From: Bdellovibrionaceae bacterium UBA2339
Lineage (GTDB): Bacteria > Bdellovibrionota > Bdellovibrionia > Bdellovibrionales > JAMPXM01
Direction of reading: 5' to 3'
DNA length: 64,000 bases
Assembly: GCA_002344785.1 (NCBI GenBank)
Contig: DDUL01000006.1
Location: 2,534-66,533 of the forward strand
In this document: positions 1-64,000 of the stretch, in pieces
How the letters are laid out: each line of letters opens with the position of its first letter
How positions within the stretch are numbered: the stretch's first letter is position 1
Notes under the pieces: generated by a model
Seen by the model: only the letters and a program-made list of their open reading frames with translations
Told to the model about the DNA's origin: nothing
The model's database searches: none
Made by a program: the position numbers and the translations under genes

Positions 1-189
1 GATGGTAATGAGTGGAAATTGTCGACCCTTGTGCTCGACATGATCTTCAACTCGAATTCGGGCCCGACCTTCGAGTGAGCGCACAAGCCGATGCAACGTC
101 ACCATTTCCGGCATTTTGCGTTCGAGTTCGCGTTCAAACGCGGGATCGTCGGCGAGAATTTGCAGAGCTGAGCGCGAAGAGTCCGACAT
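1..189 (-). CDS. hypothetical protein, N-terminal fragment (gene runs off the left edge)
   Basis: Absent from the ORF track because it has no in-window stop. Reverse-strand ATG at 189-187 has an AAAGGA-like SD upstream. The frame stays open for 63 codons to position 1 (MSDSSRSALQILADDPAFERELERKMPEMVTLHRLVRSLEGRARIRVEDHVEHKGRQFPLITI...). No family recognised. Confidence 0.4.
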   Translation of the reverse strand, partial: MSDSSRSALQILADDPAFERELERKMPEMVTLHRLVRSLEGRARIRVEDHVEHKGRQFPLITI

Positions 190-233
190 GTTCCTTTAGG
201 ATAAACATTTCTTTGACGAAGTGCTAGATCGGC

Positions 234-974
234 ATGGTGAGCCTTCAAATACTCTTTAAGAATGACGAGCTTCTTGCGGTCGCCAAACCCAGCGGCCTGC
301 CTTCGCAAGGCACTCGTGATCCGCGTCGGCCAAGTCTAGATGTGGTTTTGAGGCAACAGTTGTCTCTTGAAGAGCTCTATCCGGTGCACAGATTGGACGT
401 CGGCACTTCGGGCGTGATGCTATGGGCCCTCAACGCAGAGGCAGCCCGTGAGCTGAGCGAAGGCGTGCAAAGTCGCTCATGGACCAAAGTCTATTGGGCG
501 CTGGTCACTCGACAATCCCCGGCTTCACCAGGTTCTCGTCCAAAGCCAGCATCCTCAGCTTGGCCAGCTGATTTGTGGCGAGTTGAGAATCATCTCAAAT
601 TGACACGTTCCAGCCTCCGCGACTCGAAAAAGTCCGCGCGCAAAGTTTCATTGAATCTGCCCACCCGAAGCGGTGGGCAAAAGGCCATTACGGACTTTCG
701 CTGCCTGCTCAGCTCGGGCCGCTCCGCTCTCATTGAGGCTCGACCGCTCACCGGGCGCACCCATCAGATTCGCACGCACTTGGCGAGCTCTCACATGCCG
801 ATTCTGGGTGATGAAGCTTATGGCGGCGAGCCCGCATCGCGACTCATGCTGCACGCTTATCAACTGCGCTGGCCTTGGCGCGGGCAACTGATGGAGATCT
901 TCGCGGCGCCACCTGAGGAGTTTCAACTCGAGGCCGAGGCCCGTGGCCTCGATCTCAACGGCAAGAGCTGTTGA
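234..974 (+). CDS. RluA-family pseudouridine synthase (short form, no S4 domain)
   Basis: 246-aa ORF starting at ATG 234. Carries the catalytic-Asp motif HRLDVGTSGVMLWA and the GRTHQIRTHLA motif typical of RluA/RsuA-type synthases. Confidence 0.85.
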   Translation: MVSLQILFKNDELLAVAKPSGLPSQGTRDPRRPSLDVVLRQQLSLEELYPVHRLDVGTSGVMLWALNAEAARELSEGVQSRSWTKVYWALVTRQSPASPGSRPKPASSAWPADLWRVENHLKLTRSSLRDSKKSARKVSLNLPTRSGGQKAITDFRCLLSSGRSALIEARPLTGRTHQIRTHLASSHMPILGDEAYGGEPASRLMLHAYQLRWPWRGQLMEIFAAPPEEFQLEAEARGLDLNGKSC

Positions 975-1002
975 GATCTTGAAAATGTGAAGGTCTTCTG
1001 AA

Positions 1003-1251
1003 TTAGAGCTGCAACTTCCCTGCTTCAAGTGCGGCGACGAGATCCGTGTAGCCACCGATGAATTCATCGTTGATCAAAATCATCGGCACCGTCGCATGCC
1101 CGTAGTGGTCTTTGAGTCTCAAGAGCTCATCAATTTGATCGGTGAGATCGATTTTCTCAAACTGAAGTCCACGCGATTTAAACAACGCCTCAGCGCGATC
1201 GCAGTAGGGGCATGGCTTCTTAACGTACATTCGAATTTTAGGTTGGGACAA
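1003..1251 (-). CDS. grxC: glutaredoxin (Grx3-like)
   Basis: 82 aa with the CPYC active site (MYVKKPCPYCDRAEALF), TVPMILINDEFIGGYTDL and the GG motif. Lies directly downstream of mutM on the same strand. Confidence 0.85.
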   Translation of the reverse strand: MSQPKIRMYVKKPCPYCDRAEALFKSRGLQFEKIDLTDQIDELLRLKDHYGHATVPMILINDEFIGGYTDLVAALEAGKLQL

Positions 1252-1362
1252 TTTCGCCTCCCTCGCGTTGCGAGTTGATCGTTCGCCATTCTATCACAAA
1301 CCGCGAGCCCGAACGCGGCTCTCGTGAGCGGTTCAGGAATTGCCGCACTCAAGCCCGTATCG

Positions 1363-2208
1363 TCAACTTTGACAGGTCGGACACCAAAATGTGGAGCGCC
1401 CGCCCATCACTTGCGCTTTGATCACGCTCTTACACACTCGACACGCTTCGCCCGCCCGATCGTAAACGAAGTGGCGCTGTTGATACTCGCCGACTCTTCC
1501 GTCGGCCCCTCGATAGTCGCGAATTGTCGATCCACCTGAATCGATGGCCTCACTCAATACCTGTCGTACGGCCAGAATCAGCGCTTGAAGATCTTCTCGC
1601 TTCAGACTTCGCGGACGTCGACTGGGCCTGAGGCCCGCGCGAAACAGAGCTTCGCTCGCGTAGATGTTGCCTACGCCCACGACCACTCGAGCATCCATCA
1701 GCAAAACTTTGATGGGCACTTTGCGTGCTTGCCCCTGACGAGTTCGCAGCGCCGCCCACAACGCGTCGACATGAAAGTCTTCACTGAGTGGCTCAGGCCC
1801 CAAGTGACGCAAAAAACTTTGTTTGGCTTCTTGATCGACGGGATACCAATCCACAAACCCAAAGCGCCGCGGATCGTGAAAGACCAATGCGCGTCCATCA
1901 TCAAACTCCAGGCGCAAATGATCATGCTTGAGGCGCTGACCATCGTCGACCCGCCAAGATCCCGTCATACCGAGATGCGAGAGCAGCACGCCATGTTGTG
2001 TGTCGATCAGCAAGTATTTGGAGCGGCGGCGGATTCCAAGTATGCGCGCACCTTGAATTTCACGAACGAGCTTACGAGGAATGGGAAAGCGCAGATCCGC
2101 TCGGTGAAGCTTCAGAGCCTTCACCGTGACGGGCTGCTGGCGTGGCGGCGACAAGATGATCGGCACCAGCTCGCGCCGCAGGCTTTCGACTTCTGGTAGT
2201 TCGGGCAT
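1363..2208 (-). CDS. mutM: formamidopyrimidine-DNA glycosylase
   Basis: 281 aa. N-terminal MPELPEVE (catalytic Pro2/Glu3), an H2TH-like centre, and a C-terminal zinc finger CRVCKSVIKAQVMGGRSTFWCPTCQ. Confidence 0.93.
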   Translation of the reverse strand: MPELPEVESLRRELVPIILSPPRQQPVTVKALKLHRADLRFPIPRKLVREIQGARILGIRRRSKYLLIDTQHGVLLSHLGMTGSWRVDDGQRLKHDHLRLEFDDGRALVFHDPRRFGFVDWYPVDQEAKQSFLRHLGPEPLSEDFHVDALWAALRTRQGQARKVPIKVLLMDARVVVGVGNIYASEALFRAGLRPSRRPRSLKREDLQALILAVRQVLSEAIDSGGSTIRDYRGADGRVGEYQQRHFVYDRAGEACRVCKSVIKAQVMGGRSTFWCPTCQS

Positions 2209-2255
2209 ACAACTCCCCTATTTGGCCTCTACATGAGGCGGGAGTCAGCGCGAGG

Positions 2256-2657
2256 TCAAGTCGAGAGACGGGTCACAATCACCCAGACAATCCACATGTG
2301 AGTCAGGTGATGGAACATCTGATCAAATCCAAGGGCCACCCAGAACGGAGTTCGGGTCATGTCGGAATATCGACCCAAATACCGAGGACCGGCTTTGACT
2401 CGATCCATAAGAAAATGACTGACAAAATCCACGAGCGAAAGCCACCAAAGACTCGGCTCCATATAGAGGACAATCGCCAAAGTCATCGCGGAGTGAACGA
2501 AGCAATGCAGCGCCAAAGGCGGAACAAAGTCCCAGCCTGACTTCGTCTTTTTCAGCATGTAACGAGTTTGTAGAGGAAAGTCGGCAAGGAAGTGTTTCAC
2601 TTGAAACACTCCTAACAATACAAAGGCGATGAGTAATTGACTCTGTTGCCCTGCCAA
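2256..2657 (-). CDS. DUF3307-like small membrane protein
   Basis: 133 aa with several hydrophobic helices and the motif VKHFLADFPLQ characteristic of DUF3307. The start is TTG and is uncertain. Confidence 0.55.
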   Translation of the reverse strand: MAGQQSQLLIAFVLLGVFQVKHFLADFPLQTRYMLKKTKSGWDFVPPLALHCFVHSAMTLAIVLYMEPSLWWLSLVDFVSHFLMDRVKAGPRYLGRYSDMTRTPFWVALGFDQMFHHLTHMWIVWVIVTRLST

Positions 2658-2735
2658 GCCGCGGCTCCCTCGATGCCCATCAAGTTGTCACTAATGACTC
2701 ATCGTCATTTCATCGTCGGTGAATTAACTGAACCT

Positions 2736-3308
2736 TCACTTTGTACCCAAAACCTTTCGCTCCGGAGCGACATCTGGTTTTAGGTCGAGTTCCCGATAAG
2801 CATCGACGCGATCCAAGCGATCCGCCAAATCGCGCAGCAATTCGCGCTTATGCACATATCTGCGTCGGCGGGCCTCTTGGCGTCGCTCGCGACCCTCCAC
2901 CCGCTGCTGATCTCGGGCCTCGAGCCGCTCGGCTCGCGCCATCGAATAAACCACACGCGTTCGAAGATGTGCTTGGCGCGCAGCCTCGCGCTCAGCTTCT
3001 AAACGTTGTCGCTCAAGTTTGATCTGCTCAATCGACTCCCGCTCACGAGTGGGTCGCTTCGAGCGCATTTGCAGAAAACTTTGAAAATCATAGTTACGCT
3101 GACTCAGGCGGCGCGATTCTTCAGTGAGTGAGTTGGCGTCGATCGCATCGGTCTCCGACGCATAAGTCTCAACGACGTCCGTCTGCGAGGCGTAAGAGTC
3201 GGCCGACAGAACGAAGCCACCGAGGATCACAATGGCCCAGAGCCCCAAGCCCCAAACTCGGCATCGGACCTCAAACTCCCTTTGTCGACTTCGAAGTTCG
3301 CGATTCAT
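2736..3308 (-). CDS. hypothetical membrane-anchored Arg/Glu-rich coiled-coil protein
   Basis: 190 aa. One N-terminal TM or signal anchor (VWGLGLWAIVILGGFVLSA) is followed by a highly charged R/E-rich helical sequence. No family recognised. Confidence 0.5.
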   Translation of the reverse strand: MNRELRSRQREFEVRCRVWGLGLWAIVILGGFVLSADSYASQTDVVETYASETDAIDANSLTEESRRLSQRNYDFQSFLQMRSKRPTRERESIEQIKLERQRLEAEREAARQAHLRTRVVYSMARAERLEARDQQRVEGRERRQEARRRRYVHKRELLRDLADRLDRVDAYRELDLKPDVAPERKVLGTK

Positions 3309-3410
3309 AGGCGCAAGCCTCCCCGCTTAGCTTTTCGGCAAGACCCGAGGTGGCATTGATGAAAGCCCTGCCCTGAAGTTCCAAGCCCTACGAAACTAGA
3401 CTCTCGTCCA

Positions 3411-4574
3411 ATGGACCAAGGTCGGAGGATCGACGAATCTCGAGTCATGAGTTCATTCACTGATACGCTGCTGAAGTCGCTTGCCGAAACCGTCGTCCCG
3501 GAAACGCTACAGTTTCTTCTCACCTTGCTCATCCTCGGCGTGTTTTTACTGGGCATGATCGTCGTGGTGAGCGGCTTCTTTGCTCAACAACAAGCCCAAG
3601 CGCGTAGCTTTCGACGAATGAAAGGTCAGCTGTGGGCGAGATCCCTGAACGATGAATGGCATGAGCGTAAGCGCAGTCTCGAATCTCTCTTCCTTTCGAA
3701 GCGCGAGTGGAAAGAGCGCGAAAAGGCGGATCGCGATGAGGAAAAGCGCCGCGATCAAGATGGGCTTGCCGCTCGATCTCGCGTTTGGGTGCTCGAATTT
3801 GAAGGTGATCTGGAAGCCACAGCCGTTGAAAAGCTGCGCCACGAAATCACCGCCGTGCTCGAGGTCGCCACAGCAGATCGCGACCAAATCGTGCTTCGCC
3901 TGAACTCGCCGGGCGGCACAGTGACTGGCTACGGACATGCCGCCGCGCAATTGGAGCGCGTGCGCCGCGCGGGCTTAAGGCTGACGGCCACTGTCGACGA
4001 AATCGCAGCCAGCGGCGGCTACATGATGGCGTCGGTGGCCGATCGAATCGTCGCAGCCCCCTTTGCAATTCTAGGCTCAATCGGGGTGATCGCCGAACTC
4101 CCCAATCTCAACCGCCTGTTGAAGCGTGCCGATGTCGACTGGTATCAATTCACAGCGGGCGAGGCCAAGCGACCCCTCAGTGTTTTCGGCGAAGTGAAGC
4201 CTGAAGGCATTGCGATTTTCCGAGCGCAAATCGAATCGACGCACAAACTTTTTCAGGATCATGTGCGTCGCTATCGTCCACAGTTGGACTTGGCCAAAGT
4301 GGCCACCGGCGAGATTTGGCATGCCCGCCAAGCTCAGGAACTGGGGCTGATCGACGAAATCAAAACCAGCGACGAGCTGCTCACCGAACTTCGTCGTGGT
4401 GGCCCGTCACTGCCTGGAGCTGAAGTCTTCGCCCTGGAGTGGCGGCCGCATTTGTCGTGGAAAGAGCGCTTCGGACCTATGCTCTCGCGTGGACTGATCC
4501 GCCTTCTCCGCTCGGCATGGCAGCGCGGAATGCTTTCGCAGCCCGCACTTCTCAAAGCTCCCGAGAAATTTTAA
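3411..4574 (+). CDS. sohB: S49-family inner-membrane peptidase, SohB-like
   Basis: 387-aa ORF with an N-terminal TM (LLTLLILGVFLLGMIVVV). S49 motifs LNSPGGTVTGYG and ASGGYMMASVADRIVAAPFAILGSIGV are present. The start could be ATG 3411 or ATG 3447. Confidence 0.8.
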   Translation: MDQGRRIDESRVMSSFTDTLLKSLAETVVPETLQFLLTLLILGVFLLGMIVVVSGFFAQQQAQARSFRRMKGQLWARSLNDEWHERKRSLESLFLSKREWKEREKADRDEEKRRDQDGLAARSRVWVLEFEGDLEATAVEKLRHEITAVLEVATADRDQIVLRLNSPGGTVTGYGHAAAQLERVRRAGLRLTATVDEIAASGGYMMASVADRIVAAPFAILGSIGVIAELPNLNRLLKRADVDWYQFTAGEAKRPLSVFGEVKPEGIAIFRAQIESTHKLFQDHVRRYRPQLDLAKVATGEIWHARQAQELGLIDEIKTSDELLTELRRGGPSLPGAEVFALEWRPHLSWKERFGPMLSRGLIRLLRSAWQRGMLSQPALLKAPEKF

Positions 4575-4945
4575 TCGCGCCGAGGAAACAGCCTGTCCAC
4601 TTCGGCCTGCATGCGACCGGTGAGCATCAGGCGAAACATCCGCCAATCACCTCGTAGACTGAGCCATGGCGCCTTGAAGGTCGCCGGGCGATTGCCCTCG
4701 ACCACGAAATGCCCCAGCCACGCAAAGAAATAGCCCGCGACGGGCGCTGCCAATAAAAGCCGAAAGTCTTGCGTGATGAGAGCCAGTAGAATCACCGTCA
4801 GAGCCAGGGCTGAACCCACAAAGTGCAGCTGTCGGTTGAGAGGTCGAAGGTGTTCCCCCACGTAAAAGGGCCAAAACTTTTCAAAGCTCTGCCGATCCAT
4901 GGGGTAGCTCGAGTTCACTGTGGATTGAGTCGACTTTTCAGGCAT
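4571..4945 (-). CDS. DUF962 (Mpo1-like) membrane protein
   Basis: 124 aa. FWPFYVGEHLRPLNRQLHFVGS plus GHFVVEGNRPATF match the DUF962 pattern. The stop overlaps the sohB stop convergently by 4 nt. Confidence 0.6.
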   Translation of the reverse strand: MPEKSTQSTVNSSYPMDRQSFEKFWPFYVGEHLRPLNRQLHFVGSALALTVILLALITQDFRLLLAAPVAGYFFAWLGHFVVEGNRPATFKAPWLSLRGDWRMFRLMLTGRMQAEVDRLFPRRD

Positions 4946-5380
4946 ACCACCCCCTCTACAAAGAAGTTATTGACGACGCTTGGCCTGTCAGCGATTTAGT
5001 GAACTCATGTCACGTAGCCCCGCGCTTACATCGAATTGGCCAAATTGGGTCGCCGCTCGCTCTTATGCTAGTGGCGCGGCCTCAATTTCTCCAAGCGCTA
5101 AACCCATGGGTACGGCGACACTTCAACATGCCTTAGCGATTGCGAGCATGATGTTGGCACTTTGGGCTTTGGGCCGCATGCCGATGCCGTCGACGATGAA
5201 ACTCGAAGACACCAAAATCACCGACGAAGTTGTGACCGAAGGCTCGTTCGTTCCCCCGCAACAGGGCGAATGGATTTCAGATTGCGCCTCAACAACTGAT
5301 CAAAGCGACCGCTGCCAATAAGTTCGAGCGCAAAGCGACTCGACGGCAATTCCCACTCTAAATTCTTTCCCACTCAAAAT

Positions 5381-7705
5381 TTAAGGCAGTCCCAGACGGC
5401 GAGGCTCGATCATTTGCGCCGAGCGAATGAGGTCGTCTTGCGGAGTCTCTGCATCTCCACCGCTTCCTGATCGCGACAACAACTGCTTCAGTTCGCTCGA
5501 GATGGGGCGCCACTGAGGCGCGTACCACGAGCCCTTAAGTCCCCAAACAAGATGGCGAGCCGCCGGATAGTCGGCTGTAATTTCTTGGTCGACCTCGGCC
5601 AGCCGTGAAACTGAACCGCGTGACGACAAGGTCACGCGACCGACCCCTTGCCCCAAGGTCATCTGCAGTTTGTCCCAACGAAAGCCTTCGTTCTCAATCG
5701 TGCCACGCAGTTGCACATCTTGGGCTTTCAAAAATTCACGACCCCCGGGACCTTCCCATCCCAACAACGCCGGTCGCAAATTCTGAAAGCTCGTGCCGCT
5801 TCGGCGAAACGCGAGATCCGAGGCCTTGGCCACCACACGCACTTGCGGCGGACCCTTTCCAGCGACGGCCTCGCGCCCACGTGAAGCTTCAAGCTCCAAG
5901 CGCGGCGCTTCGAACTCGTCCAAATTGAGTTCTCGAGCTTCGATCTGGGCCTGCACATCAACCAATCCCAAGTCACGCAAGGCAAACTCAATTTGGCCCT
6001 TGAGTTTCGCCACCGGTCCACCCCACATGACGCGTTCCACGCGCGGGCTCAAGCGAAGCTGTGAAAAGTTCATTTGCAACCGACCGTTCTGCAAGCTTCG
6101 ATCAAATGACCAAGCGATCTGACCGCTGAACTCACCCTCTTCCAGAGCGATCTCACTGAGTTCACCCTGCCAGCCTCGCGGCGAAAGCTCGGCGCGCGTC
6201 TTCAGCTGCTGGAGTTTTTGTTGCACATGCTGGCCACGCGCTTGCACGGCCAGATGCAGCCGCGTCCACTGTCCCTCGAGCACCGCCGCTTGCGGACCTG
6301 AGACCACAACTTGACCATCGAACTGACCTGGGTCTTGAACGACACCTTTGGGGACTTTCAAATCAAAGGTCTCAATCAATCGTGCAAGCGACACAGCTTG
6401 AATCTTCATGGTGAAGGGCGACCAACTGCCGCTTGGCAAGCGCAGCGCCTCATCGACGCGAATGCGGCCCAACTGCCCGCTCACTTCGCAAGCACGAATC
6501 TTCACCGGCTGCTCCACCAACATTTTTTGAAACAATCCCGCCACCGAAGCCTGGCAATCCAACCAAACGAACTTCGGTTGAAATGCACCCTCGACGATGG
6601 AGGCTTTGTGAAACAGCGGCGTCAAAATCGACAGCGGCAAATTCTTCAGCTCAACAACGACTTCGCTCAACAAATCACGCTGCGCTTTGAGTTCGACAGG
6701 CTTGAGTTGCGCTCGCGCGCTGAGGCTTCCTTCATTGAGTTCAGCGCGGACATCCAACTCCGCGATGCTGGCGCGAACATCGCCCTGAATTTGAAATGGT
6801 GGCAAGTTTTCCCCGTACACGGTCGGCGGCGGCAAGCGAAGCCGAGTCTTGAGCTGAAAGCCGGGCTCTCCGCCCGCATACTCTCGCCAATTCAGCTGCA
6901 AGTCCTCGATCACCACACTCTTGCTTCGACGTTCAAAGATCACCTCGGCGCGATCAATCCGAATGCCCTGAATGCGCGGGCGAATTCGATCGAAGTCTTC
7001 AGTTCGCCAAAACTTCGAGGCCTGAGTGGTCGCGGCGGCCTCTTCAACGGGAAGCGCACTCAGCGTATCGCGAACAGTTTCGCCCGTGGCGCGTAGCACT
7101 TGGCGGATCGTGACGGGCGAAGGCCCCGCACCGCTCGCAGCGTTCGCGCCTGACACTGGCGACGCGCAGGAGCGCTTCACTTCATCCACATCAATGACGA
7201 AATCCTCGAGGGCGACTTCACCGAGTGCCAAAGCCGAGGCAAAATCACCCTCGATTCCAGATCTCAAAAGCGACCCTACGGAGAGAGGCAAGCGAATCGA
7301 CTTCGCACGCACCGGCACAAATTCAGGGCAAGTTTGCGGGGCCTGCCATTCAATTCGCTCAAAGACCAAAGCGAACTCTGGCCACGCGCCTTTGGCGAGC
7401 GAGAGTCGCGCTGATGCGAATTGAATGCCTTTGAGCTCAGGCGAGGCCTCTGCGATTCGTGTGAGGGCTTCTTCGGCGATCGCTTTCACCTGCTTGGGCG
7501 ACAGAGCCGCGCGAAACGACCAACCCAAGCCCATGGCCACCAAGAGCGCGAGAAAAAACCAACGAAGACCATTTTGCTGGCTCACTTCATCATGGCCAGC
7601 GGCATTTCGTCGCGACCTGCGACGCTGCAACTCCGTGAGCCGAGCGTTTGCCGGTGATCTGCGGTTATTTTCCGGTGGGCGTCGCGAATTCATAGCTTCG
7701 ATCAC
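5381..7705 (-). CDS. large envelope protein with N-terminal membrane anchor (possibly AsmA-like)
   Basis: 774-aa ORF. A basic N-terminus is followed by one TM (WFFLALLVAMGLGW) and then a long beta-rich, Cys-poor body. The AsmA-like call rests on architecture only, not on a recognised motif. Confidence 0.45.
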   Translation of the reverse strand: MIEAMNSRRPPENNRRSPANARLTELQRRRSRRNAAGHDEVSQQNGLRWFFLALLVAMGLGWSFRAALSPKQVKAIAEEALTRIAEASPELKGIQFASARLSLAKGAWPEFALVFERIEWQAPQTCPEFVPVRAKSIRLPLSVGSLLRSGIEGDFASALALGEVALEDFVIDVDEVKRSCASPVSGANAASGAGPSPVTIRQVLRATGETVRDTLSALPVEEAAATTQASKFWRTEDFDRIRPRIQGIRIDRAEVIFERRSKSVVIEDLQLNWREYAGGEPGFQLKTRLRLPPPTVYGENLPPFQIQGDVRASIAELDVRAELNEGSLSARAQLKPVELKAQRDLLSEVVVELKNLPLSILTPLFHKASIVEGAFQPKFVWLDCQASVAGLFQKMLVEQPVKIRACEVSGQLGRIRVDEALRLPSGSWSPFTMKIQAVSLARLIETFDLKVPKGVVQDPGQFDGQVVVSGPQAAVLEGQWTRLHLAVQARGQHVQQKLQQLKTRAELSPRGWQGELSEIALEEGEFSGQIAWSFDRSLQNGRLQMNFSQLRLSPRVERVMWGGPVAKLKGQIEFALRDLGLVDVQAQIEARELNLDEFEAPRLELEASRGREAVAGKGPPQVRVVAKASDLAFRRSGTSFQNLRPALLGWEGPGGREFLKAQDVQLRGTIENEGFRWDKLQMTLGQGVGRVTLSSRGSVSRLAEVDQEITADYPAARHLVWGLKGSWYAPQWRPISSELKQLLSRSGSGGDAETPQDDLIRSAQMIEPRRLGLP

Positions 7706-7746
7706 CTGCCTTCAGCTTTGCTGAAGTCGAAGTCTGCAATTTCGGA

Positions 7747-8274
7747 TTACTGAAACTTCAATCCCGTGATCTCCAGCTCACGATCACCTTTGGGCGAACG
7801 CACTGTGACCACATCACCGACTTTTTTTCCGATCATCGCACGGGCGATCGGCGAAAGAATTGAGATCCGGCCCTCTTTCACATCGGCTTCATCGACGCCG
7901 ACGATTTGCACCTTCATCACTTCTTCGGTTTCGGTATCAATCGTTTCCACAAAGGCGCCAAAGATCACGCGGTCGCCACCCAAAGTGGAAGGATCCACGA
8001 TCTCAGCTCCCGCCAGGCGACCTTGGATCTCCGCAATTCGCCCTTCAACAAGGGCCTGGCGCTCCTTGGCCGCATCATATTCCGCATTTTCAGAAATATC
8101 GCCGTGAGCTCGAGCCTCTTCAATGGCGCGAATGACCGACGGACGCTCGACAGTGATCAAGCGCTTCAATTCTTCTTCGAGCTTTTGCTTGCCACGAATG
8201 GTGATCGGCAGTCGTTCGGGTAAGCCGCCGTTTTTGCTATCCTGCTCGGCCATGTTGCCGGCTCCTTTGTTCAT
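7747..8274 (-). CDS. greA: transcription elongation factor GreA
   Basis: 175 aa. ITIRGKQKLEEELKRL, the signature HGDISENAEYDAAKERQ, and the C-terminal ISILSPIARAMIGKKVGD. The start is either 8274 or the MAEQD Met at 8253. Confidence 0.93.
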   Translation of the reverse strand: MNKGAGNMAEQDSKNGGLPERLPITIRGKQKLEEELKRLITVERPSVIRAIEEARAHGDISENAEYDAAKERQALVEGRIAEIQGRLAGAEIVDPSTLGGDRVIFGAFVETIDTETEEVMKVQIVGVDEADVKEGRISILSPIARAMIGKKVGDVVTVRSPKGDRELEITGLKFQ

Positions 8275-8712
8275 TACGCAAAAATAAACCAGCGTGACCG
8301 TTGTGCGGCCACGCCTTGTCTTGCTTCTCTATTTTTCTTCAGCACCTCGTAATTCGCAATCGCTGCAAATTACCTTGGCCGGATCAGCCCTGCCCACTTC
8401 ACAGCGACATCCGGATGCCAGACCGACTCGCCACTCGCCCTAAGTCGAGCGCAGACCAGCCTTAAGCCGTCCCACGCTAGTTTCAATTTCCAGTTTTGTC
8501 AGCAGCCGCTCGGCAAACAGCCGACAAGTTTCACATTTAACGCGTCGCAAGCAACACGAACGATGAGCCCATCGACCACACTCTGTATCCTATTTCGAGG
8601 TCGCGCCAGATTGAGGACGCTTCAGGTCGCGCCACGCAATCCGGCCTCTTGGACATGAAAATCCGTGTTGGCCGCAGAGATTCACGAAGCGCAAAGCGAG
8701 GAGATTGCTTCC

Positions 8713-9759
8713 ATGCCACCCTCATCGGCTCAGGTGACGTCCCCATCCGATCGATCCGCGCCGCAGAAGCTGGTGCAGAGCATTCGCCAAGCGCAGAACA
8801 TTTGGCTGACAACACATCGTCAAGCCGATGGCGACGGCTTAGCTTGTCAGGCCGCTCTGTTCTCAGCGCTCACCTCGCTGGGCAAGTCCGCCAAGATTTT
8901 GAATTTTGAAAATCCGGCGCGCAAATATCGCTTCCTCTTCGAGGACGCCGCACCTCGCATCTTCGATGCGGACCTCAATCCCGATCCCCCTGAACTCATC
9001 ATTGTGTTCGACACCAATGATCCGCGCTTGGTTTCGCCGCTGGCCGAATGGGCCACGCAGCGCCAGGTGCCGCTGGCGATGCTCGATCATCACCAGGCCC
9101 TCAGCGTGCCCGTCGCAGGTTTTGATCCGGAACTTTCTTGGATTGATGTTCAAGCCGCGTCCACCGGCGAAGTGACGCTGGCTCTCATCGACGAACTGGG
9201 CATCGAACTGACACCCAAGATCGCCACTGCCCTCTATGCAAGCTTGGCTTTCGACACGCAACTCTTTCGCTTTGTGCGCGGCTCGCCCCGATCGCATTTG
9301 ATGGCGGCTCGACTTTTGCCGCTCGTTGACGATCCCGCGCGCGTGCAGGAGTCTCTGTTTGCCAATCTCACGCCCAGCAAATTGCACTTTATGGCCGAGG
9401 CCCTCGCGGCTTTGCGCATCGAACACGAAGGCCAGCTGGCTGTGGTGATTCTGCGTCGCACGCTCTTTGATCGCACGGGTGCCGAGGCCTCGGACTCCGG
9501 CGACGTCGTCGATCTCGCACTGAATGTGGAATCGGTGCGAATCGCCTTGCTTCTTCGCGAAGAAAAGGAAGGCTTCTGGAAGATTTCTCTGCGCAGCAAA
9601 CGCAACGTGAGCGTCTCCGAAATCGCCGAAGCCATGGGCGGAGGCGGCCATCGACATGCCGCCGGCGCCAGCGTGAAGGGTCAAGCCAGCGAAATTGAAG
9701 CGCGGCTTCGTCCGTTATTGATTGAACAGCTTCGCAAAGCCAATCTCGAGCACGGGTGA
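8713..9759 (+). CDS. nrnA: DHH/DHHA1 phosphoesterase, NrnA-like (oligoribonuclease / pAp phosphatase)
   Basis: DHH-family motifs HRQADGDGLAC, FDTND and MLDHHQ, plus the DHHA1 motif GGGGHRHAAGA. I chose ATG 8713 (GAGGAG SD 9 nt upstream) over the TTG/GTG ORF-track start at 8665. Confidence 0.85.
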   Translation: MPPSSAQVTSPSDRSAPQKLVQSIRQAQNIWLTTHRQADGDGLACQAALFSALTSLGKSAKILNFENPARKYRFLFEDAAPRIFDADLNPDPPELIIVFDTNDPRLVSPLAEWATQRQVPLAMLDHHQALSVPVAGFDPELSWIDVQAASTGEVTLALIDELGIELTPKIATALYASLAFDTQLFRFVRGSPRSHLMAARLLPLVDDPARVQESLFANLTPSKLHFMAEALAALRIEHEGQLAVVILRRTLFDRTGAEASDSGDVVDLALNVESVRIALLLREEKEGFWKISLRSKRNVSVSEIAEAMGGGGHRHAAGASVKGQASEIEARLRPLLIEQLRKANLEHG

Positions 9760-9763
9760 GCCA

Positions 9764-10075
9764 GTGAATTCCGACTCTCGTTCACCCAAATCTCCGCATC
9801 GACGTCCCGACTCTCGCGATCCTCGCACGCGAGCGGAGCGTGAATGCGACGAAGAGGTGATATGCCTCTGCAATGAAGTCCAGCGCCAAACCATTGAGAA
9901 GGCCATTCGCGACGGCGCACACAGCATGAACGAAATCTTTGATCAGACGACAGCCGGAGTTGGACCCTGTGGAGGGAGCTGCCGTCGAATTCTACAGCCG
10001 CTGCTCGAGGGCTACCTTCGCGATGGGAAATTTCCCGAGGGACAACTGCGCCGAGGCAAAGGCCGCAAAGCTTAG
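9764..10075 (+). CDS. bfd: BFD-like [2Fe-2S]-binding protein (bacterioferritin-associated ferredoxin type)
   Basis: Cys pattern C-x-C ... C-x-x-x-C (VICLCNEVQ ... GVGPCGGSCRRIL) with a helical linker, typical of the Fer2_BFD domain. The start is uncertain: TTG 9722 overlaps nrnA, GTG 9764 is annotated here, and GTG 9857 would give a canonical protein of about 72 aa. Confidence 0.7.
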   Translation: MNSDSRSPKSPHRRPDSRDPRTRAERECDEEVICLCNEVQRQTIEKAIRDGAHSMNEIFDQTTAGVGPCGGSCRRILQPLLEGYLRDGKFPEGQLRRGKGRKA

Positions 10076-10536
10076 CGTGCCTCGCAGCGAAAGCGAATCC
10101 AGGCTTCCACATCGGGCCGACAAGTTCCGCAACTTGTACTGGCCGTCGTCGCACGTGAAACTTCACGTGGCGAATGACAGCCCGACACAACGGCCCGATC
10201 AACCTGAGCCGTCGTGACCACTCGACAATGACACATTTCAGTTTCCGCAAATGGCGGCGTGAACTGATCGCGAAGCTTCAGCGACACTTCGCGAACAAAC
10301 ATCTCGGCGTGGCCTCGCCCTTCGGGCCCCTCAAGGACTTGACCTGCTCGCAAACAGTCTTGAATCCAAACTTGCAAAGCTTGGCGAACCTCGGAGCAAA
10401 TCACCGCCATTCGCAACTCCATCGCCTGCAAGCGCGGCGATGAGGTTTGCGACTCCCAACGCGCCTCGATCTCGACCTGATCGCGGCCCAGCCAGTCCAC
10501 TTCGATGTTTTTGATATGCGCGGGCGGAACTTGCAT
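10072..10536 (-). CDS. protein with C-terminal BFD-like [2Fe-2S]-binding domain
   Basis: 154 aa. The C-terminal MCHCRVVTTAQVDRAV...STSCGTCRPDV has the same CxC...CxxC pattern. The N-terminal roughly 95 aa is unrecognised. The stop overlaps the bfd stop by 4 nt in convergent orientation. Confidence 0.6.
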   Translation of the reverse strand: MQVPPAHIKNIEVDWLGRDQVEIEARWESQTSSPRLQAMELRMAVICSEVRQALQVWIQDCLRAGQVLEGPEGRGHAEMFVREVSLKLRDQFTPPFAETEMCHCRVVTTAQVDRAVVSGCHSPREVSRATTASTSCGTCRPDVEAWIRFRCEAR

Positions 10537-10758
10537 AGCCTACCTTGAGTTGCCGTTAGGCCTATCGATCTTGAAGGTTCAGCAGTGGGTGCGTGAACAT
10601 TCCACGCCCTACTCAAAGCATGGAACAACACACACTTTGACTCAAAGACTTTCGGCTCGCCACAAAGCCAAGCGGCGTCTAGACTTGGGTCGAAGAGCTG
10701 CATCGCTTTTGACCCACGGATCAGGACCAGAATTTATGCGCAAAAAAGAAGGCCTTCG

Positions 10759-11757
10759 ATGAATCCACGCTGGAGCGGCGCTGCTCTCGTCTTGGCCTTG
10801 GTGCTACTTTCCCACGCGGCAATCTTCATCCGCATGGCCGAAGCCCACGCGCTCGCAATTCTGTTTTGGCGACTGCTGATGGCCTGGCCCATCATGGCCC
10901 TCATCGTCTTCAATGAAGTTCGCTCGTCCACAAAATCGAACTCCGAAGCGCCAATCAGCAAGTTGCCCCCGACCCATGCTCACCCTCATGGGCCACCTCG
11001 TGCGCCACTCTTGAACCTTGCCGATCGCTTCGCGATCTGGTCAGCCGGTGTTTTGCTCTTCATTCACTTTGTGAGTTTCTTCGTGGCCGTCCAGCGCACA
11101 AGTGTGGCCGCCAGTAACATTTTGTTCACGCTGAACCCCGTCACCACGGCCGCAGGCGCCTGGCTTCTCCATCGACATGGCCTGCAACTTCGCTTGGCGG
11201 CCTCGATGGCACTTGGAATTTTGGGCGTGCTCGCACTCTTTGGTCCATGGCTATGGAGTGAAAGTTCCGCGTTTGATCTGTGGGGCGGATTGATGGGGGT
11301 CCTCAGCGCCGTGAGCTTTTCGGCGTACCTACTCACCAGTCGACAAGTTCGCCGACGCTTGAGCAATCCTCGGTTCACACTTGAGCTATGGTCTGTGGCG
11401 CTGATCCTCGCTGGCGTCAGTATGCTGCTCTTCAACGTCCCCTTCTTTGGCTACTCCGAAAAAACTTGGTGGGCCTTCTTGGCTCTGGCTTGGCTTCCGA
11501 CTCTCCTCGGACACGCGATCTTCACTTGGTGTTTGAATCACTTTGATATCAACGCGCTCAGTTGCGCCACACTCAGCGAACCCATCATCGCCGCCGCTGT
11601 CGCCTACTGGCTCTTCGGTGAAAATTTGAGTTTCGCCGAGGTCTTGGCGTTCCTGCTCACTTCCGCCAGCATCGCGCTTCTCACTTGGCCTTGGTTGCGC
11701 GGCCAATGGCATCGACGCCTCGGCGCAATCCGATCTCGATCCGAAGCTCAACATTAG
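10759..11757 (+). CDS. EamA/DMT-family transporter
   Basis: 332 aa with about 10 hydrophobic helices in two halves, the typical DMT layout. There is a Pro/His-rich loop insertion after TM2. Confidence 0.7.
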   Translation: MNPRWSGAALVLALVLLSHAAIFIRMAEAHALAILFWRLLMAWPIMALIVFNEVRSSTKSNSEAPISKLPPTHAHPHGPPRAPLLNLADRFAIWSAGVLLFIHFVSFFVAVQRTSVAASNILFTLNPVTTAAGAWLLHRHGLQLRLAASMALGILGVLALFGPWLWSESSAFDLWGGLMGVLSAVSFSAYLLTSRQVRRRLSNPRFTLELWSVALILAGVSMLLFNVPFFGYSEKTWWAFLALAWLPTLLGHAIFTWCLNHFDINALSCATLSEPIIAAAVAYWLFGENLSFAEVLAFLLTSASIALLTWPWLRGQWHRRLGAIRSRSEAQH

Positions 11758-11758
11758 G

Positions 11759-12496
11759 GTGAACATGCACATTCAGACACTTCGCTGCCTCAAAGACAAT
11801 TGGACCTTCGTGGTGGAACATGGCGATGCCCGTGTCGTGATTGATCCGGGCGAGTTCACGCAGGAATTAGAGCTTCGCCTCGCCAACAAACAGGTCCAAG
11901 CTGTCTTGCTCACTCACCATCATCATGACCACATCGGTGGCGTTGAAGATCTGCTGCGAGCCCACCCCGAGACGCGAGTTTTCGCATCGGCTCGAGACGT
12001 GCAAAGACTCAAGTTCCTCAATCAAGCACCGCTCCAGTTCGACGAATTCAAAGCCGCACTCGGCGCTGAAATTCAATTTCAGCACCACGCCATCCCAGGG
12101 CACACGCAAGGACAAGTCGCCCTGATGTTTCGCGATGCCAGCGGCACGCCGTCCCCCCTGAACATGTTTGTCGGCGACACGCTCTTTGCGTTCGGTTGCG
12201 GGCGCTGCCTCGAAGGAACTCCGGAAGAACTCTTTCAGAGTCTGCAGTTCATCAAGTCGCGCCCGCCTGAAACTTTGATTTACTTCGGCCACGACTATGA
12301 GGTCCGCAATGCCGAGTTCTGGAAAACTTGGCGCGACGAAGCCGGCCCAAGCTTGGTTTCCGACGCGGACTTAAGCTCCGCACAACCTGGACGCGCCTTT
12401 GCTCGGCTCGATTTTGAAATGCAACGCAATCCCTTCCTCAAGCTTCGCGACGTCGAAAGCTTTCGACTCTGGCGCGACCGACGCAATCACTTTTGA
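11759..12496 (+). CDS. gloB: hydroxyacylglutathione hydrolase (glyoxalase II), MBL fold
   Basis: LLTHHHHDHIGG (HxHxDH), GHTQGQV, GDTLFAFGCGR, and C-terminal NPFLKLRD. The start is GTG 11759 or ATG 11765. Confidence 0.85.
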   Translation: MNMHIQTLRCLKDNWTFVVEHGDARVVIDPGEFTQELELRLANKQVQAVLLTHHHHDHIGGVEDLLRAHPETRVFASARDVQRLKFLNQAPLQFDEFKAALGAEIQFQHHAIPGHTQGQVALMFRDASGTPSPLNMFVGDTLFAFGCGRCLEGTPEELFQSLQFIKSRPPETLIYFGHDYEVRNAEFWKTWRDEAGPSLVSDADLSSAQPGRAFARLDFEMQRNPFLKLRDVESFRLWRDRRNHF

Positions 12497-12858
12497 TCGC
12501 GTTCGCTGTATTTCAAATTCGATCCGCGCGCTAAATCGACGGGATATTTGAGCGCGTTTTTTGCGAGCTTGCGCCGGAAGGCTTGCGACAAATCCACGTT
12601 GGCTCGACTTGAAAATCTCAAAAGGAAAAACAGCACATCGGCGAGCTCATCTTCAATGGCTTCTCGCCTTTCACTTTGCGAAAGCAAGGCGCTCGATTCC
12701 TCGTCAGTTTTGAAACGGAACATCTGCAGCAACTCATTGCTCTCTGTACTCAGACCGATCGCCAGGTCTTTGAGACCGTGAAACTGATCCCAATCGCGGT
12801 CCTGGCAAAATTGATCCGCCAGCATTTGCAATTCCGCAAGTCGCTTGTCGTCTGCCAT
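12487..12858 (-). CDS. MazG-like nucleotide pyrophosphohydrolase (single-domain, DCTPP1-like)
   Basis: Start at ATG 12858 (MADDKRLAELQMLADQF...). All-alpha NTP-PPase motifs ESNELLQMF and EDELADVLFFLL are present. The longer ORF-track version (to 13224) would overlap cysQ and is rejected. Confidence 0.8.
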   Translation of the reverse strand: MADDKRLAELQMLADQFCQDRDWDQFHGLKDLAIGLSTESNELLQMFRFKTDEESSALLSQSERREAIEDELADVLFFLLRFSSRANVDLSQAFRRKLAKNALKYPVDLARGSNLKYSERDQK

Positions 12859-12859
12859 G

Positions 12860-13861
12860 TTACCTTTTCTCCTCTCGAGCGCGATCGCGCTCCGATTTGA
12901 TTCGCGACGCCTCGGCCACAATTTCAGAAGCGCGTTCGGCGCTCCGAAGCGCCAGAAATCCGCCTCGATTTTCCCAGTCCGATTTAAAATAGGTGAGGCG
13001 CTTTTGCGTGGAGAGATCCCAAAGCCCGCCGCCTGTGGCCTCGAGCAGCGCTTGCCCTGCGGCCGTGTCCCATTCGGACGTTGGACCAAAGCGCGGATAA
13101 ACTTCCGCATCCCCCATCGCAAGACGTGCAAATTTGATCGCTGAGCCCAAGCGCTCCACCGGCGGATTTTCGCCAAGGCCAAGATGTGTCGAAAGGGCCT
13201 GCAGCCTCTCGATCGCCATGCCACGCGAACCCAGCACGCGCCACTGTGCCGGCAAAGCTAAGCGGCTTTGTTGTGACCAAACCCCATTGCGTCGCGACCA
13301 CAACTCCTGGGTTTGCACCCAGCCGATCCACACTTCATCGGTCGGCGGATGCCAAATCAAGCCAAACTCCGGCGAGTATTGGCCATCATCCCGACGACGA
13401 AGCTCACCGGCGACAATTGCAAAACTCAACTCACCGCGAATCAAATCGCGCGTGCCATCGAGAGGGTCAATGAGCCAAAAGTTCTCACGTTGAGTCTTGA
13501 GACATTCCTCGGCGGCGGGTCGCGTGAGAGCTTCTTCAGAAATCAAGTGGTCCCATTTGAGCTTCGCAAATTCCTCATGGGCCGCTAAATCGGCCGAAGT
13601 CACAGGCGAAGAGTCAGACTTCAATTGAACTTGTAAGTCGCCGCGAGAACGGACGTCTTCGATGCGCCGTGCGGCCTGTTCTGCCGCCTCATAAATCCTT
13701 CTTTGCTCGAAAGTCAGGCGATCAAAAGGTGGCTCGGATGGACGGCCCAAAGACGCCCCCGAAGTCGGCCCCGAATGAGTTTTTGGCGCTCCTGAAAACA
13801 CATTTGAAGACGACATTAGAGACTCGAATCCATCAGCACTTCCCGACTCACGATGATGCAC
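12860..13861 (-). CDS. cysQ: 3'(2'),5'-bisphosphate nucleotidase (inositol monophosphatase family)
   Basis: WLIDPLDGTRDLI and GSAIKFARLAMGDAEVYPRFGPTSEWDTAAGQALLEATGG are CysQ-type motifs. The N-terminus is about 50 aa longer than usual, so the true start may be internal. The stop lies 1 nt from the mazG-like start. Confidence 0.8.
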   Translation of the reverse strand: MHHRESGSADGFESLMSSSNVFSGAPKTHSGPTSGASLGRPSEPPFDRLTFEQRRIYEAAEQAARRIEDVRSRGDLQVQLKSDSSPVTSADLAAHEEFAKLKWDHLISEEALTRPAAEECLKTQRENFWLIDPLDGTRDLIRGELSFAIVAGELRRRDDGQYSPEFGLIWHPPTDEVWIGWVQTQELWSRRNGVWSQQSRLALPAQWRVLGSRGMAIERLQALSTHLGLGENPPVERLGSAIKFARLAMGDAEVYPRFGPTSEWDTAAGQALLEATGGGLWDLSTQKRLTYFKSDWENRGGFLALRSAERASEIVAEASRIKSERDRAREEKR

Positions 13862-13973
13862 GTCACCTCAGCTCCCGCTGTTTGGAACAAAGGCTCAGCG
13901 ATGGAAGGCTTGGGGGTTGCCAATCAACATCTCCTCCGCTACACCTAGTCTCCACAATTGAATTGTCCAATCA

Positions 13974-14048
13974 GGGCGCGTAACTCAGCGGTAGAGTACC
14001 ACCTTCACACGGTGGGAGTCAGAGGTTCAAGTCCTCTCGCGCCCACCA
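13974..14048 (+). tRNA. tRNA-Val (anticodon CAC)
   Basis: Folded by hand into a cloverleaf. Acceptor GGGCGCG/CGCGCCC, D stem ACTC/GAGT, anticodon stem CCACC/GGTGG with loop TTCACAC. The variable loop is 5 nt, the T arm is AGAGG-TTCAAGT-CCTCT, the discriminator is A, and CCA is encoded. Confidence 0.93.
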
Positions 14049-14093
14049 AGTTTCTCCTTGATCGACTTGCCACCAAAACTTGCCCGCCAAAAC

Positions 14094-14969
14094 CTACGAA
14101 GACTTTTCTGAACTCATCCAACGATGGATCCAGGATGATGTGAATTCCGTAGTCAGCGGCAAGAGCGCCACCGCATAGGCCCAGAAGAAGTTGATTTCCA
14201 AAAACCACCAGACGCTGGCATGAAATCCGAGCGCGAGAATCGCCGCCACTGGCCGAGCCCTACGCGACCAAAGCGCCCAGCCGACACTCACTTCAAAGAG
14301 CAAAATCCCGCTCGCCGCCAACATCCAAATTGGCGACTCCCAGCTGCTTTCACGAAGCCACAAATTGATGGCCGACTCAGCTCGTGGAGTCAGTCGGTGG
14401 AACTCCTGAAATGCCACCCACAGACGTTCACCATCAACCCAGTCGGCGCCGTACACGCGAAGCTTCTCTACGGCCGCCAAAAAGTAAGTCAGCCCTGTGA
14501 TTCCAGAAATGCACTGTAGCAGGGAGGCCGAATGTTCTTCGGCTCTCGACCATAGTGTTGCAACCCCAAGCACGAGAAGTGGCAGCACATGCACATGCGA
14601 ATGATAGCCGTGAATGGGGTGATAGGAGATCGAAGCCCAAAGTCCCGCCAACAAGGTGACGGCGATCAGGGCCATGAGCATCCAAAGCTGGCGTCGGACT
14701 TGATCGATCAGCGCGGCGCTCAAAAGAAAAAATGCAAGCGCGTGCAAACCCGCGCCTTGCCCCTCAGCCACCCAAGTCCATCCTAGACTTCGCAAGAATG
14801 GATTCACGCGCTCCATCGAGGGCGGCGCCCCCGTCGTCACCAAAACAATGAGCCAAGCACCAAGAACCCAAACCCGAGGATCTTGAAGCTCGGCCATCAG
14901 CTTCGATCGGAAGACGGAAAAAAATCCTGGCGGCGACGCGGATGCCGATGCCGACTGCAAAGGCGTCAT
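14094..14969 (-). CDS. polytopic membrane protein (weakly HTTM/DoxX-like)
   Basis: Start at ATG 14969 (MTPLQSAS...), forming an ATGA overlap with the upstream gene's stop. About 8 hydrophobic helices. The segment LTYFLAAVEKLRVYGADWVDGERLW resembles the HTTM-type Y..aG..Kl....W..G pattern, but only weakly. The longer ORF-track start (15338) is rejected. Confidence 0.55.
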   Translation of the reverse strand: MTPLQSASASASPPGFFSVFRSKLMAELQDPRVWVLGAWLIVLVTTGAPPSMERVNPFLRSLGWTWVAEGQGAGLHALAFFLLSAALIDQVRRQLWMLMALIAVTLLAGLWASISYHPIHGYHSHVHVLPLLVLGVATLWSRAEEHSASLLQCISGITGLTYFLAAVEKLRVYGADWVDGERLWVAFQEFHRLTPRAESAINLWLRESSWESPIWMLAASGILLFEVSVGWALWSRRARPVAAILALGFHASVWWFLEINFFWAYAVALLPLTTEFTSSWIHRWMSSEKSS

Positions 14970-16207
14970 GGCAACTCCTCCTCGCGAAGCAAAATCGTCT
15001 CCGTCGGAGTCACGCGATAAAGTCGGTAAGCCTTCGCCCACTGGCCGGAGGTCTCTCGTTGCCAGCGACGCATTTGCAGAATCAAACTTCGAAGCGCCAC
15101 ATCGTCGCGCTTTTCCCACATCGACGCCAGCACCGGCAGCAAAGTTCGCGGCGCCTCCCGACGGGCCGCCAAAGCATGGCCCTCGGCATCGATGAACTCG
15201 ACGCGATAGAGGCCGATGTTCTCTGAGTCGCGACGATCCGCAAACATCGTGTAACGCACCAGCGGCCAATTGGAGCGCTCTCGCCAAGCCGGCACCAGCA
15301 ACACCGCGAGCGCTCCGACGGCGACGACGCCTCGCCAAGGGCGGCTTCGCAATACTCCGTCGAAGATTTCACAAACACGCTCGCGCCAGCGCTCGACCAC
15401 AAACCAGCCCAGTGGCGAAAAGCTAGCGACCAGCATCAACGCCACAAACTGCGAATAGGCGAACTCTTGCCACCGGAAAAGTACATTCAACGCGCCGAGG
15501 ACGAACCCCTGAACGAGCTGTCGAGCCCGCGCCTCAGGAGCCGTGCGCGGATCTGTGAACATCAAGACCATGTAGAGCAGACCTTCCGTGCCGAACTCAG
15601 GTAAGAACAGCCGCTTCCATTCTGCATCGGGGCTGAGGCTTGCCAGAATCCAACTCATTACGGCCGAGGCGACAAGATACGCTCCGGTCGCGTGAAAACG
15701 CCGAACTCGCCACAATGCCAAGCCGCCGAACACGAGCACAACAAGGCTTGCGATCAATGATCCGTTAAATTGATCACCGCGCACAAACACATCATCGGGA
15801 AAAATGGCGATACTCAGTAAGATCGCAAGACCCGTGGGATTGTAGATGTGCTGATTCTTTGAATTGCGAATCAAGTGCTTGCCGAAAATCGCGAGGCCTC
15901 CCGCAAAGGCGTAGAACCAGGGCAAACGTGAACTGAGAATGATCAAGAGTCCGAGGGCGATGATGAGGGCTGACTTGATTCGATCAAGATTGAAACTCCA
16001 AGTCTGCCGCCAAGCGCGATTCCAGATCAGCTCCAAGATCACGACAGTCAGAATGCAACTTGTGATTTGCACGGGCCCGCGAAGCATCAAACTCAGTGTT
16101 AAGCCAATGCCCAACAGCAAAGTGTGATTGATCAACACAAAGTGCCGCGGATCAATTCCCCGTAGCAATTCTAGGCCACGTATCACTCGGACTTGAAGCG
16201 CACTCAT
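14966..16207 (-). CDS. RnfD/NqrB-like polytopic membrane protein with extra C-terminal TM plus soluble domain
   Basis: 413 aa. [30 protein letters not shown] parallels RnfD [41 protein letters not shown] parallels RnfD/NqrB GAFF(I/M)(L/A)TDPVT. No SGAT-type flavinylation loop is seen. There are ATGA overlaps with both flanking genes. Confidence 0.6.
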   Translation of the reverse strand: [413 protein letters not shown]

Positions 16208-18003
16208 CGTGAACTCCCCGTGCCTTCTTGAATTCTGTGATACGCATTGTGATGAGTCAGCTGAAAGACTTCACGAACACCCTTGCGCCATTGCACCTCA
16301 ACTTCAAATGGCCCTTTGGCGTCACCAAGTCCAAAATGCAAACGCGGATCGGACTGAGAGTTGAAGGTGTTGGTCGGATAAGCCAGTGCAACACGCTTCC
16401 ACCCGTCGGCGCCGCGAAGCTCGACAAGACTTCCCCAAGTGGCAGGACGCCCCGCCCGATTGCGAAGCTCGACGCCGAGCCAATCTCCCACCTGCTGAGT
16501 TTGGTTCACATACAACATGACGGGTGCGGCACGATTGACGACCACTAAGTCCATCCGCCCATCGTGATTGAAATCAAGCGAGGCAACACCGTAACCATCT
16601 TCAAGATCTGTTACGCCTGAGGCGCGCGCATGATCCTCAAAGCGTCCGCCATCCTGCTGAACGAACAAACAGCTCGCTTGGAAGCTTGAGAGTTGGCGTC
16701 TCGCCGTGGACGGATAATCAATGCTCGGATCCAAGGCGCGCAAAAATGCCGGGATGTCGGTGGCCATCGCGCGCGCATGCCAGAGTGAGCCCGCCTGAGC
16801 TTCAGTCGCACCACGACCGCGAAAGCGGCCATTCACCACAAACAAATCCAAACGCGAATCATTATCGAAGTCGGCCCAGCGTCCCGACCACGTCCACCCG
16901 CAGTTTCCCGTTCCTGTAGAGCGCGAAGCATCGAAGAACCCGCCCTCAGAAGATCGAGTCCACAGCACATTGTTATAGGCCATAAACGGAGGCGCAGAGA
17001 TGTTGCCAACGTACAAATCCAACAATCCATCGCCGTTCCAATCGCCGACATCCGTATTCATGCCGTTGAGGCCATGAAAACGCCTTGGGATGTACTGATC
17101 CGTCACGTCGATGAAGCCCTCTGGGCGATTCAACACCAAACGATCAAACTGATAATCATTGGCTTGATAGAAATCCAGTCGCCCGTCCGCATCGACATCA
17201 AAGAGACTAAAGTTGTTGGCGTAGCTACGAGGCAGATGAGCGATGCTGCGATGTGCTTCCGCGGCGGCTCGAAACTTTCCCGTGCCATCCCCCCACAAGA
17301 TCTGACTCTGTCCTCCCGTCTGTGAAAGCCAAGTCGATCGAAGACGCGGAGTTCGTGGAATTTTCTCCCGCAAATCATCTTCGAACCAATAATTCGCAAG
17401 CATCACGTCCAGGTGGGAATCGCCATCCAAATCGCCGACGTTCAGTCCAACCGCATTGGAGCACACGCCGCCAAATGCGTCGGGAATTTCAGCAAACTGC
17501 GGTGGACCAGCTCGCTGAACTTGCACGAACACTTGATGGCATCCATAGCGCGACATCAGCAGATCAGCTCGTCCATCGCCATTGACATCCGCCGCGATCA
17601 CTCGGGAAACCATGTCACCGGCGCTGAGCCGCCAAGCTCGCGTCACATCTTGCCAGCGTCCGCTGCGTGAACCTTGAAAGATCCGCACTCCAACTTCTTG
17701 ATCGGGACTTGTGAGCACCAGATCTAACTCACCGTCCCCATCTAAATCCGCGACAGCGACGGAAGGATAAATCGCATTGAACTCGAGCACGGCCCGAGGT
17801 GCGTGAGGATTCGGAAAAGCCAGTTGGTGAGTGAAGTGCAATCCGCTTGGCGCCGCCATCTCGGCGAAACTCAAATGTGAAACTTGAGCCGGTCTTCGCG
17901 GACCACCTCCGCCCGGCACATCACGAAGCGCTTCGCGCCCCCAAAGAGTGGCAATGAGACTCAAACCCACGAGCGCCGGTAAGAAGATATCGCGTATTGC
18001 CAC
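16204..18003 (-). CDS. CRTAC1-family protein (FG-GAP/VCBS repeats plus ASPIC/UnbV domain), secreted or anchored
   Basis: 599 aa with an N-terminal signal or anchor. At least six D-x-D/N-x-D-G repeats (ADVNGDGRADLLM, GDLDGDSHLDVMLAN, FDVDADGRLDFYQAN, GDWNGDGLLDLYVGN, ADFDNDSRLDLFVVN, LDFNHDGRMDLVVVN). The C-terminal WLGVELR...GSLVELR...NSQSDPRLHFGLG matches an UnbV_ASPIC pattern. GTG start. Confidence 0.85.
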   Translation of the reverse strand: MAIRDIFLPALVGLSLIATLWGREALRDVPGGGGPRRPAQVSHLSFAEMAAPSGLHFTHQLAFPNPHAPRAVLEFNAIYPSVAVADLDGDGELDLVLTSPDQEVGVRIFQGSRSGRWQDVTRAWRLSAGDMVSRVIAADVNGDGRADLLMSRYGCHQVFVQVQRAGPPQFAEIPDAFGGVCSNAVGLNVGDLDGDSHLDVMLANYWFEDDLREKIPRTPRLRSTWLSQTGGQSQILWGDGTGKFRAAAEAHRSIAHLPRSYANNFSLFDVDADGRLDFYQANDYQFDRLVLNRPEGFIDVTDQYIPRRFHGLNGMNTDVGDWNGDGLLDLYVGNISAPPFMAYNNVLWTRSSEGGFFDASRSTGTGNCGWTWSGRWADFDNDSRLDLFVVNGRFRGRGATEAQAGSLWHARAMATDIPAFLRALDPSIDYPSTARRQLSSFQASCLFVQQDGGRFEDHARASGVTDLEDGYGVASLDFNHDGRMDLVVVNRAAPVMLYVNQTQQVGDWLGVELRNRAGRPATWGSLVELRGADGWKRVALAYPTNTFNSQSDPRLHFGLGDAKGPFEVEVQWRKGVREVFQLTHHNAYHRIQEGTGSSR

Positions 18004-18057
18004 GACTCCATCTCAAATCGACTTCGCAAAGTGGTCAAGTCGCAACGAAATCTAAAC

Positions 18058-21000
18058 TTAGAGTGAACCGTCCGGGCTGATCTCCCTGAGATAGAGCGCA
18101 TTCTGACCTCGATAAGTCGTGAACACTCCACCGCAGGTCAGACGCGAAGCCGACGCATTCCAACCCAATGCGTACACCGTCGAGTTAAATCCATTCGCAC
18201 CACTCGCGGGACTGAGTGTGGTGTCGAGACTTCCGTCATCCAAGCGAACTCGCGCCAGCCGGTTGGCCGCCTGTCCACGATAAGTGGTGAACTGCCCGCC
18301 CACGTAGAGATGCGTGCTATCCAAATCCAGCGTCCAGGCCGTCGCGGCCACGCCATTGCCTCCGCTCGCAGGATTGAAAACGAGATCGACACTACCATCA
18401 GAGCGATGAATCTTCGCCACGCGATTCGCCGTAACACCTCGGTAAGTCGTGAAGGCACCGGCCAAATACAACCAGTCACCCGAGCGGCGAATGGCATACA
18501 CGATGCCGTTGGCCCCTGTGGTGACGGAGTGGAAAGTCGCGTCCAGAACTCCGCTCGTCGAATTCACTTTTGCCAGACGAGTCACAGCCGTGCCGCGATA
18601 GTTTCCGAAACTTCCACCGATGTAAAGATCAGCACCATCGAGCCAGAGCGAGTAGACAATGTTGTTCGTGCCATTGCCGCCACTTGCCGGATTGAAACTT
18701 GTATCCAGGACACCTGTCTGCGCATGAACTTTGGCGACACGATTGGCCGTCGCGCTTCTGTAACTGGTGAAATTCCCGCCCACATAGAGGGTCAGGCCGT
18801 CGGCACTCAGCTGCAAGGCCCGAACTTCTCCACTCGTTCCATTGCCTCCGCTCGATGGGTTGAACGTCGTATCAAGCGCCCCTGTACTCAAACTGACTTT
18901 GGCCACGCGATTCGCTACTGACCCACGGTAACTCGTGAACGCGCCTCCTAAGTACACCGCGTCTCCTGAAGCCGAGAGAGCGTAGACGGTGTTATTGGTT
19001 CCATTCGCTCCCGACTGGGGAGAGAAAGTCGTGTCGACGGATCCGTCGGCGGCTAAGCGCGCGATGTTTCGCGCCGTGATCTCAGGTGGACCCGCTGTAA
19101 ACGGGCCACCCACAAAGATCTCGTCGTCCGAGGCCACGCGACTCAAATCCATCGCGTACACCGCATTGTTCACCAAGGTGGCCCCGCTTGCGGGCGAGAT
19201 GTTGAGATCCGCATCGCCCGTCGCCGTGTCGATTCGCGCCAGGTAGCTGGCTGCGGCTCCACGATAGGCGACGAAAGTTCCGCCAATCCAAAGCGAACTT
19301 CCCTCTAAGCCCATAGCGTAAACTCCGCCTGAACTCAGACCGTTGCCTCCGGTCGCGGGATTGAAAGTCGCATCGACGGAGAAGTCCGCGCGTGAGATCT
19401 TCGTCAATCGATTGACCGTGGTGCCTCGATAAGTCGTGAAATCCCCGCCCACAAATAAATGCGTGGCATTGATGGCGAGCGATCGAACGTTATTGTTCAC
19501 GCCATTTCCGCCCGTGCCAGGATTGAAGCTGGTGTCCAATGCACCCGTGATCCCGTCAATCTTCGCCAAGCGATTCGCCACCAAAGTTCGATAGGCGGTG
19601 AAGCTTCCACCGATGTAGACATCACGGCCATCCAACGCAATCGCCAAAACCGTGTTGGCCGCGCCATTGTCACCGCTCTGCGGGCTAATCGTCTGATCAA
19701 GAGCGCCTGTGTCTCGGTGCACTTTGGCGACTCGATTGGCAATCAGACCATGATAGGCCGTAAACGCTCCGCCGAGCCAAATCGAGGTTCCGTCCATAGC
19801 CAAAGTGTTGACTGTACCACCGGCACCATTTGCACCTGTTTGCGGTGAGAACGTGGCATCAATTTGGCCCGTCGCCAGACTAATCTTGGTCACTCGATTG
19901 GCGATCGCACCACGATATCTTGTGAAGGCACCGCCCAACCAAACGCTATCGCCATCGACGAGGATCGCGTTGACGGTGTTATTCGTTCCGTTGGCGAGAT
20001 ATTGCGAATTGAAACTCAAGTTCAAGGACCCATCGGCATTGATCAGCGCGATCCGGTTCGCAATGAGACCTCGGTAGGTTGTAAACGCCCCACCCACTAA
20101 GACTTGTCCACTGCTCAATCTGACAACGGCATTCACCGTGCCGTTGAATCCGCTGCTATACCCGGACTCTATGCGCGACCCATCACTGGGTTTGATTTTC
20201 GCGATATAGCGTGTGGTGTAGCGACTAAAGCCGCTAAACGATCCACCTACCAATTTGCCGCCGTCTGTAAGGTTCAAGACCGACCACACTGTGCCGTGCG
20301 CGAATTGATCCAGCAACAGATCGTAACTCACTTGCGCCGTGATCGTACCAAACAAACCGTCATCCATAGAGAGTTCAACTTCGCGCGTGCCATTCGCGCC
20401 AAAGCTGGTCGCCGCAAATCGATAGGTGCCGTTGGGTTCGCAAACGATCGCCGTCGGACCGCCCACATCACCGGTGTAACTGATGTTGATCAATCTCCCA
20501 GCCTCACATGCGCCAATGATGGGCTGATCAATTTCGGTCGTCACTAAACCATTGGCCGGCGATGTGATCGTCAAAGTCGGCGCCGCAATGTCCACAAGCC
20601 ATCCGGTCGCATGCGGAACCACCACAGTGTTGCCTGCGAAGTCTCGGACTCGCATATGCAAATAGTAAGTTGCGCCAATGCTAAGACTCAAACCCGTTAC
20701 CTGAAAGGGGGACGAGCCCGCTTCGGTCCATGTCACCACATCCGATTGCGCCGCACCTGATGTGCCGGTACCGATCGCGTACTCATAAGTGTCGACACCA
20801 CTTTCATCGTCGACTGCATCCGCATTGAATGTGACCCAAGGTGAGGCCGTCGTCGAATTGTAAGTCGCCGGGTAGCTTGCGCCAACAGTCCAAGTCGGAG
20901 CCAACGTGTCGTGCCAAATGTCGTCCGACACGCAAGCCGACTCATTTAGAGCTGCGTTCCTAAACTTCACATAGACTTCATTGAGCGAATTCGTCGAAGG

Positions 21001-23592
21001 CAAGGTCCACGCACGCGAAGTTGCATAAGCCTGCCAAGTTCCGCCGCCGCCACAACCCGCGGTGTTGGTCACATACATCTGCGTGGCACCGGACGCCGCA
21101 AGTGTGAGCGTGACGGAAGTGCTCGTCACCGCCTCAGCTCCCGCGGCAATCGAAAGACTCACGCTCGTCGGCACGGCCGTGTCCTTCACGAAACTTCGCG
21201 ACGCGCTTCCCACGTTGCCGACTAAGTCCGTTTGCGAAGCGGTGAGCGAAACCGTGCCATCTGCAACGCCGGAGAGATCCAGTACAACACTATAGCTTCC
21301 CGAACTACAGGTCGTCGTCGCGCTGATGGCGCCGCTGATCGCGACACTGCTGCCCGATTCACTGCATGTTCCGGCCAAAGTAAATGCCGAGGCCAATGCA
21401 ACGTTGATCGTACTGCCCGCGGCCGGCGAAGCGATGGAGAGCGTGGGGGCAACCGTGTCCTTGGTGAATGCGCGCGTTGTGGAACTTGAATTGCCAGCAT
21501 CATCCGTCTGCGAAAGCGTTAAACTCACGTTGCCATCGGCGACACTCGTAAGATCCAAAGTCGAGCTCATCGTGCCGCCAATGCAAAGCGCCGAGGTCGA
21601 GAGCGCACCTGAGACACTCACGCTCAGACCAGCTTCGCAACTGGCCTCGACGGCAAATGCCGCCGCCTCGCTCGCGTCCATGGCGGTTCCCGCCAGCGGT
21701 GAAGTCCAAGCCAACGAAGGCGCGAGCGTGTCTTTCGAGTAAGTGCGGGACACACTCGTTGAGTTCCCAGCGGCATCCGCATGCGCAACGTTCACCGTCA
21801 CGCTGCCATCCGCTGATCCTGACAAATCAAGATTGGCCGACCAAGCCCCGCTCATGCAGGTGACACTGCCCGAGGCCGCGCCCGAGAAGCTCACATCACG
21901 ACCGTTTTCCGAACAGCTTCCGCTCATGATCCAGTTCGATGCATTGGCGGAATTGATCCAAGCGCTCGCTAAGGGTGCCGCGATCGAGAGTGTCGGCGCG
22001 CTGACATCCTTGTTGAAGCTGCGACTCGCACTGCCGCTATTCCCTGCAACATCCGACTGCGTGAAGTTCAACGTCACATTGCCATCGCTCACCGAGGTGA
22101 GATTCAGATCCACCGACCAAGTTCCCGAATTACAAGTCGTCGACGAAGTCACCGCACCCGTCACACTCACGCTGCGCCCGGACTCCGAGCAGGTGCCACT
22201 GACAGTGAAAGCCGCCACGTTCGATGGCGTGATCCAAGATCCAGAGGCTGGCGAACCCACCGCCAACGTCGGCAGCACGGTGTCCTTTGTGAAATTGCGA
22301 CTGACGGGATCTGCCGCTCCACCCGATGCATAGCTGTGATTCACAGTCAGTGAAATCAGGCCGTCGCTCACGCCACTGAGGTTCAGAGAACTCGACCACT
22401 GCCCTGATGAACAAGTCGCTGAAGCCGACACGGCACCCGAGATCAACACCGGCTGACCTTCGGCACCACAATCACCGCCGACCGTCCACGCGGTGGCATT
22501 GGTCGCGTTCACGTAAGTTCCGGCTGAAGGCAAAGTGAACGTCAGCACAGGCTGAGCTTGATGAACAAAATTTCGTGTCGCCGTCGCCGACGAGTTCCCC
22601 GCCGCATCCTGCTGAATCGCCGAAATGCTCACGCTGCCGTTCGGTGCTGAACTAAAATCCAAATTCAACGACCAGCTTCCGCTTGAGCAAGTCGCCGTTC
22701 CCGCCGCGTCGCCTGTGATCACCACAGTTCCATCTTCCGAACACGTGCCACCGACCGCAAAAGCCGCGTGCTGAGTTTGGTCGATCACAGTTCCTGCGGC
22801 TGGCGAAGTGATCGCCACCGTCGGCGCGACCGTATCCTTTTGCAGTTCGCGCGTGATCACACTCGCGGCATTCCCCGCCGCATCGACATGACGAAACTCC
22901 AAATTCACCGCGCCGTCCGTCGCCGACGAAACATCGACAGCCCAAGTGAAACTTCCCGAGTTGCAAGGCACTGAGCTTGATCCCTGCGGACCTACCACAC
23001 TGACGTAGCGTCCGCTTTCGCTACAAGTTCCACTCACCGCCAAGGCCGTCGCATTTCCCGAGTTCACCCAAGACGATTGCACCGGCGTGCTGACACTCAA
23101 CGTGGGCGCGATGTTGTCGTGAGTGATGTTCACCGACAGACAATCTGAAGTCGGTCCACCAAAGCCACCGTTGCGAAACTGCGCGTAGAGGGTGTTCACC
23201 GCGTTGGCTTGCGTGAGCGTGTACTCAAAGGGCGATCGAATTTGTTGCCAAAGCCCCCCGCGCGTACATCCAGGGATCGTGGTCACGTACATCTCGGTCA
23301 TGTTGGCACCGGTGATTTGCACCAGCACGTTCAAACTCTGCGTGTAGTAAACACCTTGCTCGAGTTTGCCGTTTTCAAGTTTGACGTTGGCGCGAAACGG
23401 AGCGGGCAAGGCCGGACCGTCTTGAGGCGCTTCTTCCTCTTGGTAACAGCCGGTCAAAGAAGCCAAGAAAAGCAGGCCGAGCCAAAGGGCGCGCGCGTGA
23501 AGAGAAAATAATGGGCAAATTGGGCGGCGGATGGCGCAAGCCAAAGCCTGGGAAGCTGTCGTGAAATCGAAAAACGGACCGCGTGACGACAT
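18058..23592 (-). CDS. giant surface lipoprotein/adhesin: Ig-like repeat array plus FN3-like module plus delta-60-repeat beta-propeller region
   Basis: 1844-aa uninterrupted ORF with lipobox LASLTG|C at aa 43-49. Seven tandem modules of about 92 aa have a conserved pattern (SP..G.W.N..N...F.VSGTCSE.G..V.V.GA......C.SG.WS..L.LS...DG.V.......D.AGN......R.F.KDT.AP). About 14 C-terminal units of about 52 aa match the delta-60 repeat pattern (G.NG.V.A......(L/V)(Y/W).GG.FT.YRG..ANR.AK......G.LD..F.P). Confidence 0.85.
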   Translation of the reverse strand: MSSRGPFFDFTTASQALACAIRRPICPLFSLHARALWLGLLFLASLTGCYQEEEAPQDGPALPAPFRANVKLENGKLEQGVYYTQSLNVLVQITGANMTEMYVTTIPGCTRGGLWQQIRSPFEYTLTQANAVNTLYAQFRNGGFGGPTSDCLSVNITHDNIAPTLSVSTPVQSSWVNSGNATALAVSGTCSESGRYVSVVGPQGSSSVPCNSGSFTWAVDVSSATDGAVNLEFRHVDAAGNAASVITRELQKDTVAPTVAITSPAAGTVIDQTQHAAFAVGGTCSEDGTVVITGDAAGTATCSSGSWSLNLDFSSAPNGSVSISAIQQDAAGNSSATATRNFVHQAQPVLTFTLPSAGTYVNATNATAWTVGGDCGAEGQPVLISGAVSASATCSSGQWSSSLNLSGVSDGLISLTVNHSYASGGAADPVSRNFTKDTVLPTLAVGSPASGSWITPSNVAAFTVSGTCSESGRSVSVTGAVTSSTTCNSGTWSVDLNLTSVSDGNVTLNFTQSDVAGNSGSASRSFNKDVSAPTLSIAAPLASAWINSANASNWIMSGSCSENGRDVSFSGAASGSVTCMSGAWSANLDLSGSADGSVTVNVAHADAAGNSTSVSRTYSKDTLAPSLAWTSPLAGTAMDASEAAAFAVEASCEAGLSVSVSGALSTSALCIGGTMSSTLDLTSVADGNVSLTLSQTDDAGNSSSTTRAFTKDTVAPTLSIASPAAGSTINVALASAFTLAGTCSESGSSVAISGAISATTTCSSGSYSVVLDLSGVADGTVSLTASQTDLVGNVGSASRSFVKDTAVPTSVSLSIAAGAEAVTSTSVTLTLAASGATQMYVTNTAGCGGGGTWQAYATSRAWTLPSTNSLNEVYVKFRNAALNESACVSDDIWHDTLAPTWTVGASYPATYNSTTASPWVTFNADAVDDESGVDTYEYAIGTGTSGAAQSDVVTWTEAGSSPFQVTGLSLSIGATYYLHMRVRDFAGNTVVVPHATGWLVDIAAPTLTITSPANGLVTTEIDQPIIGACEAGRLINISYTGDVGGPTAIVCEPNGTYRFAATSFGANGTREVELSMDDGLFGTITAQVSYDLLLDQFAHGTVWSVLNLTDGGKLVGGSFSGFSRYTTRYIAKIKPSDGSRIESGYSSGFNGTVNAVVRLSSGQVLVGGAFTTYRGLIANRIALINADGSLNLSFNSQYLANGTNNTVNAILVDGDSVWLGGAFTRYRGAIANRVTKISLATGQIDATFSPQTGANGAGGTVNTLAMDGTSIWLGGAFTAYHGLIANRVAKVHRDTGALDQTISPQSGDNGAANTVLAIALDGRDVYIGGSFTAYRTLVANRLAKIDGITGALDTSFNPGTGGNGVNNNVRSLAINATHLFVGGDFTTYRGTTVNRLTKISRADFSVDATFNPATGGNGLSSGGVYAMGLEGSSLWIGGTFVAYRGAAASYLARIDTATGDADLNISPASGATLVNNAVYAMDLSRVASDDEIFVGGPFTAGPPEITARNIARLAADGSVDTTFSPQSGANGTNNTVYALSASGDAVYLGGAFTSYRGSVANRVAKVSLSTGALDTTFNPSSGGNGTSGEVRALQLSADGLTLYVGGNFTSYRSATANRVAKVHAQTGVLDTSFNPASGGNGTNNIVYSLWLDGADLYIGGSFGNYRGTAVTRLAKVNSTSGVLDATFHSVTTGANGIVYAIRRSGDWLYLAGAFTTYRGVTANRVAKIHRSDGSVDLVFNPASGGNGVAATAWTLDLDSTHLYVGGQFTTYRGQAANRLARVRLDDGSLDTTLSPASGANGFNSTVYALGWNASASRLTCGGVFTTYRGQNALYLREISPDGSL
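18061..20295 (-). repeat. intragenic tandem array: about 14 delta-60-type repeats of about 156 bp (aa about 1100-1844)
   Basis: Recurring GGxFTxYRGxxANR(V/L)AK(I/V)...G(A/V)LDxxFNPxxGGNG in the translated ORF. Confidence 0.8.
21175..23115 (-). repeat. intragenic tandem array: 7 Ig-like modules of about 276 bp (aa about 160-806 of the adhesin)
   Basis: Periodic recurrence of KDT(V/L)APT(L/V)...SGTCSE...DGxV...AGN in the translated ORF. The array is flanked on both sides by a related module of about 78 aa (..MYVT....GC..GG.WQ... at aa about 84-160 and about 822-900). Confidence 0.8.
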
Positions 23593-23957
23593 TACAAATA
23601 TCTTATCAGCGTTTGATGAAGATTTATTTAATAAAACTGAGTCATTTCATGCACTTGTGCCACTTTGAGACGCTTTTATCCGAAGCCATCGACCGCCTCG
23701 CCTGGCCGATCAACCTCGAGCCCCCCGAAGCCGGGGTTTTGCATCGAAATGAAACAGTCTTCCGCCCCATTGCGAGATTTTCTTTTCAGCGCCCACGGCC
23801 CTGTGTTAAGACCTCGAGTTCGTTTGAATTGCTGCAAAAGCTGCCTTTGCGCGTTGGACATCAAAACTCGCATGACAAAGTGGGCAATGCAGCCGACTAA
23901 CTCAGTCGAGAGCTTGGCCGAGAGCCAAGTTTGAGACGAAAAATTTCGGAGAGTCTC

Positions 23958-24137
23958 ATGGCAAAGAAGGGCAAAGTTCGAATCATCACGCTGGAGTGCA
24001 CTGAGGCCCGCAAAGAAGGCAAATCGCCCAGCCGTTACACCACAAAGAAGAACACGCAGACTCACCCGGAGCGTCTCGAAAAGAAGAAGTACAATCCGAG
24101 CTTGCGTCGTCACACCATGCATCGCGAATTGAAGTGA
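23958..24137 (+). CDS. rpmG: 50S ribosomal protein L33
   Basis: 59 aa: [59 protein letters not shown]. Start at ATG 23958, internal to ORF-track entry 23931. Confidence 0.95.
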
Positions 24138-24177
24138 TGTGAATCGCTGAGAGCCAAAAACTCAGCGGACGCGTTTC

Positions 24178-24211
24178 AAAAATCCCAGCCACAGCGGCTG
24201 GGATTTTTTTT
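24178..24211. terminator. bidirectional rho-independent terminator between rpmG (+) and the methyltransferase gene (-)
   Basis: Perfect 9-bp stem ATCCCAGCC / GGCTGGGAT (24182-24190 / 24196-24204) with a 5-nt loop. It is flanked by an A-run upstream and a T8 run downstream. Confidence 0.85.
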
Positions 24212-24226
24212 GGAGTTCGCACCTCT

Positions 24227-25345
24227 CTAGGGTTTTCGGGCCACGCAAAGCTTCGCAAAGAATCCCGTGCCCGACTCAGAGTCCTGCACTTCAAAGCCTG
24301 CCTCGGCGACAAGCTTCGCCAATGGTTCAGCCAAGTAGCTCTTGTAGAATGGCTCGTGATACTGGATCGGAAATTCGTCGAGCGCTTGTTGAAGTTCGGG
24401 CCGATCTCCCGTTTGCAAGCTATCGACGATGGCTAAGACGCCTCCGCTTCGCAATACGCGATAGGCTTCAGACAAAACGCGACGTCGTTCCTCCAAGGGC
24501 AATTCATGAAAGAGAAAGACCGAGGCCACGGCATCGAAGCTGGCGTCGCGAAACGGAGTCGCTGCCGCATCGGCCTGCACATAATCAATCCCATCAAAGT
24601 TTTGCCAAGGCAGATCCTTCAAGTTCTGAGCAGCGACACGCAAATACGGCGAACTCAAATCCAGTGCCGTCAGCTGAGCCTGCGGCAAAGCCATGCGCAA
24701 AAAGCGCGTGCTGCGTCCCGTTCCCGCGCCAAGTTCTAGAACTCGCGTCGGCTTGGCGCGCACAAGCGGCGGCAACAGCAGTCTGCGCATGGCATCCGCC
24801 GCCCCAGCGAACAAGACCTCCACTTGGTGATCGTAAAGTTCAGCGGACTCGCGCGACAAATATCCATCGATTTGAAAATGGAAATTTCGACGATAGTACT
24901 CAGGCACATTCTCGGCCAGAGCTTGTGCTGCGGGAGAAAAGGCTTTCGATTCGCGCTGATGCTTCTGACGTCGACTCTTGAATCCGGTCCAAAACAGTTT
25001 CGGCATTCGCGCCAAGTGCGAACGCGGGCTTTCAGGAAGTAACACCTGCCACGGATAGACTTGCTCGCGAATATTTTGAAGATCCTTTTCGAGAAGCTCC
25101 ACCAGCGCTCGGCGAGCCGCGCGAAACAATTCGGGTCGATCCGTCGGTAGCGGAGGTCGCTGGCCAGATGCCAAGAATTCCACAATCGGTAAAAAGCCGC
25201 CTTCGAGGGTGAAAACCAGAGATCGGCCATGCGCCCATGCACGAAGCGCTTGTCCCCAGCCTGCCTGCAAATTTTCACGAAGTTGAGGCGTCGCCTCGCC
25301 GCTCAGCCACTTTCGAGCCCGCGCCTGTGTTTCCACTTTTGGCAT
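24227..25345 (-). CDS. class I SAM-dependent methyltransferase
   Basis: 372 aa. SAM motif I VLELGAGTGRSTRFL, post-I LDLS, and motif LRSGGVLAIVD. The N-terminal roughly 190 aa is helical with YYRRNFHFQIDGYLS. Confidence 0.85.
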   Translation of the reverse strand: MPKVETQARARKWLSGEATPQLRENLQAGWGQALRAWAHGRSLVFTLEGGFLPIVEFLASGQRPPLPTDRPELFRAARRALVELLEKDLQNIREQVYPWQVLLPESPRSHLARMPKLFWTGFKSRRQKHQRESKAFSPAAQALAENVPEYYRRNFHFQIDGYLSRESAELYDHQVEVLFAGAADAMRRLLLPPLVRAKPTRVLELGAGTGRSTRFLRMALPQAQLTALDLSSPYLRVAAQNLKDLPWQNFDGIDYVQADAAATPFRDASFDAVASVFLFHELPLEERRRVLSEAYRVLRSGGVLAIVDSLQTGDRPELQQALDEFPIQYHEPFYKSYLAEPLAKLVAEAGFEVQDSESGTGFFAKLCVARKP

Positions 25346-25509
25346 TTGCGCCCTCCCTTTGAAGCACCTTGAAAGCCCTCAATAGCTCCTGGATGTTGAT
25401 TTTATCCGAGTTCGCGGCCCTCGACCAAAACTTCAACCCGAGGTGACTTTTTCGTAAAGTTTTGCTGAACTTGGAGGCGGGACCTCAAGTCCATCCTGAG
25501 GAGGATCAA

Positions 25510-26181
25510 ATGTCGAAATGTCGCTTGGCCGCGATGGCCCTCGCTTCGATTTCCATAGGTTTAGTGGCCGGTCCGCTCACGGCCAATGCAGCAACGCCAA
25601 GTGCTGCGGCTAAGCCAGCTCTGAAAACGGGTCTTGATGCTCAGATTCCTCAGGGAGTCGCCGCCACGGGTCGCCCAACTTCTCCCTTTTCGTGCGCGGA
25701 TGTTCGCCGAGCTGCGATGCGACTCTCCGCCCACGCGACGAACTTGGCCAATCGGAACACCACTCGGACACCCACGGGCGGCCCCTACAAGCGCCTGGAG
25801 GTCAGCTGCGCCGTGGCCGGTGGCGCCTTCTGCAGCGTGGAACAAAAAAGCGAACTTCGCGTGGCCTATGACCCCAAACACCCTGACGCGGATGGCACGG
25901 GCTATGTTCGCTTCCCTGTCGTGAACGTCGGAACTGAATTCGCGGGCGTCAACTCCGCAGCCACCGAACTGAAGCTGCTCTCCAGTCAAAATGTTTGCGG
26001 CACCGCGAGCATCTCACAAGGCAATGGCGTGTTGATCCGCTACCTGCCCGACTTCGATGTGATCAGCGACACCATCGCCTTTGGGGCCGATGGCAAAATC
26101 GTTTCGTGGACGCGCCTGAACAAGGACGGAAAAATCACGAACATGGCTTTCAACGCCGACGGCAGCATCTCGGGGTTTTAA
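25510..26181 (+). CDS. secreted FlgC-like (flagellar rod protein-like) domain protein
   Basis: ATG 25510 lies 6 nt after GAGGAGGA. Sec-type signal MSKCRLAAMALASISIGLVAGPLTANA|A. The core carries RLSAHATNLANRNTTRTPTGGPYKR and YDPKHPDADGTGYVRFPVVNVGTEF, matching FlgC-type rod-protein motifs. This is followed by a non-FlgC tail of about 55 aa. Confidence 0.6.
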   Translation: MSKCRLAAMALASISIGLVAGPLTANAATPSAAAKPALKTGLDAQIPQGVAATGRPTSPFSCADVRRAAMRLSAHATNLANRNTTRTPTGGPYKRLEVSCAVAGGAFCSVEQKSELRVAYDPKHPDADGTGYVRFPVVNVGTEFAGVNSAATELKLLSSQNVCGTASISQGNGVLIRYLPDFDVISDTIAFGADGKIVSWTRLNKDGKITNMAFNADGSISGF

Positions 26182-26226
26182 TTTTTGCGACCGAAGAATT
26201 GTGGCTCATGAGTCACAACTTCGGCG

Positions 26227-27051
26227 TCAAAAACGATACGCGACACTGAAGCGCCCCAGCGTCCAACGTGGAAATAGTCTCACCACGCGAATCGCTTGTT
26301 CGACGGACTCGCGATCCTCGCGATCCGTCACGGCGTCTAGAAATGGCGCCGAATTCTTCGTGGTGATCAGCGGCTGAGCCCAACTGAAAAGATCAACGCC
26401 CCAACCCCAATGTGCCTGCTGCAAATTTCCCCAAAGTCGGCGATAGCCGATGCTTCCCACAACTCCCAGGGTCTGCAAATCCACCACATCAAGGCTCGGA
26501 TACACTCCACCGCTCAGTCGACTCAGCAGCGCATCGCCAAGGCGAATTTGAAAGCTGTTAAGGCTCAAGCCCCAGCGAAAATTCCAACCTTGAAGCGCAT
26601 TCGCCGATTCACCAATCGGACTGATGAAGTTCAGCTGCAGACGCTTTTCCGACATCGAACCCAAATCTTTCAAAATCCAAGGAACACTCACGCTGGCGCT
26701 GGCGTAATCCAACTCGACAGTTTCCCCCAGGACTTGCCCCTGCACGGCGACGCCCCACTTGCTCGGCAACAGCAGATCCAATGGAGCATACTGCAGGCGT
26801 ACAGCGCGCATAGATTCCATTTTGTTCGAGGCCACAGGCGGCTGAGAGGACGTGTCCACCGCCTCGCTTGCGGGCTCAGATTGCGCCGCCCCCGCCACAG
26901 TTACCAAACTCAGCGCCGAAGCAGTGAGCATCGCCATCATCACCAAGGCGAAGAACTGCTCGCCGCTTCTCAGGTATCGATTTGGGCTTCGATCATGGTT
27001 TTGAATTTTTCGAAGTTGTGTTTGTTGTCGCATGAGCTGGGATGAGGTCAT
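26227..27051 (-). CDS. hypothetical secreted protein, probable small outer-membrane beta-barrel
   Basis: 274 aa. Signal or anchor FFALVMMAMLTASALSLVTVAGAAQ. Alternating hydrophobic pattern and a C-terminal OMP-type signature ...FSVAYRF (terminal Phe). Confidence 0.5.
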   Translation of the reverse strand: MTSSQLMRQQTQLRKIQNHDRSPNRYLRSGEQFFALVMMAMLTASALSLVTVAGAAQSEPASEAVDTSSQPPVASNKMESMRAVRLQYAPLDLLLPSKWGVAVQGQVLGETVELDYASASVSVPWILKDLGSMSEKRLQLNFISPIGESANALQGWNFRWGLSLNSFQIRLGDALLSRLSGGVYPSLDVVDLQTLGVVGSIGYRRLWGNLQQAHWGWGVDLFSWAQPLITTKNSAPFLDAVTDREDRESVEQAIRVVRLFPRWTLGRFSVAYRF

Positions 27052-27188
27052 CGAGTGGGGCTCCTCCGTTGAGTCAGGAGAAGCTCTCAGGTCACAGCAC
27101 CAACTGGCAACCTCTTCTCAAAGCGTCAGGCCGCCCTCAGGCGGCCCGCTCAGAAACCCAAACTCTCATCTCGAGAATGCGAACTCGC

Positions 27189-28493
27189 TCACTGAGAAGC
27201 CGGAGCGCGCGCCGCCTCAGACTTCGCAGCCTTCTTTTGAGGCGAGGCTTGCCTTTGCGCCTTCGGTGCAGCGGGAGACTTCATCTGGATGGCCTCGACC
27301 GTCTCGCCTTGCGGACCAAACCAGACATCGACGACCTGCACGGACTTACCCTTGACGATCGCCGTACTTCGCTCGCGAAGTTCGGCGCGCGCGGCAACCG
27401 GAGTCACGATGTTCTTTTCATACTTCAATGAAATTTCCGTCAGCCCCTCGTCGGCCAAACTCTTAAGCTCTCCCGGATCTGAAACGCCGTTGGCGTTCGC
27501 GTCGCGCCAGAGCAGAAGCTTGCCGTAATTTTTGTCCTTCGAACTGATCTTTCTGTCTTTGTTGGAATCCAGCTTCGCCAGCGCATCAAAGCCATTGGCG
27601 ATCTTTCGCGACTCGTCCTCACCAAACAGCTCGTCTTTCTCCGAAATTTTGCCATCACCGTTTCGATCCATCGCCAAGATGGCCCAGTTTCCTGCCTCAG
27701 GCCAGTAGATGCTGCCTTTGGTGGGGCTCAAAGGAAAGCGGCTCACGGAAGTGAACTGCGGTCGCTCGTCGCCAAAGAAAACCATGATCGGCGAGAAGTA
27801 TCCGCCACAGAAACCGGTTTGCCCGGGGAAGGCCGAGCGAATTTCAAGTGAAGAGTGATCCGAGCTCAAAGCCCAAGTGGTTGACGACGACAACGGGCCT
27901 GTGTTGGCCATGTAAGTGCCGCCACTCACTCCTTCTTGAAAGAACGAAATCGAGCGAACTGGATGCGCCTGCGCCTTGATGGTCACTTCACCTTTTTCGG
28001 AAAGCGATTCTGTCACGCGAATACCGTCAGGGATCACCATGCTGATCACATTTCCCGCACGCGTGGCCCGAAGACCTGAAGTGCTCAGACCCGTCGCCGT
28101 AATCGGCACGCTTTGCTCGGTGTTGTCAGCCGTTGGAACGACCAAATCACCTTTGAACTGAACTTCGACCGACGCATCTTTGTCGTCGTTGGTTTTCAGA
28201 CCAATCGTCATCTTCACATTCGCATCGGGAGAAAGTGGATTCGCCACACTTCTCAAATTAGTGCCGAAGCAAGATGCATAGAAGCGCACCTGCAACGTCT
28301 TGGTCGCGTCATAGCTTCGCGCCAAGCTGCCATTCATGACGATGTCACTCATGTTCGCCGAAGGCGCCGGAAGCACATCACCGGCCCAAGATTTTTGACT
28401 GAAGTAGAATGAGGCCAAGAGCCCGGCGCTCATCAAGAAAAAGCGGAGCCAAACCATGCCACGCGAATCGATCGCGACTTGCACTTTCGCCAT
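27189..28493 (-). CDS. secreted protein with three EF-hand-like Ca-binding loops
   Basis: Start at ATG 28493 (GGGGGA SD 5 nt upstream) with signal VWLRFFLMSAGLLASFYFSQKSWA. Loops are DRNGDGKISEKDE, DSNKDRKISSKD and DANANGVSDPGELKSLADEGLTEISL...VDVWF. The C-terminus is a Lys/Ala/Pro-rich tail. Confidence 0.7.
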   Translation of the reverse strand: MAKVQVAIDSRGMVWLRFFLMSAGLLASFYFSQKSWAGDVLPAPSANMSDIVMNGSLARSYDATKTLQVRFYASCFGTNLRSVANPLSPDANVKMTIGLKTNDDKDASVEVQFKGDLVVPTADNTEQSVPITATGLSTSGLRATRAGNVISMVIPDGIRVTESLSEKGEVTIKAQAHPVRSISFFQEGVSGGTYMANTGPLSSSTTWALSSDHSSLEIRSAFPGQTGFCGGYFSPIMVFFGDERPQFTSVSRFPLSPTKGSIYWPEAGNWAILAMDRNGDGKISEKDELFGEDESRKIANGFDALAKLDSNKDRKISSKDKNYGKLLLWRDANANGVSDPGELKSLADEGLTEISLKYEKNIVTPVAARAELRERSTAIVKGKSVQVVDVWFGPQGETVEAIQMKSPAAPKAQRQASPQKKAAKSEAARAPASQ

Positions 28494-28521
28494 ATTGTCC
28501 CCCACGTCGCTTTCCACGAGC

Positions 28522-29493
28522 CTAAGGCCGTTTTCGGAAAGTGACTTCATAAGAAAGAATAGCAAGGTTCGTCGCTCGCCGACGAATTATCAGTTGCTCA
28601 ATATCGACACCGACCACCATGGGCGATTGAAAAGCTGAATTAGTCCAAGTACTTCGCACCAATTCGTAAGTTCCTTTAACAGACGCGCGTTCGCGCAAAG
28701 TGTATCGAACTGGTACAACTTTCGTCGCCATCATCATCACCGAAGCACCGCCCACAGGAGGCGCGAGTCGTAAAAACCGATCGGGATCCTGAGCCGAGAC
28801 TTGATCAATCGGAAAACGATAATCAAACACCCCACCCAAATTATTGGCGAGCAAGGTGTTGCCATCGTGAATGCCCAACCAAGATGGCTGGCGAGGCGGA
28901 ACTGTGGGGTCTTGGGTTTTGCCGGCGGGCTTCAACCACACAGGGGCAAATAACAAAAAGGCGTCGCCCTTCACCCAATGCGACCCAAACAGATTTTTCA
29001 TATAATCCAAGTACTGAAAGCCGCGAAACTCCAACTTCCCTGAAGTTCCAAGCGCCGTGGGCGGCTGACTTAAGTACATCGCGGCCGGATCGATCATCTT
29101 AAGTGGCGCATCTGTCGGCGAAGTCAGAAACGTGACTTCCTTAATCTTGCTGGTGGGAGAAATCGTCAAAGTTCTGGTTCGCAAATTCGTCGGAATGTTG
29201 GAGATCTCCGCATCCATATACAGATCAAAGAGATCTCGCCCCTCATCGTCCTTGATCGTCAGTGCCCCAAATGAAAGTGCAGCCTGACTCAAGTCGCGCC
29301 ACAAAAACTGGTCGATCACCACACCCGTCATGCGATCTTCAAGCTTGGCCGTAATGTTGCGAACCCGCTGTGTGTTGTCCAAAAACATATACATCAGAGC
29401 CACGACCACAATGAGGCCAATTCCAGTGGTCATCACCACTTCGGTGAGCGTGACGCCTCGCCGTGACCTGATCGGCAATGCGAACTTCATCAT
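28522..29493 (-). CDS. prepilin-type N-terminal domain protein (PilW/GspJ-like minor pseudopilin)
   Basis: 323 aa. N-terminus MMKFALPIRSRRG|VTLTEVVMTTGIGLIVVVALMYMF has Gly-1, Glu+5 and a hydrophobic helix. Its start makes an ATGA overlap with the upstream gene's stop. Confidence 0.7.
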   Translation of the reverse strand: MMKFALPIRSRRGVTLTEVVMTTGIGLIVVVALMYMFLDNTQRVRNITAKLEDRMTGVVIDQFLWRDLSQAALSFGALTIKDDEGRDLFDLYMDAEISNIPTNLRTRTLTISPTSKIKEVTFLTSPTDAPLKMIDPAAMYLSQPPTALGTSGKLEFRGFQYLDYMKNLFGSHWVKGDAFLLFAPVWLKPAGKTQDPTVPPRQPSWLGIHDGNTLLANNLGGVFDYRFPIDQVSAQDPDRFLRLAPPVGGASVMMMATKVVPVRYTLRERASVKGTYELVRSTWTNSAFQSPMVVGVDIEQLIIRRRATNLAILSYEVTFRKRP

Positions 29494-29936
29494 GAACCAC
29501 CACCGATGATGTAAGTGTAGTCGCGAGCCTCTTCACCGATTGACGGATGCTTGATGCGAACTCGTAGCCGGTAAGCACCCGGCACGAGCGCGTGGGGCTG
29601 CAACACAAAGCCGAGTCGACCCGCGCAATCCGGACACTGATCGACAGGCAATACGCGATCATCATCCCAGGCCCAAGGCAGCTTTGCCGGGTCCAAGAGA
29701 TTTGAAACATGCGTTTCCGATGTGTCGAAGTTCACCTGATACGAAGGCGCGTTCTTGATGATCGTTTGCAGCACGGACTGTAGGGCCTTTTCTCGACCCC
29801 GCGTCGCATTCACTTTTGAAGCTGCACTCAGCGTGGTCTGCGCCGAGGAGATCATCACGAAAATGGCGATACCCGAAATCGCCAAGGCCATAAGAAGTTC
29901 AACCAAACTCAATCCTCTCCGCGAGCGCCAGTTCAT
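29490..29936 (-). CDS. prepilin-type N-terminal domain protein (small minor pseudopilin)
   Basis: Start at ATG 29936 (MNWRSRRG|LSLVELLMALAISGIAIFVMI, Glu+5), with an ATGA overlap to the upstream 870-aa gene. The longer ORF-track start (30089) is rejected. Confidence 0.75.
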   Translation of the reverse strand: MNWRSRRGLSLVELLMALAISGIAIFVMISSAQTTLSAASKVNATRGREKALQSVLQTIIKNAPSYQVNFDTSETHVSNLLDPAKLPWAWDDDRVLPVDQCPDCAGRLGFVLQPHALVPGAYRLRVRIKHPSIGEEARDYTYIIGGGS

Positions 29937-32548
29937 AGCACCACCTCGCTGGAGAGAAACTTGATCTTGAGCCGCTGCGGTCGGCTCTTGCACGACGTGG
30001 CCGAAGCTCCTGGCAACAATCCACAGTCCGGATCGACGGTCGACCATTGCATAGGATTGGACTTGTCGCGCAGAGAGATCGGCAAACAACGGTACTGATC
30101 CGCCAATCGACTGAGATTGGGATAGGGATGCCAGAGCGGATTGTTGATATCAATGCCCGGGCAAGCGCTCGTGGTGCCATACAAAATTCCGAGTCGGCGC
30201 AACTCATCGATCGCCGACTGATTGTGAATGGAGCTCATCGTGATCCCGTGCCGCAGAGCCGAGTCATCAATGACCGAATTGAGCGCAATAATGGTCCCGA
30301 TGATTCGAAGCGGCCGATCCCGAGGCTCGATGGTCAGCAAGTCGCAAGTGAAAAAGCCCGCGACGACCTCGGCCGAGGCTTTGATTCGACACTCCGTCAC
30401 CGTGGAGTAAATCAAGAAGTCGCGCTTCGCCACCGGCGTCGCACTGGAATTGGCCGCATCCAATTCGAGGATGCCGTCGATGGGTCGATATCGCCACGAG
30501 TGCCGACTGGCCGCCGCAAAGGAAACATCCCAGGCCACTGGCGAGAACGAGCTCACCGGCGAACTTGGCGCGCAGGCTTCGTTCAAGGCCGCGTAGTCTT
30601 CGATGACATCCAAAGTTTCCGGAGGCACAGGAAGTTTGCCATCGGTGCGGGCAAAGCTTGTGGGCACGCCGTACTCTTTTTCGATAGTTCCAAAATCATA
30701 GGCGGAGTTACTGTCTTTATAATTGAGCGTGAGTGCGTTGTTGTAGCGAGATTTCGCCGGCTCTTTGTTCAAGTCGCGATTCTGATGGCCCTTGCTGAAC
30801 CCCACATCCAAGCCCCAGACTCGAGCGCGAAATCCCGTCAGCATGTTGAACTGATTCTCAACGCTCACCCTAACATCCACTTGATGCGGCTGATCCTTCA
30901 TATTGAAGACGACTTTAAAGACTTCAATGCGGATGCGCGGCGGATCCTTCTCGGCGGCAATCGCGCGATCGCGAAGCACCTTGAGATCATTGATCTCTTT
31001 GTTGATCGCGTTGATCTGCTTTTCCAAGGCCTCAGCCTTTTTGGGATCCTTTTCGTCTTCGAGTTTGTCTTTGAGTTTGTCTCGATCCTCTTCAAGGTCA
31101 TCAATGCGCTTGATGTAAATGTCTTTGTCCAAAAACTTCGGCGTCAGCACCACCGAGCCGCCGCGCCCTAAGTCCACGCGGACTCGCGCATTCTCGGCTT
31201 TGCTGGGATCCTTGGCGTATTGCTTCACGTAATTTTCATTGAAGCTTTCGATCTCGACGGTGGTCACGTAGTCCCCGCCTTTGACGATCGTCGGCTCCTG
31301 AACATGCGCGGAGTTCCCTCCGCTCTTATGATTGTGATCCACTTTGTGAGGCGTGGTCTGCTCACTGAAGAAATTCAATTCGGTCCAACTGAGTCGGAAA
31401 GTTTCCTGCGACATGTTCGAGGACATCGACTTCCACACCAGCGAAGAGTTGTCCGTCGCCGACAAATTGCTCAGCACTTGGTTTCGCCGAATGCACATTT
31501 GCAGAAGCGACGGATCCGGATTGTAGGCCGGGATGTCGCCGATCAAGGCCTGCAGACCGCGATCGAACTCACCATCTCGCTCCACGCCCGCCAACAAACC
31601 CGAATAGCCGCGAATCGAGGCGAAGTAGTCGTCTCCGGCGCCGCCAGCGGTTTGCGTGGCAAATGGCTGATCACCTCGGCGCAAGATGCCATTTCCAAGC
31701 ACGAGTTTTTCGACAAACGTCGCCGTCGGCGTGCGAAGTTCCTTCTCGATCGGAATATGCACGTCACGATTCACATACACGGGACTTTCAAAGCGAATGC
31801 CCCGCACTTGCGAGCGCTCATAGCCGACAACGGGAAACACATGATTGCCCGGCTTCAAATCCAAGGGCACGGGGCGATCCAAGTACAAATCGCGAGGCAA
31901 AATGAGCGTAAACGCCGATAGCTCTCGTGGCATGACCGCAAACTGCGTGACCAAAGTGACCTTTCGTTCTTCGGTACTTTCCGCATCGGCGATGGTGCCT
32001 GTGACCGTCAGCCGCACATAGCCCTCGCGCCCGCGAATCGGAAGGCGCAAATCCGACGTGCGCTGCACTTTGATTTCGAGTTTTGAAAGCTTACCGGCAC
32101 CTGACTGTTGCAGCGCCGAGGCCAAAGGATGTGAAACAGGAAGCGCTGAAGGCGTCAGTACCGTTGAGAATTCATCCAGCGTCACCGGGCTTCCCAATTT
32201 CAAATCGGGATTGGCGACCTTCAATTCATTGATGTAGGCCACCTGCGGTGGCGTCAGCAAAAGTCTTTCCGTGCTGCGAGGATGATCGAGCAAGCAAATC
32301 TCATCGCGCACCCAATTGTCCGTAAAGCACCAGCGCCGCTTCATACCGGCCGCGGTGTAATTCGCGACACTTTCCAAAACCGCTCGCGACAAAATCAAGT
32401 CGCTTCCGCGCTCGGCCGTATTCTTCAACGACGTCATGGTCTGCAACATCATATTGCCCGCGAAGATCGCGACGCCGGCGATCACCACAACTATCGGCAA
32501 CACATTGGCACGTTTGGATTTCAAACTCGCACGCGCCGCCTCGGTCAT
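29933..32548 (-). CDS. large envelope protein with pilin-like N-terminal anchor (PilX_N-like) and central charged coiled coil
   Basis: The 915-codon ORF is open from TTG 32680. I place the start at ATG 32548 (MTEAARASLKSKRANVLPIVVVIAGVAIFAGNMMLQTM...), which is uncertain. It has a single N-terminal hydrophobic helix without the G-x-x-x-x-E prepilin motif. A KED-rich segment IKRIDDLEEDRDKLKDKLEDEKDPKKAEALEKQINAINKEINDLK is present. It is the first gene of the pseudopilin operon. Confidence 0.6.
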   Translation of the reverse strand: MTEAARASLKSKRANVLPIVVVIAGVAIFAGNMMLQTMTSLKNTAERGSDLILSRAVLESVANYTAAGMKRRWCFTDNWVRDEICLLDHPRSTERLLLTPPQVAYINELKVANPDLKLGSPVTLDEFSTVLTPSALPVSHPLASALQQSGAGKLSKLEIKVQRTSDLRLPIRGREGYVRLTVTGTIADAESTEERKVTLVTQFAVMPRELSAFTLILPRDLYLDRPVPLDLKPGNHVFPVVGYERSQVRGIRFESPVYVNRDVHIPIEKELRTPTATFVEKLVLGNGILRRGDQPFATQTAGGAGDDYFASIRGYSGLLAGVERDGEFDRGLQALIGDIPAYNPDPSLLQMCIRRNQVLSNLSATDNSSLVWKSMSSNMSQETFRLSWTELNFFSEQTTPHKVDHNHKSGGNSAHVQEPTIVKGGDYVTTVEIESFNENYVKQYAKDPSKAENARVRVDLGRGGSVVLTPKFLDKDIYIKRIDDLEEDRDKLKDKLEDEKDPKKAEALEKQINAINKEINDLKVLRDRAIAAEKDPPRIRIEVFKVVFNMKDQPHQVDVRVSVENQFNMLTGFRARVWGLDVGFSKGHQNRDLNKEPAKSRYNNALTLNYKDSNSAYDFGTIEKEYGVPTSFARTDGKLPVPPETLDVIEDYAALNEACAPSSPVSSFSPVAWDVSFAAASRHSWRYRPIDGILELDAANSSATPVAKRDFLIYSTVTECRIKASAEVVAGFFTCDLLTIEPRDRPLRIIGTIIALNSVIDDSALRHGITMSSIHNQSAIDELRRLGILYGTTSACPGIDINNPLWHPYPNLSRLADQYRCLPISLRDKSNPMQWSTVDPDCGLLPGASATSCKSRPQRLKIKFLSSEVVL

Positions 32549-32899
32549 CGATCGCACGAATCCGAGGAGGACCGCTGAGCGCAAACGGCGCGCTTCAGCT
32601 CGCTGCTTGACGCGTTGATAAACTGCTGAGTTCAAAGCTGCTCCCCAAATGCAAATACATGCATTCGGACCCGCCGCCAAACGAGTCCACGTTCGACCTG
32701 TCCCTCTATCCTATGCATCTCTTTGCAGGAGGAAAACCCTACGACTCAAAATAAGACTCGACCTTCGTCGCAAGAGCCATAGAGCACTCGGCGGCCCGGC
32801 CTCGGGGCCTGATGTTTGTCTCTTTCATCGCCGTGAACGCAATTCGCCGCGATTTACCTTGGCGGCTTGAAACTTTGCCCGCTAGCTTTGAATCTCAAA

Positions 32900-34207
32900 A
32901 TGAAACAAGCCACAATTTCTCCATATTCCAAGACCTCTCACTTGGCGCGAATCGCAAGTCACGCGGCCACAGTCTTCGTGCTCTCCGCCGCAAGCTCCGC
33001 CCCAAGTTCATCAGCAAGCGGCGCGGAAGTCGCGCCGGAGTTTCAAAGCTTCCCCACTTGGCGCGCGATGCAACTTGCGGATCCGCGACTCATCGACTCC
33101 GAATACCAAAGCGACATTGAAGCCTACGCCGAGTCGCCACTTCGCCGCTCATTCCTGAACAACAAAAATTTCTTTTCCGTCTCTGCGGGCAGCCTCTCCG
33201 CGACACAGTTCGACTCACGCCTCCAAGCCCAACTCAAGACGCAGCTTTCTGATCGCTACGAGTTTCGCTTTCACCGCGTCGAACATGAAAATTACGAAGA
33301 GGCACTTCGCGCAAGCCTCATCGAATTGGCCTATCGACTGGATCAAGAGTGGTGGCTCTCCGCCTATGGCAGCTTGGAGCGATTCAAGAAAGAAGACGAT
33401 CTCGGCGTCGCCTTGATTTGGCGACAGCAAGACGCCTTCACGAGCGGCGCAAGCAACGATTCATCATCTCCCCACGAAACCTTGGCGCAGGAATTCCGAC
33501 TCTTCGCCACGCAAGTGGACTTCACACGCTCGGAACGCAGCGACTCCGGCGACACCTTCGCGCAAGGCAAAGCGCCTTGGTCATTCGGCTACGTGTACCG
33601 CACGCCCAACTTGGAAAATTATCTTCGCCGCGAAAGCAAAACCGAGTGGATCTCACCTGCCGACGACCGGCGCATGACCCACGAAAAGACCGCCTTCGGT
33701 CACACTCAGCGCGATTCCAACCGAAAGCACGCTGTGCGACTCTTCGCCGATCGCCTCACGCAAAGTCTCACCACAATTTCCAGCGCCACAACTCGAAGCC
33801 TTCGTCGCGATCGCCTCGAGGCTGAATACCGTCGTCGATATTCGCTCGAGGCCACAGGCTCACAAATCGAAGTTGGCCTCAGTTGGGTGCGCCGAGAATG
33901 GCAAAATGAGCTTGATGCACGCATGATTCACACACAAACATCGCCGCTGATCTCTTGGCTAGAAAACGGCGACTCTCCCGGCTGGGAAATCGCTTACGGC
34001 GGCACTTGGTTTCGCGCTTCGGAAGATCTGAGCTTGGGCGCCGCCAATTTGAAGTCAGCAGCTTGGGAGTCTCGATTGAATCTTCGTCGCCTCATCGCAT
34101 TTGATACCCGAGGCCGCCTGGAACTTGCGCTCACATTCGATCTCGATGGCGGCGGCGAGTTCGGAACCTTCGAAGGTGGCCACGGACAGTTTGTCGTGGA
34201 GTTTTGA
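32900..34207 (+). CDS. hypothetical secreted protein, probable outer-membrane beta-barrel
   Basis: Start at ATG 32900 (MKQATISPYSKTSHLARIASHAATVFVLSAASSAPSSSASG). The body is beta-rich with many short alternating segments. The C-terminus ...GHGQFVVEF has the terminal-Phe OMP signature. Divergent from the pseudopilin operon. Confidence 0.5.
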   Translation: MKQATISPYSKTSHLARIASHAATVFVLSAASSAPSSSASGAEVAPEFQSFPTWRAMQLADPRLIDSEYQSDIEAYAESPLRRSFLNNKNFFSVSAGSLSATQFDSRLQAQLKTQLSDRYEFRFHRVEHENYEEALRASLIELAYRLDQEWWLSAYGSLERFKKEDDLGVALIWRQQDAFTSGASNDSSSPHETLAQEFRLFATQVDFTRSERSDSGDTFAQGKAPWSFGYVYRTPNLENYLRRESKTEWISPADDRRMTHEKTAFGHTQRDSNRKHAVRLFADRLTQSLTTISSATTRSLRRDRLEAEYRRRYSLEATGSQIEVGLSWVRREWQNELDARMIHTQTSPLISWLENGDSPGWEIAYGGTWFRASEDLSLGAANLKSAAWESRLNLRRLIAFDTRGRLELALTFDLDGGGEFGTFEGGHGQFVVEF

Positions 34208-34292
34208 ACTGTGGTGTTTTGAACTGCGGTGTTTTGATCTGTGAGGTTTTGATTTTGGGTGCTTGGAAATGCGGAGGATTGATCTGTGGAGG
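34201..34292. repeat. six degenerate tandem repeats of about 15 bp (TTTTGAWCTGYGGWG-like)
   Basis: Units: ttttgaactgtggtg / ttttgaactgcggtg / ttttgatctgtgagg / ttttgattttgggtg / cttggaaatgcggagg / attgatctgtggagg. The array begins on the stop codon of the 32900-34207 gene. Confidence 0.75.
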
Positions 34293-34347
34293 ACTGATCG
34301 ACAAAGATCCGCAGGCCTACGCGCACTCTTGGTTTGGTTTTGGGCAT

Positions 34348-34531
34348 CATCCGCGCTGGCGCGGGTCACGGCGCGTTGTTTGAAGTTCGCCGTTGAGAGT
34401 TGGTGACGCGCAGAACTCGGACCTCATCCGCGCTGGCGCGGGTCACAGTGCGTTGTTTGAAGTTCGCCGTTGAGAGTTGGTGACGCGCAGAACTCGGACC
34501 TCATCCGCGCTGGCGCGGGTCACAGTGCGTC
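34348..34531. repeat. 77-bp tandem repeat, 2 full copies plus a third copy of about 30 bp
   Basis: The unit catccgcgctggcgcgggtcac(gg/ag)(c/t)gcgttgtttgaagttcgccgttgagagttggtgacgcgcagaactcggacct starts at 34348, 34425 and 34502. Copies 1 and 2 differ at only 2 positions. Confidence 0.9.
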
Positions 34532-34575
34532 GTGTTTCACCCACCGACTTCCGACAAATGATTACACCGATATTT

Positions 34576-34682
34576 TGGCGCCTGCTCGCGACTGCACAAT
34601 CAAAGAGGGCGCAGAGGCAGGTTCCGTCCAACCTGCCGCCACTTCAGTGGCGCCTGCTCGCGACTGCTCGCAGAGGCAGGTT
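34576..34682. repeat. direct repeat pair (tggcgcctgctcgcgactgc ... cagaggcaggtt) whose second copy abuts the tRNA-Cys 3' end
   Basis: The 20-mer occurs at 34576-34595 and 34648-34667. The 12-mer occurs at 34612-34623 and 34671-34682. Between them lies a perfect hairpin GGCAGGTT-ccgtcc-AACCTGCC (34616-34637). Confidence 0.85.
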
Positions 34683-34755
34683 GGAGGTGGTAGAGGGATT
34701 CGCACCCCCGTACGCGGATTTGCAGTCCGCTGCCTAACTCCTCGGCCATACCACC
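34682..34755 (-). tRNA. tRNA-Cys (anticodon GCA)
   Basis: The reverse complement folds by hand. Acceptor GGTGGTA/TACCACC, 3-bp D stem GCC/GGC, anticodon stem GCGGA/TCCGC with loop CTGCAAA. The T arm is GGGGG-TGCGAAT-CCCTC (one G-U pair), the discriminator is U as expected for tRNA-Cys, and CCA is encoded. Confidence 0.9.
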
Positions 34756-34814
34756 GTTAGACTTGGTCTCGATCAGCTCCGGGCAAAACAACAAAGAGCT
34801 GGGACCTTGAGTCC

Positions 34815-36605
34815 TCACAATGTAGGGGCTTCGCCGTCTGAGGTCAAATCCGTCCTCGCCAGAGTTGCCCAGGGACTTGGCAGTTCACGCCGCCCCAGCT
34901 CCGCAAAACTCAGAACCGTCCAAAGCCTGGCCTCTAGGCGATGCTCCTCGCCCACCTCCTCACACTGATCCAGATCTGCGAGGGCTCGGGCGACTCTTTC
35001 CTGAGCCCAAGCCCTTCGCCCCTGAGACAAGATCAAAGCTTGCGCCTGCTGCTCCGCCTTCGCCCTCCACATCGCCTTGGCCTCGGCCCCCTCACCCATT
35101 TCCGACTCAATCCGCTTTCGACGAAACTGCAGTCCGGCGACACACAGCGAACGAAGCTCAGCCAGAGAATACAAACAGTCGTGATGACGACCGCTCGATG
35201 GCGAACTGGCCACCACATCCGTTGGCTGCAGTTGAAGTCCACTCGGCAGGCCCAGCATCACGAAGTGATCCATCACCGGCGATCGCCAAGTTTGCTCTCG
35301 CAAGGAGCGAAGGCGTGAAGGACATCGACAGGCTGAGCTGAGACTCAAGTCGCTTTGTCCGCACGCGCACAGGCTACCCGACGCCAAGATCTGCGATTCA
35401 AACTTCCAACGCCTTCGCTGCGTAGAGCGTGAGATCTCCCAAGAGCCTTGCGCCATCGGCGCCATCAGACTGAGTCGCACATTTTCATTCCATCGCTCCC
35501 ATTCTTCCAGCAGCAGACACCCACCACGCACTCGCGCCAAAGCTCCGGCTCGAGGCGAGCTTCCTCCACCTAAGAGCCCGGCGATGGTCAGCGGTGAAGT
35601 CGGCGCCTCAAGCGGCAGCTTCGGCCAACTTTGTTCGTCGCCCTCGGCACTCGTACCGCGCTCGGCGCGTAGCTCGGCACTCGACTCCGCGAACTCGGCA
35701 AAGGATCGCAAATCGTGAACCAACCGAAGCAGCGAAGCTAAGCCCATCGAATGCGGCCCCAACACCAAGGTGTGAAAGCGCCCGAGCGCGGATGCGATCA
35801 CAAAGCGTGCGGCTCGACGATTCAAACTCAGTCCCGCCCAAGCCTCACTACACTGAGCTTGAGGATCCCCATGACCGAGTTCACGGGATCTCTGCCTCGA
35901 ACTCACAGCGCTCGAACTGCGATGGGCATCGTGAAGTCGCTGCGTTTTCTGTAACAGCTCCGTGAGATCCGCAAGTTCACTGAGCCGAGCCGGGCCGAAG
36001 CATCGAAATCGCGAACTTGCGGAATCGCCTGGTGCGACCTCGTGCTCATAGCCCATTGAAAGAAGGCCTTGGAGGTCAGTCGCCATCGGCTCAGGCAAAA
36101 TGAAGCTGGGCCAGATCTTCGCACGCCGAGAGGCCTCGACGGCCTTTGCCTCAGCATCCGCCTCCCCAAGATCCTCCAACAACCCCATTTCCGACACTAA
36201 CTGTCGCGCAAGTTCCGTCGCACTTTGATCGCGAACTTCCGGCATTTTGACTTCACCACCCAGACTCAGATCACCCCAGACCCAAGGCTCGGCACCCAAA
36301 GCTTCAGCTCCCTTCACTTGTTCCGTGAGCCACAAAACACCCAGTGCAACGGGCAAATCCAAGCCACACATACTGATGCGTTCGGCACGCGGAGAAATAT
36401 CCACAAGCAGCTTCAAGCCGCGAGGAAAGCGAAATCCAAGCGAGCGAATGGCCGACTTCACTCTCAAGGCCACGTCGCGAAGTGCGGGATCTCGCCCCCC
36501 TAAAAACACGATTTGCGGTAGTCCCGGAACCCACCGCATCTCCAAACGAATGGCCTTCCAAGCATCAGCTTGTTTCACCCAAGTTCTCATTGTGATCATC
36601 GACAT
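34815..36605 (-). CDS. ComM/YifB (Mg-chelatase-like) family paralogue with degenerate ATPase motifs
   Basis: 596 aa. The N-terminus (IRLEMRWVPGLPQIVFLGGRDPALRDVALRVKSAIRSLGFRFP...LLVDISPRAERISMCGLDLPVALGVL) is colinear with the Lon-like ChlI domain of ComM. The Walker A position reads LVLGPHSMGLAS instead of GPPGSGKT, and the Walker B position reads LLLEE instead of FLDE. The downstream ILASGSLCACG...CRCPSRL region is colinear with NPCPCG...C.C. Confidence 0.65.
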   Translation of the reverse strand: MSMITMRTWVKQADAWKAIRLEMRWVPGLPQIVFLGGRDPALRDVALRVKSAIRSLGFRFPRGLKLLVDISPRAERISMCGLDLPVALGVLWLTEQVKGAEALGAEPWVWGDLSLGGEVKMPEVRDQSATELARQLVSEMGLLEDLGEADAEAKAVEASRRAKIWPSFILPEPMATDLQGLLSMGYEHEVAPGDSASSRFRCFGPARLSELADLTELLQKTQRLHDAHRSSSAVSSRQRSRELGHGDPQAQCSEAWAGLSLNRRAARFVIASALGRFHTLVLGPHSMGLASLLRLVHDLRSFAEFAESSAELRAERGTSAEGDEQSWPKLPLEAPTSPLTIAGLLGGGSSPRAGALARVRGGCLLLEEWERWNENVRLSLMAPMAQGSWEISRSTQRRRWKFESQILASGSLCACGQSDLSLSSACRCPSRLRSLREQTWRSPVMDHFVMLGLPSGLQLQPTDVVASSPSSGRHHDCLYSLAELRSLCVAGLQFRRKRIESEMGEGAEAKAMWRAKAEQQAQALILSQGRRAWAQERVARALADLDQCEEVGEEHRLEARLWTVLSFAELGRRELPSPWATLARTDLTSDGEAPTL

Positions 36606-36925
36606 TTCCCAAAACCTCCCAGTGCCTCAGCCCCACCGAGAGCTCGCAATTCGAGGTCCATTTTGGGTGCGTTCAGAAGCCCGCCGTGAAAGCTCTTCAA
36701 GTCCGATCGGCGGACGGCCCACCTAAAGCATCCCCGCGGGCCAATGCGCTGGCCCCGATCTTTGCAAAGCCGAATCAATGATCGTCATAAGAATTTCGAA
36801 TGTTGCGCTTTTGTGTAGGGTCGTCGGTCCCAACCGACACGCCCCCACCGCAAGCCTTCACCACCGTGATGATCTGCCCCTGTTCTAAACAAAGGGCAAA
36901 AAACTTTGTGAGCGAGGAAAGAAAC

Positions 36926-37774
36926 ATGATCGTCGCACCACGCCTGACTCAGCAGCTTCAACAGCGCCGCATTCTCATGCGAGCACTTCTCTTCATCTCC
37001 TTGCTGCTCGCCTCGTCGCTGATCATTTCGCTGCTCTCGCTCTCCGCCAACGCGCAAACACCTCACGCACCCGCCGATGCCGCTAGCCAAGAAAGTGCGC
37101 GCCGAAGCTTCTGCCAGCTTCGCGAGTTTCGAATGGTGAACGCCAGCTCCATCCGCTCAGCGGTCACGACGATCGCCGCCCTCGACGTTCGCGGCGAGGC
37201 CCGCTTTCAGCGCATGCTTCCCGCACTCTGCCCGGGCGCGCAAACACAACACGAAGCTCAACTCTTCACTGCACTTCGCGCTGGATTCTTGAGCGGAGCC
37301 CTGACTGAAGATCTCGGCATTCGCACTTTGCTTGAAATGCTGGGAACACAAGGCCTCAAAGAGCTGAGCCCTTCGGCTGTCGCCACCAACCTGATCATGG
37401 CGGTTGCTGAACTTCGCCTGTGGGAAAAGTCGCCCGACGAATTGGCTCAACTTCGCCGTCGTCCCGCGCAGTTCGAACAAGTCATGCGAACAGCCAGCGC
37501 GATTTTGCAAAGCACAGCCGCGGCACGCGATCAGCTCATCAACGGTGAACGTGAGCTTTCGACCGAGCCCACAGCACCCGGCGCAAGTCTCGCACTTCCA
37601 AGTCTTGCCAATCCCGCGCGCCCGACGCTTCTGCCAGGTCGCAGTGATCAAGAAATGCATCGCAGCCGGCAGCTTGGCGCTCGTCTCAACGCGACTCCCA
37701 ACACACTTCGTCGCGAAGCATGTGAGCAGGAAAAGCAAGCTGGTCGCCTGCCCGCCGACACGATCTGCCGCTAA
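36926..37774 (+). CDS. hypothetical secreted helical protein
   Basis: Start at ATG 36926 after GAGGAAAG. Signal peptide MRALLFISLLLASSLIISLLSLSANA|Q. The body is Ala/Leu/Arg-rich and helical. No family recognised. Confidence 0.5.
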   Translation: MIVAPRLTQQLQQRRILMRALLFISLLLASSLIISLLSLSANAQTPHAPADAASQESARRSFCQLREFRMVNASSIRSAVTTIAALDVRGEARFQRMLPALCPGAQTQHEAQLFTALRAGFLSGALTEDLGIRTLLEMLGTQGLKELSPSAVATNLIMAVAELRLWEKSPDELAQLRRRPAQFEQVMRTASAILQSTAAARDQLINGERELSTEPTAPGASLALPSLANPARPTLLPGRSDQEMHRSRQLGARLNATPNTLRREACEQEKQAGRLPADTICR

Positions 37775-37831
37775 GTTCTGACGCCAGGTGATTTCAACAC
37801 CGTGCGTGCCGCTTCGGCGATCGCCTAGATC

Positions 37832-38755
37832 TTAGGTCTTGGACTGTCTTTCACTCGCCAGCGGATGATGCGAGATCGCTTCCACCAGCGCCGGTGTCGC
37901 CACGCTGGTGTAGATCTGCGTAGTTTGAATCGACGCATGTCCCAGCAAAATTTGAATACTGCGTAGATCCGCACCTGACTCAAGAAGTGCCGTGGCACAT
38001 CCATGACGGAAGCGATGCGGATGCACGGTTTCCGCAAAGCCGGCCGTCTCCGACCAACTGGCCAGCCAGCGCCACACATCCACGCGCGAAGGCCTGTGGC
38101 CTCGATCATTCAACAACAGCGCTTCCGCCTCACCGGTCTTGCGCACAAGCTCCGGGCGAATGCGCTGCAAATAGGTGCGAAGCTCATCGGCCAAGCCTTG
38201 GGTAAGCGGCACGGCCCGCTCTTTGTCGCCCTTACCGAGGATCGAAAGCCACGCATCAGTGTCGTGAAAGTCGCGCAGATTCAGTCCACACAACTCACTC
38301 ACGCGACAACCCAATCCGTAAAGAAGATAGAGCGTCAGTCGATTGCGACCGCGGCGAATGGGATCTTCAACACTTTCCGCCGCCGCAAGCAGCTGATCAA
38401 ACTCCGCGGGCATCAAGGGCTTTGGCAGCCCCGCTTTGACTTTGGGCGGACGAAGTTCTTTGAGCTCGGGAGCTGTAAAGCCTTGTGCCTCGCAAAAGCG
38501 GAAGTAGGTGCGTAACGAAGAGATCACGCGCGCCTGCGATCGCGTCGAAAGTCCCTGCTCTTTCATGAATTGATAGAAGCCCGACACGCTTTGGTTCTTC
38601 GCGCGATAAGCCTCCCAGAGTTCCAGATCGCGACGATAGGCCATGACGGTGTTTTGCGATCGACCTCGCACATGCTGAAGGTCATCGAAAAATTCCACCC
38701 ACAATCGCAAAGCCGGCCGATCCGTCGACGTGCTCACTGACTCGCGCAATGCCAT
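37832..38755 (-). CDS. xerD: tyrosine site-specific recombinase, XerD-like
   Basis: 307 aa. N-terminal SQNTVMAYRRDLELW (XerD-type AYRRDL), GLGCRVSELCGLNL, GKGDKERAVPL, and catalytic HPHRFRHGCATALLESGADLRSIQILLGHASIQTTQIYTSV ending in HHPLA. No phage or IS genes are adjacent, so it reads as the housekeeping dimer-resolution enzyme. Confidence 0.75.
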   Translation of the reverse strand: MALRESVSTSTDRPALRLWVEFFDDLQHVRGRSQNTVMAYRRDLELWEAYRAKNQSVSGFYQFMKEQGLSTRSQARVISSLRTYFRFCEAQGFTAPELKELRPPKVKAGLPKPLMPAEFDQLLAAAESVEDPIRRGRNRLTLYLLYGLGCRVSELCGLNLRDFHDTDAWLSILGKGDKERAVPLTQGLADELRTYLQRIRPELVRKTGEAEALLLNDRGHRPSRVDVWRWLASWSETAGFAETVHPHRFRHGCATALLESGADLRSIQILLGHASIQTTQIYTSVATPALVEAISHHPLASERQSKT

Positions 38756-38796
38756 GCGGAAATCAGAGCAGAACTCGGGCGCGGACGCAACAGCTC

Positions 38797-38843
38797 GAAA
38801 AAGAAAACGGCGGTACCGAGCCCATCTCGATACCGCCGTTTTT
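38797..38843 (-). terminator. rho-independent terminator downstream of the 212-aa lipoprotein gene
   Basis: 9-bp stem ACGGCGGTA / TACCGCCGT (38807-38815 / 38831-38839). A T-rich tract on the minus strand corresponds to plus-strand cgaaaaagaaaa. A T5 run on the plus side also makes it look bidirectional. Confidence 0.75.
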
Positions 38844-38882
38844 GGAAGGGGATTGGGGACTAAAGACTAACCGATCACTAAA

Positions 38883-39521
38883 TTAGAGCGAGAAGATGAA
38901 TTCGTCGGGATACATACAGCCCGCCATCGAGTTCACCTGCGAGAAACCGTTCAGAGAGAACGGGAACTGTCGTCCATCAACAGCCACCGCCGCCGGCATC
39001 GCCGAGTTCAACCAGTTGTTGTAAAGGTTCAGCGTCAACTGAGTTGGACCATTGGCCTGCAGCTGCAAGTTCCAGAAGCTCTGCATGTTCCACTGGCCCG
39101 GCACCAAAGTGGTGACCGAATAATCGCCTGCGGGGATGTTGCAGAGATTGTTCTGTGTCGCCTGACGCACGCGCAGTGTGCCGACCGCGACCACGTTGCC
39201 GGAGTACGACGGAATCGCACCCGCCATCACTTGCCCAGCCTGCTGCAAGTAAGCCGCGTCACCGCGGAACTCCAAAGTGAGCTCAGCCTTCAACACTCCA
39301 CCTGAGTAGTGGCGACCTACAGCCGAAGCGAGCAACGAAGTGTTCGCCGGACAGTTCACACAAGCCGGGTTGACTGGACCCGGAGGTGTTGCGGCGCCAC
39401 CGCCATTGTTCTTTGATCCGCAGGCCGTGAAGACCATGGCCGAGGCCACAGCGACCATCGAGATCGCGCTGCCCTTCATCCACCAGCGGAGATTCATCCA
39501 CCAAGGTTTAAAGTGTTTCAT
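38883..39521 (-). CDS. hypothetical lipoprotein
   Basis: 212 aa. Lipobox AMVFTA|C followed by GSKNNGGGAATPPGPVNP. The body is beta-rich with 4 further Cys. No family recognised. Confidence 0.55.
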   Translation of the reverse strand: MKHFKPWWMNLRWWMKGSAISMVAVASAMVFTACGSKNNGGGAATPPGPVNPACVNCPANTSLLASAVGRHYSGGVLKAELTLEFRGDAAYLQQAGQVMAGAIPSYSGNVVAVGTLRVRQATQNNLCNIPAGDYSVTTLVPGQWNMQSFWNLQLQANGPTQLTLNLYNNWLNSAMPAAVAVDGRQFPFSLNGFSQVNSMAGCMYPDEFIFSL

Positions 39522-39570
39522 ACTAAGCTCCCTTCCCTATTCCTCATTCAAACTTCTGTTTTGACGATTC

Positions 39571-40359
39571 TCACAATCCAGCGGCTGAGCGGGACAATCC
39601 CACAAAGTCGCCGAGTTTCTGATAGTTCACCGTGCGAGTTTCACCTTTGTTGTTCGGATACAAGCTCGAGGTCATGCTCACCGTTCCGCCTGCGCCACCG
39701 GGCACGATGAAGGTGCGGCAATCATAAGGACCGTAAGTGATCTGCCAGCACATCAAGTTCGGACCCTGCATCGGATTATTCGGATAACCATTGTCGAAGT
39801 TCTGGAAGTACACAGATCCACCGACATAGGCCGCGGGTGTTCCGTCACCTGTGTTGATCGTCTTATCGATCACCAACACCACCGCACCGTACTGGTCTTG
39901 GAAGAAGCCCTTGTACACAGGTGTAGAATTGTGGCTCACCCATCCATTGTAGGATTCGTTGGTCACGCCCGAGTAAGGATGAATGACACCCAATCCCGCT
40001 TCGATCACGCGTCCGCCATCGACGAAGCTGATCACCACGACATCAGATTTACGATTGATGTCGACATTGATTGTGACCTGCTGCGGATTATTCGGATGCG
40101 AATTGAAGAACATCTGCGCCAACGCACCAGCTGAAGCCGTCAGTGTCGCCGTCGCACCGGAGTAGCCACCGCCACCAGGAATAGGTGTTGGATTGGTTCC
40201 TCCACCAGGAGGAGGAGTAGGAAGCGTACATGCAGTGCGGCTGCAGTCAGGTACCCCACCTAAATTCACATTGTCTTGCGGCGGGTTCGCGGGCTTGCTC
40301 TCTTTCGCGCAGCCGGACAACGCCAGCAGTGCGGTAAAGAGTAAAGTTGCGCGTTTCAT
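39571..40359 (-). CDS. hypothetical lipoprotein
   Basis: 262 aa. Canonical signal plus lipobox MKRATLLFTALLALSG|C, a Pro/Gly-rich linker (PTPPPGGGTNPTPIPGGGG), then a beta-rich domain. No family recognised. Confidence 0.6.
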   Translation of the reverse strand: MKRATLLFTALLALSGCAKESKPANPPQDNVNLGGVPDCSRTACTLPTPPPGGGTNPTPIPGGGGYSGATATLTASAGALAQMFFNSHPNNPQQVTINVDINRKSDVVVISFVDGGRVIEAGLGVIHPYSGVTNESYNGWVSHNSTPVYKGFFQDQYGAVVLVIDKTINTGDGTPAAYVGGSVYFQNFDNGYPNNPMQGPNLMCWQITYGPYDCRTFIVPGGAGGTVSMTSSLYPNNKGETRTVNYQKLGDFVGLSRSAAGL

Positions 40360-40655
40360 GACTCATCCCCGTTTCTCGGTCTGTTGGTCGACCGCCACCT
40401 TCCGCAGGACTTCAAATGCGAAGGCAGTGCCGAGTGTCTCAAGACGAGAGCGCGAGAATCAAAATCGCGAAACTTCAGGTGAATTCAGGAAGTGTCTCAA
40501 AGTGAGACAGCTCGAGAAGGATTACAGGGTGACGTTTTGTGCTCGCGAATGTGTCAAAGTGCGCCAAAAAGCGGCGCCGAAATCGCGAAATGAGGAAAGT
40601 TTCCAAGGGACTTGTCGGCGGCTATTCCAATGTGGCGGCGGCCATTGCTCGACGC

Positions 40656-41996
40656 CTATTCCAATGTCGCCGTGGCTTGCGCCAGCCCACCCTCGACAGA
40701 ACCACGAATGGAGTAGCGCGGATAGTAGTGAGCTAAGATCTCTTCGGCCGACTTACCCTTCTCCGCCAAGTGCCGAGCTCCCCATTGGCAAAGCCCCACA
40801 CCGTGGCCAAATCCCCGCCCTTGAAACTGAATGCCAGCGGACTCGCCCTCAAAGCTGTAAGCCAACATCTCAAATCGCGTGCTTTTCAATGCGCCATAAC
40901 CCAAAGCCGAGCGCAGGCGTTCGCCACTGAATTCAACTTCACGCCCATCGCTGAGCTTCACCCGAATTCGCCGGGCCCGATCGCTGGCGTCGCGCTCAGC
41001 CACCACCATCGAGACCACTTGGTCATCGCCCTTGAGCACACCTTCGCGTTTCAACTCGCGCGCAATCACAGAAAGTCGACGCACCAAGCTCCAGCGCGCC
41101 TTTGGATTCTGGGGACAAGCGGCGTCGACAGCCGTACCGCCAAAATTCCCACCGCCCCACACATCTTGAGTTCGCGACGTCGCCCCGCCGCAGTCGGAGT
41201 GATAAAAGGCCATCGCCACACGGCCTTGTGGATCCACCAACACGCGACCTTGTGTGGCCTCTACGGCTTGGCGAGATCGCGTGGCCACATGCTGATGCTC
41301 AAAAACTTGATCGAGAATCGTGGACTTGAGTTCCGGTGACAAACCGAAGCGGCCTCGATCTGCCAAACGCGCCAAAGTGAAACTTCGAACTGCGATGGCT
41401 TGGGCTTTGAGCATTTCCATGGGCCAATTCGCAGGCGCTTCGCTGGACACCACGCCGGCCACATAGCGTTCCAGATCAAACAAGCCCAGCACGTCGGTTT
41501 CGCGGCCGACGGCTCCGCGCAGTATCATTCTCTCCGGCGCTTTTTCATTGGCCAACTGAAGCTTCTCGCCACGAATTTCCACTTCGTGACCCGAGGCCTC
41601 GGCCAACACAGCCCCCGTCGACGCATCCAAAAGATGCCAAAGTGGACGCCCATCGGCTCGCGAAAAGCGGGCACGGAATCGTCGCGCCGAAGTCTTCGAC
41701 AAGCTGAGTTCCGCAAATTGCAAGCTCTCGGCTCGCAAACTCAACTCATGACTGCGATGCGCTTTCAAGTGCACGCGAACAGATGCGGTTTCAATTTCGG
41801 AAACGCCAGGGTCCGCGTTTTTTTGCGAGTTGGGCAGGTCTGCCAAATTTGGCATGATCGCCGCCGACGCCGACGGACCCGCAAGCAGGATCAGACCGCT
41901 CGCGACGGCGAAGCTTGTGACCACTCGCCTGAGGCGACGAGCGGTCGCATGAAGAGGATATAAAGGATGTTGAAGATCGATGTTGTCCAGTCCCAC
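40656..41996 (-). CDS. SpoIID/LytB-domain protein (peptidoglycan lytic transglycosylase / amidase enhancer type)
   Basis: 446 aa with a signal peptide. Motifs EMLKAQAIAVRSFTLARL, AMAFYHSDCGGATS and GRGFGHGVGLCQWGARHLA. GTG start immediately adjacent (0-nt gap) to the SPFH gene's stop. Confidence 0.85.
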   Translation of the reverse strand: MGLDNIDLQHPLYPLHATARRLRRVVTSFAVASGLILLAGPSASAAIMPNLADLPNSQKNADPGVSEIETASVRVHLKAHRSHELSLRAESLQFAELSLSKTSARRFRARFSRADGRPLWHLLDASTGAVLAEASGHEVEIRGEKLQLANEKAPERMILRGAVGRETDVLGLFDLERYVAGVVSSEAPANWPMEMLKAQAIAVRSFTLARLADRGRFGLSPELKSTILDQVFEHQHVATRSRQAVEATQGRVLVDPQGRVAMAFYHSDCGGATSRTQDVWGGGNFGGTAVDAACPQNPKARWSLVRRLSVIARELKREGVLKGDDQVVSMVVAERDASDRARRIRVKLSDGREVEFSGERLRSALGYGALKSTRFEMLAYSFEGESAGIQFQGRGFGHGVGLCQWGARHLAEKGKSAEEILAHYYPRYSIRGSVEGGLAQATATLE

Positions 41997-42746
41997 TTAG
42001 GACTTATTCGACGTCATCGCTTTCAACAAATCAATAGGCACGGGAAAGATAATCGTGCGCGTGTTGTCGTTATTGGAGATCTCCGACAGCGTCTGCAAGT
42101 ACGCCAGCTGCAAGGCGGACGGCGATGCGGCCAACTTATTGGAGGCTTCGGCCAACTTTTCAGCTCGCTGCAATTCGCCTTCGGCTGAAATCAATTTGGC
42201 GCGACGTTCGCGCTCGGCTTCAGCTTGGCGAGCGATGGCCGATTGCATTTCCTTAGGCAGATCGATGTTTTTCACTTCGACGGCGGAAACCTTTACGCCC
42301 CAGGGCTCGGTTTGCTTATCGATCAATTCCTGCAGTCTATGATTGATCTTCTCGCGTTGATCGAGAATTTCATCCATTTGAAACTGACCCAACACGCTTC
42401 GCAATGTCGTCTGTGCCAATTGGCTGGTCGCATACAAATAGTCGGTGACTTTCGAGATCGCCTGTTCGGCATCCGTCACACGAAAGTACACCACCGCATT
42501 CACCTTCAGCGAGATGTTATCTTGCGTGATCACATCTTGCGGAGGCACATCCATCGTCACCGTTCGAAGATCCACACGATACAAGCGATCGATGAAGGGA
42601 ATGACAAACACCAGGCCCGGACCACGTGCGCCAATGCTTCGTCCCAGACGCAAGATCACACCCTTTTCCCATTCACTCAAAACCTTGATCGCAGAAAAAA
42701 TCAGCGAGGCGCCAAACACCAGCGCAAACATCAACAGTGAACCCAT
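41997..42746 (-). CDS. SPFH/Band-7 (stomatin-like) protein
   Basis: 249 aa. N-terminal TM, then VILRLGR...[13 protein letters not shown]...[21 protein letters not shown], followed by [20 protein letters not shown]. Confidence 0.9.
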
Positions 42747-42778
42747 AACGACACTTCTCCTCGTTCAGTTGTAGAGTC

Positions 42779-44206
42779 CTAAGCTTTTTTAACTTTCAAC
42801 TTAAGTCCTTCGCGGCCGATCACTTTCACGGACTCACCGACGGACAAGACTTCGTCACACTCCACTTGCCAAATTTCTCCGCGAATCGTGACGGACCCTT
42901 GGCGCGAGGCCAAGCCGCCGCCAACTTTCACTTCATCGATGCTGGCAATCGCCCCCACAAAATCATCCTCCGCCAAGCTCGCGCCTCGTCGCCGAAGCGG
43001 TGCAAACACAAAGTAGCCAAAGGCGAGAAGCGTGATGCCAAACACCGCCGGCACGCCGAGCGAAAGCCAAGGTGAAAGCTGCAGCCCCCCGCTTGCGGGA
43101 TCAAAGAGAAAGACGGAGCCGATCCCGATCGCCACAATGCCGCCGACACCCAGAGCGCCAAAGCTGGGTATGAAAGCTTCGGCAATCAGGAATCCGACGC
43201 CCAGGCCGATGAGACCCACGCCACCCCACACGACATCGAGTTTGTGAAAGGCGACTAACGAAATGATCAGCAGCACAGCACCTGCGACACCGGGGACAGT
43301 GGCGCCCGGATGCGTGATTTCAAAATACAAAAGCCCGAGTGCCGCCAAAAACAAGAGATACGCCAACTCAGGATCGGCAAATAGACTCAAAACCTTCTCG
43401 CGCAGATCCTGCTGCAGTCTCTCCACCGGCAGCACTGCAAGATTCTTGAGCACAAGTTTTTGTTCCCCCGGCATCATGACACTTCGGCCTTCGGCGCGAT
43501 GAAGAAACTCCTCGCGACCCACAACAACCAAGTCCAATCCGCCAGCGCGAAGCGCGGCCTCGGCATCAAGGCTTTGCGCTTCGGTGACGATTTTCTCCGC
43601 GAACTCGACACTTCGACCGCGAAGTTTGGCAAGGCCGGCTGAGAAGCTTCGCGTGTCCTCGACCATCTTCTTTCGCAAGTCATCGGAAAGCGCTTGGCCA
43701 TTTCCCAGAATCGGCGTGGCCGCTCCGAGATTTGTCGCGCGAACGGCGCCCGCCACATGACAAGCTTGCAGAATGAGAGCACCGGCACTTCCCGCATGTC
43801 CTCCAGCAGGTGCGACCAGACACAACACCGGGCGAGACGACGCCAATATGCGCTCCACAATTCTTCGCGTGGTCTCCAGCGATCCGCCCGGCGTATTGAT
43901 CTCCAGCAGCAGAGCTTCGCAGCCTTTCATCTCAGCTTGGCGCTCGCCGCGCTCGATGAAATCCAAAGTCGCAGCCGTGATGGCGCCATGAACTGGAATT
44001 TCATAAACACAGTTGGCGTGGGCGAGACTTTGCCCCATCGCCGCAAGCCCCAGGCTGAACCAAACCAAAGCGGCCCAAAGTCTCCGGCCACTCAGCCAAG
44101 ACCCAAATGCTGGATTAACATGCGACTCTGAGTGCAGCTCTGAGTGCGACGTTGGGTGAGACGCTGGATTTGAAATTGGCGTGAGTAGCTTCGCAAGACC
44201 GAACAT
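42779..44206 (-). CDS. NfeD-family membrane-bound ClpP-class serine protease
   Basis: Start at ATG 44206 (GGAGGA SD 7 nt upstream). ClpP-like region LLEINTPGGSLETTRRIVERI...AGSAGALIL. Four or five TM helices follow, then a C-terminal NfeD OB-fold (VTIRGEIWQVECDEVLSVGESVKVIGREGLKLKVKK). It forms the classical nfeD-SPFH gene pair. Confidence 0.85.
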   Translation of the reverse strand: MFGLAKLLTPISNPASHPTSHSELHSESHVNPAFGSWLSGRRLWAALVWFSLGLAAMGQSLAHANCVYEIPVHGAITAATLDFIERGERQAEMKGCEALLLEINTPGGSLETTRRIVERILASSRPVLCLVAPAGGHAGSAGALILQACHVAGAVRATNLGAATPILGNGQALSDDLRKKMVEDTRSFSAGLAKLRGRSVEFAEKIVTEAQSLDAEAALRAGGLDLVVVGREEFLHRAEGRSVMMPGEQKLVLKNLAVLPVERLQQDLREKVLSLFADPELAYLLFLAALGLLYFEITHPGATVPGVAGAVLLIISLVAFHKLDVVWGGVGLIGLGVGFLIAEAFIPSFGALGVGGIVAIGIGSVFLFDPASGGLQLSPWLSLGVPAVFGITLLAFGYFVFAPLRRRGASLAEDDFVGAIASIDEVKVGGGLASRQGSVTIRGEIWQVECDEVLSVGESVKVIGREGLKLKVKKA

Positions 44207-44362
44207 CACCAAGTCCTCCAAAGTCAGCAGCCTTGATCGCTCGCTCAAAGCAGAAGAAAAGTCGCCGAGCATGCAGCCGCCGGATCTCACCGACATCAGA
44301 GCTCAACTCTAGTCCCTGGACTTTAGGCCAAACAAATCAGATGCAATGCAGTATGAAGCAAA

Positions 44363-44869
44363 TCAGATTCGCGATCGCGGCGAACAAACCGAGCGGATAT
44401 CCTGCCATGCTTGTTTTTTAAGCTGCGGACTTTGATGAAGTTCAGCCAAAGAAGGCAAAAGCTTAAGCTGATAACCCAGCTTTGCCGCATTTGCTGAAGC
44501 CTGCGCTGTCGCGCCAAAGCCCAGCACCCAATCCCCTGAGTGGACCTGCGGCGCTTCGCCCGGCTTCGGCCACCACTGTAGCTGAGGTGAAGCCTCGATT
44601 CCCGTCCACAGCTGCGCGATCGCCTGCTCCAACTTTTCAGCCATCTCGCGAAGCTTGAGAAGATTCGGCCCTGACTTTTCAAGATCACCACTGAAGTCCC
44701 AAAGCCAAATCCGCGCGCGCGGCGCTTGCCCAGGTCCAACAGCGAAAGTCGCATCCGCACTCGGTCCGGATTCCTGACCCGCAGCTAAGACTTCCGTCGA
44801 GAGACGCTCAAGTCCCAGCACTCTCTCCAAATAGTTTTGCAGATCGCTTCGCAGCTCATGAAGTCGCAT
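44363..44869 (-). CDS. hypothetical protein
   Basis: 168-aa ORF with no signal peptide and no recognised motif. Called on ORF length and on the absence of a better alternative on the other strand. Confidence 0.4.
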   Translation of the reverse strand: MRLHELRSDLQNYLERVLGLERLSTEVLAAGQESGPSADATFAVGPGQAPRARIWLWDFSGDLEKSGPNLLKLREMAEKLEQAIAQLWTGIEASPQLQWWPKPGEAPQVHSGDWVLGFGATAQASANAAKLGYQLKLLPSLAELHQSPQLKKQAWQDIRSVCSPRSRI

Positions 44870-45055
44870 GCCGCTTGTCTTAACGAGCCCTCACTCACGC
44901 GGCAAATTTTTCCTCTCGAGTTCAAGACCCAGTGCGCCGAAAGAGTGATTGTGCACATCGGCGAAAGCCTCCGAAGGACTCGGTCAGCTTCAGCCCTAGC
45001 GCACGAACGAGCGGCCAACGCTCAGGTCGAACTTGAACAGCCAGCAGGAGGACAC

Positions 45056-45322
45056 ATGGCCAACGACAACATCATCCGACGCGCACCCGATACACCCACA
45101 CCCCAATTAGAAACTCAAATTGCGCCAAGCGATTCTCCCTTCAGCCGTCGCGAAGAATTTCTCCGCGATCAGCTGCAATGCTGTCTCTGCGGCGAACACC
45201 TCGCCTTCACTCACAAAGTCGAATTGAGCGAGGACGCTTCACCCATCATGATCATGCGCGAAGAGGCTCACTGTCCAACTTGTCGCATCCCGCTTCGGCG
45301 CGAGCGCCACGCGATTCAGTAA
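45056..45322 (+). CDS. small zinc-ribbon-like protein
   Basis: ATG 45056 follows AGGAGGA. 88 aa with two Cys pairs (CCLCGEHL ... HCPTCRIPL). The longer ORF-track start (44837) is rejected. Confidence 0.5.
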   Translation: MANDNIIRRAPDTPTPQLETQIAPSDSPFSRREEFLRDQLQCCLCGEHLAFTHKVELSEDASPIMIMREEAHCPTCRIPLRRERHAIQ

Positions 45323-45364
45323 GACAAGCACGACTTCAACTTGCGACGACAACAGGCTTCAAAC

Positions 45365-46051
45365 ATGGTGAAATTCATTTCCAGCTTAGCACTCGCCATC
45401 TTCCTTCTCGGAAGCTCTCTGTCTTGCAGCAAAGGCTTCAAGGCGGACGACACCTGCTCGCCGCGCGTGGCACAAGGCGAAGATCAAATGGATGATCAAA
45501 AGTGGGCCGAGGCCGAAGCGACTTTACTTCAGGCACTCGATCACTGCCGCAAGGTTCGCCAAGGCGGCACTTATCCGTCGATGACTCTGGCCACGCTCTA
45601 CTTTCGCCAGCGCCGCTACGCCGACGCCGTTCCTCACTTCGAGGCCGCCATTCAATTGGATCCACAACTCGCCTTGGCGCATGTGAATCTTTCGGCCAGC
45701 TTGCTCGAGGCCAAGCGCTACGATGAGTGCATTCGCTCCGCGCAACGCGGCCTTAAAATTCTCCAGCATCAGCCCGGCGCCGAGGCCAGCAAAGGCAAAC
45801 TCAACTTCAACATTGGCCTCGCCATCTATGATAAATTTGCTGATCAACAGCCCCGACGTGTGCGCCAAGCTGAGCCCTACTTGAAAGAAGCTTCGCGATT
45901 GCTGCCGGACTTTGGCGGCGCCGATTTTCTATTGGGCACGATTGCCGAGGTCATTCACGAAGACGCGGATCTCGCTCGCTCGCACTTCAGCAAAGCTTGC
46001 GATCGTGGCGACAAAAGCGCGTGCACAGCAAGCCGCCGCCCCACCAACTAA
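45365..46051 (+). CDS. TPR-repeat lipoprotein
   Basis: ATG 45365. Signal plus lipobox MVKFISSLALAIFLLGSSLS|C. TPR-like helical pairs (AEATLLQALDHC..., YADAVPHFEAAIQLDPQLALAHVNLSASLLEAKRYDECIRSAQRGL). The stop overlaps the cyclase stop convergently. Confidence 0.7.
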   Translation: MVKFISSLALAIFLLGSSLSCSKGFKADDTCSPRVAQGEDQMDDQKWAEAEATLLQALDHCRKVRQGGTYPSMTLATLYFRQRRYADAVPHFEAAIQLDPQLALAHVNLSASLLEAKRYDECIRSAQRGLKILQHQPGAEASKGKLNFNIGLAIYDKFADQQPRRVRQAEPYLKEASRLLPDFGGADFLLGTIAEVIHEDADLARSHFSKACDRGDKSACTASRRPTN

Positions 46052-48795
46052 ACCTGTGTGGACAGTTTCTCCCCCAACAAGCGTCGGCAAGGACCATCTT
46101 GGGGATGCCGCTTGGCAAACTCCATCAACAACTGTCGCGCCTCATCCTTCGCACCTTTTTCCGACGCCTGCAAAGCTCGCTCAAAGAGCTTGAGATCCTC
46201 ATCCGTGAACGAATGTCGATCGCCATACTCGGGATGATCCAAAAGTTCATAGACCTGCACAGCGTCCTGCTTGCCTCGCAAAGTGACGTGCTCGATTCGC
46301 CGCACTCGGAACCGAGAATCAAGCCGCAGAAGTTGCGCGTAGGTGCCTTGGCTAATGAGAACTCGCGCACCGTACTCTTTGGTGAGATCTTGAATGCGAG
46401 CTGCAGTGTTCACGCCGTCACCCATGATGGTGTAATTTCGAAGTCGCTCCGAGCCGACGTTCCCCACGGCCATGTCACCGGAATGCAAGCCAATTCCGAT
46501 CTCAAGACTCGGCAGACCTTCTCTCACAAATTTCTCGTTCACTCCGCGCAGCCGACTCAAAGACTCCAGCGCACACCGGGCCGCTCTCACCGCGTGATCG
46601 TCTTGCCGACCTGGCGCACCAAAGAACGCCATGATGCCATCGCCGAGAAATTTATCTAAAGTTCCGCCGTTGGTGAAAATCACTTCCGTCATCGGCTCAA
46701 AGTAAGAGTTCAACATCTCAACCAGTCTGGCGGGATCCAAATGTTCCGACAGGCTGGTGAACTGCCGAATGTCAGAGAAAAACGCCGTCAGCTCGCGCTT
46801 TTCTCCGCCCAATTCCACTTGCCGTCCCTCACTCGTCAATAGCTCCACAACACTTGGCGCCACGTAGCGCGAGAAGGTGGCGCGAATCGTTTTCGTTCGG
46901 GCCGATTCAATTGCAGTTTTGAATAACAACAGGGCAAAGGCACTCATCCCGATTTGCAGCATCACCGGCAGCAAAGTGGTCTCAGCATGCATGTGGCGGA
47001 ACAGCCAAGCGACATCAATCACCCAAAGAGCGCCAACCAAAAACGTCGAAACCCCGAGAAGCACAAAGCCCCCCGACTTCCACGCCGTCCAAGTCAAAAG
47101 CAAACCAATCAGCAAACTCGCCGAGAGCAGAATCCATGCCTCGGTCTTCAAGGATCGCAATCCGTCGCCGCTCAAAAGATTATCGAGCGCGTGCGCATGA
47201 ATCTCGACCCCAGGAAAATCTTTGAGAAAGGGAGTCGGGCGCAAATCGTAATTGCCAATGGCGGTGACGCCCAAAATGACGATCGCATCTTCAAGGAGTG
47301 CGCGCTGATCTTCGCCAACTGCATCTGTCGAACCCACTCGATGTACGGTCACCGACTTACGCTCTCGCAAAAGATCCGAGGCCTGCAGATGCGGAAACGA
47401 ATAGCGAGAGCCGCGCCAATTCAGACGCAAGCTACCCTGCACATCCGTATCCATAGGTTCGCCTCGCTCAAAGCCCTCGTCCGCCCGCGCCACCTTCACT
47501 TGACCAATTCCGCGCACACGATCTTGGCGCTGTTGAAACTCCACGCGCCATTGGAGGTCGCGCAACAAACTAAAGACCTTCGAGGCCAAAGGCAAAACGC
47601 CTTGGTCACCAATGAGGAAGAACAAAGGGTAGCGTCGGCACTGGCCGTCTTGATCCAACTCAAGATTGAACATGGCGTGATGCCGGGCCACCTCAGCGAT
47701 CCGAGTCACATTGGGCACGAGTTCGGAATACACGGGATAGAGCAGCTCTCCGGAAAGCTCTTTGAACTTTTCGATACTTTCACGCGCCGGAAGCGACTGC
47801 AGCAGTTGATGCTCCGGCGTCTTCTCCCGCCCGACCAAGACCGACCAATCCTTCAACCAGACGTTTTCAAAATACGGGTCAGCTAAGCCCAGCTCGACAC
47901 TCTCCGCATCCGGTGCCCGCAAGAAGCGTCGGCAGTATTCGGCCCAAGTTCTTCGTCGCCGATCGATGCTCTCCGAGCGACCTTGGTCACGAAAGATATC
48001 TTGGAAGTAACGATCAAAATAGACGCGGTATTCGATGCTCTGCCAAAGCTGCACGCTCAAATGATCTAAATCCGCCATCATCAATGCCGCGGCCGGATCC
48101 GCCGAGGTGGCGGCGACGAAGCAAGGAATCTTGTAGGCCGGTTCATTTTGCGCGCCCAAGAATGTATTGCCGAGCACGATTTTGTCTTTGTGCTTTTCGA
48201 TCACCCGTCGCAGTTGTTCGTCGCCATCGAGGCGTTGCAATTCTTCCGGCGTGAGTTTCAATCGCTCAGGACCCACCACGGATTTCAGACGTTCAACCGG
48301 ATTGTGCTCCTCTTCGCTGAAGGTCATGTCCAGGGCGATGATCTTTGGATTGTAAAACGCAATTCGTTCGATGAGCTCAGCCACCATGGCACGCGGCCAA
48401 GGCCAACGTCCTTGATCGCGTACCGACTCATCATCGATCGCGACAATGCGAATCTTGTGTCGGTCATCGGTTGGAGCGCGAAATTCCTTGCGATAAATGT
48501 AGGCCCAATCCTCAAGTTGTCTGAGCCAAGCTCGGCGCGGATGCCCCGAATCTTCTTGCAGACTCCACCCCAATCCGAGGCAGCTGATCAGGGTCAAAAA
48601 CAAACCCACGCTCAGAATCGTCCACCGTTCCGTCAGCTGATTGAGTTTTGATCTTGAGTCCGTCCGCGAAGAGCGCGAGGTGACGCCAGAACGGCCAGAA
48701 CCAGATCCACCAAGCGCGCCTTGCTGGAGCCTTGAGAAGGCACCGATCACTTGCTGACCGAGTTTCCCGAACCTCGACAAGCCAATCCCCCTCAA
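46048..48795 (-). CDS. CHASE2-sensor class III adenylate/guanylate cyclase with C-terminal helical (TPR-like) tail
   Basis: 915-codon ORF. The periplasmic CHASE2-like region (IVAIDDESVRDQGRWPWPR...) is followed by 3 TM helices. The cyclase core has LTAFFSDIRQFTSLSE, GDGIMAFFGAP and IGLHSGDMAVGNVGS...YTIMGDGVNTAARI. The TTG start is uncertain. Confidence 0.85.
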   Translation of the reverse strand: MRGIGLSRFGKLGQQVIGAFSRLQQGALGGSGSGRSGVTSRSSRTDSRSKLNQLTERWTILSVGLFLTLISCLGLGWSLQEDSGHPRRAWLRQLEDWAYIYRKEFRAPTDDRHKIRIVAIDDESVRDQGRWPWPRAMVAELIERIAFYNPKIIALDMTFSEEEHNPVERLKSVVGPERLKLTPEELQRLDGDEQLRRVIEKHKDKIVLGNTFLGAQNEPAYKIPCFVAATSADPAAALMMADLDHLSVQLWQSIEYRVYFDRYFQDIFRDQGRSESIDRRRRTWAEYCRRFLRAPDAESVELGLADPYFENVWLKDWSVLVGREKTPEHQLLQSLPARESIEKFKELSGELLYPVYSELVPNVTRIAEVARHHAMFNLELDQDGQCRRYPLFFLIGDQGVLPLASKVFSLLRDLQWRVEFQQRQDRVRGIGQVKVARADEGFERGEPMDTDVQGSLRLNWRGSRYSFPHLQASDLLRERKSVTVHRVGSTDAVGEDQRALLEDAIVILGVTAIGNYDLRPTPFLKDFPGVEIHAHALDNLLSGDGLRSLKTEAWILLSASLLIGLLLTWTAWKSGGFVLLGVSTFLVGALWVIDVAWLFRHMHAETTLLPVMLQIGMSAFALLLFKTAIESARTKTIRATFSRYVAPSVVELLTSEGRQVELGGEKRELTAFFSDIRQFTSLSEHLDPARLVEMLNSYFEPMTEVIFTNGGTLDKFLGDGIMAFFGAPGRQDDHAVRAARCALESLSRLRGVNEKFVREGLPSLEIGIGLHSGDMAVGNVGSERLRNYTIMGDGVNTAARIQDLTKEYGARVLISQGTYAQLLRLDSRFRVRRIEHVTLRGKQDAVQVYELLDHPEYGDRHSFTDEDLKLFERALQASEKGAKDEARQLLMEFAKRHPQDGPCRRLLGEKLSTQV

Positions 48796-48887
48796 GTCAC
48801 GCTTCGCCTCTGAAGCGTTCGTAGAATCTCATTGCAACCTGTTCATCCCCGCAGCTCAAGACGCAGCGCTTTGGTCATCCGCCAAGC

Positions 48888-50840
48888 TCAGACTTCATCT
48901 TCAGAGTCGGGACCCGTTACTTCATCTGAAGCCGAATCAAGATGTCGGGCGTCCCGCAAAAACTCCAGCAGCGCCTCAGCCGATGGACGATTGAATCCAG
49001 GCAGCTCCAAGAGCTCTTCGACATCCGCCGCCCGAATTTCATCAATCGACTTGTATCGAGTCAGCAGCGACTTCTTGCGCTGTGGACCGAGGCGCGGAAC
49101 CGAGTCCAGCTCGCTTTCGATGGAGCTGGCCTCGCGAAGTTTCCGATGAAACTGAATGGCGAAACGATGAGCCTCGTCGCGAAGGCTCACCAAGATTCGA
49201 AAAGCTTCACTCCCCGGTCGAAACACAACGGGATTCTGTCGGCCAGGCAAGAAGAAACGTTCCTCGGTGGCTTTCACTTCGCTGGACTGGAAATCACCTT
49301 GAGTTCGCGCTTTGGCCAAACCGACCACGGGCAGATCGCTACGGCGAAGCTCTTTGAGCACCTCGGTCGCCACCGCAAGCTGCCCTTTGCCGCCATCGAC
49401 GACGATGAGCTGTGGGTCCTCCCACTCCACGTGCGCCAAGCGACGAGAGAGCACCTCGCGCATAGCTGCAAAGTCGTTGACGCCATCGACGGAACGAAGC
49501 TTGTAACGCCGATATTGATCCTTATTGGGGACTCCATCTTCAAACACAACCTGGCTTGCAACGGTTTCGGCGCCTTGAAAATTGGAAATATCAAAGCACT
49601 CAATGCGCGTCGGTCGATGCGGCAACTTCAATCGCTCTTGGATCTCATCCAATGCGGCCTCTTTATCGCGCGATTTGGACACATGTTCGGCAAAATGCTT
49701 CTGCGCGTTTTGCTGGGCCAATTCCAGCAAGCGATGCCCGACCGGCGTCGTCGGAAACTTCACTCTGACCTTCTGCCCGCCTGACCGCTCGGCTAACAAA
49801 TCTTCGAGTAAGGCCATGAGATCCCGACCCAAGTCGACCGGCAGCCAAACTTCGTCGGGAATGAATTCTTCATCGTAATATTGATTGATGAAACTCACCA
49901 GCCACTCGCGCGGATCCTCATCGGATGACTGCGGATCCAAGAGCGGCAAAAAGTGACCTCGGGTTCCGATCACTCGTCCCGCCCGAATGTGCAAAGTCTC
50001 AATCAAGGTGCCGCGCTCATCACCAGCAAAGCCCAACACATCCTGATCCAATTCGCTGGTGTCGTTGACCACCGACTGACGCTCCAAGATCTTTTCAATC
50101 GCTTGGATCGAATCTCGCAAGCGGGCCGCCGCCTCATAGCGCTCTTCGGTGCTCGCAAGCTTCATGCGACGGCTCAACTCCTTGAGTGTTTGCTTGTCGC
50201 GTCCGCGCAAAAACTGCACGGCTTGTTTCACGTCCTCGCCATACTCAGTCGGCGAGACAAGATCCACGCAGGGCGCCGTGCAGCGACCAATCTGATGCGT
50301 GAGACAAGGTCGACGTCTCGACGCCATGAAGGCGTCCTTACAATCGCGAAGCTGAAAAGTGTGATTTAAGAATCGAATCGTTCCCCACACGGCTTGCCCA
50401 CTCAGATACGGGCCAAAATAGAGCGAGCCGTCCTTCTTCACCTTACGAGCCAGATACAGACGCGGGAACTGATCTGTCATCGACACACGTATGTAAGGAT
50501 ACGACTTATCGTCCTTTAGCCGAATATTGTACCGCGGCCGATACTTCTTAATGAGCGACGCTTCCAGCAAAAAGGCTTCGACCTCCGTCTTCGTCAAGAT
50601 GGTGTCGATGCTGTGAATCTGCCGAACTAACAGCTTGGTCTTCGGCGAGTGATCTTGTGAATCGGAAAAATAGCTGCGCACCCGAGCGCGCAAATTCTTG
50701 GCCTTGCCGACATAGATGATTTTCTCAGCCTCACTCTTCATCAAGTAGACGCCAGGCAGCTGAGGGAACTCCTTGATGAGTTCGCGAAGATCCTCGCTGC
50801 GTGGGTTTTTCGATTTAGAGTTCGGCTTCGAGTCTGTCAT
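48888..50840 (-). CDS. uvrC: excinuclease ABC subunit C
   Basis: 650 aa. GIY-YIG (PGVYLMKSEAEKIIYVGKAKNLRARVRSYF), a UVR domain, an Endo-V-like region (IECFDISNFQG) and a C-terminal (HhH)2. The ATG makes an ATGA overlap with the upstream gene. Confidence 0.95.
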   Translation of the reverse strand: MTDSKPNSKSKNPRSEDLRELIKEFPQLPGVYLMKSEAEKIIYVGKAKNLRARVRSYFSDSQDHSPKTKLLVRQIHSIDTILTKTEVEAFLLEASLIKKYRPRYNIRLKDDKSYPYIRVSMTDQFPRLYLARKVKKDGSLYFGPYLSGQAVWGTIRFLNHTFQLRDCKDAFMASRRRPCLTHQIGRCTAPCVDLVSPTEYGEDVKQAVQFLRGRDKQTLKELSRRMKLASTEERYEAAARLRDSIQAIEKILERQSVVNDTSELDQDVLGFAGDERGTLIETLHIRAGRVIGTRGHFLPLLDPQSSDEDPREWLVSFINQYYDEEFIPDEVWLPVDLGRDLMALLEDLLAERSGGQKVRVKFPTTPVGHRLLELAQQNAQKHFAEHVSKSRDKEAALDEIQERLKLPHRPTRIECFDISNFQGAETVASQVVFEDGVPNKDQYRRYKLRSVDGVNDFAAMREVLSRRLAHVEWEDPQLIVVDGGKGQLAVATEVLKELRRSDLPVVGLAKARTQGDFQSSEVKATEERFFLPGRQNPVVFRPGSEAFRILVSLRDEAHRFAIQFHRKLREASSIESELDSVPRLGPQRKKSLLTRYKSIDEIRAADVEELLELPGFNRPSAEALLEFLRDARHLDSASDEVTGPDSEDEV

Positions 50841-52600
50841 CGCGCCTGACCTTCGCTTGAGGCTTCAGCCCACAGATCGGACAAAGTTTGAGCCACGAGC
50901 TGATGACCAACTTCACTCAAATGCAAGTCCCAAGGCCGCTTCTGATCCCAGTAGTAAGCATCAAGACGGCGCCCCGTTTTCGCGCGATCACGTCGCCAAG
51001 CTTCATCCAGATTGACAAAGCGAAGTGGCGGATCCGCATCATGCGCCGCTCTCATCAAGGCTTCATTGAGATCCTTTAAGCGCACCGAGAGCGAGACTTC
51101 CGGTCGAACGCGCGACGGCGGGTAGCCCATGAGGATCAGTTCTGTGTGATTCGCCACGGACGAAGCCCGCATCCACTCCCAAAGCTTCAAGATCATCATT
51201 CGCGTCTTTGAACCGATGAGCTGATTGTCCGCCCTGATCCAAGTCGTTCTCAAGACGGCTTGGACGTCCCGGCTCTCTTGCCGAATTCGCTTGGACCATT
51301 CTTCCTCAAGGGCTGAGCGAAGCGGCCCGTGCATTTCGTGCATCAAACGATTGAGCAGCAAAGTTCCCTCAAATGAAGTGGGGTTCGCGCGCCGATGCAC
51401 AAACAACACATCTAGCTTCTCTCGCCAAGTCGATCTTCGCGCCGACACGTGCATCGCCAATCGGCCCCAAGCCGGCTCGCGCCGCCACACATTCTCAAGT
51501 TCGTCCGCCGAGATCTTCTCCCATGCGGGCCCCTCGTCCCAAGCCCGGGAAGGCAAAGTTCCGCGGAGCCAAAGCTGAATTGCCGGGTCATTGATCCCCG
51601 CTCGCTGAAGCGCCTGCAACCAAGGTCTCCACATGAGTGGCAAATTCGGCGGCTCACTTGATGACGATTCCGCGCCGAAGGCCTTCAACTCTTCGACGGC
51701 CGCTTGATCATTTTGAAGATCCGCAAACTGCAACATCGACCTCGCCATCGCCACAAGAGCCGGATCCCAAACTTGCCTGCCCGATGAATCACGAAGCAAA
51801 GCTTCGGCCGTCTCGCGATCCAATTTTGAACTTTGATCCAAGCTCGAAGTCGATCGACGTCGCAACAATGTCTCTTCCAGAATAGTAAATCCAAGCCATG
51901 CCCGCACTCGAGCCCGCGGGTCATCAATCCACTTCAAAGCACTCAGCCGCCCCTGCGTCTCGCTCAAAGCAACCGCCTCATGCTGATCCAAAGTTGACTG
52001 CGACAAAGACTGCGTCTCCGCATCTTTTGACGAAGCATGAACCCAACCCGCCTCCGCCGACACATCCTGCAAGTCATCCCGAGTTCGACGCCAATCAAAA
52101 ATCAAAATCTCCAGCATACGCGCGAGCCGAGAATATTCAGCAAGCCATGCCAATCCGCTGACCTCGGACTCAACATCCAACAATGAGTAAGTGTCATGCA
52201 GCCCCGTCCACAGCAAAACCTGTGTTGGCCGATGAAGTTCAATCAGGCTTGGCGCAATCTTGAGTTGTTGAGCTGTTGACCAACCTGGCCGGCCCTCATT
52301 CAACACGCGCACAGACTCAGCTCCCTTCAACCGACGGCGCAGGTCTTCTTCCAGTAAATAGGTGAAGCGTCTCTCCACCGGCACTTCCGCTCCCAAGGTG
52401 AGCGAATGACCGAGTGCCAGGACTCTGAGCCCCGAGGGGTCTAGCTTTGCAGCTGTTCCGGCCGCCAGCTGTTCCGGCCGCCAGCGATTCCTCTGTGCCA
52501 AAGCCCAAGACTGCGCAATGGCCTCTGCCACAAGCGGAAGACACAAACTCAAAAGCAGCCACAATCGCCAATTTCTTCGTAGGCTCAATCCGAATTTCAA
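50837..52600 (-). CDS. secreted SGNH/GDSL-like hydrolase-fold protein with a large helical insertion
   Basis: 587 aa with signal [24 protein letters not shown]-like blocks: [14 protein letters not shown] (GHS in place of GDS), [42 protein letters not shown]. Blocks III and V are separated by about 380 aa of helical sequence. The TTG start overlaps the uvrB stop (TTGA) and the stop overlaps the uvrC start (ATGA). Confidence 0.55.
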
Positions 52601-54798
52601 GTCGGTCGCTCCGGCTTCTCTGAACCCTCACCGCGATCCGCTTGCGCCTCGGCCGCTTCGCCAAGACCCGAATCCAGCAGCGAAAGCTGCACCATCTGCA
52701 AGCGCTTCACTTCATCGCGAAGCTTTGCGGCCTCTTCAAACTCAAGGCTTTCCGCATGTGAGCGCATCTTTCTTCTAAGTCGCTGCACTTCTTTGTCGAT
52801 CTTTTTGGGATCAAGTCCTTGCTGCAAGGCTTGGTAAACAGCTTCAGGCGAACCGAGCTTGGAAATTCCGCCCGCACCGCCGCCCGCACCGCCACGGCCT
52901 CGCGCTTGCGGCGCCTGGACTGCATCTGGATTCCCATAGATCTCAATCAAAGATTCGCGAACTCGCTTTTTGATCGTCTCAGGCGTGATGCCATGCTCGC
53001 GATTGTACGCCTCTTGCTTCGCGCGCCGACGCGCGGTTTCGTCCATGGCTTTTTGCATCGAATCCGTCACGCGATCCGCGTATAGGATGACCTGGCCATT
53101 CGCATTTCGCGCCGCCCGCCCTATGGTCTGAATCAAAGATCTCTCACTTCGCAAGAAGCCTTCCTTGTCCGCATCGGTGATCGCCACCAGCGACACTTCC
53201 GGAATATCCAAGCCCTCGCGAAGCAAATTGATGCCAATCAACACATCGAATACGCCCAATCGCAGATCCCGAATGATCTCCGTCCGCTCCACCGTATCGA
53301 TATCAGAGTGAAGGTACTTCACTTTGATACCCAAGCCCTCATAGTACTCCGTCAAATCTTCCGCGCTTCGCTTGGTGAGCGTGGTGATCAGCGTACGCTC
53401 TTTGCGCGCAATTCGATCCCGCACCTCTTTGAGCAAATCATCGACCTGAAACTTAGCCGGCCTGACTTCAATACCCGGATCCAACAGCCCCGTGGGACGA
53501 ATGATCTGTTCGACGATCAAGCCCTCCGACTTTTTCATCTCGTATTCGCCAGGGGTAGCCGAAACATACACAACGCGATCCACGAGTTTTTCGAACTCCT
53601 GAAAATTCAAAGGCCGATTGTCGAGCGCGCTCGGCAAGCGGAAACCATGCTCGACGAGCGTCAACTTCCGCGCTCGATCGCCTCGGTACATGCCGCCAAT
53701 TTGCGGAATGGTGACATGCGACTCATCGACAAAACAAAGAAACTCAGCGGGAAAATACTCCAGCAATGTCGGCGGCGGCTCACCCGGCTGCCGCCCCGTC
53801 AAATGTCGGGAGTAGTTCTCAATGCCTTGGCAAAAGCCCAACTCTTCCATCATCTCGATATCGTAATAAGTCCTCTGTTCGAGCCGTTGCGCCTCCAGCA
53901 ACTTCATTTGCGAATTGAGTTCGACCAAACGTCCGCGAAGCTCGTCTTGAATCGTTTGAATCGCCGTCTTCGCCCGACCTTCACTGGTGACGTAATGCGA
54001 GCCAGGATAAATCGCGATCTGATCCATCTCCGCGAGCACCTCGCCTCGGAGCGGATCAATCCACGTCAACCGATCCACAAAATCGCCAAAGAACTCCACC
54101 CGAATTACGCGATCCTCTTCGTAAGGAGGATGCACATCGACCACATCGCCGCGCACGCGAAACTTCCCGCGATGAAAATCAATGTCATTGCGCGTGTACT
54201 GAATCCGCACAAGCTCACGCAAAAAGTGATCGCGCTTCATTTCCGCGCCGACCACAACCTGAATCATCATGCCTTCATAAGCTTCTGGAGATCCCAAACC
54301 ATAAATGCACGACACCGAGCTCACGATCAAAACATCGCGACGCTCGAGAAGCGAACGCGTGGCCGAGTGGCGCATGCGATCAATCTGCTCGTTGATCGCC
54401 GAGTCTTTCTCGATGAAGGTGTCGGTCGAGGGAATGTAAGCTTCAGGCTGATAATAATCGTAGTAACTGACGAAATACTCGACGGCGTTTTTCGGAAACA
54501 GCTCCTTGAACTCGGCATAAAGCTGCGCGGCGAGGGTCTTATTGTGTGCCAGCACAAGCGTCGGCATGTTCAGCTCCGCAATGACGTTCGCCATAGCGAA
54601 GGTCTTGCCGGTGCCGGTCGCACCCAACAGCACTTGATGTTTCACGCCACTACGCAAATGCGACAGCATTTCGGCAATGGCCCGCGGCTGATCGCCGGCC
54701 GGCTTCATTTCACTGACGAGCTCGAACTGACCGATTGGTTGCCGGCGCCGAGGATCCCTCGGCGTCGGAACCTTTGAGGCTACTTCGCCACTTCCCAT
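52597..54798 (-). CDS. uvrB: excinuclease ABC subunit B
   Basis: 733 aa. [17 protein letters not shown], Walker [14 protein letters not shown] box, beta-hairpin region, helicase motifs, and a C-terminal UVR domain ([14 protein letters not shown]). The annotated ATG overlaps the cysS 3' end by 19 nt. Confidence 0.95.
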
Positions 54799-56240
54799 CG
54801 GGATCCTTCCGCCGTGTCTTGCAGTGCAATTCCCATTTGCACCAATTCGTCGCGCAGCCGATCACTCTCCGCCCAATTCTTCGCATCCCGAAACGCGCGT
54901 CGCTCCGCAACCTTCGCGTCGATCGCCGCTCGATCCAATCCTTTTTGTTTGAGCAACATATCATCGAGTTTGCGCAAGAAGGCCTCAGCCGGCTGCTCAA
55001 AGAGCGACAACAACTCACCCCAGCTCGCAAAAAATTGGCGAACCGCCATCGCATTGGCGAGCGAGTCCGCCGTGACTTTTCCGGGCTTGAGCGACGCATT
55101 GAAAGCCCGCACCACATTGAACAACTCGGCAAACACTTCAGGCGTGTTGAAGTCATCCGCCATCGCCAAACGAGCCTTTTGATCGGCCGCCTCAATGGCC
55201 TTCGCCAGCGAAGCCTGCGGTGCCGTTCCAACAGCGGACCCGGCTTGGATCACACGATCCACGGCCGCAAGCGCTGAGTACACTCGCGCAAGTCCCGCCA
55301 CGGCTCGCTCAATTCCATCTTCGGAAAAGTCGCTCACCGATCTGTAGTGCACCGACAGAATCATCCACTTATAAATTTCCGCTTCGTAGGAGGAAAGAAA
55401 CTCGCGAGCCGTGCGCACATTGCCGATCGACTTCGACATCTTCTTATCGCCGAAGTTGATCATGTTCCAATGCACCCAATACTTGACGAAGTCTTTGCCA
55501 AAGCTTCCTTCGCTTTGCGCCACTTCGTTTTCGTGATGCGGGAAGATCAGATCCATGCCGCCGCCGTGAATGTCGATCTGCTCGCCAAACAAGGCCGCGA
55601 CCATCGCCGAACACTCAATGTGCCAACCCGGTCGACCCGCACCCCAAGGCGAAGGCCAAGACGGCTCGCCGGGTTTAGCCGGCTTCCAAAGCGCGAAGTC
55701 GAGTGGGTCGCGTTTTTTCTCGCCGGGCTGAATGCGCGATCCGCTTCGCAGATCATCAATGTCGCGCTTTGAGAGTTTGCCATAACCCTCAAAGGACCGA
55801 ACCGCATAGAGCACTTCGCCGTCTTCAGCGACATAGGCTTTACCTCGCTCGATGAGTTTTTCGATCATCGCCACGATTCCCGCCAAGTGCTCAGTGACTT
55901 TGGGGTTAGCCGATTGCGGCCTTAGTCCAAGCGTCGCATAGTCGCGGCGATACTCATCAATATAGCGTTCGCTGATCACCAGCGAATCCACTTTCTCACG
56001 CAAGGCTCGATCGATAATGCGATCATCGATGTCGGTGAAATTGGAAACGTACGTGACTTTGAAGCCATTCGACTCAAACCAATTTCGGATCATGTTGAAG
56101 ACAACAGGACCGCGAAAATTTCCGACATGCAAAAAATCGTAAACGGTCGGTCCACAAACGTAGATCGACACTTCGCCGGACTTGAGCGGGACAAAAATTT
56201 CCTTTTGCTTCGTCAGCGTGTTGTAAATTCGCTGTTCCAT
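54780..56240 (-). CDS. cysS: cysteine--tRNA ligase
   Basis: 486 aa. [15 protein letters not shown] (HIGH-type), [16 protein letters not shown] and KMSKSIGN. Confidence 0.95.
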
Positions 56241-56247
56241 CCGTCAC

Positions 56248-57702
56248 CTATCCAAGTTTTTCCGCACGACCGATCAACGAACTCTTCTTCATCATCGGCA
56301 CCAAAAGCTTCACTTCCGTGCCCTGCGGCTGACCGATCACCGCCACGCGAATCGGCTGGAACAAATGTTTGCCCTTAACACCCGCCAAATCTTTCACGCG
56401 ATCCTGAAGCGCCAAAAAATCAGCTTCGCTGAGCTTCTCACCCGGAAAGGCCCGCAGTTCTTGAAGCCAAGCTTGCCAAACTTTCTTCGCCTCGGGCCAC
56501 GCACAAACTTCCTGCGCTTCAGGCTTCACGCTAAAGGCCGAATCATCGAGCAATCGGTACAGCGGCACGGCGTCCGCCAAGGTCTGCATGGAAGTCTTAA
56601 AAGCATTCAGCGTTTGCTCTCGCCACGCCTGATTTTCAGCCTGCGGCAAGCTGAGCCCCGCTTCACGCAAGAAAGGCTCCACGCGCGCCCAAAGCTCTTC
56701 GGTCGGTAAGGCCCGCAGATAAGTGGCGTTCATCCACAAAAGCTTCGTCTCATCAAACACCGCCGGCGCGGGATTGAATCGCTCATGAGTGAAGAGCTGA
56801 ATCTGCTCATCGCGCGACAAGATCTCGCGTCCATCCGGCGACGACCATCCGCTCAGCAAAATGAAATTGTTGAGCGCCTCCGGCAAGTAGCCACGCAAGC
56901 GGAAGTCATTGCACGAGGTCGCACCATGGCGCTTGGAAAGCTTTTGCTTATCCGGCCCCAAGATGAACGACAAATGTCCAAACTGCGGCAACGGAAATTT
57001 GAGCGCTTCATAGATCATCATCTGGCGCAAGGTATTGGAAAGATGCTCCTCGGCGCGGAACACATGCGTGATCTGCATCAAAGCATCATCGATCACGCAG
57101 CAAAAGTTGTAGACGGGCATGCCGTTTGAGCGCACCAGAACAAAGTCGCCGACCATGTCTGAAGGAAATCGCACTTCGCCGCGCACCAAATCCTGCACGA
57201 AGTAATCGCGCTTTTCCGCCACGCGAAAGCGAATCGCTCCCGGCTCGCCTCGCGCGATTCGTGCGCGCGCTTCAGCCGGAGCGACGATCGTCGGCGGAGC
57301 TTCGATCTGAGGTGGCTTCCCTGCCGCAATCAACTTCTCTTTGATGACCTCAAGCTCGGCATCCGTACGAAAATCGTAATACGCCAAGCCTTCGTCCACG
57401 AGACGCTCGGCATACTGGCGATAGATGTCTTTTCGCAAACTCTGACGATAAGGTCCGTGTGGTCCTTGATCTTGCAGTGAATCCGGATGAGGCCCCTCGT
57501 CCCACAAAATTCCAAGCCACTTCAGATCGGCGATCTGCATGCGCATCGCCTCTTCGGTCGAGCGCTCCAAATCCGTATCTTCAATTCGCAAAATGAACTG
57601 ACCGCCATGCCGGCGAGCGTACAAAAAATTGTAGAGGGCCGTGCGAGCACCACCCACATGCAAGTAACCCGTCGGACTTGGAGCAAAGCGAACACGTACC
57701 AT
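56248..57702 (-). CDS. gltX: glutamate--tRNA ligase
   Basis: RFAPSPTGYLHVGGARTALYN (HIGH-type) and KLSKRHG (KMSKS-type). I chose ATG 57702 (MVRVRFAPSPTG); the ORF-track start at 57732 is also possible. Confidence 0.92.
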   Translation of the reverse strand: MVRVRFAPSPTGYLHVGGARTALYNFLYARRHGGQFILRIEDTDLERSTEEAMRMQIADLKWLGILWDEGPHPDSLQDQGPHGPYRQSLRKDIYRQYAERLVDEGLAYYDFRTDAELEVIKEKLIAAGKPPQIEAPPTIVAPAEARARIARGEPGAIRFRVAEKRDYFVQDLVRGEVRFPSDMVGDFVLVRSNGMPVYNFCCVIDDALMQITHVFRAEEHLSNTLRQMMIYEALKFPLPQFGHLSFILGPDKQKLSKRHGATSCNDFRLRGYLPEALNNFILLSGWSSPDGREILSRDEQIQLFTHERFNPAPAVFDETKLLWMNATYLRALPTEELWARVEPFLREAGLSLPQAENQAWREQTLNAFKTSMQTLADAVPLYRLLDDSAFSVKPEAQEVCAWPEAKKVWQAWLQELRAFPGEKLSEADFLALQDRVKDLAGVKGKHLFQPIRVAVIGQPQGTEVKLLVPMMKKSSLIGRAEKLG

Positions 57703-57858
57703 AATTGCCCTCGCCACAGTTTGTGGCTTCATCGACTTTCCTGAAATTCTCGCAGTTCAAACACAAAAACTGCGACCCTAGGCATGCGCCGCAAGGAGCC
57801 GCCACAGCCTCAGCCGTTAAGGTTGATAGGATAGCCCGATCCACCGAGCTTCAGGAAC

Positions 57859-57886
57859 GAAAAAACCCGCCGAGAACTCGGCGGGT
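57859..57886 (-). terminator. rho-independent terminator of the carD-like gene
   Basis: Inverted repeat ACCCGCCGAG / CTCGGCGGGT (57865-57874 / 57877-57886). On the minus strand it is followed by a T6 run (plus-strand aaaaaa, 57860-57865). It lies about 70 nt downstream of the stop at 57955. Confidence 0.85.
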
Positions 57887-57954
57887 TACCCCTTAGGAGC
57901 GCGACCCTTCTGAACTCTGGATTCCAACTCCCGAGTCCAACCCCTAAAACCAAA

Positions 57955-59067
57955 TTAAAGACCCAAAATCGCCTTCACTTCACCCTCTTGCTCCAGCTGA
58001 TCGCGCCCCGTGGCGAGGATCAGTTCTTTGATCAAGAGGCTGCGAGCCGTATCGAGCATCTTGCGCTCGCCAAAACTCAGCTCTTTGTCGACTTTGAGCA
58101 GGAAAAGATCCCGCAAAACTTCAGCGATCTCGCGAACGCCTCCGGTTTTAATCTTTTCCATGTACTCACGATAACGGCGGTTCCAAGTCTGATTGTCGAT
58201 CTTGACGTTGGTTTGCTTCAAGATGCCGATGACTTCTTCAGCCTCGGTCTTGGAGATGATGGGCCGTAGGCCTACGCTCTTCACGTTGCCCTGCGGGACC
58301 ATGATCTTCATGCCCGTTTCCAAAATTTGGATCGAGTAGAACGTGAGCTTTTTGCCCGCGATCTCCTTGCATTCGATCGCATTCACGCGACCAACACCAT
58401 GTCCCGGGTATACGGCGTTATCGCCCACCTTGAACTCGATCAACTCATCCCAATTGGCCGGCCGCTTCGCCACGATGGGCTGACGCGGACCTTTGGGCTG
58501 CGGAATTGGAATATTCTTAAATTCATCATCTTGTTGAGTCTGCTTCATGATCTCCGGCGAGAGCATGCTCTCCTCGTCGGACTCAACCGGCGAAGCCGTC
58601 TCCACCACCGACGTCGTCAACTCAGCCTGAACTGTCGTTTCACTGAACGAAGCCTGAATGGGCGCGGCTTCTGCCGCCACTCGAGCCGAGTTCGCCTTGG
58701 GTTTGATGTTTCGAACGACGGTCTTCACAACAGTCTTAACTGTCGCTTTCATCGCCGTATTCATGAGCTGTGTGGCCAAAGCCTCAGCCGAATCAAATGC
58801 CGCCTGTGCTGCCGACTTCGCCTTGGCTTGAGCCGACTGCGTAGTTTTGGAATTCAATGCCGAAGCCGATTTCGCATTTTTAATCGTGGACTTCGAATTC
58901 GACGCCGTTGCCGACTTCGCCTTCGACGCCAAGGCCTTCGACGTCTTAGATGACGACTTAGCTGGTGTCTTTGCAGGTTTCGAAGTGACCTTCGAAATAG
59001 CCGTAGGCTTTTTCGCGGACTTCGGGCTCGTTTTGACGGAGCGTTTTGAACTCACGCCATCCTCCAT
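57955..59067 (-). CDS. carD: CarD/CdnL-family transcriptional regulator with a 210-aa N-terminal Lys/Ala/Ser-rich (histone-H1-like) plus acidic extension
   Basis: The C-terminal 159 aa (FKVGDNAVYPGHGVGRVNAIE...NQTWNRRYREYMEKIKTGGVREIAEVLRDL...LSFGERKMLDTARSLLIKELI) is a full CdnL-type module. The same frame stays open upstream through KRSVKTSPKSAKKPTAISKVTSKPAKTPAKSSSKTSKALASKAKSA... and an acidic patch SPVESDEESMLSPEIMKQTQQDDE. I placed the start at ATG 59067; GTG 59184 is also possible. Confidence 0.75.
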   Translation of the reverse strand: MEDGVSSKRSVKTSPKSAKKPTAISKVTSKPAKTPAKSSSKTSKALASKAKSATASNSKSTIKNAKSASALNSKTTQSAQAKAKSAAQAAFDSAEALATQLMNTAMKATVKTVVKTVVRNIKPKANSARVAAEAAPIQASFSETTVQAELTTSVVETASPVESDEESMLSPEIMKQTQQDDEFKNIPIPQPKGPRQPIVAKRPANWDELIEFKVGDNAVYPGHGVGRVNAIECKEIAGKKLTFYSIQILETGMKIMVPQGNVKSVGLRPIISKTEAEEVIGILKQTNVKIDNQTWNRRYREYMEKIKTGGVREIAEVLRDLFLLKVDKELSFGERKMLDTARSLLIKELILATGRDQLEQEGEVKAILGL

Positions 59068-59311
59068 GGATCTGCCCCACCGCGCGAAAGCGTTTGGACA
59101 CAATCCCTTTTGGTTTTCCCAAGAAGGCGCGGATCGCATTGCGAACAACTCGTTCGCTTTGCTCTTCGCACCTTCATCGACCACTTCACATCGACCTAAC
59201 GAATCGGCGCGCCGTCGGCCTCACAGATTGAGGCTCAGAACTTATGCAGCGCGTTTCGCTCCAAGAAGGCATCGGCGATCTCGACCGCAATCTCACCCGC
59301 GATACCTTTCG

Positions 59312-59386
59312 CTCTCAGACCGGTCACTCTCAGACCGGTCACTCTCAGACTGGTCGCTCTCAGACCGATCGCTCTCAGACCGGCTT
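59312..59386. repeat. five tandem 15-bp repeats (CTCTCAGACCGGTCA-like)
   Basis: Units: ctctcagaccggtca x2, ctctcagactggtcg, ctctcagaccgatcg, ctctcagaccggctt. Located in the intergenic region about 245 bp upstream of the carD-like start and downstream of the S8 protease gene. Confidence 0.9.
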
Positions 59387-59662
59387 TTTGAGGGCCGCCC
59401 TAAAAGTCCCAAACTTCACCCACAAAGGAGCAAAGTTCGGCTGAGCGCAGGACGGAGTTTTACCACCGATGACACTGTCCATCAAGAAACGGGGCCACTT
59501 TACGGCAGCCTCATCCAAGAATTTCAGGGAATTTAAGATGACGAGGCCTCAATCCAAATGAGAGGCCTCTCGCATAATGCGCTGTGTAAATAGGTCAGGG
59601 GTGAGACTGACGAAATACGCCAGACCCTTGAGGAAACGAGGGGCCGGCCGCCCCTCTCGAGT

Positions 59663-61897
59663 TCACTCGGCTGTCACAATCAAAGCATAGGGCTGCTGAC
59701 CCATGGGCACATTCGCCCCTCGCACTTCGATGCGATAGTCGCCGGGATTAACCTGGAGACTCATGAACTCGTGATTGTTGGCGCGATCCTGACGATCAAT
59801 GCGCGGCCCGCTCACCGACACCAGCGACAAGTCCAAATCATTGACCAGCGCTTTGGCGGCTCCGGCGGCCCCAGGCGCATCCGTGTACACCAAGGTTGCC
59901 GTCAATCGGGCCGACTTCATCAAGCGAATGGGATAGGCGTGCACTTCACCGACGGCCAATCCTTTTCGCTCATCGATCAGCATCGAAGTTTCCAAACGCG
60001 TCGCCTGATCCGCATTCACGCGTCCAAAGCCTTGATCCATGTTGGGTCGCTCGGTGAGAAGCTCTTGCCCACGCGATGCTCCCACAGCGCCGAACTGGCC
60101 CGGAAACAAATCTTCGCTGGTATGCATGAGAATACCTTTAACCAAGGCCGCCGAGGGCTGTGTCAGCTGACGCTCCTTGCGCAGATACTCGCGCACAATC
60201 GCCGCAGCTCCCGCCACCAGTGGCGTCGACATCGAAGTTCCGCCCGACCAAGCATACAGCGAATTGTACAATCCCCAGAGCGGATCTGATTTGGGATGCT
60301 GAGACTTCAGCGACAAAATGTTCGTGCCGGGGGCAACGACCTCAGGCTTCAAGCGACCATCTTTAGTTGGTCCACGGCTTGAGAACGGCGCCAGTCCCCG
60401 CTCATTGTCCGAGAGCATTGAGCTCGCGAGCGGTTCAACGCCCCACTTCTCTTGGCCGATTTTCAACTCAATGAGCTTTCGTTGAATGCCGCCATTTTTC
60501 ACAAAGTTTTTGCTCGATCCCACAGTGAGCACGTTTTTCGCCGTGCCGGGCGACGAGATCGAGTTGCCGTCGATGCGCCCGTCTTTGTCGGCATCTTCAC
60601 CGTTGTTGCCCGCCGCGAACAGTAGCAAGAACTCGGGATTCTGGTGCATGTACTCATCCACTTGTTGGGCCATGGCATCGTAGTTTCCGAAGCCCGCGGC
60701 CGCACCCCACGAATTGGAGTGAATGCGCGCGCCCGCAGCTTGGGCTTTGCCGAACATGTCTTTGAGTTTGGAAGGCACACTCAAGTTGTCGAGCATCGGG
60801 CTCCACATCGACTGCGGAATCAGATGCGAAAGCGGAGCGGCGCCAGGAATTCCGGTGGCCGAGGCCGCACCATCACCGCCAATGGAACCGCCGACATGCG
60901 TGCCGTGACCCATCGGATCTTCCCAGCTTTTGGAGAAGAGTCCGTGGATGAAGCCTTGAGGAATTCGGCCATTCACATCTTGATGCACATTTTGCGTGTC
61001 GCCGCGATCAAAGCCGGTGTCGGCGAATGCGGCGATCTCGCCTTGGCCGCGAAGGCCTCGGGCCCACACGGCGTCGAGCTTCATGAGCTTCGTGCCTGAT
61101 TCAAAGCCTGTGAGATCTGAATAGTCTCCGGGAGTGGAGAGGAGACCGAAGCGCAAGTAGTCGTCCTTGAACCAAGGCAACTCAAGTTGCGCGAGAGGTT
61201 CGACCCATTCCACTTCGCTTTGCTTCACCAAGTCGTAGAGCGCACTTCGGCGCGCCTCAACGACCAGCGAACGTCCGGAGTTATCAAGAACTTTGATGTT
61301 CTTTGGCAGCTTGCCGATTCGCGTTTGTCCAGGGAACAGTCGCACCAACGCCCGCAGGCTCGGATCACCGCTGAAAATCGAGCTTGTGCCCAGCTCAGGC
61401 GCAAGTTTCCACCAAGGTTGATAAGGAACAAGCGCGTGAATTCGCGGCGAGGACTTGGACAGCACTTGCGCATCTTTCGGCGCCACTGAAATCACCAGCG
61501 CGTGATCCGGCAGATAACGAAGCACTTTCACTTTGAGACTGGCCAAGTTCTTCAGATCTTCGCGTTTGATGGTGTCGCGCATTTGCACGACGTAAACTTG
61601 CAGGCCCTTTGCCGGAGCACGCTTGGCTGGACGCTTTTCGCGTGTGCCCACCCAGCTGATGCCTGTGGCCTCGAGCTGCGTATCAAACATTGGCAGAGAA
61701 AAGCTCTGTGCGCTTTGGCTATGCAGATCGCGGAGATTCAAGTCGCCACCGCGCAATCGAAGCAAGGGCTCTTCGGCATGGGCGCCCCATCCGAGTAGCA
61801 GACCCAGAGACAGAACCAGGCCGATGCGTCCTGCCCGAGACAAACGATGCAATGCATTGCGTGCTTGTGAAATCACGAGGTGACCTCCCGAAGTCAT
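59663..61897 (-). CDS. secreted subtilisin-like (S8) serine protease with N-terminal propeptide-like and C-terminal beta domain
   Basis: Catalytic triad contexts AFADTGFD (Asp), HGTHVGGSIGG (His) and GGTSMSTPLVAGAAA (Ser). Signal RIGLVLSLGLLLGWGAHA. Start candidates are ATG 61897 (used here), GTG 61876 (GGGAGG SD 7 nt upstream) and TTG 61951. Confidence 0.85.
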   Translation of the reverse strand: MTSGGHLVISQARNALHRLSRAGRIGLVLSLGLLLGWGAHAEEPLLRLRGGDLNLRDLHSQSAQSFSLPMFDTQLEATGISWVGTREKRPAKRAPAKGLQVYVVQMRDTIKREDLKNLASLKVKVLRYLPDHALVISVAPKDAQVLSKSSPRIHALVPYQPWWKLAPELGTSSIFSGDPSLRALVRLFPGQTRIGKLPKNIKVLDNSGRSLVVEARRSALYDLVKQSEVEWVEPLAQLELPWFKDDYLRFGLLSTPGDYSDLTGFESGTKLMKLDAVWARGLRGQGEIAAFADTGFDRGDTQNVHQDVNGRIPQGFIHGLFSKSWEDPMGHGTHVGGSIGGDGAASATGIPGAAPLSHLIPQSMWSPMLDNLSVPSKLKDMFGKAQAAGARIHSNSWGAAAGFGNYDAMAQQVDEYMHQNPEFLLLFAAGNNGEDADKDGRIDGNSISSPGTAKNVLTVGSSKNFVKNGGIQRKLIELKIGQEKWGVEPLASSMLSDNERGLAPFSSRGPTKDGRLKPEVVAPGTNILSLKSQHPKSDPLWGLYNSLYAWSGGTSMSTPLVAGAAAIVREYLRKERQLTQPSAALVKGILMHTSEDLFPGQFGAVGASRGQELLTERPNMDQGFGRVNADQATRLETSMLIDERKGLAVGEVHAYPIRLMKSARLTATLVYTDAPGAAGAAKALVNDLDLSLVSVSGPRIDRQDRANNHEFMSLQVNPGDYRIEVRGANVPMGQQPYALIVTAE

Positions 61898-62030
61898 TTC
61901 AGTTTTCTGCACTTTACGAAAGCATGAGGGCCTTCGACTTGGAAAGCGCAAAGTGCGTAACGCAGAGTTTCTTGGTTCGTTTATTTGGTCGTTTATTTGG
62001 TCGTTTCGTTTCGCATTTCAATTGAGGAAC

Positions 62031-64000
62031 TCAGCCGATTCCCGCCAGCGAAGTGGGGCCATGCGCACGCAAGAGTTCACGTCGCAATGAAGCGTGTTCT
62101 TTAAGGCGCAGACTCGGGTCGCGCTCAAACACTTCAAATGCGGCCTCGCGCGCCATCTGCAGAATGCGGGCATCGCGCACAAGATTGGCGAGTTTAAATC
62201 CGGGTAGACCGGACTGGCGCGCGCCAAGAAATTCACCGGGTCCACGAATCTCCAAGTCACGTTCGGCGATCACAAAGCCGTCGGTGGACTCTTCCATGAT
62301 CTTGACTCGATCGCGGGCCTCTTCGCTCACCGCATAGCCCAGCATCAACAGGCAATAGCTTTTGTGTTCACCGCGACCCACGCGCCCGCGAAGCTGATGC
62401 AATTGCGAAAGCCCAAAACGCTCAGCATGTTCAATCACCATGATGTTCGCGTTGGGCACATCCACACCGACTTCGATGACTGTGGTCGAGACAAGAATTT
62501 GAAATTCACCGGCGCGAAAGCGGCGCATGACTTGGTCTTTTTCGTCGGGCTTCATGCGACCGTGCAAAAGTCCAAGCTGATATTCGGGAAACTGCTTTTG
62601 CAAATCTTCAAAGGCCGTGACGGCATTCTTCAGATCAATCTTCTCGCTTTCGGCAACGAGCGGGTAAACAAAGTAGGCTTGGCGCCCCTTGGTGATTTGC
62701 GCGCGCACGAACTCCAGCATTTTCCCACGATGCGATTCAAACCCGACACGAGTTTGGATGGGCGAGCGACCTTTAGGCAACTCATCGATCACCGACACAT
62801 CCAAGTCGCCATAGACCGTCATCGCCAAAGTTCGCGGAATCGGCGTCGCCGTCATGATGAGAAAGTGAGGTGATTGGCCTTTGCTCTTGAGTCGAGCGCG
62901 CTGCTCAACACCGAAGCGATGTTGTTCGTCGATGATCACAAGTCCTAGATTTTTGAAGTGAACGGCGTCTTCAATCAAAGCGTGTGTGCCGATGAGCAGA
63001 TGGATCTCGCCTCGCTCCAGCAAGGCCAAAGCTTGCGCACGTTCGCGCGCCTTCAGCGAGCCGGTGAGCAGTCCCACCTTCAGGCCCAGTGGCTCCAACA
63101 GGCGGCGCGCCGTTTGATCGTGCTGTTCGGCTAAAATTTCCGTCGGCACCATCAGTGTGGCTTGATAGCCCGAGGCCACAGCCACCAAGGCCGCCATCAG
63201 TGCAACCATCGTCTTACCGCTGCCGACATCTCCCTGCACGAGGCGATGCATAGGCCGAGCCGGATCACGATCGCACAGATCCGCAACGATTTCTTGAAAG
63301 GCGCGCTTTTGCGCACCCGTCAGTTCAAAGGCGAGATTTCGCACCAATGCATCGACCAAACTCAAATCGCGACGCATTTTGATTCCGGCCTCGCGCGCCA
63401 CTTCTTGTTTTCGCGACGCCAACCAAAGTTCAAGCCAGAAGAATTCTTCGAAGATGAGTCGCCGATGCGCAGGAGTTTTGAACTCGGCAAGCTCGGGACC
63501 CGAGTCTTTGTGCGGGCGATGCGCTTGCAAAAGCGCCTCATAGCGAGGCGGCAATTCATAGCGCGTGCGCATCCATGCGGGTAGAAGTTCCAGCTGATCT
63601 CGCTCAGCCACTAGACCCGTCAGCGCCTCTTGAATCATTTTTCGCAGTTGCCGATTGGTGACACCTTCGGTTTCCGGATAAATCGGCACGATGACATCGT
63701 CATCGGCGTAAGTTTCTGGCGTGTCGTCTTGCAGGTCGGGATGATGAAACTCGATGCGACCTCGGTAATTGAGCACGCGGCCAATCACGCGAACTTTTTG
63801 ATTGGGCTGAAAGCGCTCGAAGTAGCCTTTGTAAGGCACGCGGAAGTATTTGCAGTGAATCTTGCCTGTGCCGTCGCGTACGACAATGTCCCAAATCTTG
63901 CGGCGGCTCTTTCCCATCGCAAAGCTCGTCACGCCGATCACTTCAGCTCGCAGACTCACCAATTCCCCGGGTTGGAGTGAATCGATGGATCTGGCCGCAC
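62031..64000 (-). CDS. recG: ATP-dependent DNA helicase RecG (5' end beyond the window)
   Basis: Wedge/OB region (VRDGTGKIHCKYFRVPYKGYF), TGAQKRA, Walker A GDVGSGKT, DEQHRFGV, TATPIPRT and HGRMK...VIEVGVDVPNA...QLHQLRGRVGRG. The ORF-track TTG at 63962 is not the start: the frame remains open to position 64000. Confidence 0.93.
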   Translation of the reverse strand, partial: AARSIDSLQPGELVSLRAEVIGVTSFAMGKSRRKIWDIVVRDGTGKIHCKYFRVPYKGYFERFQPNQKVRVIGRVLNYRGRIEFHHPDLQDDTPETYADDDVIVPIYPETEGVTNRQLRKMIQEALTGLVAERDQLELLPAWMRTRYELPPRYEALLQAHRPHKDSGPELAEFKTPAHRRLIFEEFFWLELWLASRKQEVAREAGIKMRRDLSLVDALVRNLAFELTGAQKRAFQEIVADLCDRDPARPMHRLVQGDVGSGKTMVALMAALVAVASGYQATLMVPTEILAEQHDQTARRLLEPLGLKVGLLTGSLKARERAQALALLERGEIHLLIGTHALIEDAVHFKNLGLVIIDEQHRFGVEQRARLKSKGQSPHFLIMTATPIPRTLAMTVYGDLDVSVIDELPKGRSPIQTRVGFESHRGKMLEFVRAQITKGRQAYFVYPLVAESEKIDLKNAVTAFEDLQKQFPEYQLGLLHGRMKPDEKDQVMRRFRAGEFQILVSTTVIEVGVDVPNANIMVIEHAERFGLSQLHQLRGRVGRGEHKSYCLLMLGYAVSEEARDRVKIMEESTDGFVIAERDLEIRGPGEFLGARQSGLPGFKLANLVRDARILQMAREAAFEVFERDPSLRLKEHASLRRELLRAHGPTSLAGIG

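What the first reader, a model, noticed from the sequence alone, without database searches (positions are those of the whole stretch)
57955..59067. Domain-permuted CarD: CdnL-type module preceded rather than followed by a histone-H1-like basic region and an acidic patch
The last 159 aa form a complete CarD_CdnL_TRCF-type RNAP-interacting module. In the same open frame it is preceded by about 120 aa of Lys/Ala/Ser/Thr/Pro-rich sequence (SPKSAKKPTAISKVTSKPAKTPAKSSSKTSKALASKAKSATASNSKSTIKNAKSA...KAKSAAQA...VKTVVKTVVRNIKPKA). After that come an acidic Ser/Glu/Asp patch (SPVESDEESMLSPEIMKQTQQDDE) and a Pro-rich linker. It is established that myxobacterial CarD proteins couple an N-terminal CdnL-like module to a C-terminal acidic region plus a basic DNA-binding region. 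That basic region is HMGA-like (AT hooks) in Myxococcus and H1-like in Anaeromyxobacter. Ordinary CdnL proteins lack any such tail. Here the same three ingredients appear in the opposite order (basic, acidic, CdnL). This suggests independent acquisition or circular permutation of a eukaryote-like architectural DNA-binding tail.
Basis: partly seen in the sequence, partly recalled or inferred. Interest (0 to 1): 0.65.

Follow-up and report, generated by a model that had tools for sequence, protein, structure and literature searches.

The report
CdnL with a basic N-terminal tail
A Bdellovibrio-like bacterium makes its housekeeping RNA-polymerase helper CdnL with about 200 extra, mostly disordered, lysine-rich residues at the front; the tail is really translated but is not a rearranged CarD, and it probably tethers the factor to DNA.

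Summary
A minus-strand gene (stop 57955-57957) encodes a complete CdnL module (PF02559 + PF21095). About 206 residues precede it: an acid-free Lys/Ser/Ala/Thr region (aa 1-83, net +20), one conserved helix with KTVV repeats, an acidic patch, and a Pro-rich linker.

The extension is translated. A GGAGG Shine-Dalgarno plus GTG/ATG sits at its head in the window and in nine related genomes. dN/dS in the extension is 0.04-0.38, and all indels are in frame.

The "permuted CarD" reading fails:
- The module is a CdnL orthologue. It scores 199 bits against M. xanthus CdnL, and its N-terminal part scores 67 bits against CdnL versus 55 against CarD.
- All functional residues are kept.
- The gene sits in the same recG–S8 peptidase–cdnL–gltX–cysS–uvrB locus as ordinary 160-190 aa CdnL of other Bdellovibrionales.
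- The order is a mirror image of CarD, not a circular permutation.
- The tail has no AT hooks, no SPKK motifs and no detectable homologues.
- The acidic patch is confined to a small subclade.

Similar tails recur in several Bdellovibrionales-like lineages. Best inference: a DNA-tethering disordered tail, analogous to CarD and Streptomyces DdbA. This is a new variant of a known kind, of moderate interest.

The parts
57955..59055 (-). Long-form cdnL gene: 366 codons from GTG 59055, plus the stop codon 57955-57957. An alternative ATG start lies at 59067 (370 aa).
   Evidence: ORF list. The GTG start matches an independent gene call, P0001, 366 aa and 100% identical. SD + GTG is conserved in L001-L009.
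59060..59065 (-). Shine-Dalgarno GGAGGA. Its GGAGG core ends 5 nt before GTG 59055.
   Evidence: a GGAGG lies 4-6 nt before the GTG/ATG at the head of the extension in the window and in 8 of the 9 relatives L001-L009 (L005 is weaker). Short-form loci carry the SD directly before the module instead.
58807..59055 (-). aa 1-83: acid-free Lys/Ser/Ala/Thr-rich basic region (net +20, pI 11.7), predicted disordered.
   Evidence: Composition. pLDDT about 50-59. Against L001: aa 1-12 are 92% identical; aa 13-80 are only 36% identical, dN/dS 0.41. Composition, not sequence, is conserved.
58675..58806 (-). aa 84-127: conserved block. It holds most of the predicted helix (aa 81-106, i.e. 58738-58815) and the KATVKTVVKTVVRNIKPK repeat.
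   Evidence: AF2 helix H81-106, pLDDT 64-73. aa 81-127 are 89% identical to L001 with dN/dS 0.08 at pS 0.54. Amphipathic moment 0.3-0.44.
58507..58674 (-). aa 128-183: Ser/Thr/Ala/Val/Glu segment and acidic patch (SPVESDEESMLSPEIMKQTQQDDEF), net -10.
   Evidence: Present only in WIN/P0001, P0003/P0122 and P0004 among 49 long forms. aa 161-206 are 83% identical to L001, dN/dS 0.08.
58438..58506 (-). aa 184-206: Pro-rich basic linker IPQPKGPRQPIVAKRPANWDELI.
   Evidence: 22% Pro, net +2. Identical in L001, P0003 and P0004.
57958..58437 (-). aa 207-366: complete CdnL module. RID/Tudor-like domain at 58255-58434; CarD_C helical domain at 57985-58236.
   Evidence: Pfam. PDB alignment to M. xanthus CdnL 2lwj. 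AF2 pLDDT above 90. F239, M252, P254, W291, R293, R294 and R296 are invariant in 53 sequences.
57864..57887 (-). Intrinsic terminator-like hairpin (10-bp stem, 7 G-C pairs) followed by a T tract, 68 nt after the stop codon.
59444..59552 (-). Conserved non-coding block upstream of the gene. It contains a sigma-70-like promoter: TTGATG at 59480-59485, a 17-nt spacer ending in TGG, and TAAAAC at 59457-59462. This implies a 5' leader of about 395 nt.
   Evidence: About 97% identical to L001 over about 160 nt while synonymous sites differ at pS 0.44-0.62. Found upstream of cdnL in all of L001-L009 by nhmmer. Alignment A3 shows conservation stopping just after the -10 hexamer. Coordinates. That it is a promoter is an inference.

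Best explanation
This is the orthologue of the housekeeping RNA-polymerase-binding factor CdnL in an uncultured Bdellovibrionaceae-like bacterium. It carries a lineage-specific, translated N-terminal extension of about 206 residues.

Shown:
- The C-terminal 160 residues are a complete CdnL. They keep the RNAP-beta contact residues and the W/RR-R patch needed for open-complex stabilisation in M. xanthus.
- The extension is translated from a GTG behind a strong Shine-Dalgarno sequence.
- The extension is under purifying selection and mostly disordered. It has three strongly constrained pieces: the first 12 residues, a helix with KTVV repeats, and an acidic patch with a Pro-rich linker.

Inferred mechanism:
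- The module docks on the beta lobe of RNAP and stabilises open complexes, as in other CdnL proteins.
- The acid-free Lys-rich N-terminal 80-125 residues bind DNA non-specifically. This tethers the factor to the nucleoid or to promoter-flanking DNA and raises its local concentration or residence time at promoters. The closest characterised homologue, M. xanthus CdnL, has no DNA binding of its own.
- In the window's subclade, the acidic patch probably folds back on the basic region, or on the basic patch of the module, to temper that binding.

This is functionally convergent with the C-terminal HMGA/H1-like domain of myxobacterial CarD and with the N-terminal H1-like domain of Streptomyces DdbA. 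It is not derived from either.
For: Module identity:
- Pfam RID + CarD_C.
- 199-bit end-to-end match to Mx CdnL 2lwj.
- F239/M252/P254 correspond to F36/M49/P51, W291 to W88, and R293/R294/R296 to R90/R91/R93. All are invariant in A1. Their roles are described in PMC4182748.

Orthology:
- Synteny recG-S8 peptidase-cdnL-gltX-cysS-uvrB is shared with short-form loci.

Translation of the extension:
- SD + GTG/ATG at its head in the window and L001-L009.
- Extension dN/dS: 0.22 (WIN-L001), 0.04 (L002-L003), 0.18 (L006-L009). Substitutions are mostly at third positions and all indels are in frame.
- Regional dN/dS 0.08-0.41.
- Internal Met codons are not conserved.

Physical character:
- Net +20 with no acidic residue in aa 1-83.
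- AF2 predicts disorder plus one helix.
- In 49 long forms the most basic 30-aa window is usually at or near the N terminus, and the segment next to the module is neutral.

Plausibility of DNA tethering:
- Mx CdnL shows no DNA binding in EMSA, whereas basic CdnLs bind non-specifically (PMC4182748; PMC5324124).
- An H1-like N-terminal domain fused to an RNAP-binding factor binds and condenses DNA in DdbA (PMC3643593).
- CarD uses an HMGA- or H1-like tail (PMC2919716).
Against: - No experiment or structure supports DNA binding by this tail.
- Lys density (23%, with 25% Ser) is well below that of H1 tails. There are no SPKK or AT-hook motifs.
- The most strongly conserved parts of the extension are not the basic region. 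They are the helix/KTVV block and the acidic/Pro-rich block (dN/dS 0.08). That points to specific partner binding, which the DNA-tether model does not explain.
- Most Bdellovibrionales manage with a short CdnL.
- The acidic patch is absent from most long forms, so any autoinhibition role cannot be general.
- Whether these genomes also hold a second, short cdnL could not be tested.
Confidence: 0.5

Rival explanations
1. The extension is a disordered regulatory or partner-binding region, not a DNA tether. On this view the conserved helix/KTVV block and the acidic/Pro-rich block are short linear motifs. They would bind a protein (RNAP, sigma, a protease adaptor or another regulator), or control turnover, polyanion (polyphosphate/RNA) binding or condensate formation. 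The Lys/Ser-rich part would be a spacer or solubility region.
For: - The strongest constraint in the extension lies in aa 81-127 and 161-206 (dN/dS 0.08). The basic aa 13-80 are only 36% identical to L001, dN/dS 0.41.
- AF2 predicts an isolated helix in a disordered context, which is typical of a binding motif.
- A linker motif, DAALLAPKTPxRSxRGYRPGAVEATKTLAELS, is near-identical across the L004-L009 group.
Against: - An 83-residue stretch with 20 basic and no acidic residues is hard to keep neutral towards DNA in vivo.
- That charge pattern, basic end distal to the module, recurs in 49 long forms whose sequences are otherwise unalignable. Selection therefore seems to act on charge itself.
- No candidate partner is identifiable from the locus.
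Confidence: 0.3
2. This is a domain-permuted CarD. On this view it is a CarD-type global regulator, paralogous to CdnL, that works with a CarG-like partner and ECF sigma factors, and whose acidic and basic DNA-binding regions were moved to the N terminus by circular permutation or rearrangement.
For: The same three kinds of ingredient occur in one polypeptide: a CdnL-like module, an acidic stretch and a basic stretch. CarD proteins with an H1-like rather than HMGA-like basic region exist (PMC2919716).
Against: - The module is nearer to Mx CdnL than to Mx CarD Nt (67 vs 55 bits for the N-terminal domain; 199 bits full length).
- It sits in the conserved cdnL locus of Bdellovibrionales. Its flanking genes are an S8 peptidase and gltX, not carG.
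- The order is a mirror image of CarD, not a circular permutation.
- There are no AT hooks.
- The tail has no detectable homologue.
- The acidic patch is limited to one small subclade.
- CarD is reported only from myxobacteria (PMC4182748 abstract).
Confidence: 0.03
3. The extension is an annotation artefact. On this view translation starts at an internal codon near the module (for example MLSPEIM, or a TTG before AELS) and the upstream open frame is untranslated leader.
For: - Weak SD-like GAGG/GGAG strings precede the internal ATGs at 58566 and 58548.
- The predicted promoter lies about 395 nt upstream of the start, so a long leader exists anyway.
Against: - The internal Mets are Ile/Leu in L001.
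- No SD-linked start near the module is conserved across L001-L009, whereas GGAGG + GTG/ATG at the head is.
- dN/dS is 0.04-0.38 with changes mostly at third positions and only in-frame indels.
- The frame is open by chance with P about 4e-4, while the other frames hold 8 and 13 stops.
Confidence: 0.03

Closest known systems
CdnL of Myxococcus xanthus (PDB 2lwj) and the wider CdnL/CarD family of RNAP-binding open-complex stabilisers (M. tuberculosis CarD, T. thermophilus CarD, B. bacteriovorus BbCdnL)
   Same: The C-terminal 160 residues align end to end with Mx CdnL (199 bits). Both Pfam domains are present. The residues F36/M49/P51, W88 and R90/R91/R93 are conserved. The gene occupies the same locus as short cdnL in other Bdellovibrionales.
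   Different: Known CdnLs are stand-alone proteins of about 160 aa; BbCdnL is 164 aa and delta-proteobacterial ones were listed as 125-188 aa in PMC2919716. This one has 206 extra N-terminal residues with a basic, disordered head. I found no paper describing N-terminally extended CdnL.
CarD of Myxococcus xanthus / Stigmatella (HMGA-like tail) and CarD of Anaeromyxobacter dehalogenans (H1-like tail)
   Same: A CdnL-type module is joined in one polypeptide to an acidic stretch and a basic, presumably DNA-binding, low-complexity region. The acidic stretch lies between the module and the basic region in both (PMC2919716).
   Different: The tail is N-terminal, a mirror order. There are no AT hooks. 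The module is a CdnL orthologue, not a CarD paralogue. No carG is adjacent. The host is Bdellovibrionales, not Myxococcota. No sequence similarity of the tail to anything was detected.
[quoted passage not shown]
   Same: The layout is the same: a lineage-specific N-terminal Lys-rich extension of about 90-140 aa in front of a small, conserved RNAP-binding transcription factor. Paralogues or orthologues without the extension exist.
   Different: The RNAP-binding module belongs to a different family (DksA, secondary channel, versus CdnL, beta lobe/upstream fork). DdbA has five (S/T)(A/T)AKK repeats with BLAST similarity to Hc2 and HupS. The tail here has no such repeats and no detectable similarity. 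DNA binding is shown for DdbA and not for this protein.
Lysine-repeat tails of actinobacterial DNA-handling proteins (TopA C-terminal lysine repeats, HupS/HupB C-terminal H1-like tails)
   Same: Basic low-complexity disordered tails are added in a lineage-specific way to conserved nucleic-acid enzymes or factors. They act by non-specific DNA contact (PMC5714199 and PMC11229371 abstracts).
   Different: Different host proteins, a different phylum, C-terminal position, and higher Lys density. The comparison is by analogy only.

Membership tests
CdnL (CarD_CdnL_TRCF family, stand-alone RNAP-binding factor) | N-terminal Tudor-like RNAP-interacting domain (PF02559) | tested here: met
   Pfam E 7e-13, profile positions 1-57 of 57. 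AF2 beta-strands 213-254 with pLDDT above 90.
CdnL (CarD_CdnL_TRCF family, stand-alone RNAP-binding factor) | C-terminal five-helix domain (PF21095) | tested here: met
   Pfam E 2.5e-28, profile positions 1-83 of 87. Helices 269-364 in the AF2 model.
CdnL (CarD_CdnL_TRCF family, stand-alone RNAP-binding factor) | RNAP-beta contact residues (Mx F36, M49, P51) and the W88 / R90-R91-R93 patch | tested here: met
   F239, M252, P254, W291, R293, R294 and R296 are present and invariant in 53 aligned sequences. Their roles are from PMC4182748.
CdnL (CarD_CdnL_TRCF family, stand-alone RNAP-binding factor) | Positional orthology with cdnL of related genomes | tested here: met
   gltX lies downstream in 72 of 80 loci and the S8 peptidase upstream in 46 of 80, in both long and short forms. 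The same order holds in L082-L084 and in the window.
CdnL (CarD_CdnL_TRCF family, stand-alone RNAP-binding factor) | Stand-alone size of about 160 aa with no extra regions | tested here: not met
   366 aa, with a 206-aa N-terminal extension that is translated.
CdnL (CarD_CdnL_TRCF family, stand-alone RNAP-binding factor) | Binds RNAP beta and stabilises open complexes | not testable with these tools
   Needs a two-hybrid or pull-down assay and in vitro transcription.
CarD (myxobacterial global regulator) | N-terminal CarDNt module, paralogous to CdnL, that binds CarG | tested here: not met
   The module is C-terminal and closer to CdnL than to CarD (2lt4 67 bits vs 2lt1 55 bits; 2lwj 199 bits). 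The flanking genes are an S8 peptidase and gltX, not carG. CarG binding itself is not testable.
CarD (myxobacterial global regulator) | C-terminal DNA-binding domain with AT hooks (HMGA-like) or an H1-like Lys/Ala/Pro domain | tested here: not met
   The basic region is N-terminal. There is no GRP/RGRP core. Composition is K 23%, S 25%, A 20%, P 5%.
CarD (myxobacterial global regulator) | Acidic region between the module and the basic region | tested here: inconclusive
   An acidic stretch (net -10, aa 128-183) does lie between the basic region and the module. It is in mirror order and occurs in only 5 of 49 long forms.
CarD (myxobacterial global regulator) | Restricted to Myxococcota and co-existing with a separate CdnL | tested here: not met
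   The closest genomes are Bdellovibrionaceae/Bdellovibrionales MAGs. Whether a second cdnL exists in the same genome could not be tested. None of the nine long-form assemblies appears twice among the 80 loci returned.
Histone-H1-like basic tails (H1 C-terminal domain; bacterial Hc1/Hc2, DdbA N-terminus, HupS/HupB tails) | Repeated S/TPKK or (S/T)(A/T)AKK-type Lys motifs | tested here: not met
   No [ST]P[KR][KR] motif; a single TPAK. No tandem repeat in the coding DNA.
Histone-H1-like basic tails (H1 C-terminal domain; bacterial Hc1/Hc2, DdbA N-terminus, HupS/HupB tails) | Lys/Ala/Pro-dominated, acid-poor, intrinsically disordered composition | tested here: inconclusive
   The region is acid-free and predicted disordered, but Ser/Thr-rich with about half the Lys density of H1 (my own knowledge). 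Sister lineages such as P0049 and P0056 are more H1-like: K 15-18%, A 28-36%, P 15-19%.
Histone-H1-like basic tails (H1 C-terminal domain; bacterial Hc1/Hc2, DdbA N-terminus, HupS/HupB tails) | Detectable sequence similarity to H1/Hc2-type proteins | tested here: not met
   No Pfam or NCBIfam hit in the extension at E up to 1, apart from composition-driven hits at E 0.15-0.2. The exhaustive phmmer search found only a fragment of the same protein.
Histone-H1-like basic tails (H1 C-terminal domain; bacterial Hc1/Hc2, DdbA N-terminus, HupS/HupB tails) | Non-specific DNA binding or condensation | not testable with these tools
   Needs EMSA or AFM with the purified N-terminal fragment.

The most novel reading that the evidence does not exclude
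Bdellovibrionales-like bacteria have repeatedly equipped the RNAP open-complex stabiliser CdnL with an N-terminal, charge-conserved but sequence-free DNA-tethering tail. In the window's subclade this comes with an acidic autoinhibitory patch and a conserved helix. The result would be a polymerase-bound factor turned into a nucleoid-anchored one. It would be a third, independent invention of the 'RNAP-binding module + histone-like tail' design, after myxobacterial CarD and Streptomyces DdbA, probably built de novo from 5' leader sequence.
Probability: 0.35. Interest if true: 0.6.

Novelty: new variant of a known kind. Interest (0 to 1): 0.45.

Why it matters
CdnL/CarD is a widespread, often essential factor that sets the stability of open promoter complexes, notably at rRNA promoters. 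How much direct DNA contact contributes to its action differs between species and is debated: M. xanthus CdnL shows none, while Caulobacter, Thermus and Mycobacterium homologues show weak binding.

This clade offers a natural experiment. Orthologues in the same locus, with or without a roughly 100-250-residue basic tail, can be compared directly.

If the tail binds DNA, it would show convergent evolution of the CarD and DdbA design, an RNAP-binding module joined to a histone-like tail. It would also be a case of a functional disordered region apparently grown from non-coding leader sequence. If the tail does not bind DNA, the two strongly conserved motifs in it point to an unknown partner of CdnL.

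Tried and rejected
- **Homology of the extension to anything known.** Pfam and NCBIfam gave no real hit. PDB hits covered the module only. The exhaustive phmmer search of aa 1-206 against 1.84 billion representatives found only one fragment of the same protein.
- **Homology of extensions between lineages.** Local alignment against composition-matched shuffles gave z of -0.2 to 3.7. I therefore cannot decide between one ancient origin with losses and several gains. Motif resemblances seen by eye (KTVxKT, IPxPK...LAELS) were not statistically supported and are not used.
- **Fusion with a neighbouring H1-like gene.** No separate Lys-rich ORF lies within 1.5 kb upstream or 0.6 kb downstream of the start of the CdnL module in the short-form loci.
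- **Structured RNA in the region.** Rfam found nothing in 57600-59800 at E up to 1. The very conserved upstream block stops just after a -10-like hexamer. I therefore read it as a promoter, not an RNA, and did not fold it.
- **The strict sigma-70 scan.** It found no promoter, because it requires T at the last -10 position.
- **Plus-strand ORFs 58327-58953 and 58847-59536.** They overlap the extension and are Arg/Leu/Cys-rich antisense shadows. Selection acts on the minus frame.
- **García-Heras et al., PNAS 2009** (H1-like CarD). This paper is not held in the library.
Full report
**1. What is there**

The finding lies on the minus strand. The longest open frame runs from 59184 to the stop at 57955-57957, 409 codons.

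Pfam places CarD_TRCF_RID at residues 251-310 and CarD_C at 317-400 of that frame, both far above their gathering scores.

phmmer against PDB aligns residues 207-365 end to end with M. xanthus CdnL (2lwj, E 8e-58, 199 bits). I number from the GTG start discussed in section 2. Weaker matches are M. tuberculosis, Streptomyces and Thermus CarD/CdnL.

The preceding 206 residues break down as follows:

| Residues | Character | Net charge |
|---|---|---|
| 1-83 | K 23%, S 25%, A 20%, T 11%, P 5%; no Asp/Glu; pI 11.7 | +20 |
| 84-127 | QAAFDSAEALATQLMNTAMKATVKTVVKTVVRNIKPKANSARVA | +5 |
| 128-183 | Ser/Thr/Ala/Val/Glu stretch ending in the acidic patch | -10 |
| 184-206 | Pro-rich linker, 22% Pro | +2 |

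AlphaFold2, run with a 53-sequence alignment, models the module at pLDDT above 90. It leaves the extension at pLDDT about 45-60, except for one helix at residues 81-106 with pLDDT 64-73.

No other open frame of at least 100 aa in the 64-kb window (197 tested) has a comparable Lys-rich, acid-free segment.

**2. Is the extension translated?**

Yes, on four lines of evidence.

- **Start signal.** A scan of one genome per species returned 80 loci, all Bdellovibrionales-like. In the window and the nine closest loci (L001-L009), a GGAGG Shine-Dalgarno lies 4-6 nt before a GTG (ATG in L006/L009). The signal is weaker in L005. It sits exactly at the head of the Lys-rich frame, and no conserved start signal lies near the module. 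In the remaining loci the same SD sits directly before an ATG 2-12 codons from the module.
- **Selection.** Codon-aligned comparisons give extension dN/dS of 0.22 (window vs L001), 0.04 (L002 vs L003) and 0.18 (L006 vs L009), and 0.16-0.38 for deeper pairs. Differences are concentrated at third positions and every indel is in frame. The module has dN/dS of at most 0.02.
- **Open frame.** The frame is open by chance with P about 4e-4, while the other two frames carry 8 and 13 stops.

The most likely start in the window is GTG 59055. It follows the GGAGG core of the GGAGGA at 59060-59065 by 5 nt, has the same geometry as in the relatives, and matches an independent gene call, P0001, 366 aa. The difference is immaterial.

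A terminator-like hairpin at 57887-57864 follows the stop.

**3. Fine structure of the constraint**

Against L001 (module 100% identical, pS 0.44), the extension is a mosaic:

| Residues | Identity to L001 | dN/dS |
|---|---|---|
| 1-12 | 92% | 0.12 |
| 13-80 | 36% | 0.41 |
| 81-127 | 89% | 0.08 |
| 128-160 | 58% | 0.16 |
| 161-206 | 83% | 0.08 |

The basic head conserves charge and composition but not sequence. The helix/KTVV block and the acidic/Pro-rich block are conserved as sequence.

**4. What the gene is**

It is the cdnL orthologue, not a CarD-type paralogue.

- **Similarity.** The N-terminal domain scores higher against M. xanthus CdnL Nt (2lt4, 67 bits) than against CarD Nt (2lt1, 55 bits). 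The whole module matches CdnL at 199 bits.
- **Functional residues.** The residues shown in M. xanthus to contact RNAP-beta (F36, M49, P51) are present here as F239, M252 and P254. The W88 / R90-R91-R93 patch needed for open-complex stabilisation and viability (PMC4182748) is present as W291/R293/R294/R296. All are invariant in 53 aligned relatives.
- **Locus.** The gene order in the window is recG - S8 peptidase - cdnL - gltX - cysS - uvrB - GDSL-lipase-family protein - uvrC. gltX follows cdnL in 72 of 80 loci and the S8 peptidase precedes it in 46 of 80. This holds in long-form and short-form genomes alike and in three further long-form contigs, L082-L084. In L081 the gltX-cysS-uvrB block lies on the other side of cdnL on the opposite strand, with no S8 peptidase in the stretch fetched.
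- **Comparison.** B. bacteriovorus BbCdnL, which has been studied experimentally, is 164 aa (PMC2919716).

**5. Distribution**

- In the species-level sample, the window plus L001-L009 form one clade of long forms, with extensions of 97-213 aa. This holds both in a neighbour-joining tree of the module and in an independent tree of the adjacent GltX.
- Other long forms sit elsewhere among short-form lineages:
  - L082/L083 have 151 aa that are Ala/Lys/Pro-rich.
  - L084 has 253 aa.
  - L081 has 112 aa with K+R 28%.
  - L034 (44 aa) and L075 (29 aa) are short intermediates.
- Metagenomic proteins add many more. Forty-nine have Lys-rich extensions of at least 90 aa. That search was biased towards long forms by the query.
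- Extension-only alignments between lineages are not better than composition-matched shuffles (z of -0.2 to 3.7).
- An exhaustive phmmer search with residues 1-206 against 1.84 billion representatives found only a fragment of the same protein.
- No separate Lys-rich ORF lies next to short cdnL genes.

So the tail is a fast-evolving, lineage-specific disordered region. Several gains, or one gain with many losses, both remain possible. Growth out of the 5' leader is a reasonable inference but is not shown.

Across long forms the common pattern is a basic maximum usually at or near the N terminus and a neutral Ala/Pro/Val segment next to the module. A marked acidic patch (30-aa net charge of -5 or lower) is confined to the window's own subclade: P0001, P0003/P0122 and P0004.

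**6.

The background on CarD is correct. [quoted passage not shown]

But this protein is not a rearranged CarD, for the reasons in section 4. Two further points apply. The order basic-acidic-module is the mirror image of module-acidic-basic, which circular permutation cannot give. The tail also lacks AT hooks and SPKK motifs and any family-level similarity.

'H1-like' is fair only as a loose statement about composition. Lys density is about half that of an H1 tail (my own knowledge) and Ser/Thr are unusually abundant. 'Independent acquisition' is the part of the interpretation that survives.

**7. How it most likely works**

Shown: a complete, conserved CdnL module and a translated, selected, mostly disordered N-terminal tail with a strongly cationic head.

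Inferred: the module acts as in other CdnLs, docking on the RNAP beta lobe and stabilising open complexes. The cationic head contacts DNA non-specifically and tethers the factor to the nucleoid or to promoter-flanking DNA.

The inference rests on three things:
- the physics of an 83-residue stretch with +20 charge and no acidic residue;
- the recurrence of that charge pattern in unalignable tails;
- three precedents:
  - CarD uses an HMGA- or H1-like tail.
  - Streptomyces DdbA has an N-terminal H1-like domain that binds and condenses DNA, fused to a DksA-like RNAP-binding domain (PMC3643593).
  - DNA binding varies among CdnLs with charge: none for the acidic M. xanthus protein, weak and non-specific for basic homologues (PMC4182748; PMC5324124).

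In the window's subclade the acidic patch may temper the basic head by intramolecular contact. That is speculation.

The main rival is that the tail is chiefly a partner-binding or regulatory region. The evidence for it is that the best-conserved pieces are the helix/KTVV block and the acidic/Pro block, not the basic head. I put the DNA-tether model at about 0.5, the partner/regulatory model at about 0.3, and the CarD-permutation and artefact readings at about 0.03 each.

**8. Novelty**

Full-text searches found no description of N-terminally extended CdnL. Length heterogeneity in the family was tabulated in 2010, but delta-proteobacterial members were listed as 125-188 aa.

Basic low-complexity tails on bacterial DNA-handling proteins are a known theme (DdbA, TopA, HupS). 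The finding is therefore a new variant of a known kind. It would interest CdnL/CarD specialists and people working on disordered-region evolution, but it is not a new category.

**9. Beyond the finding**

The 600-bp spacer upstream of the gene holds a block of about 110-160 nt that is about 97% identical to L001, although synonymous sites in the flanking genes have diverged (pS 0.44-0.62). The block is detectable upstream of cdnL in all of L001-L009.

The ten-sequence alignment shows invariant CTGAAATTCTTG, GGTGCCG and TTGATGG...GTGTCA...TG-TAnAAC, with conservation ending just after the last hexamer. I read this as a sigma-70-type promoter with an extended -10 and a conserved upstream region:
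- -35 hexamer TTGATG at 59480-59485;
- -10 hexamer TAAAAC at 59457-59462.

That would give a leader of about 395 nt in the window. The leader contains a 15-bp tandem repeat (4.8 copies, 59312-59383) that L001 lacks.

Noticed in passing
window 59444-59552 (minus strand); also L001 2532-2696 and upstream of cdnL in L002-L009: A non-coding block is about 97% identical between the window and L001, far above synonymous-site conservation. Its roughly 100-nt core is shared by all nine long-form relatives. It contains invariant CTGAAATTCTTG (59516-59527) and a promoter-like TTGATG-N14-TGG-TAAAAC (59457-59485). Conservation stops just after the -10-like hexamer. It is probably the cdnL promoter plus an upstream regulatory or UP-like region. 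It was not detected in short-form loci at E up to 1e-3.
   Followed up: partly
window 59312-59383: A 15-bp tandem repeat (4.8 copies, 91% matches) lies in the presumed 5' leader of cdnL. On the gene strand the unit is TGACCGGTCTGAGAG and contains the palindrome GACCGGTC. L001 lacks it and instead has an unrelated 8-bp repeat, GAAGATCA x4, at L001 2898-2929.
   Followed up: partly
window 59101-59125 (minus strand): A second short conserved element, TTCTTGGGA(A/T)AACCAAAAGGGAT, lies about 45-70 nt upstream of the start codon. It is shared by the window and L001 while the sequence around it has diverged. Function unknown.
   Followed up: no
P0117 (213 aa, from a 5.18-Mb contig); P0086: P0117 is a CdnL homologue, 59% identical over the module, with a Lys/Arg-rich C-terminal tail of about 50 aa (…KMGKPKRQRTTNKSLARAKAAKKDA). 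Basic tails therefore also occur at the other end of CdnL outside this clade, in the CarD-like orientation. P0086 has an Arg/Pro-rich C-terminal extension that looks like a frame or read-through artefact.
   Followed up: no
L075 and L034 (sequence just upstream of the cdnL module): Short N-terminal extensions of 29 and 44 aa contain GRP cores: RPTGRPGERPK in L075 and VRPGSGRPGMGGK in L034. These faintly recall AT-hook cores. The window protein has none.
   Followed up: no
L004-L009 and many metagenomic long forms (e.g. P0009-P0011, P0020-P0029): A nearly invariant linker motif, PDAALLAPKTPxRSxRGYRPGAVEATKTLAELSxxPIEF, lies directly before the module. In the window and L001 it is replaced by NIPIPQPKGPRQPIVAKRPANWDELIEF. 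It may be a lineage-specific short linear motif.
   Followed up: partly
window 58327-58953 (+) and 58847-59536 (+): Two long plus-strand ORFs (208 and 229 aa, Arg/Leu/Cys-rich) overlap the extension. They are antisense shadows of the low-complexity coding sequence, not genes.
   Followed up: yes
L079 (CALQIT020000089.1): This contig is labelled 'Streptomyces griseus' MAG but carries a Bdellovibrionales-type cdnL (75% identical over the module) and the adjacent gltX. The bin is probably mislabelled or contaminated.
   Followed up: no
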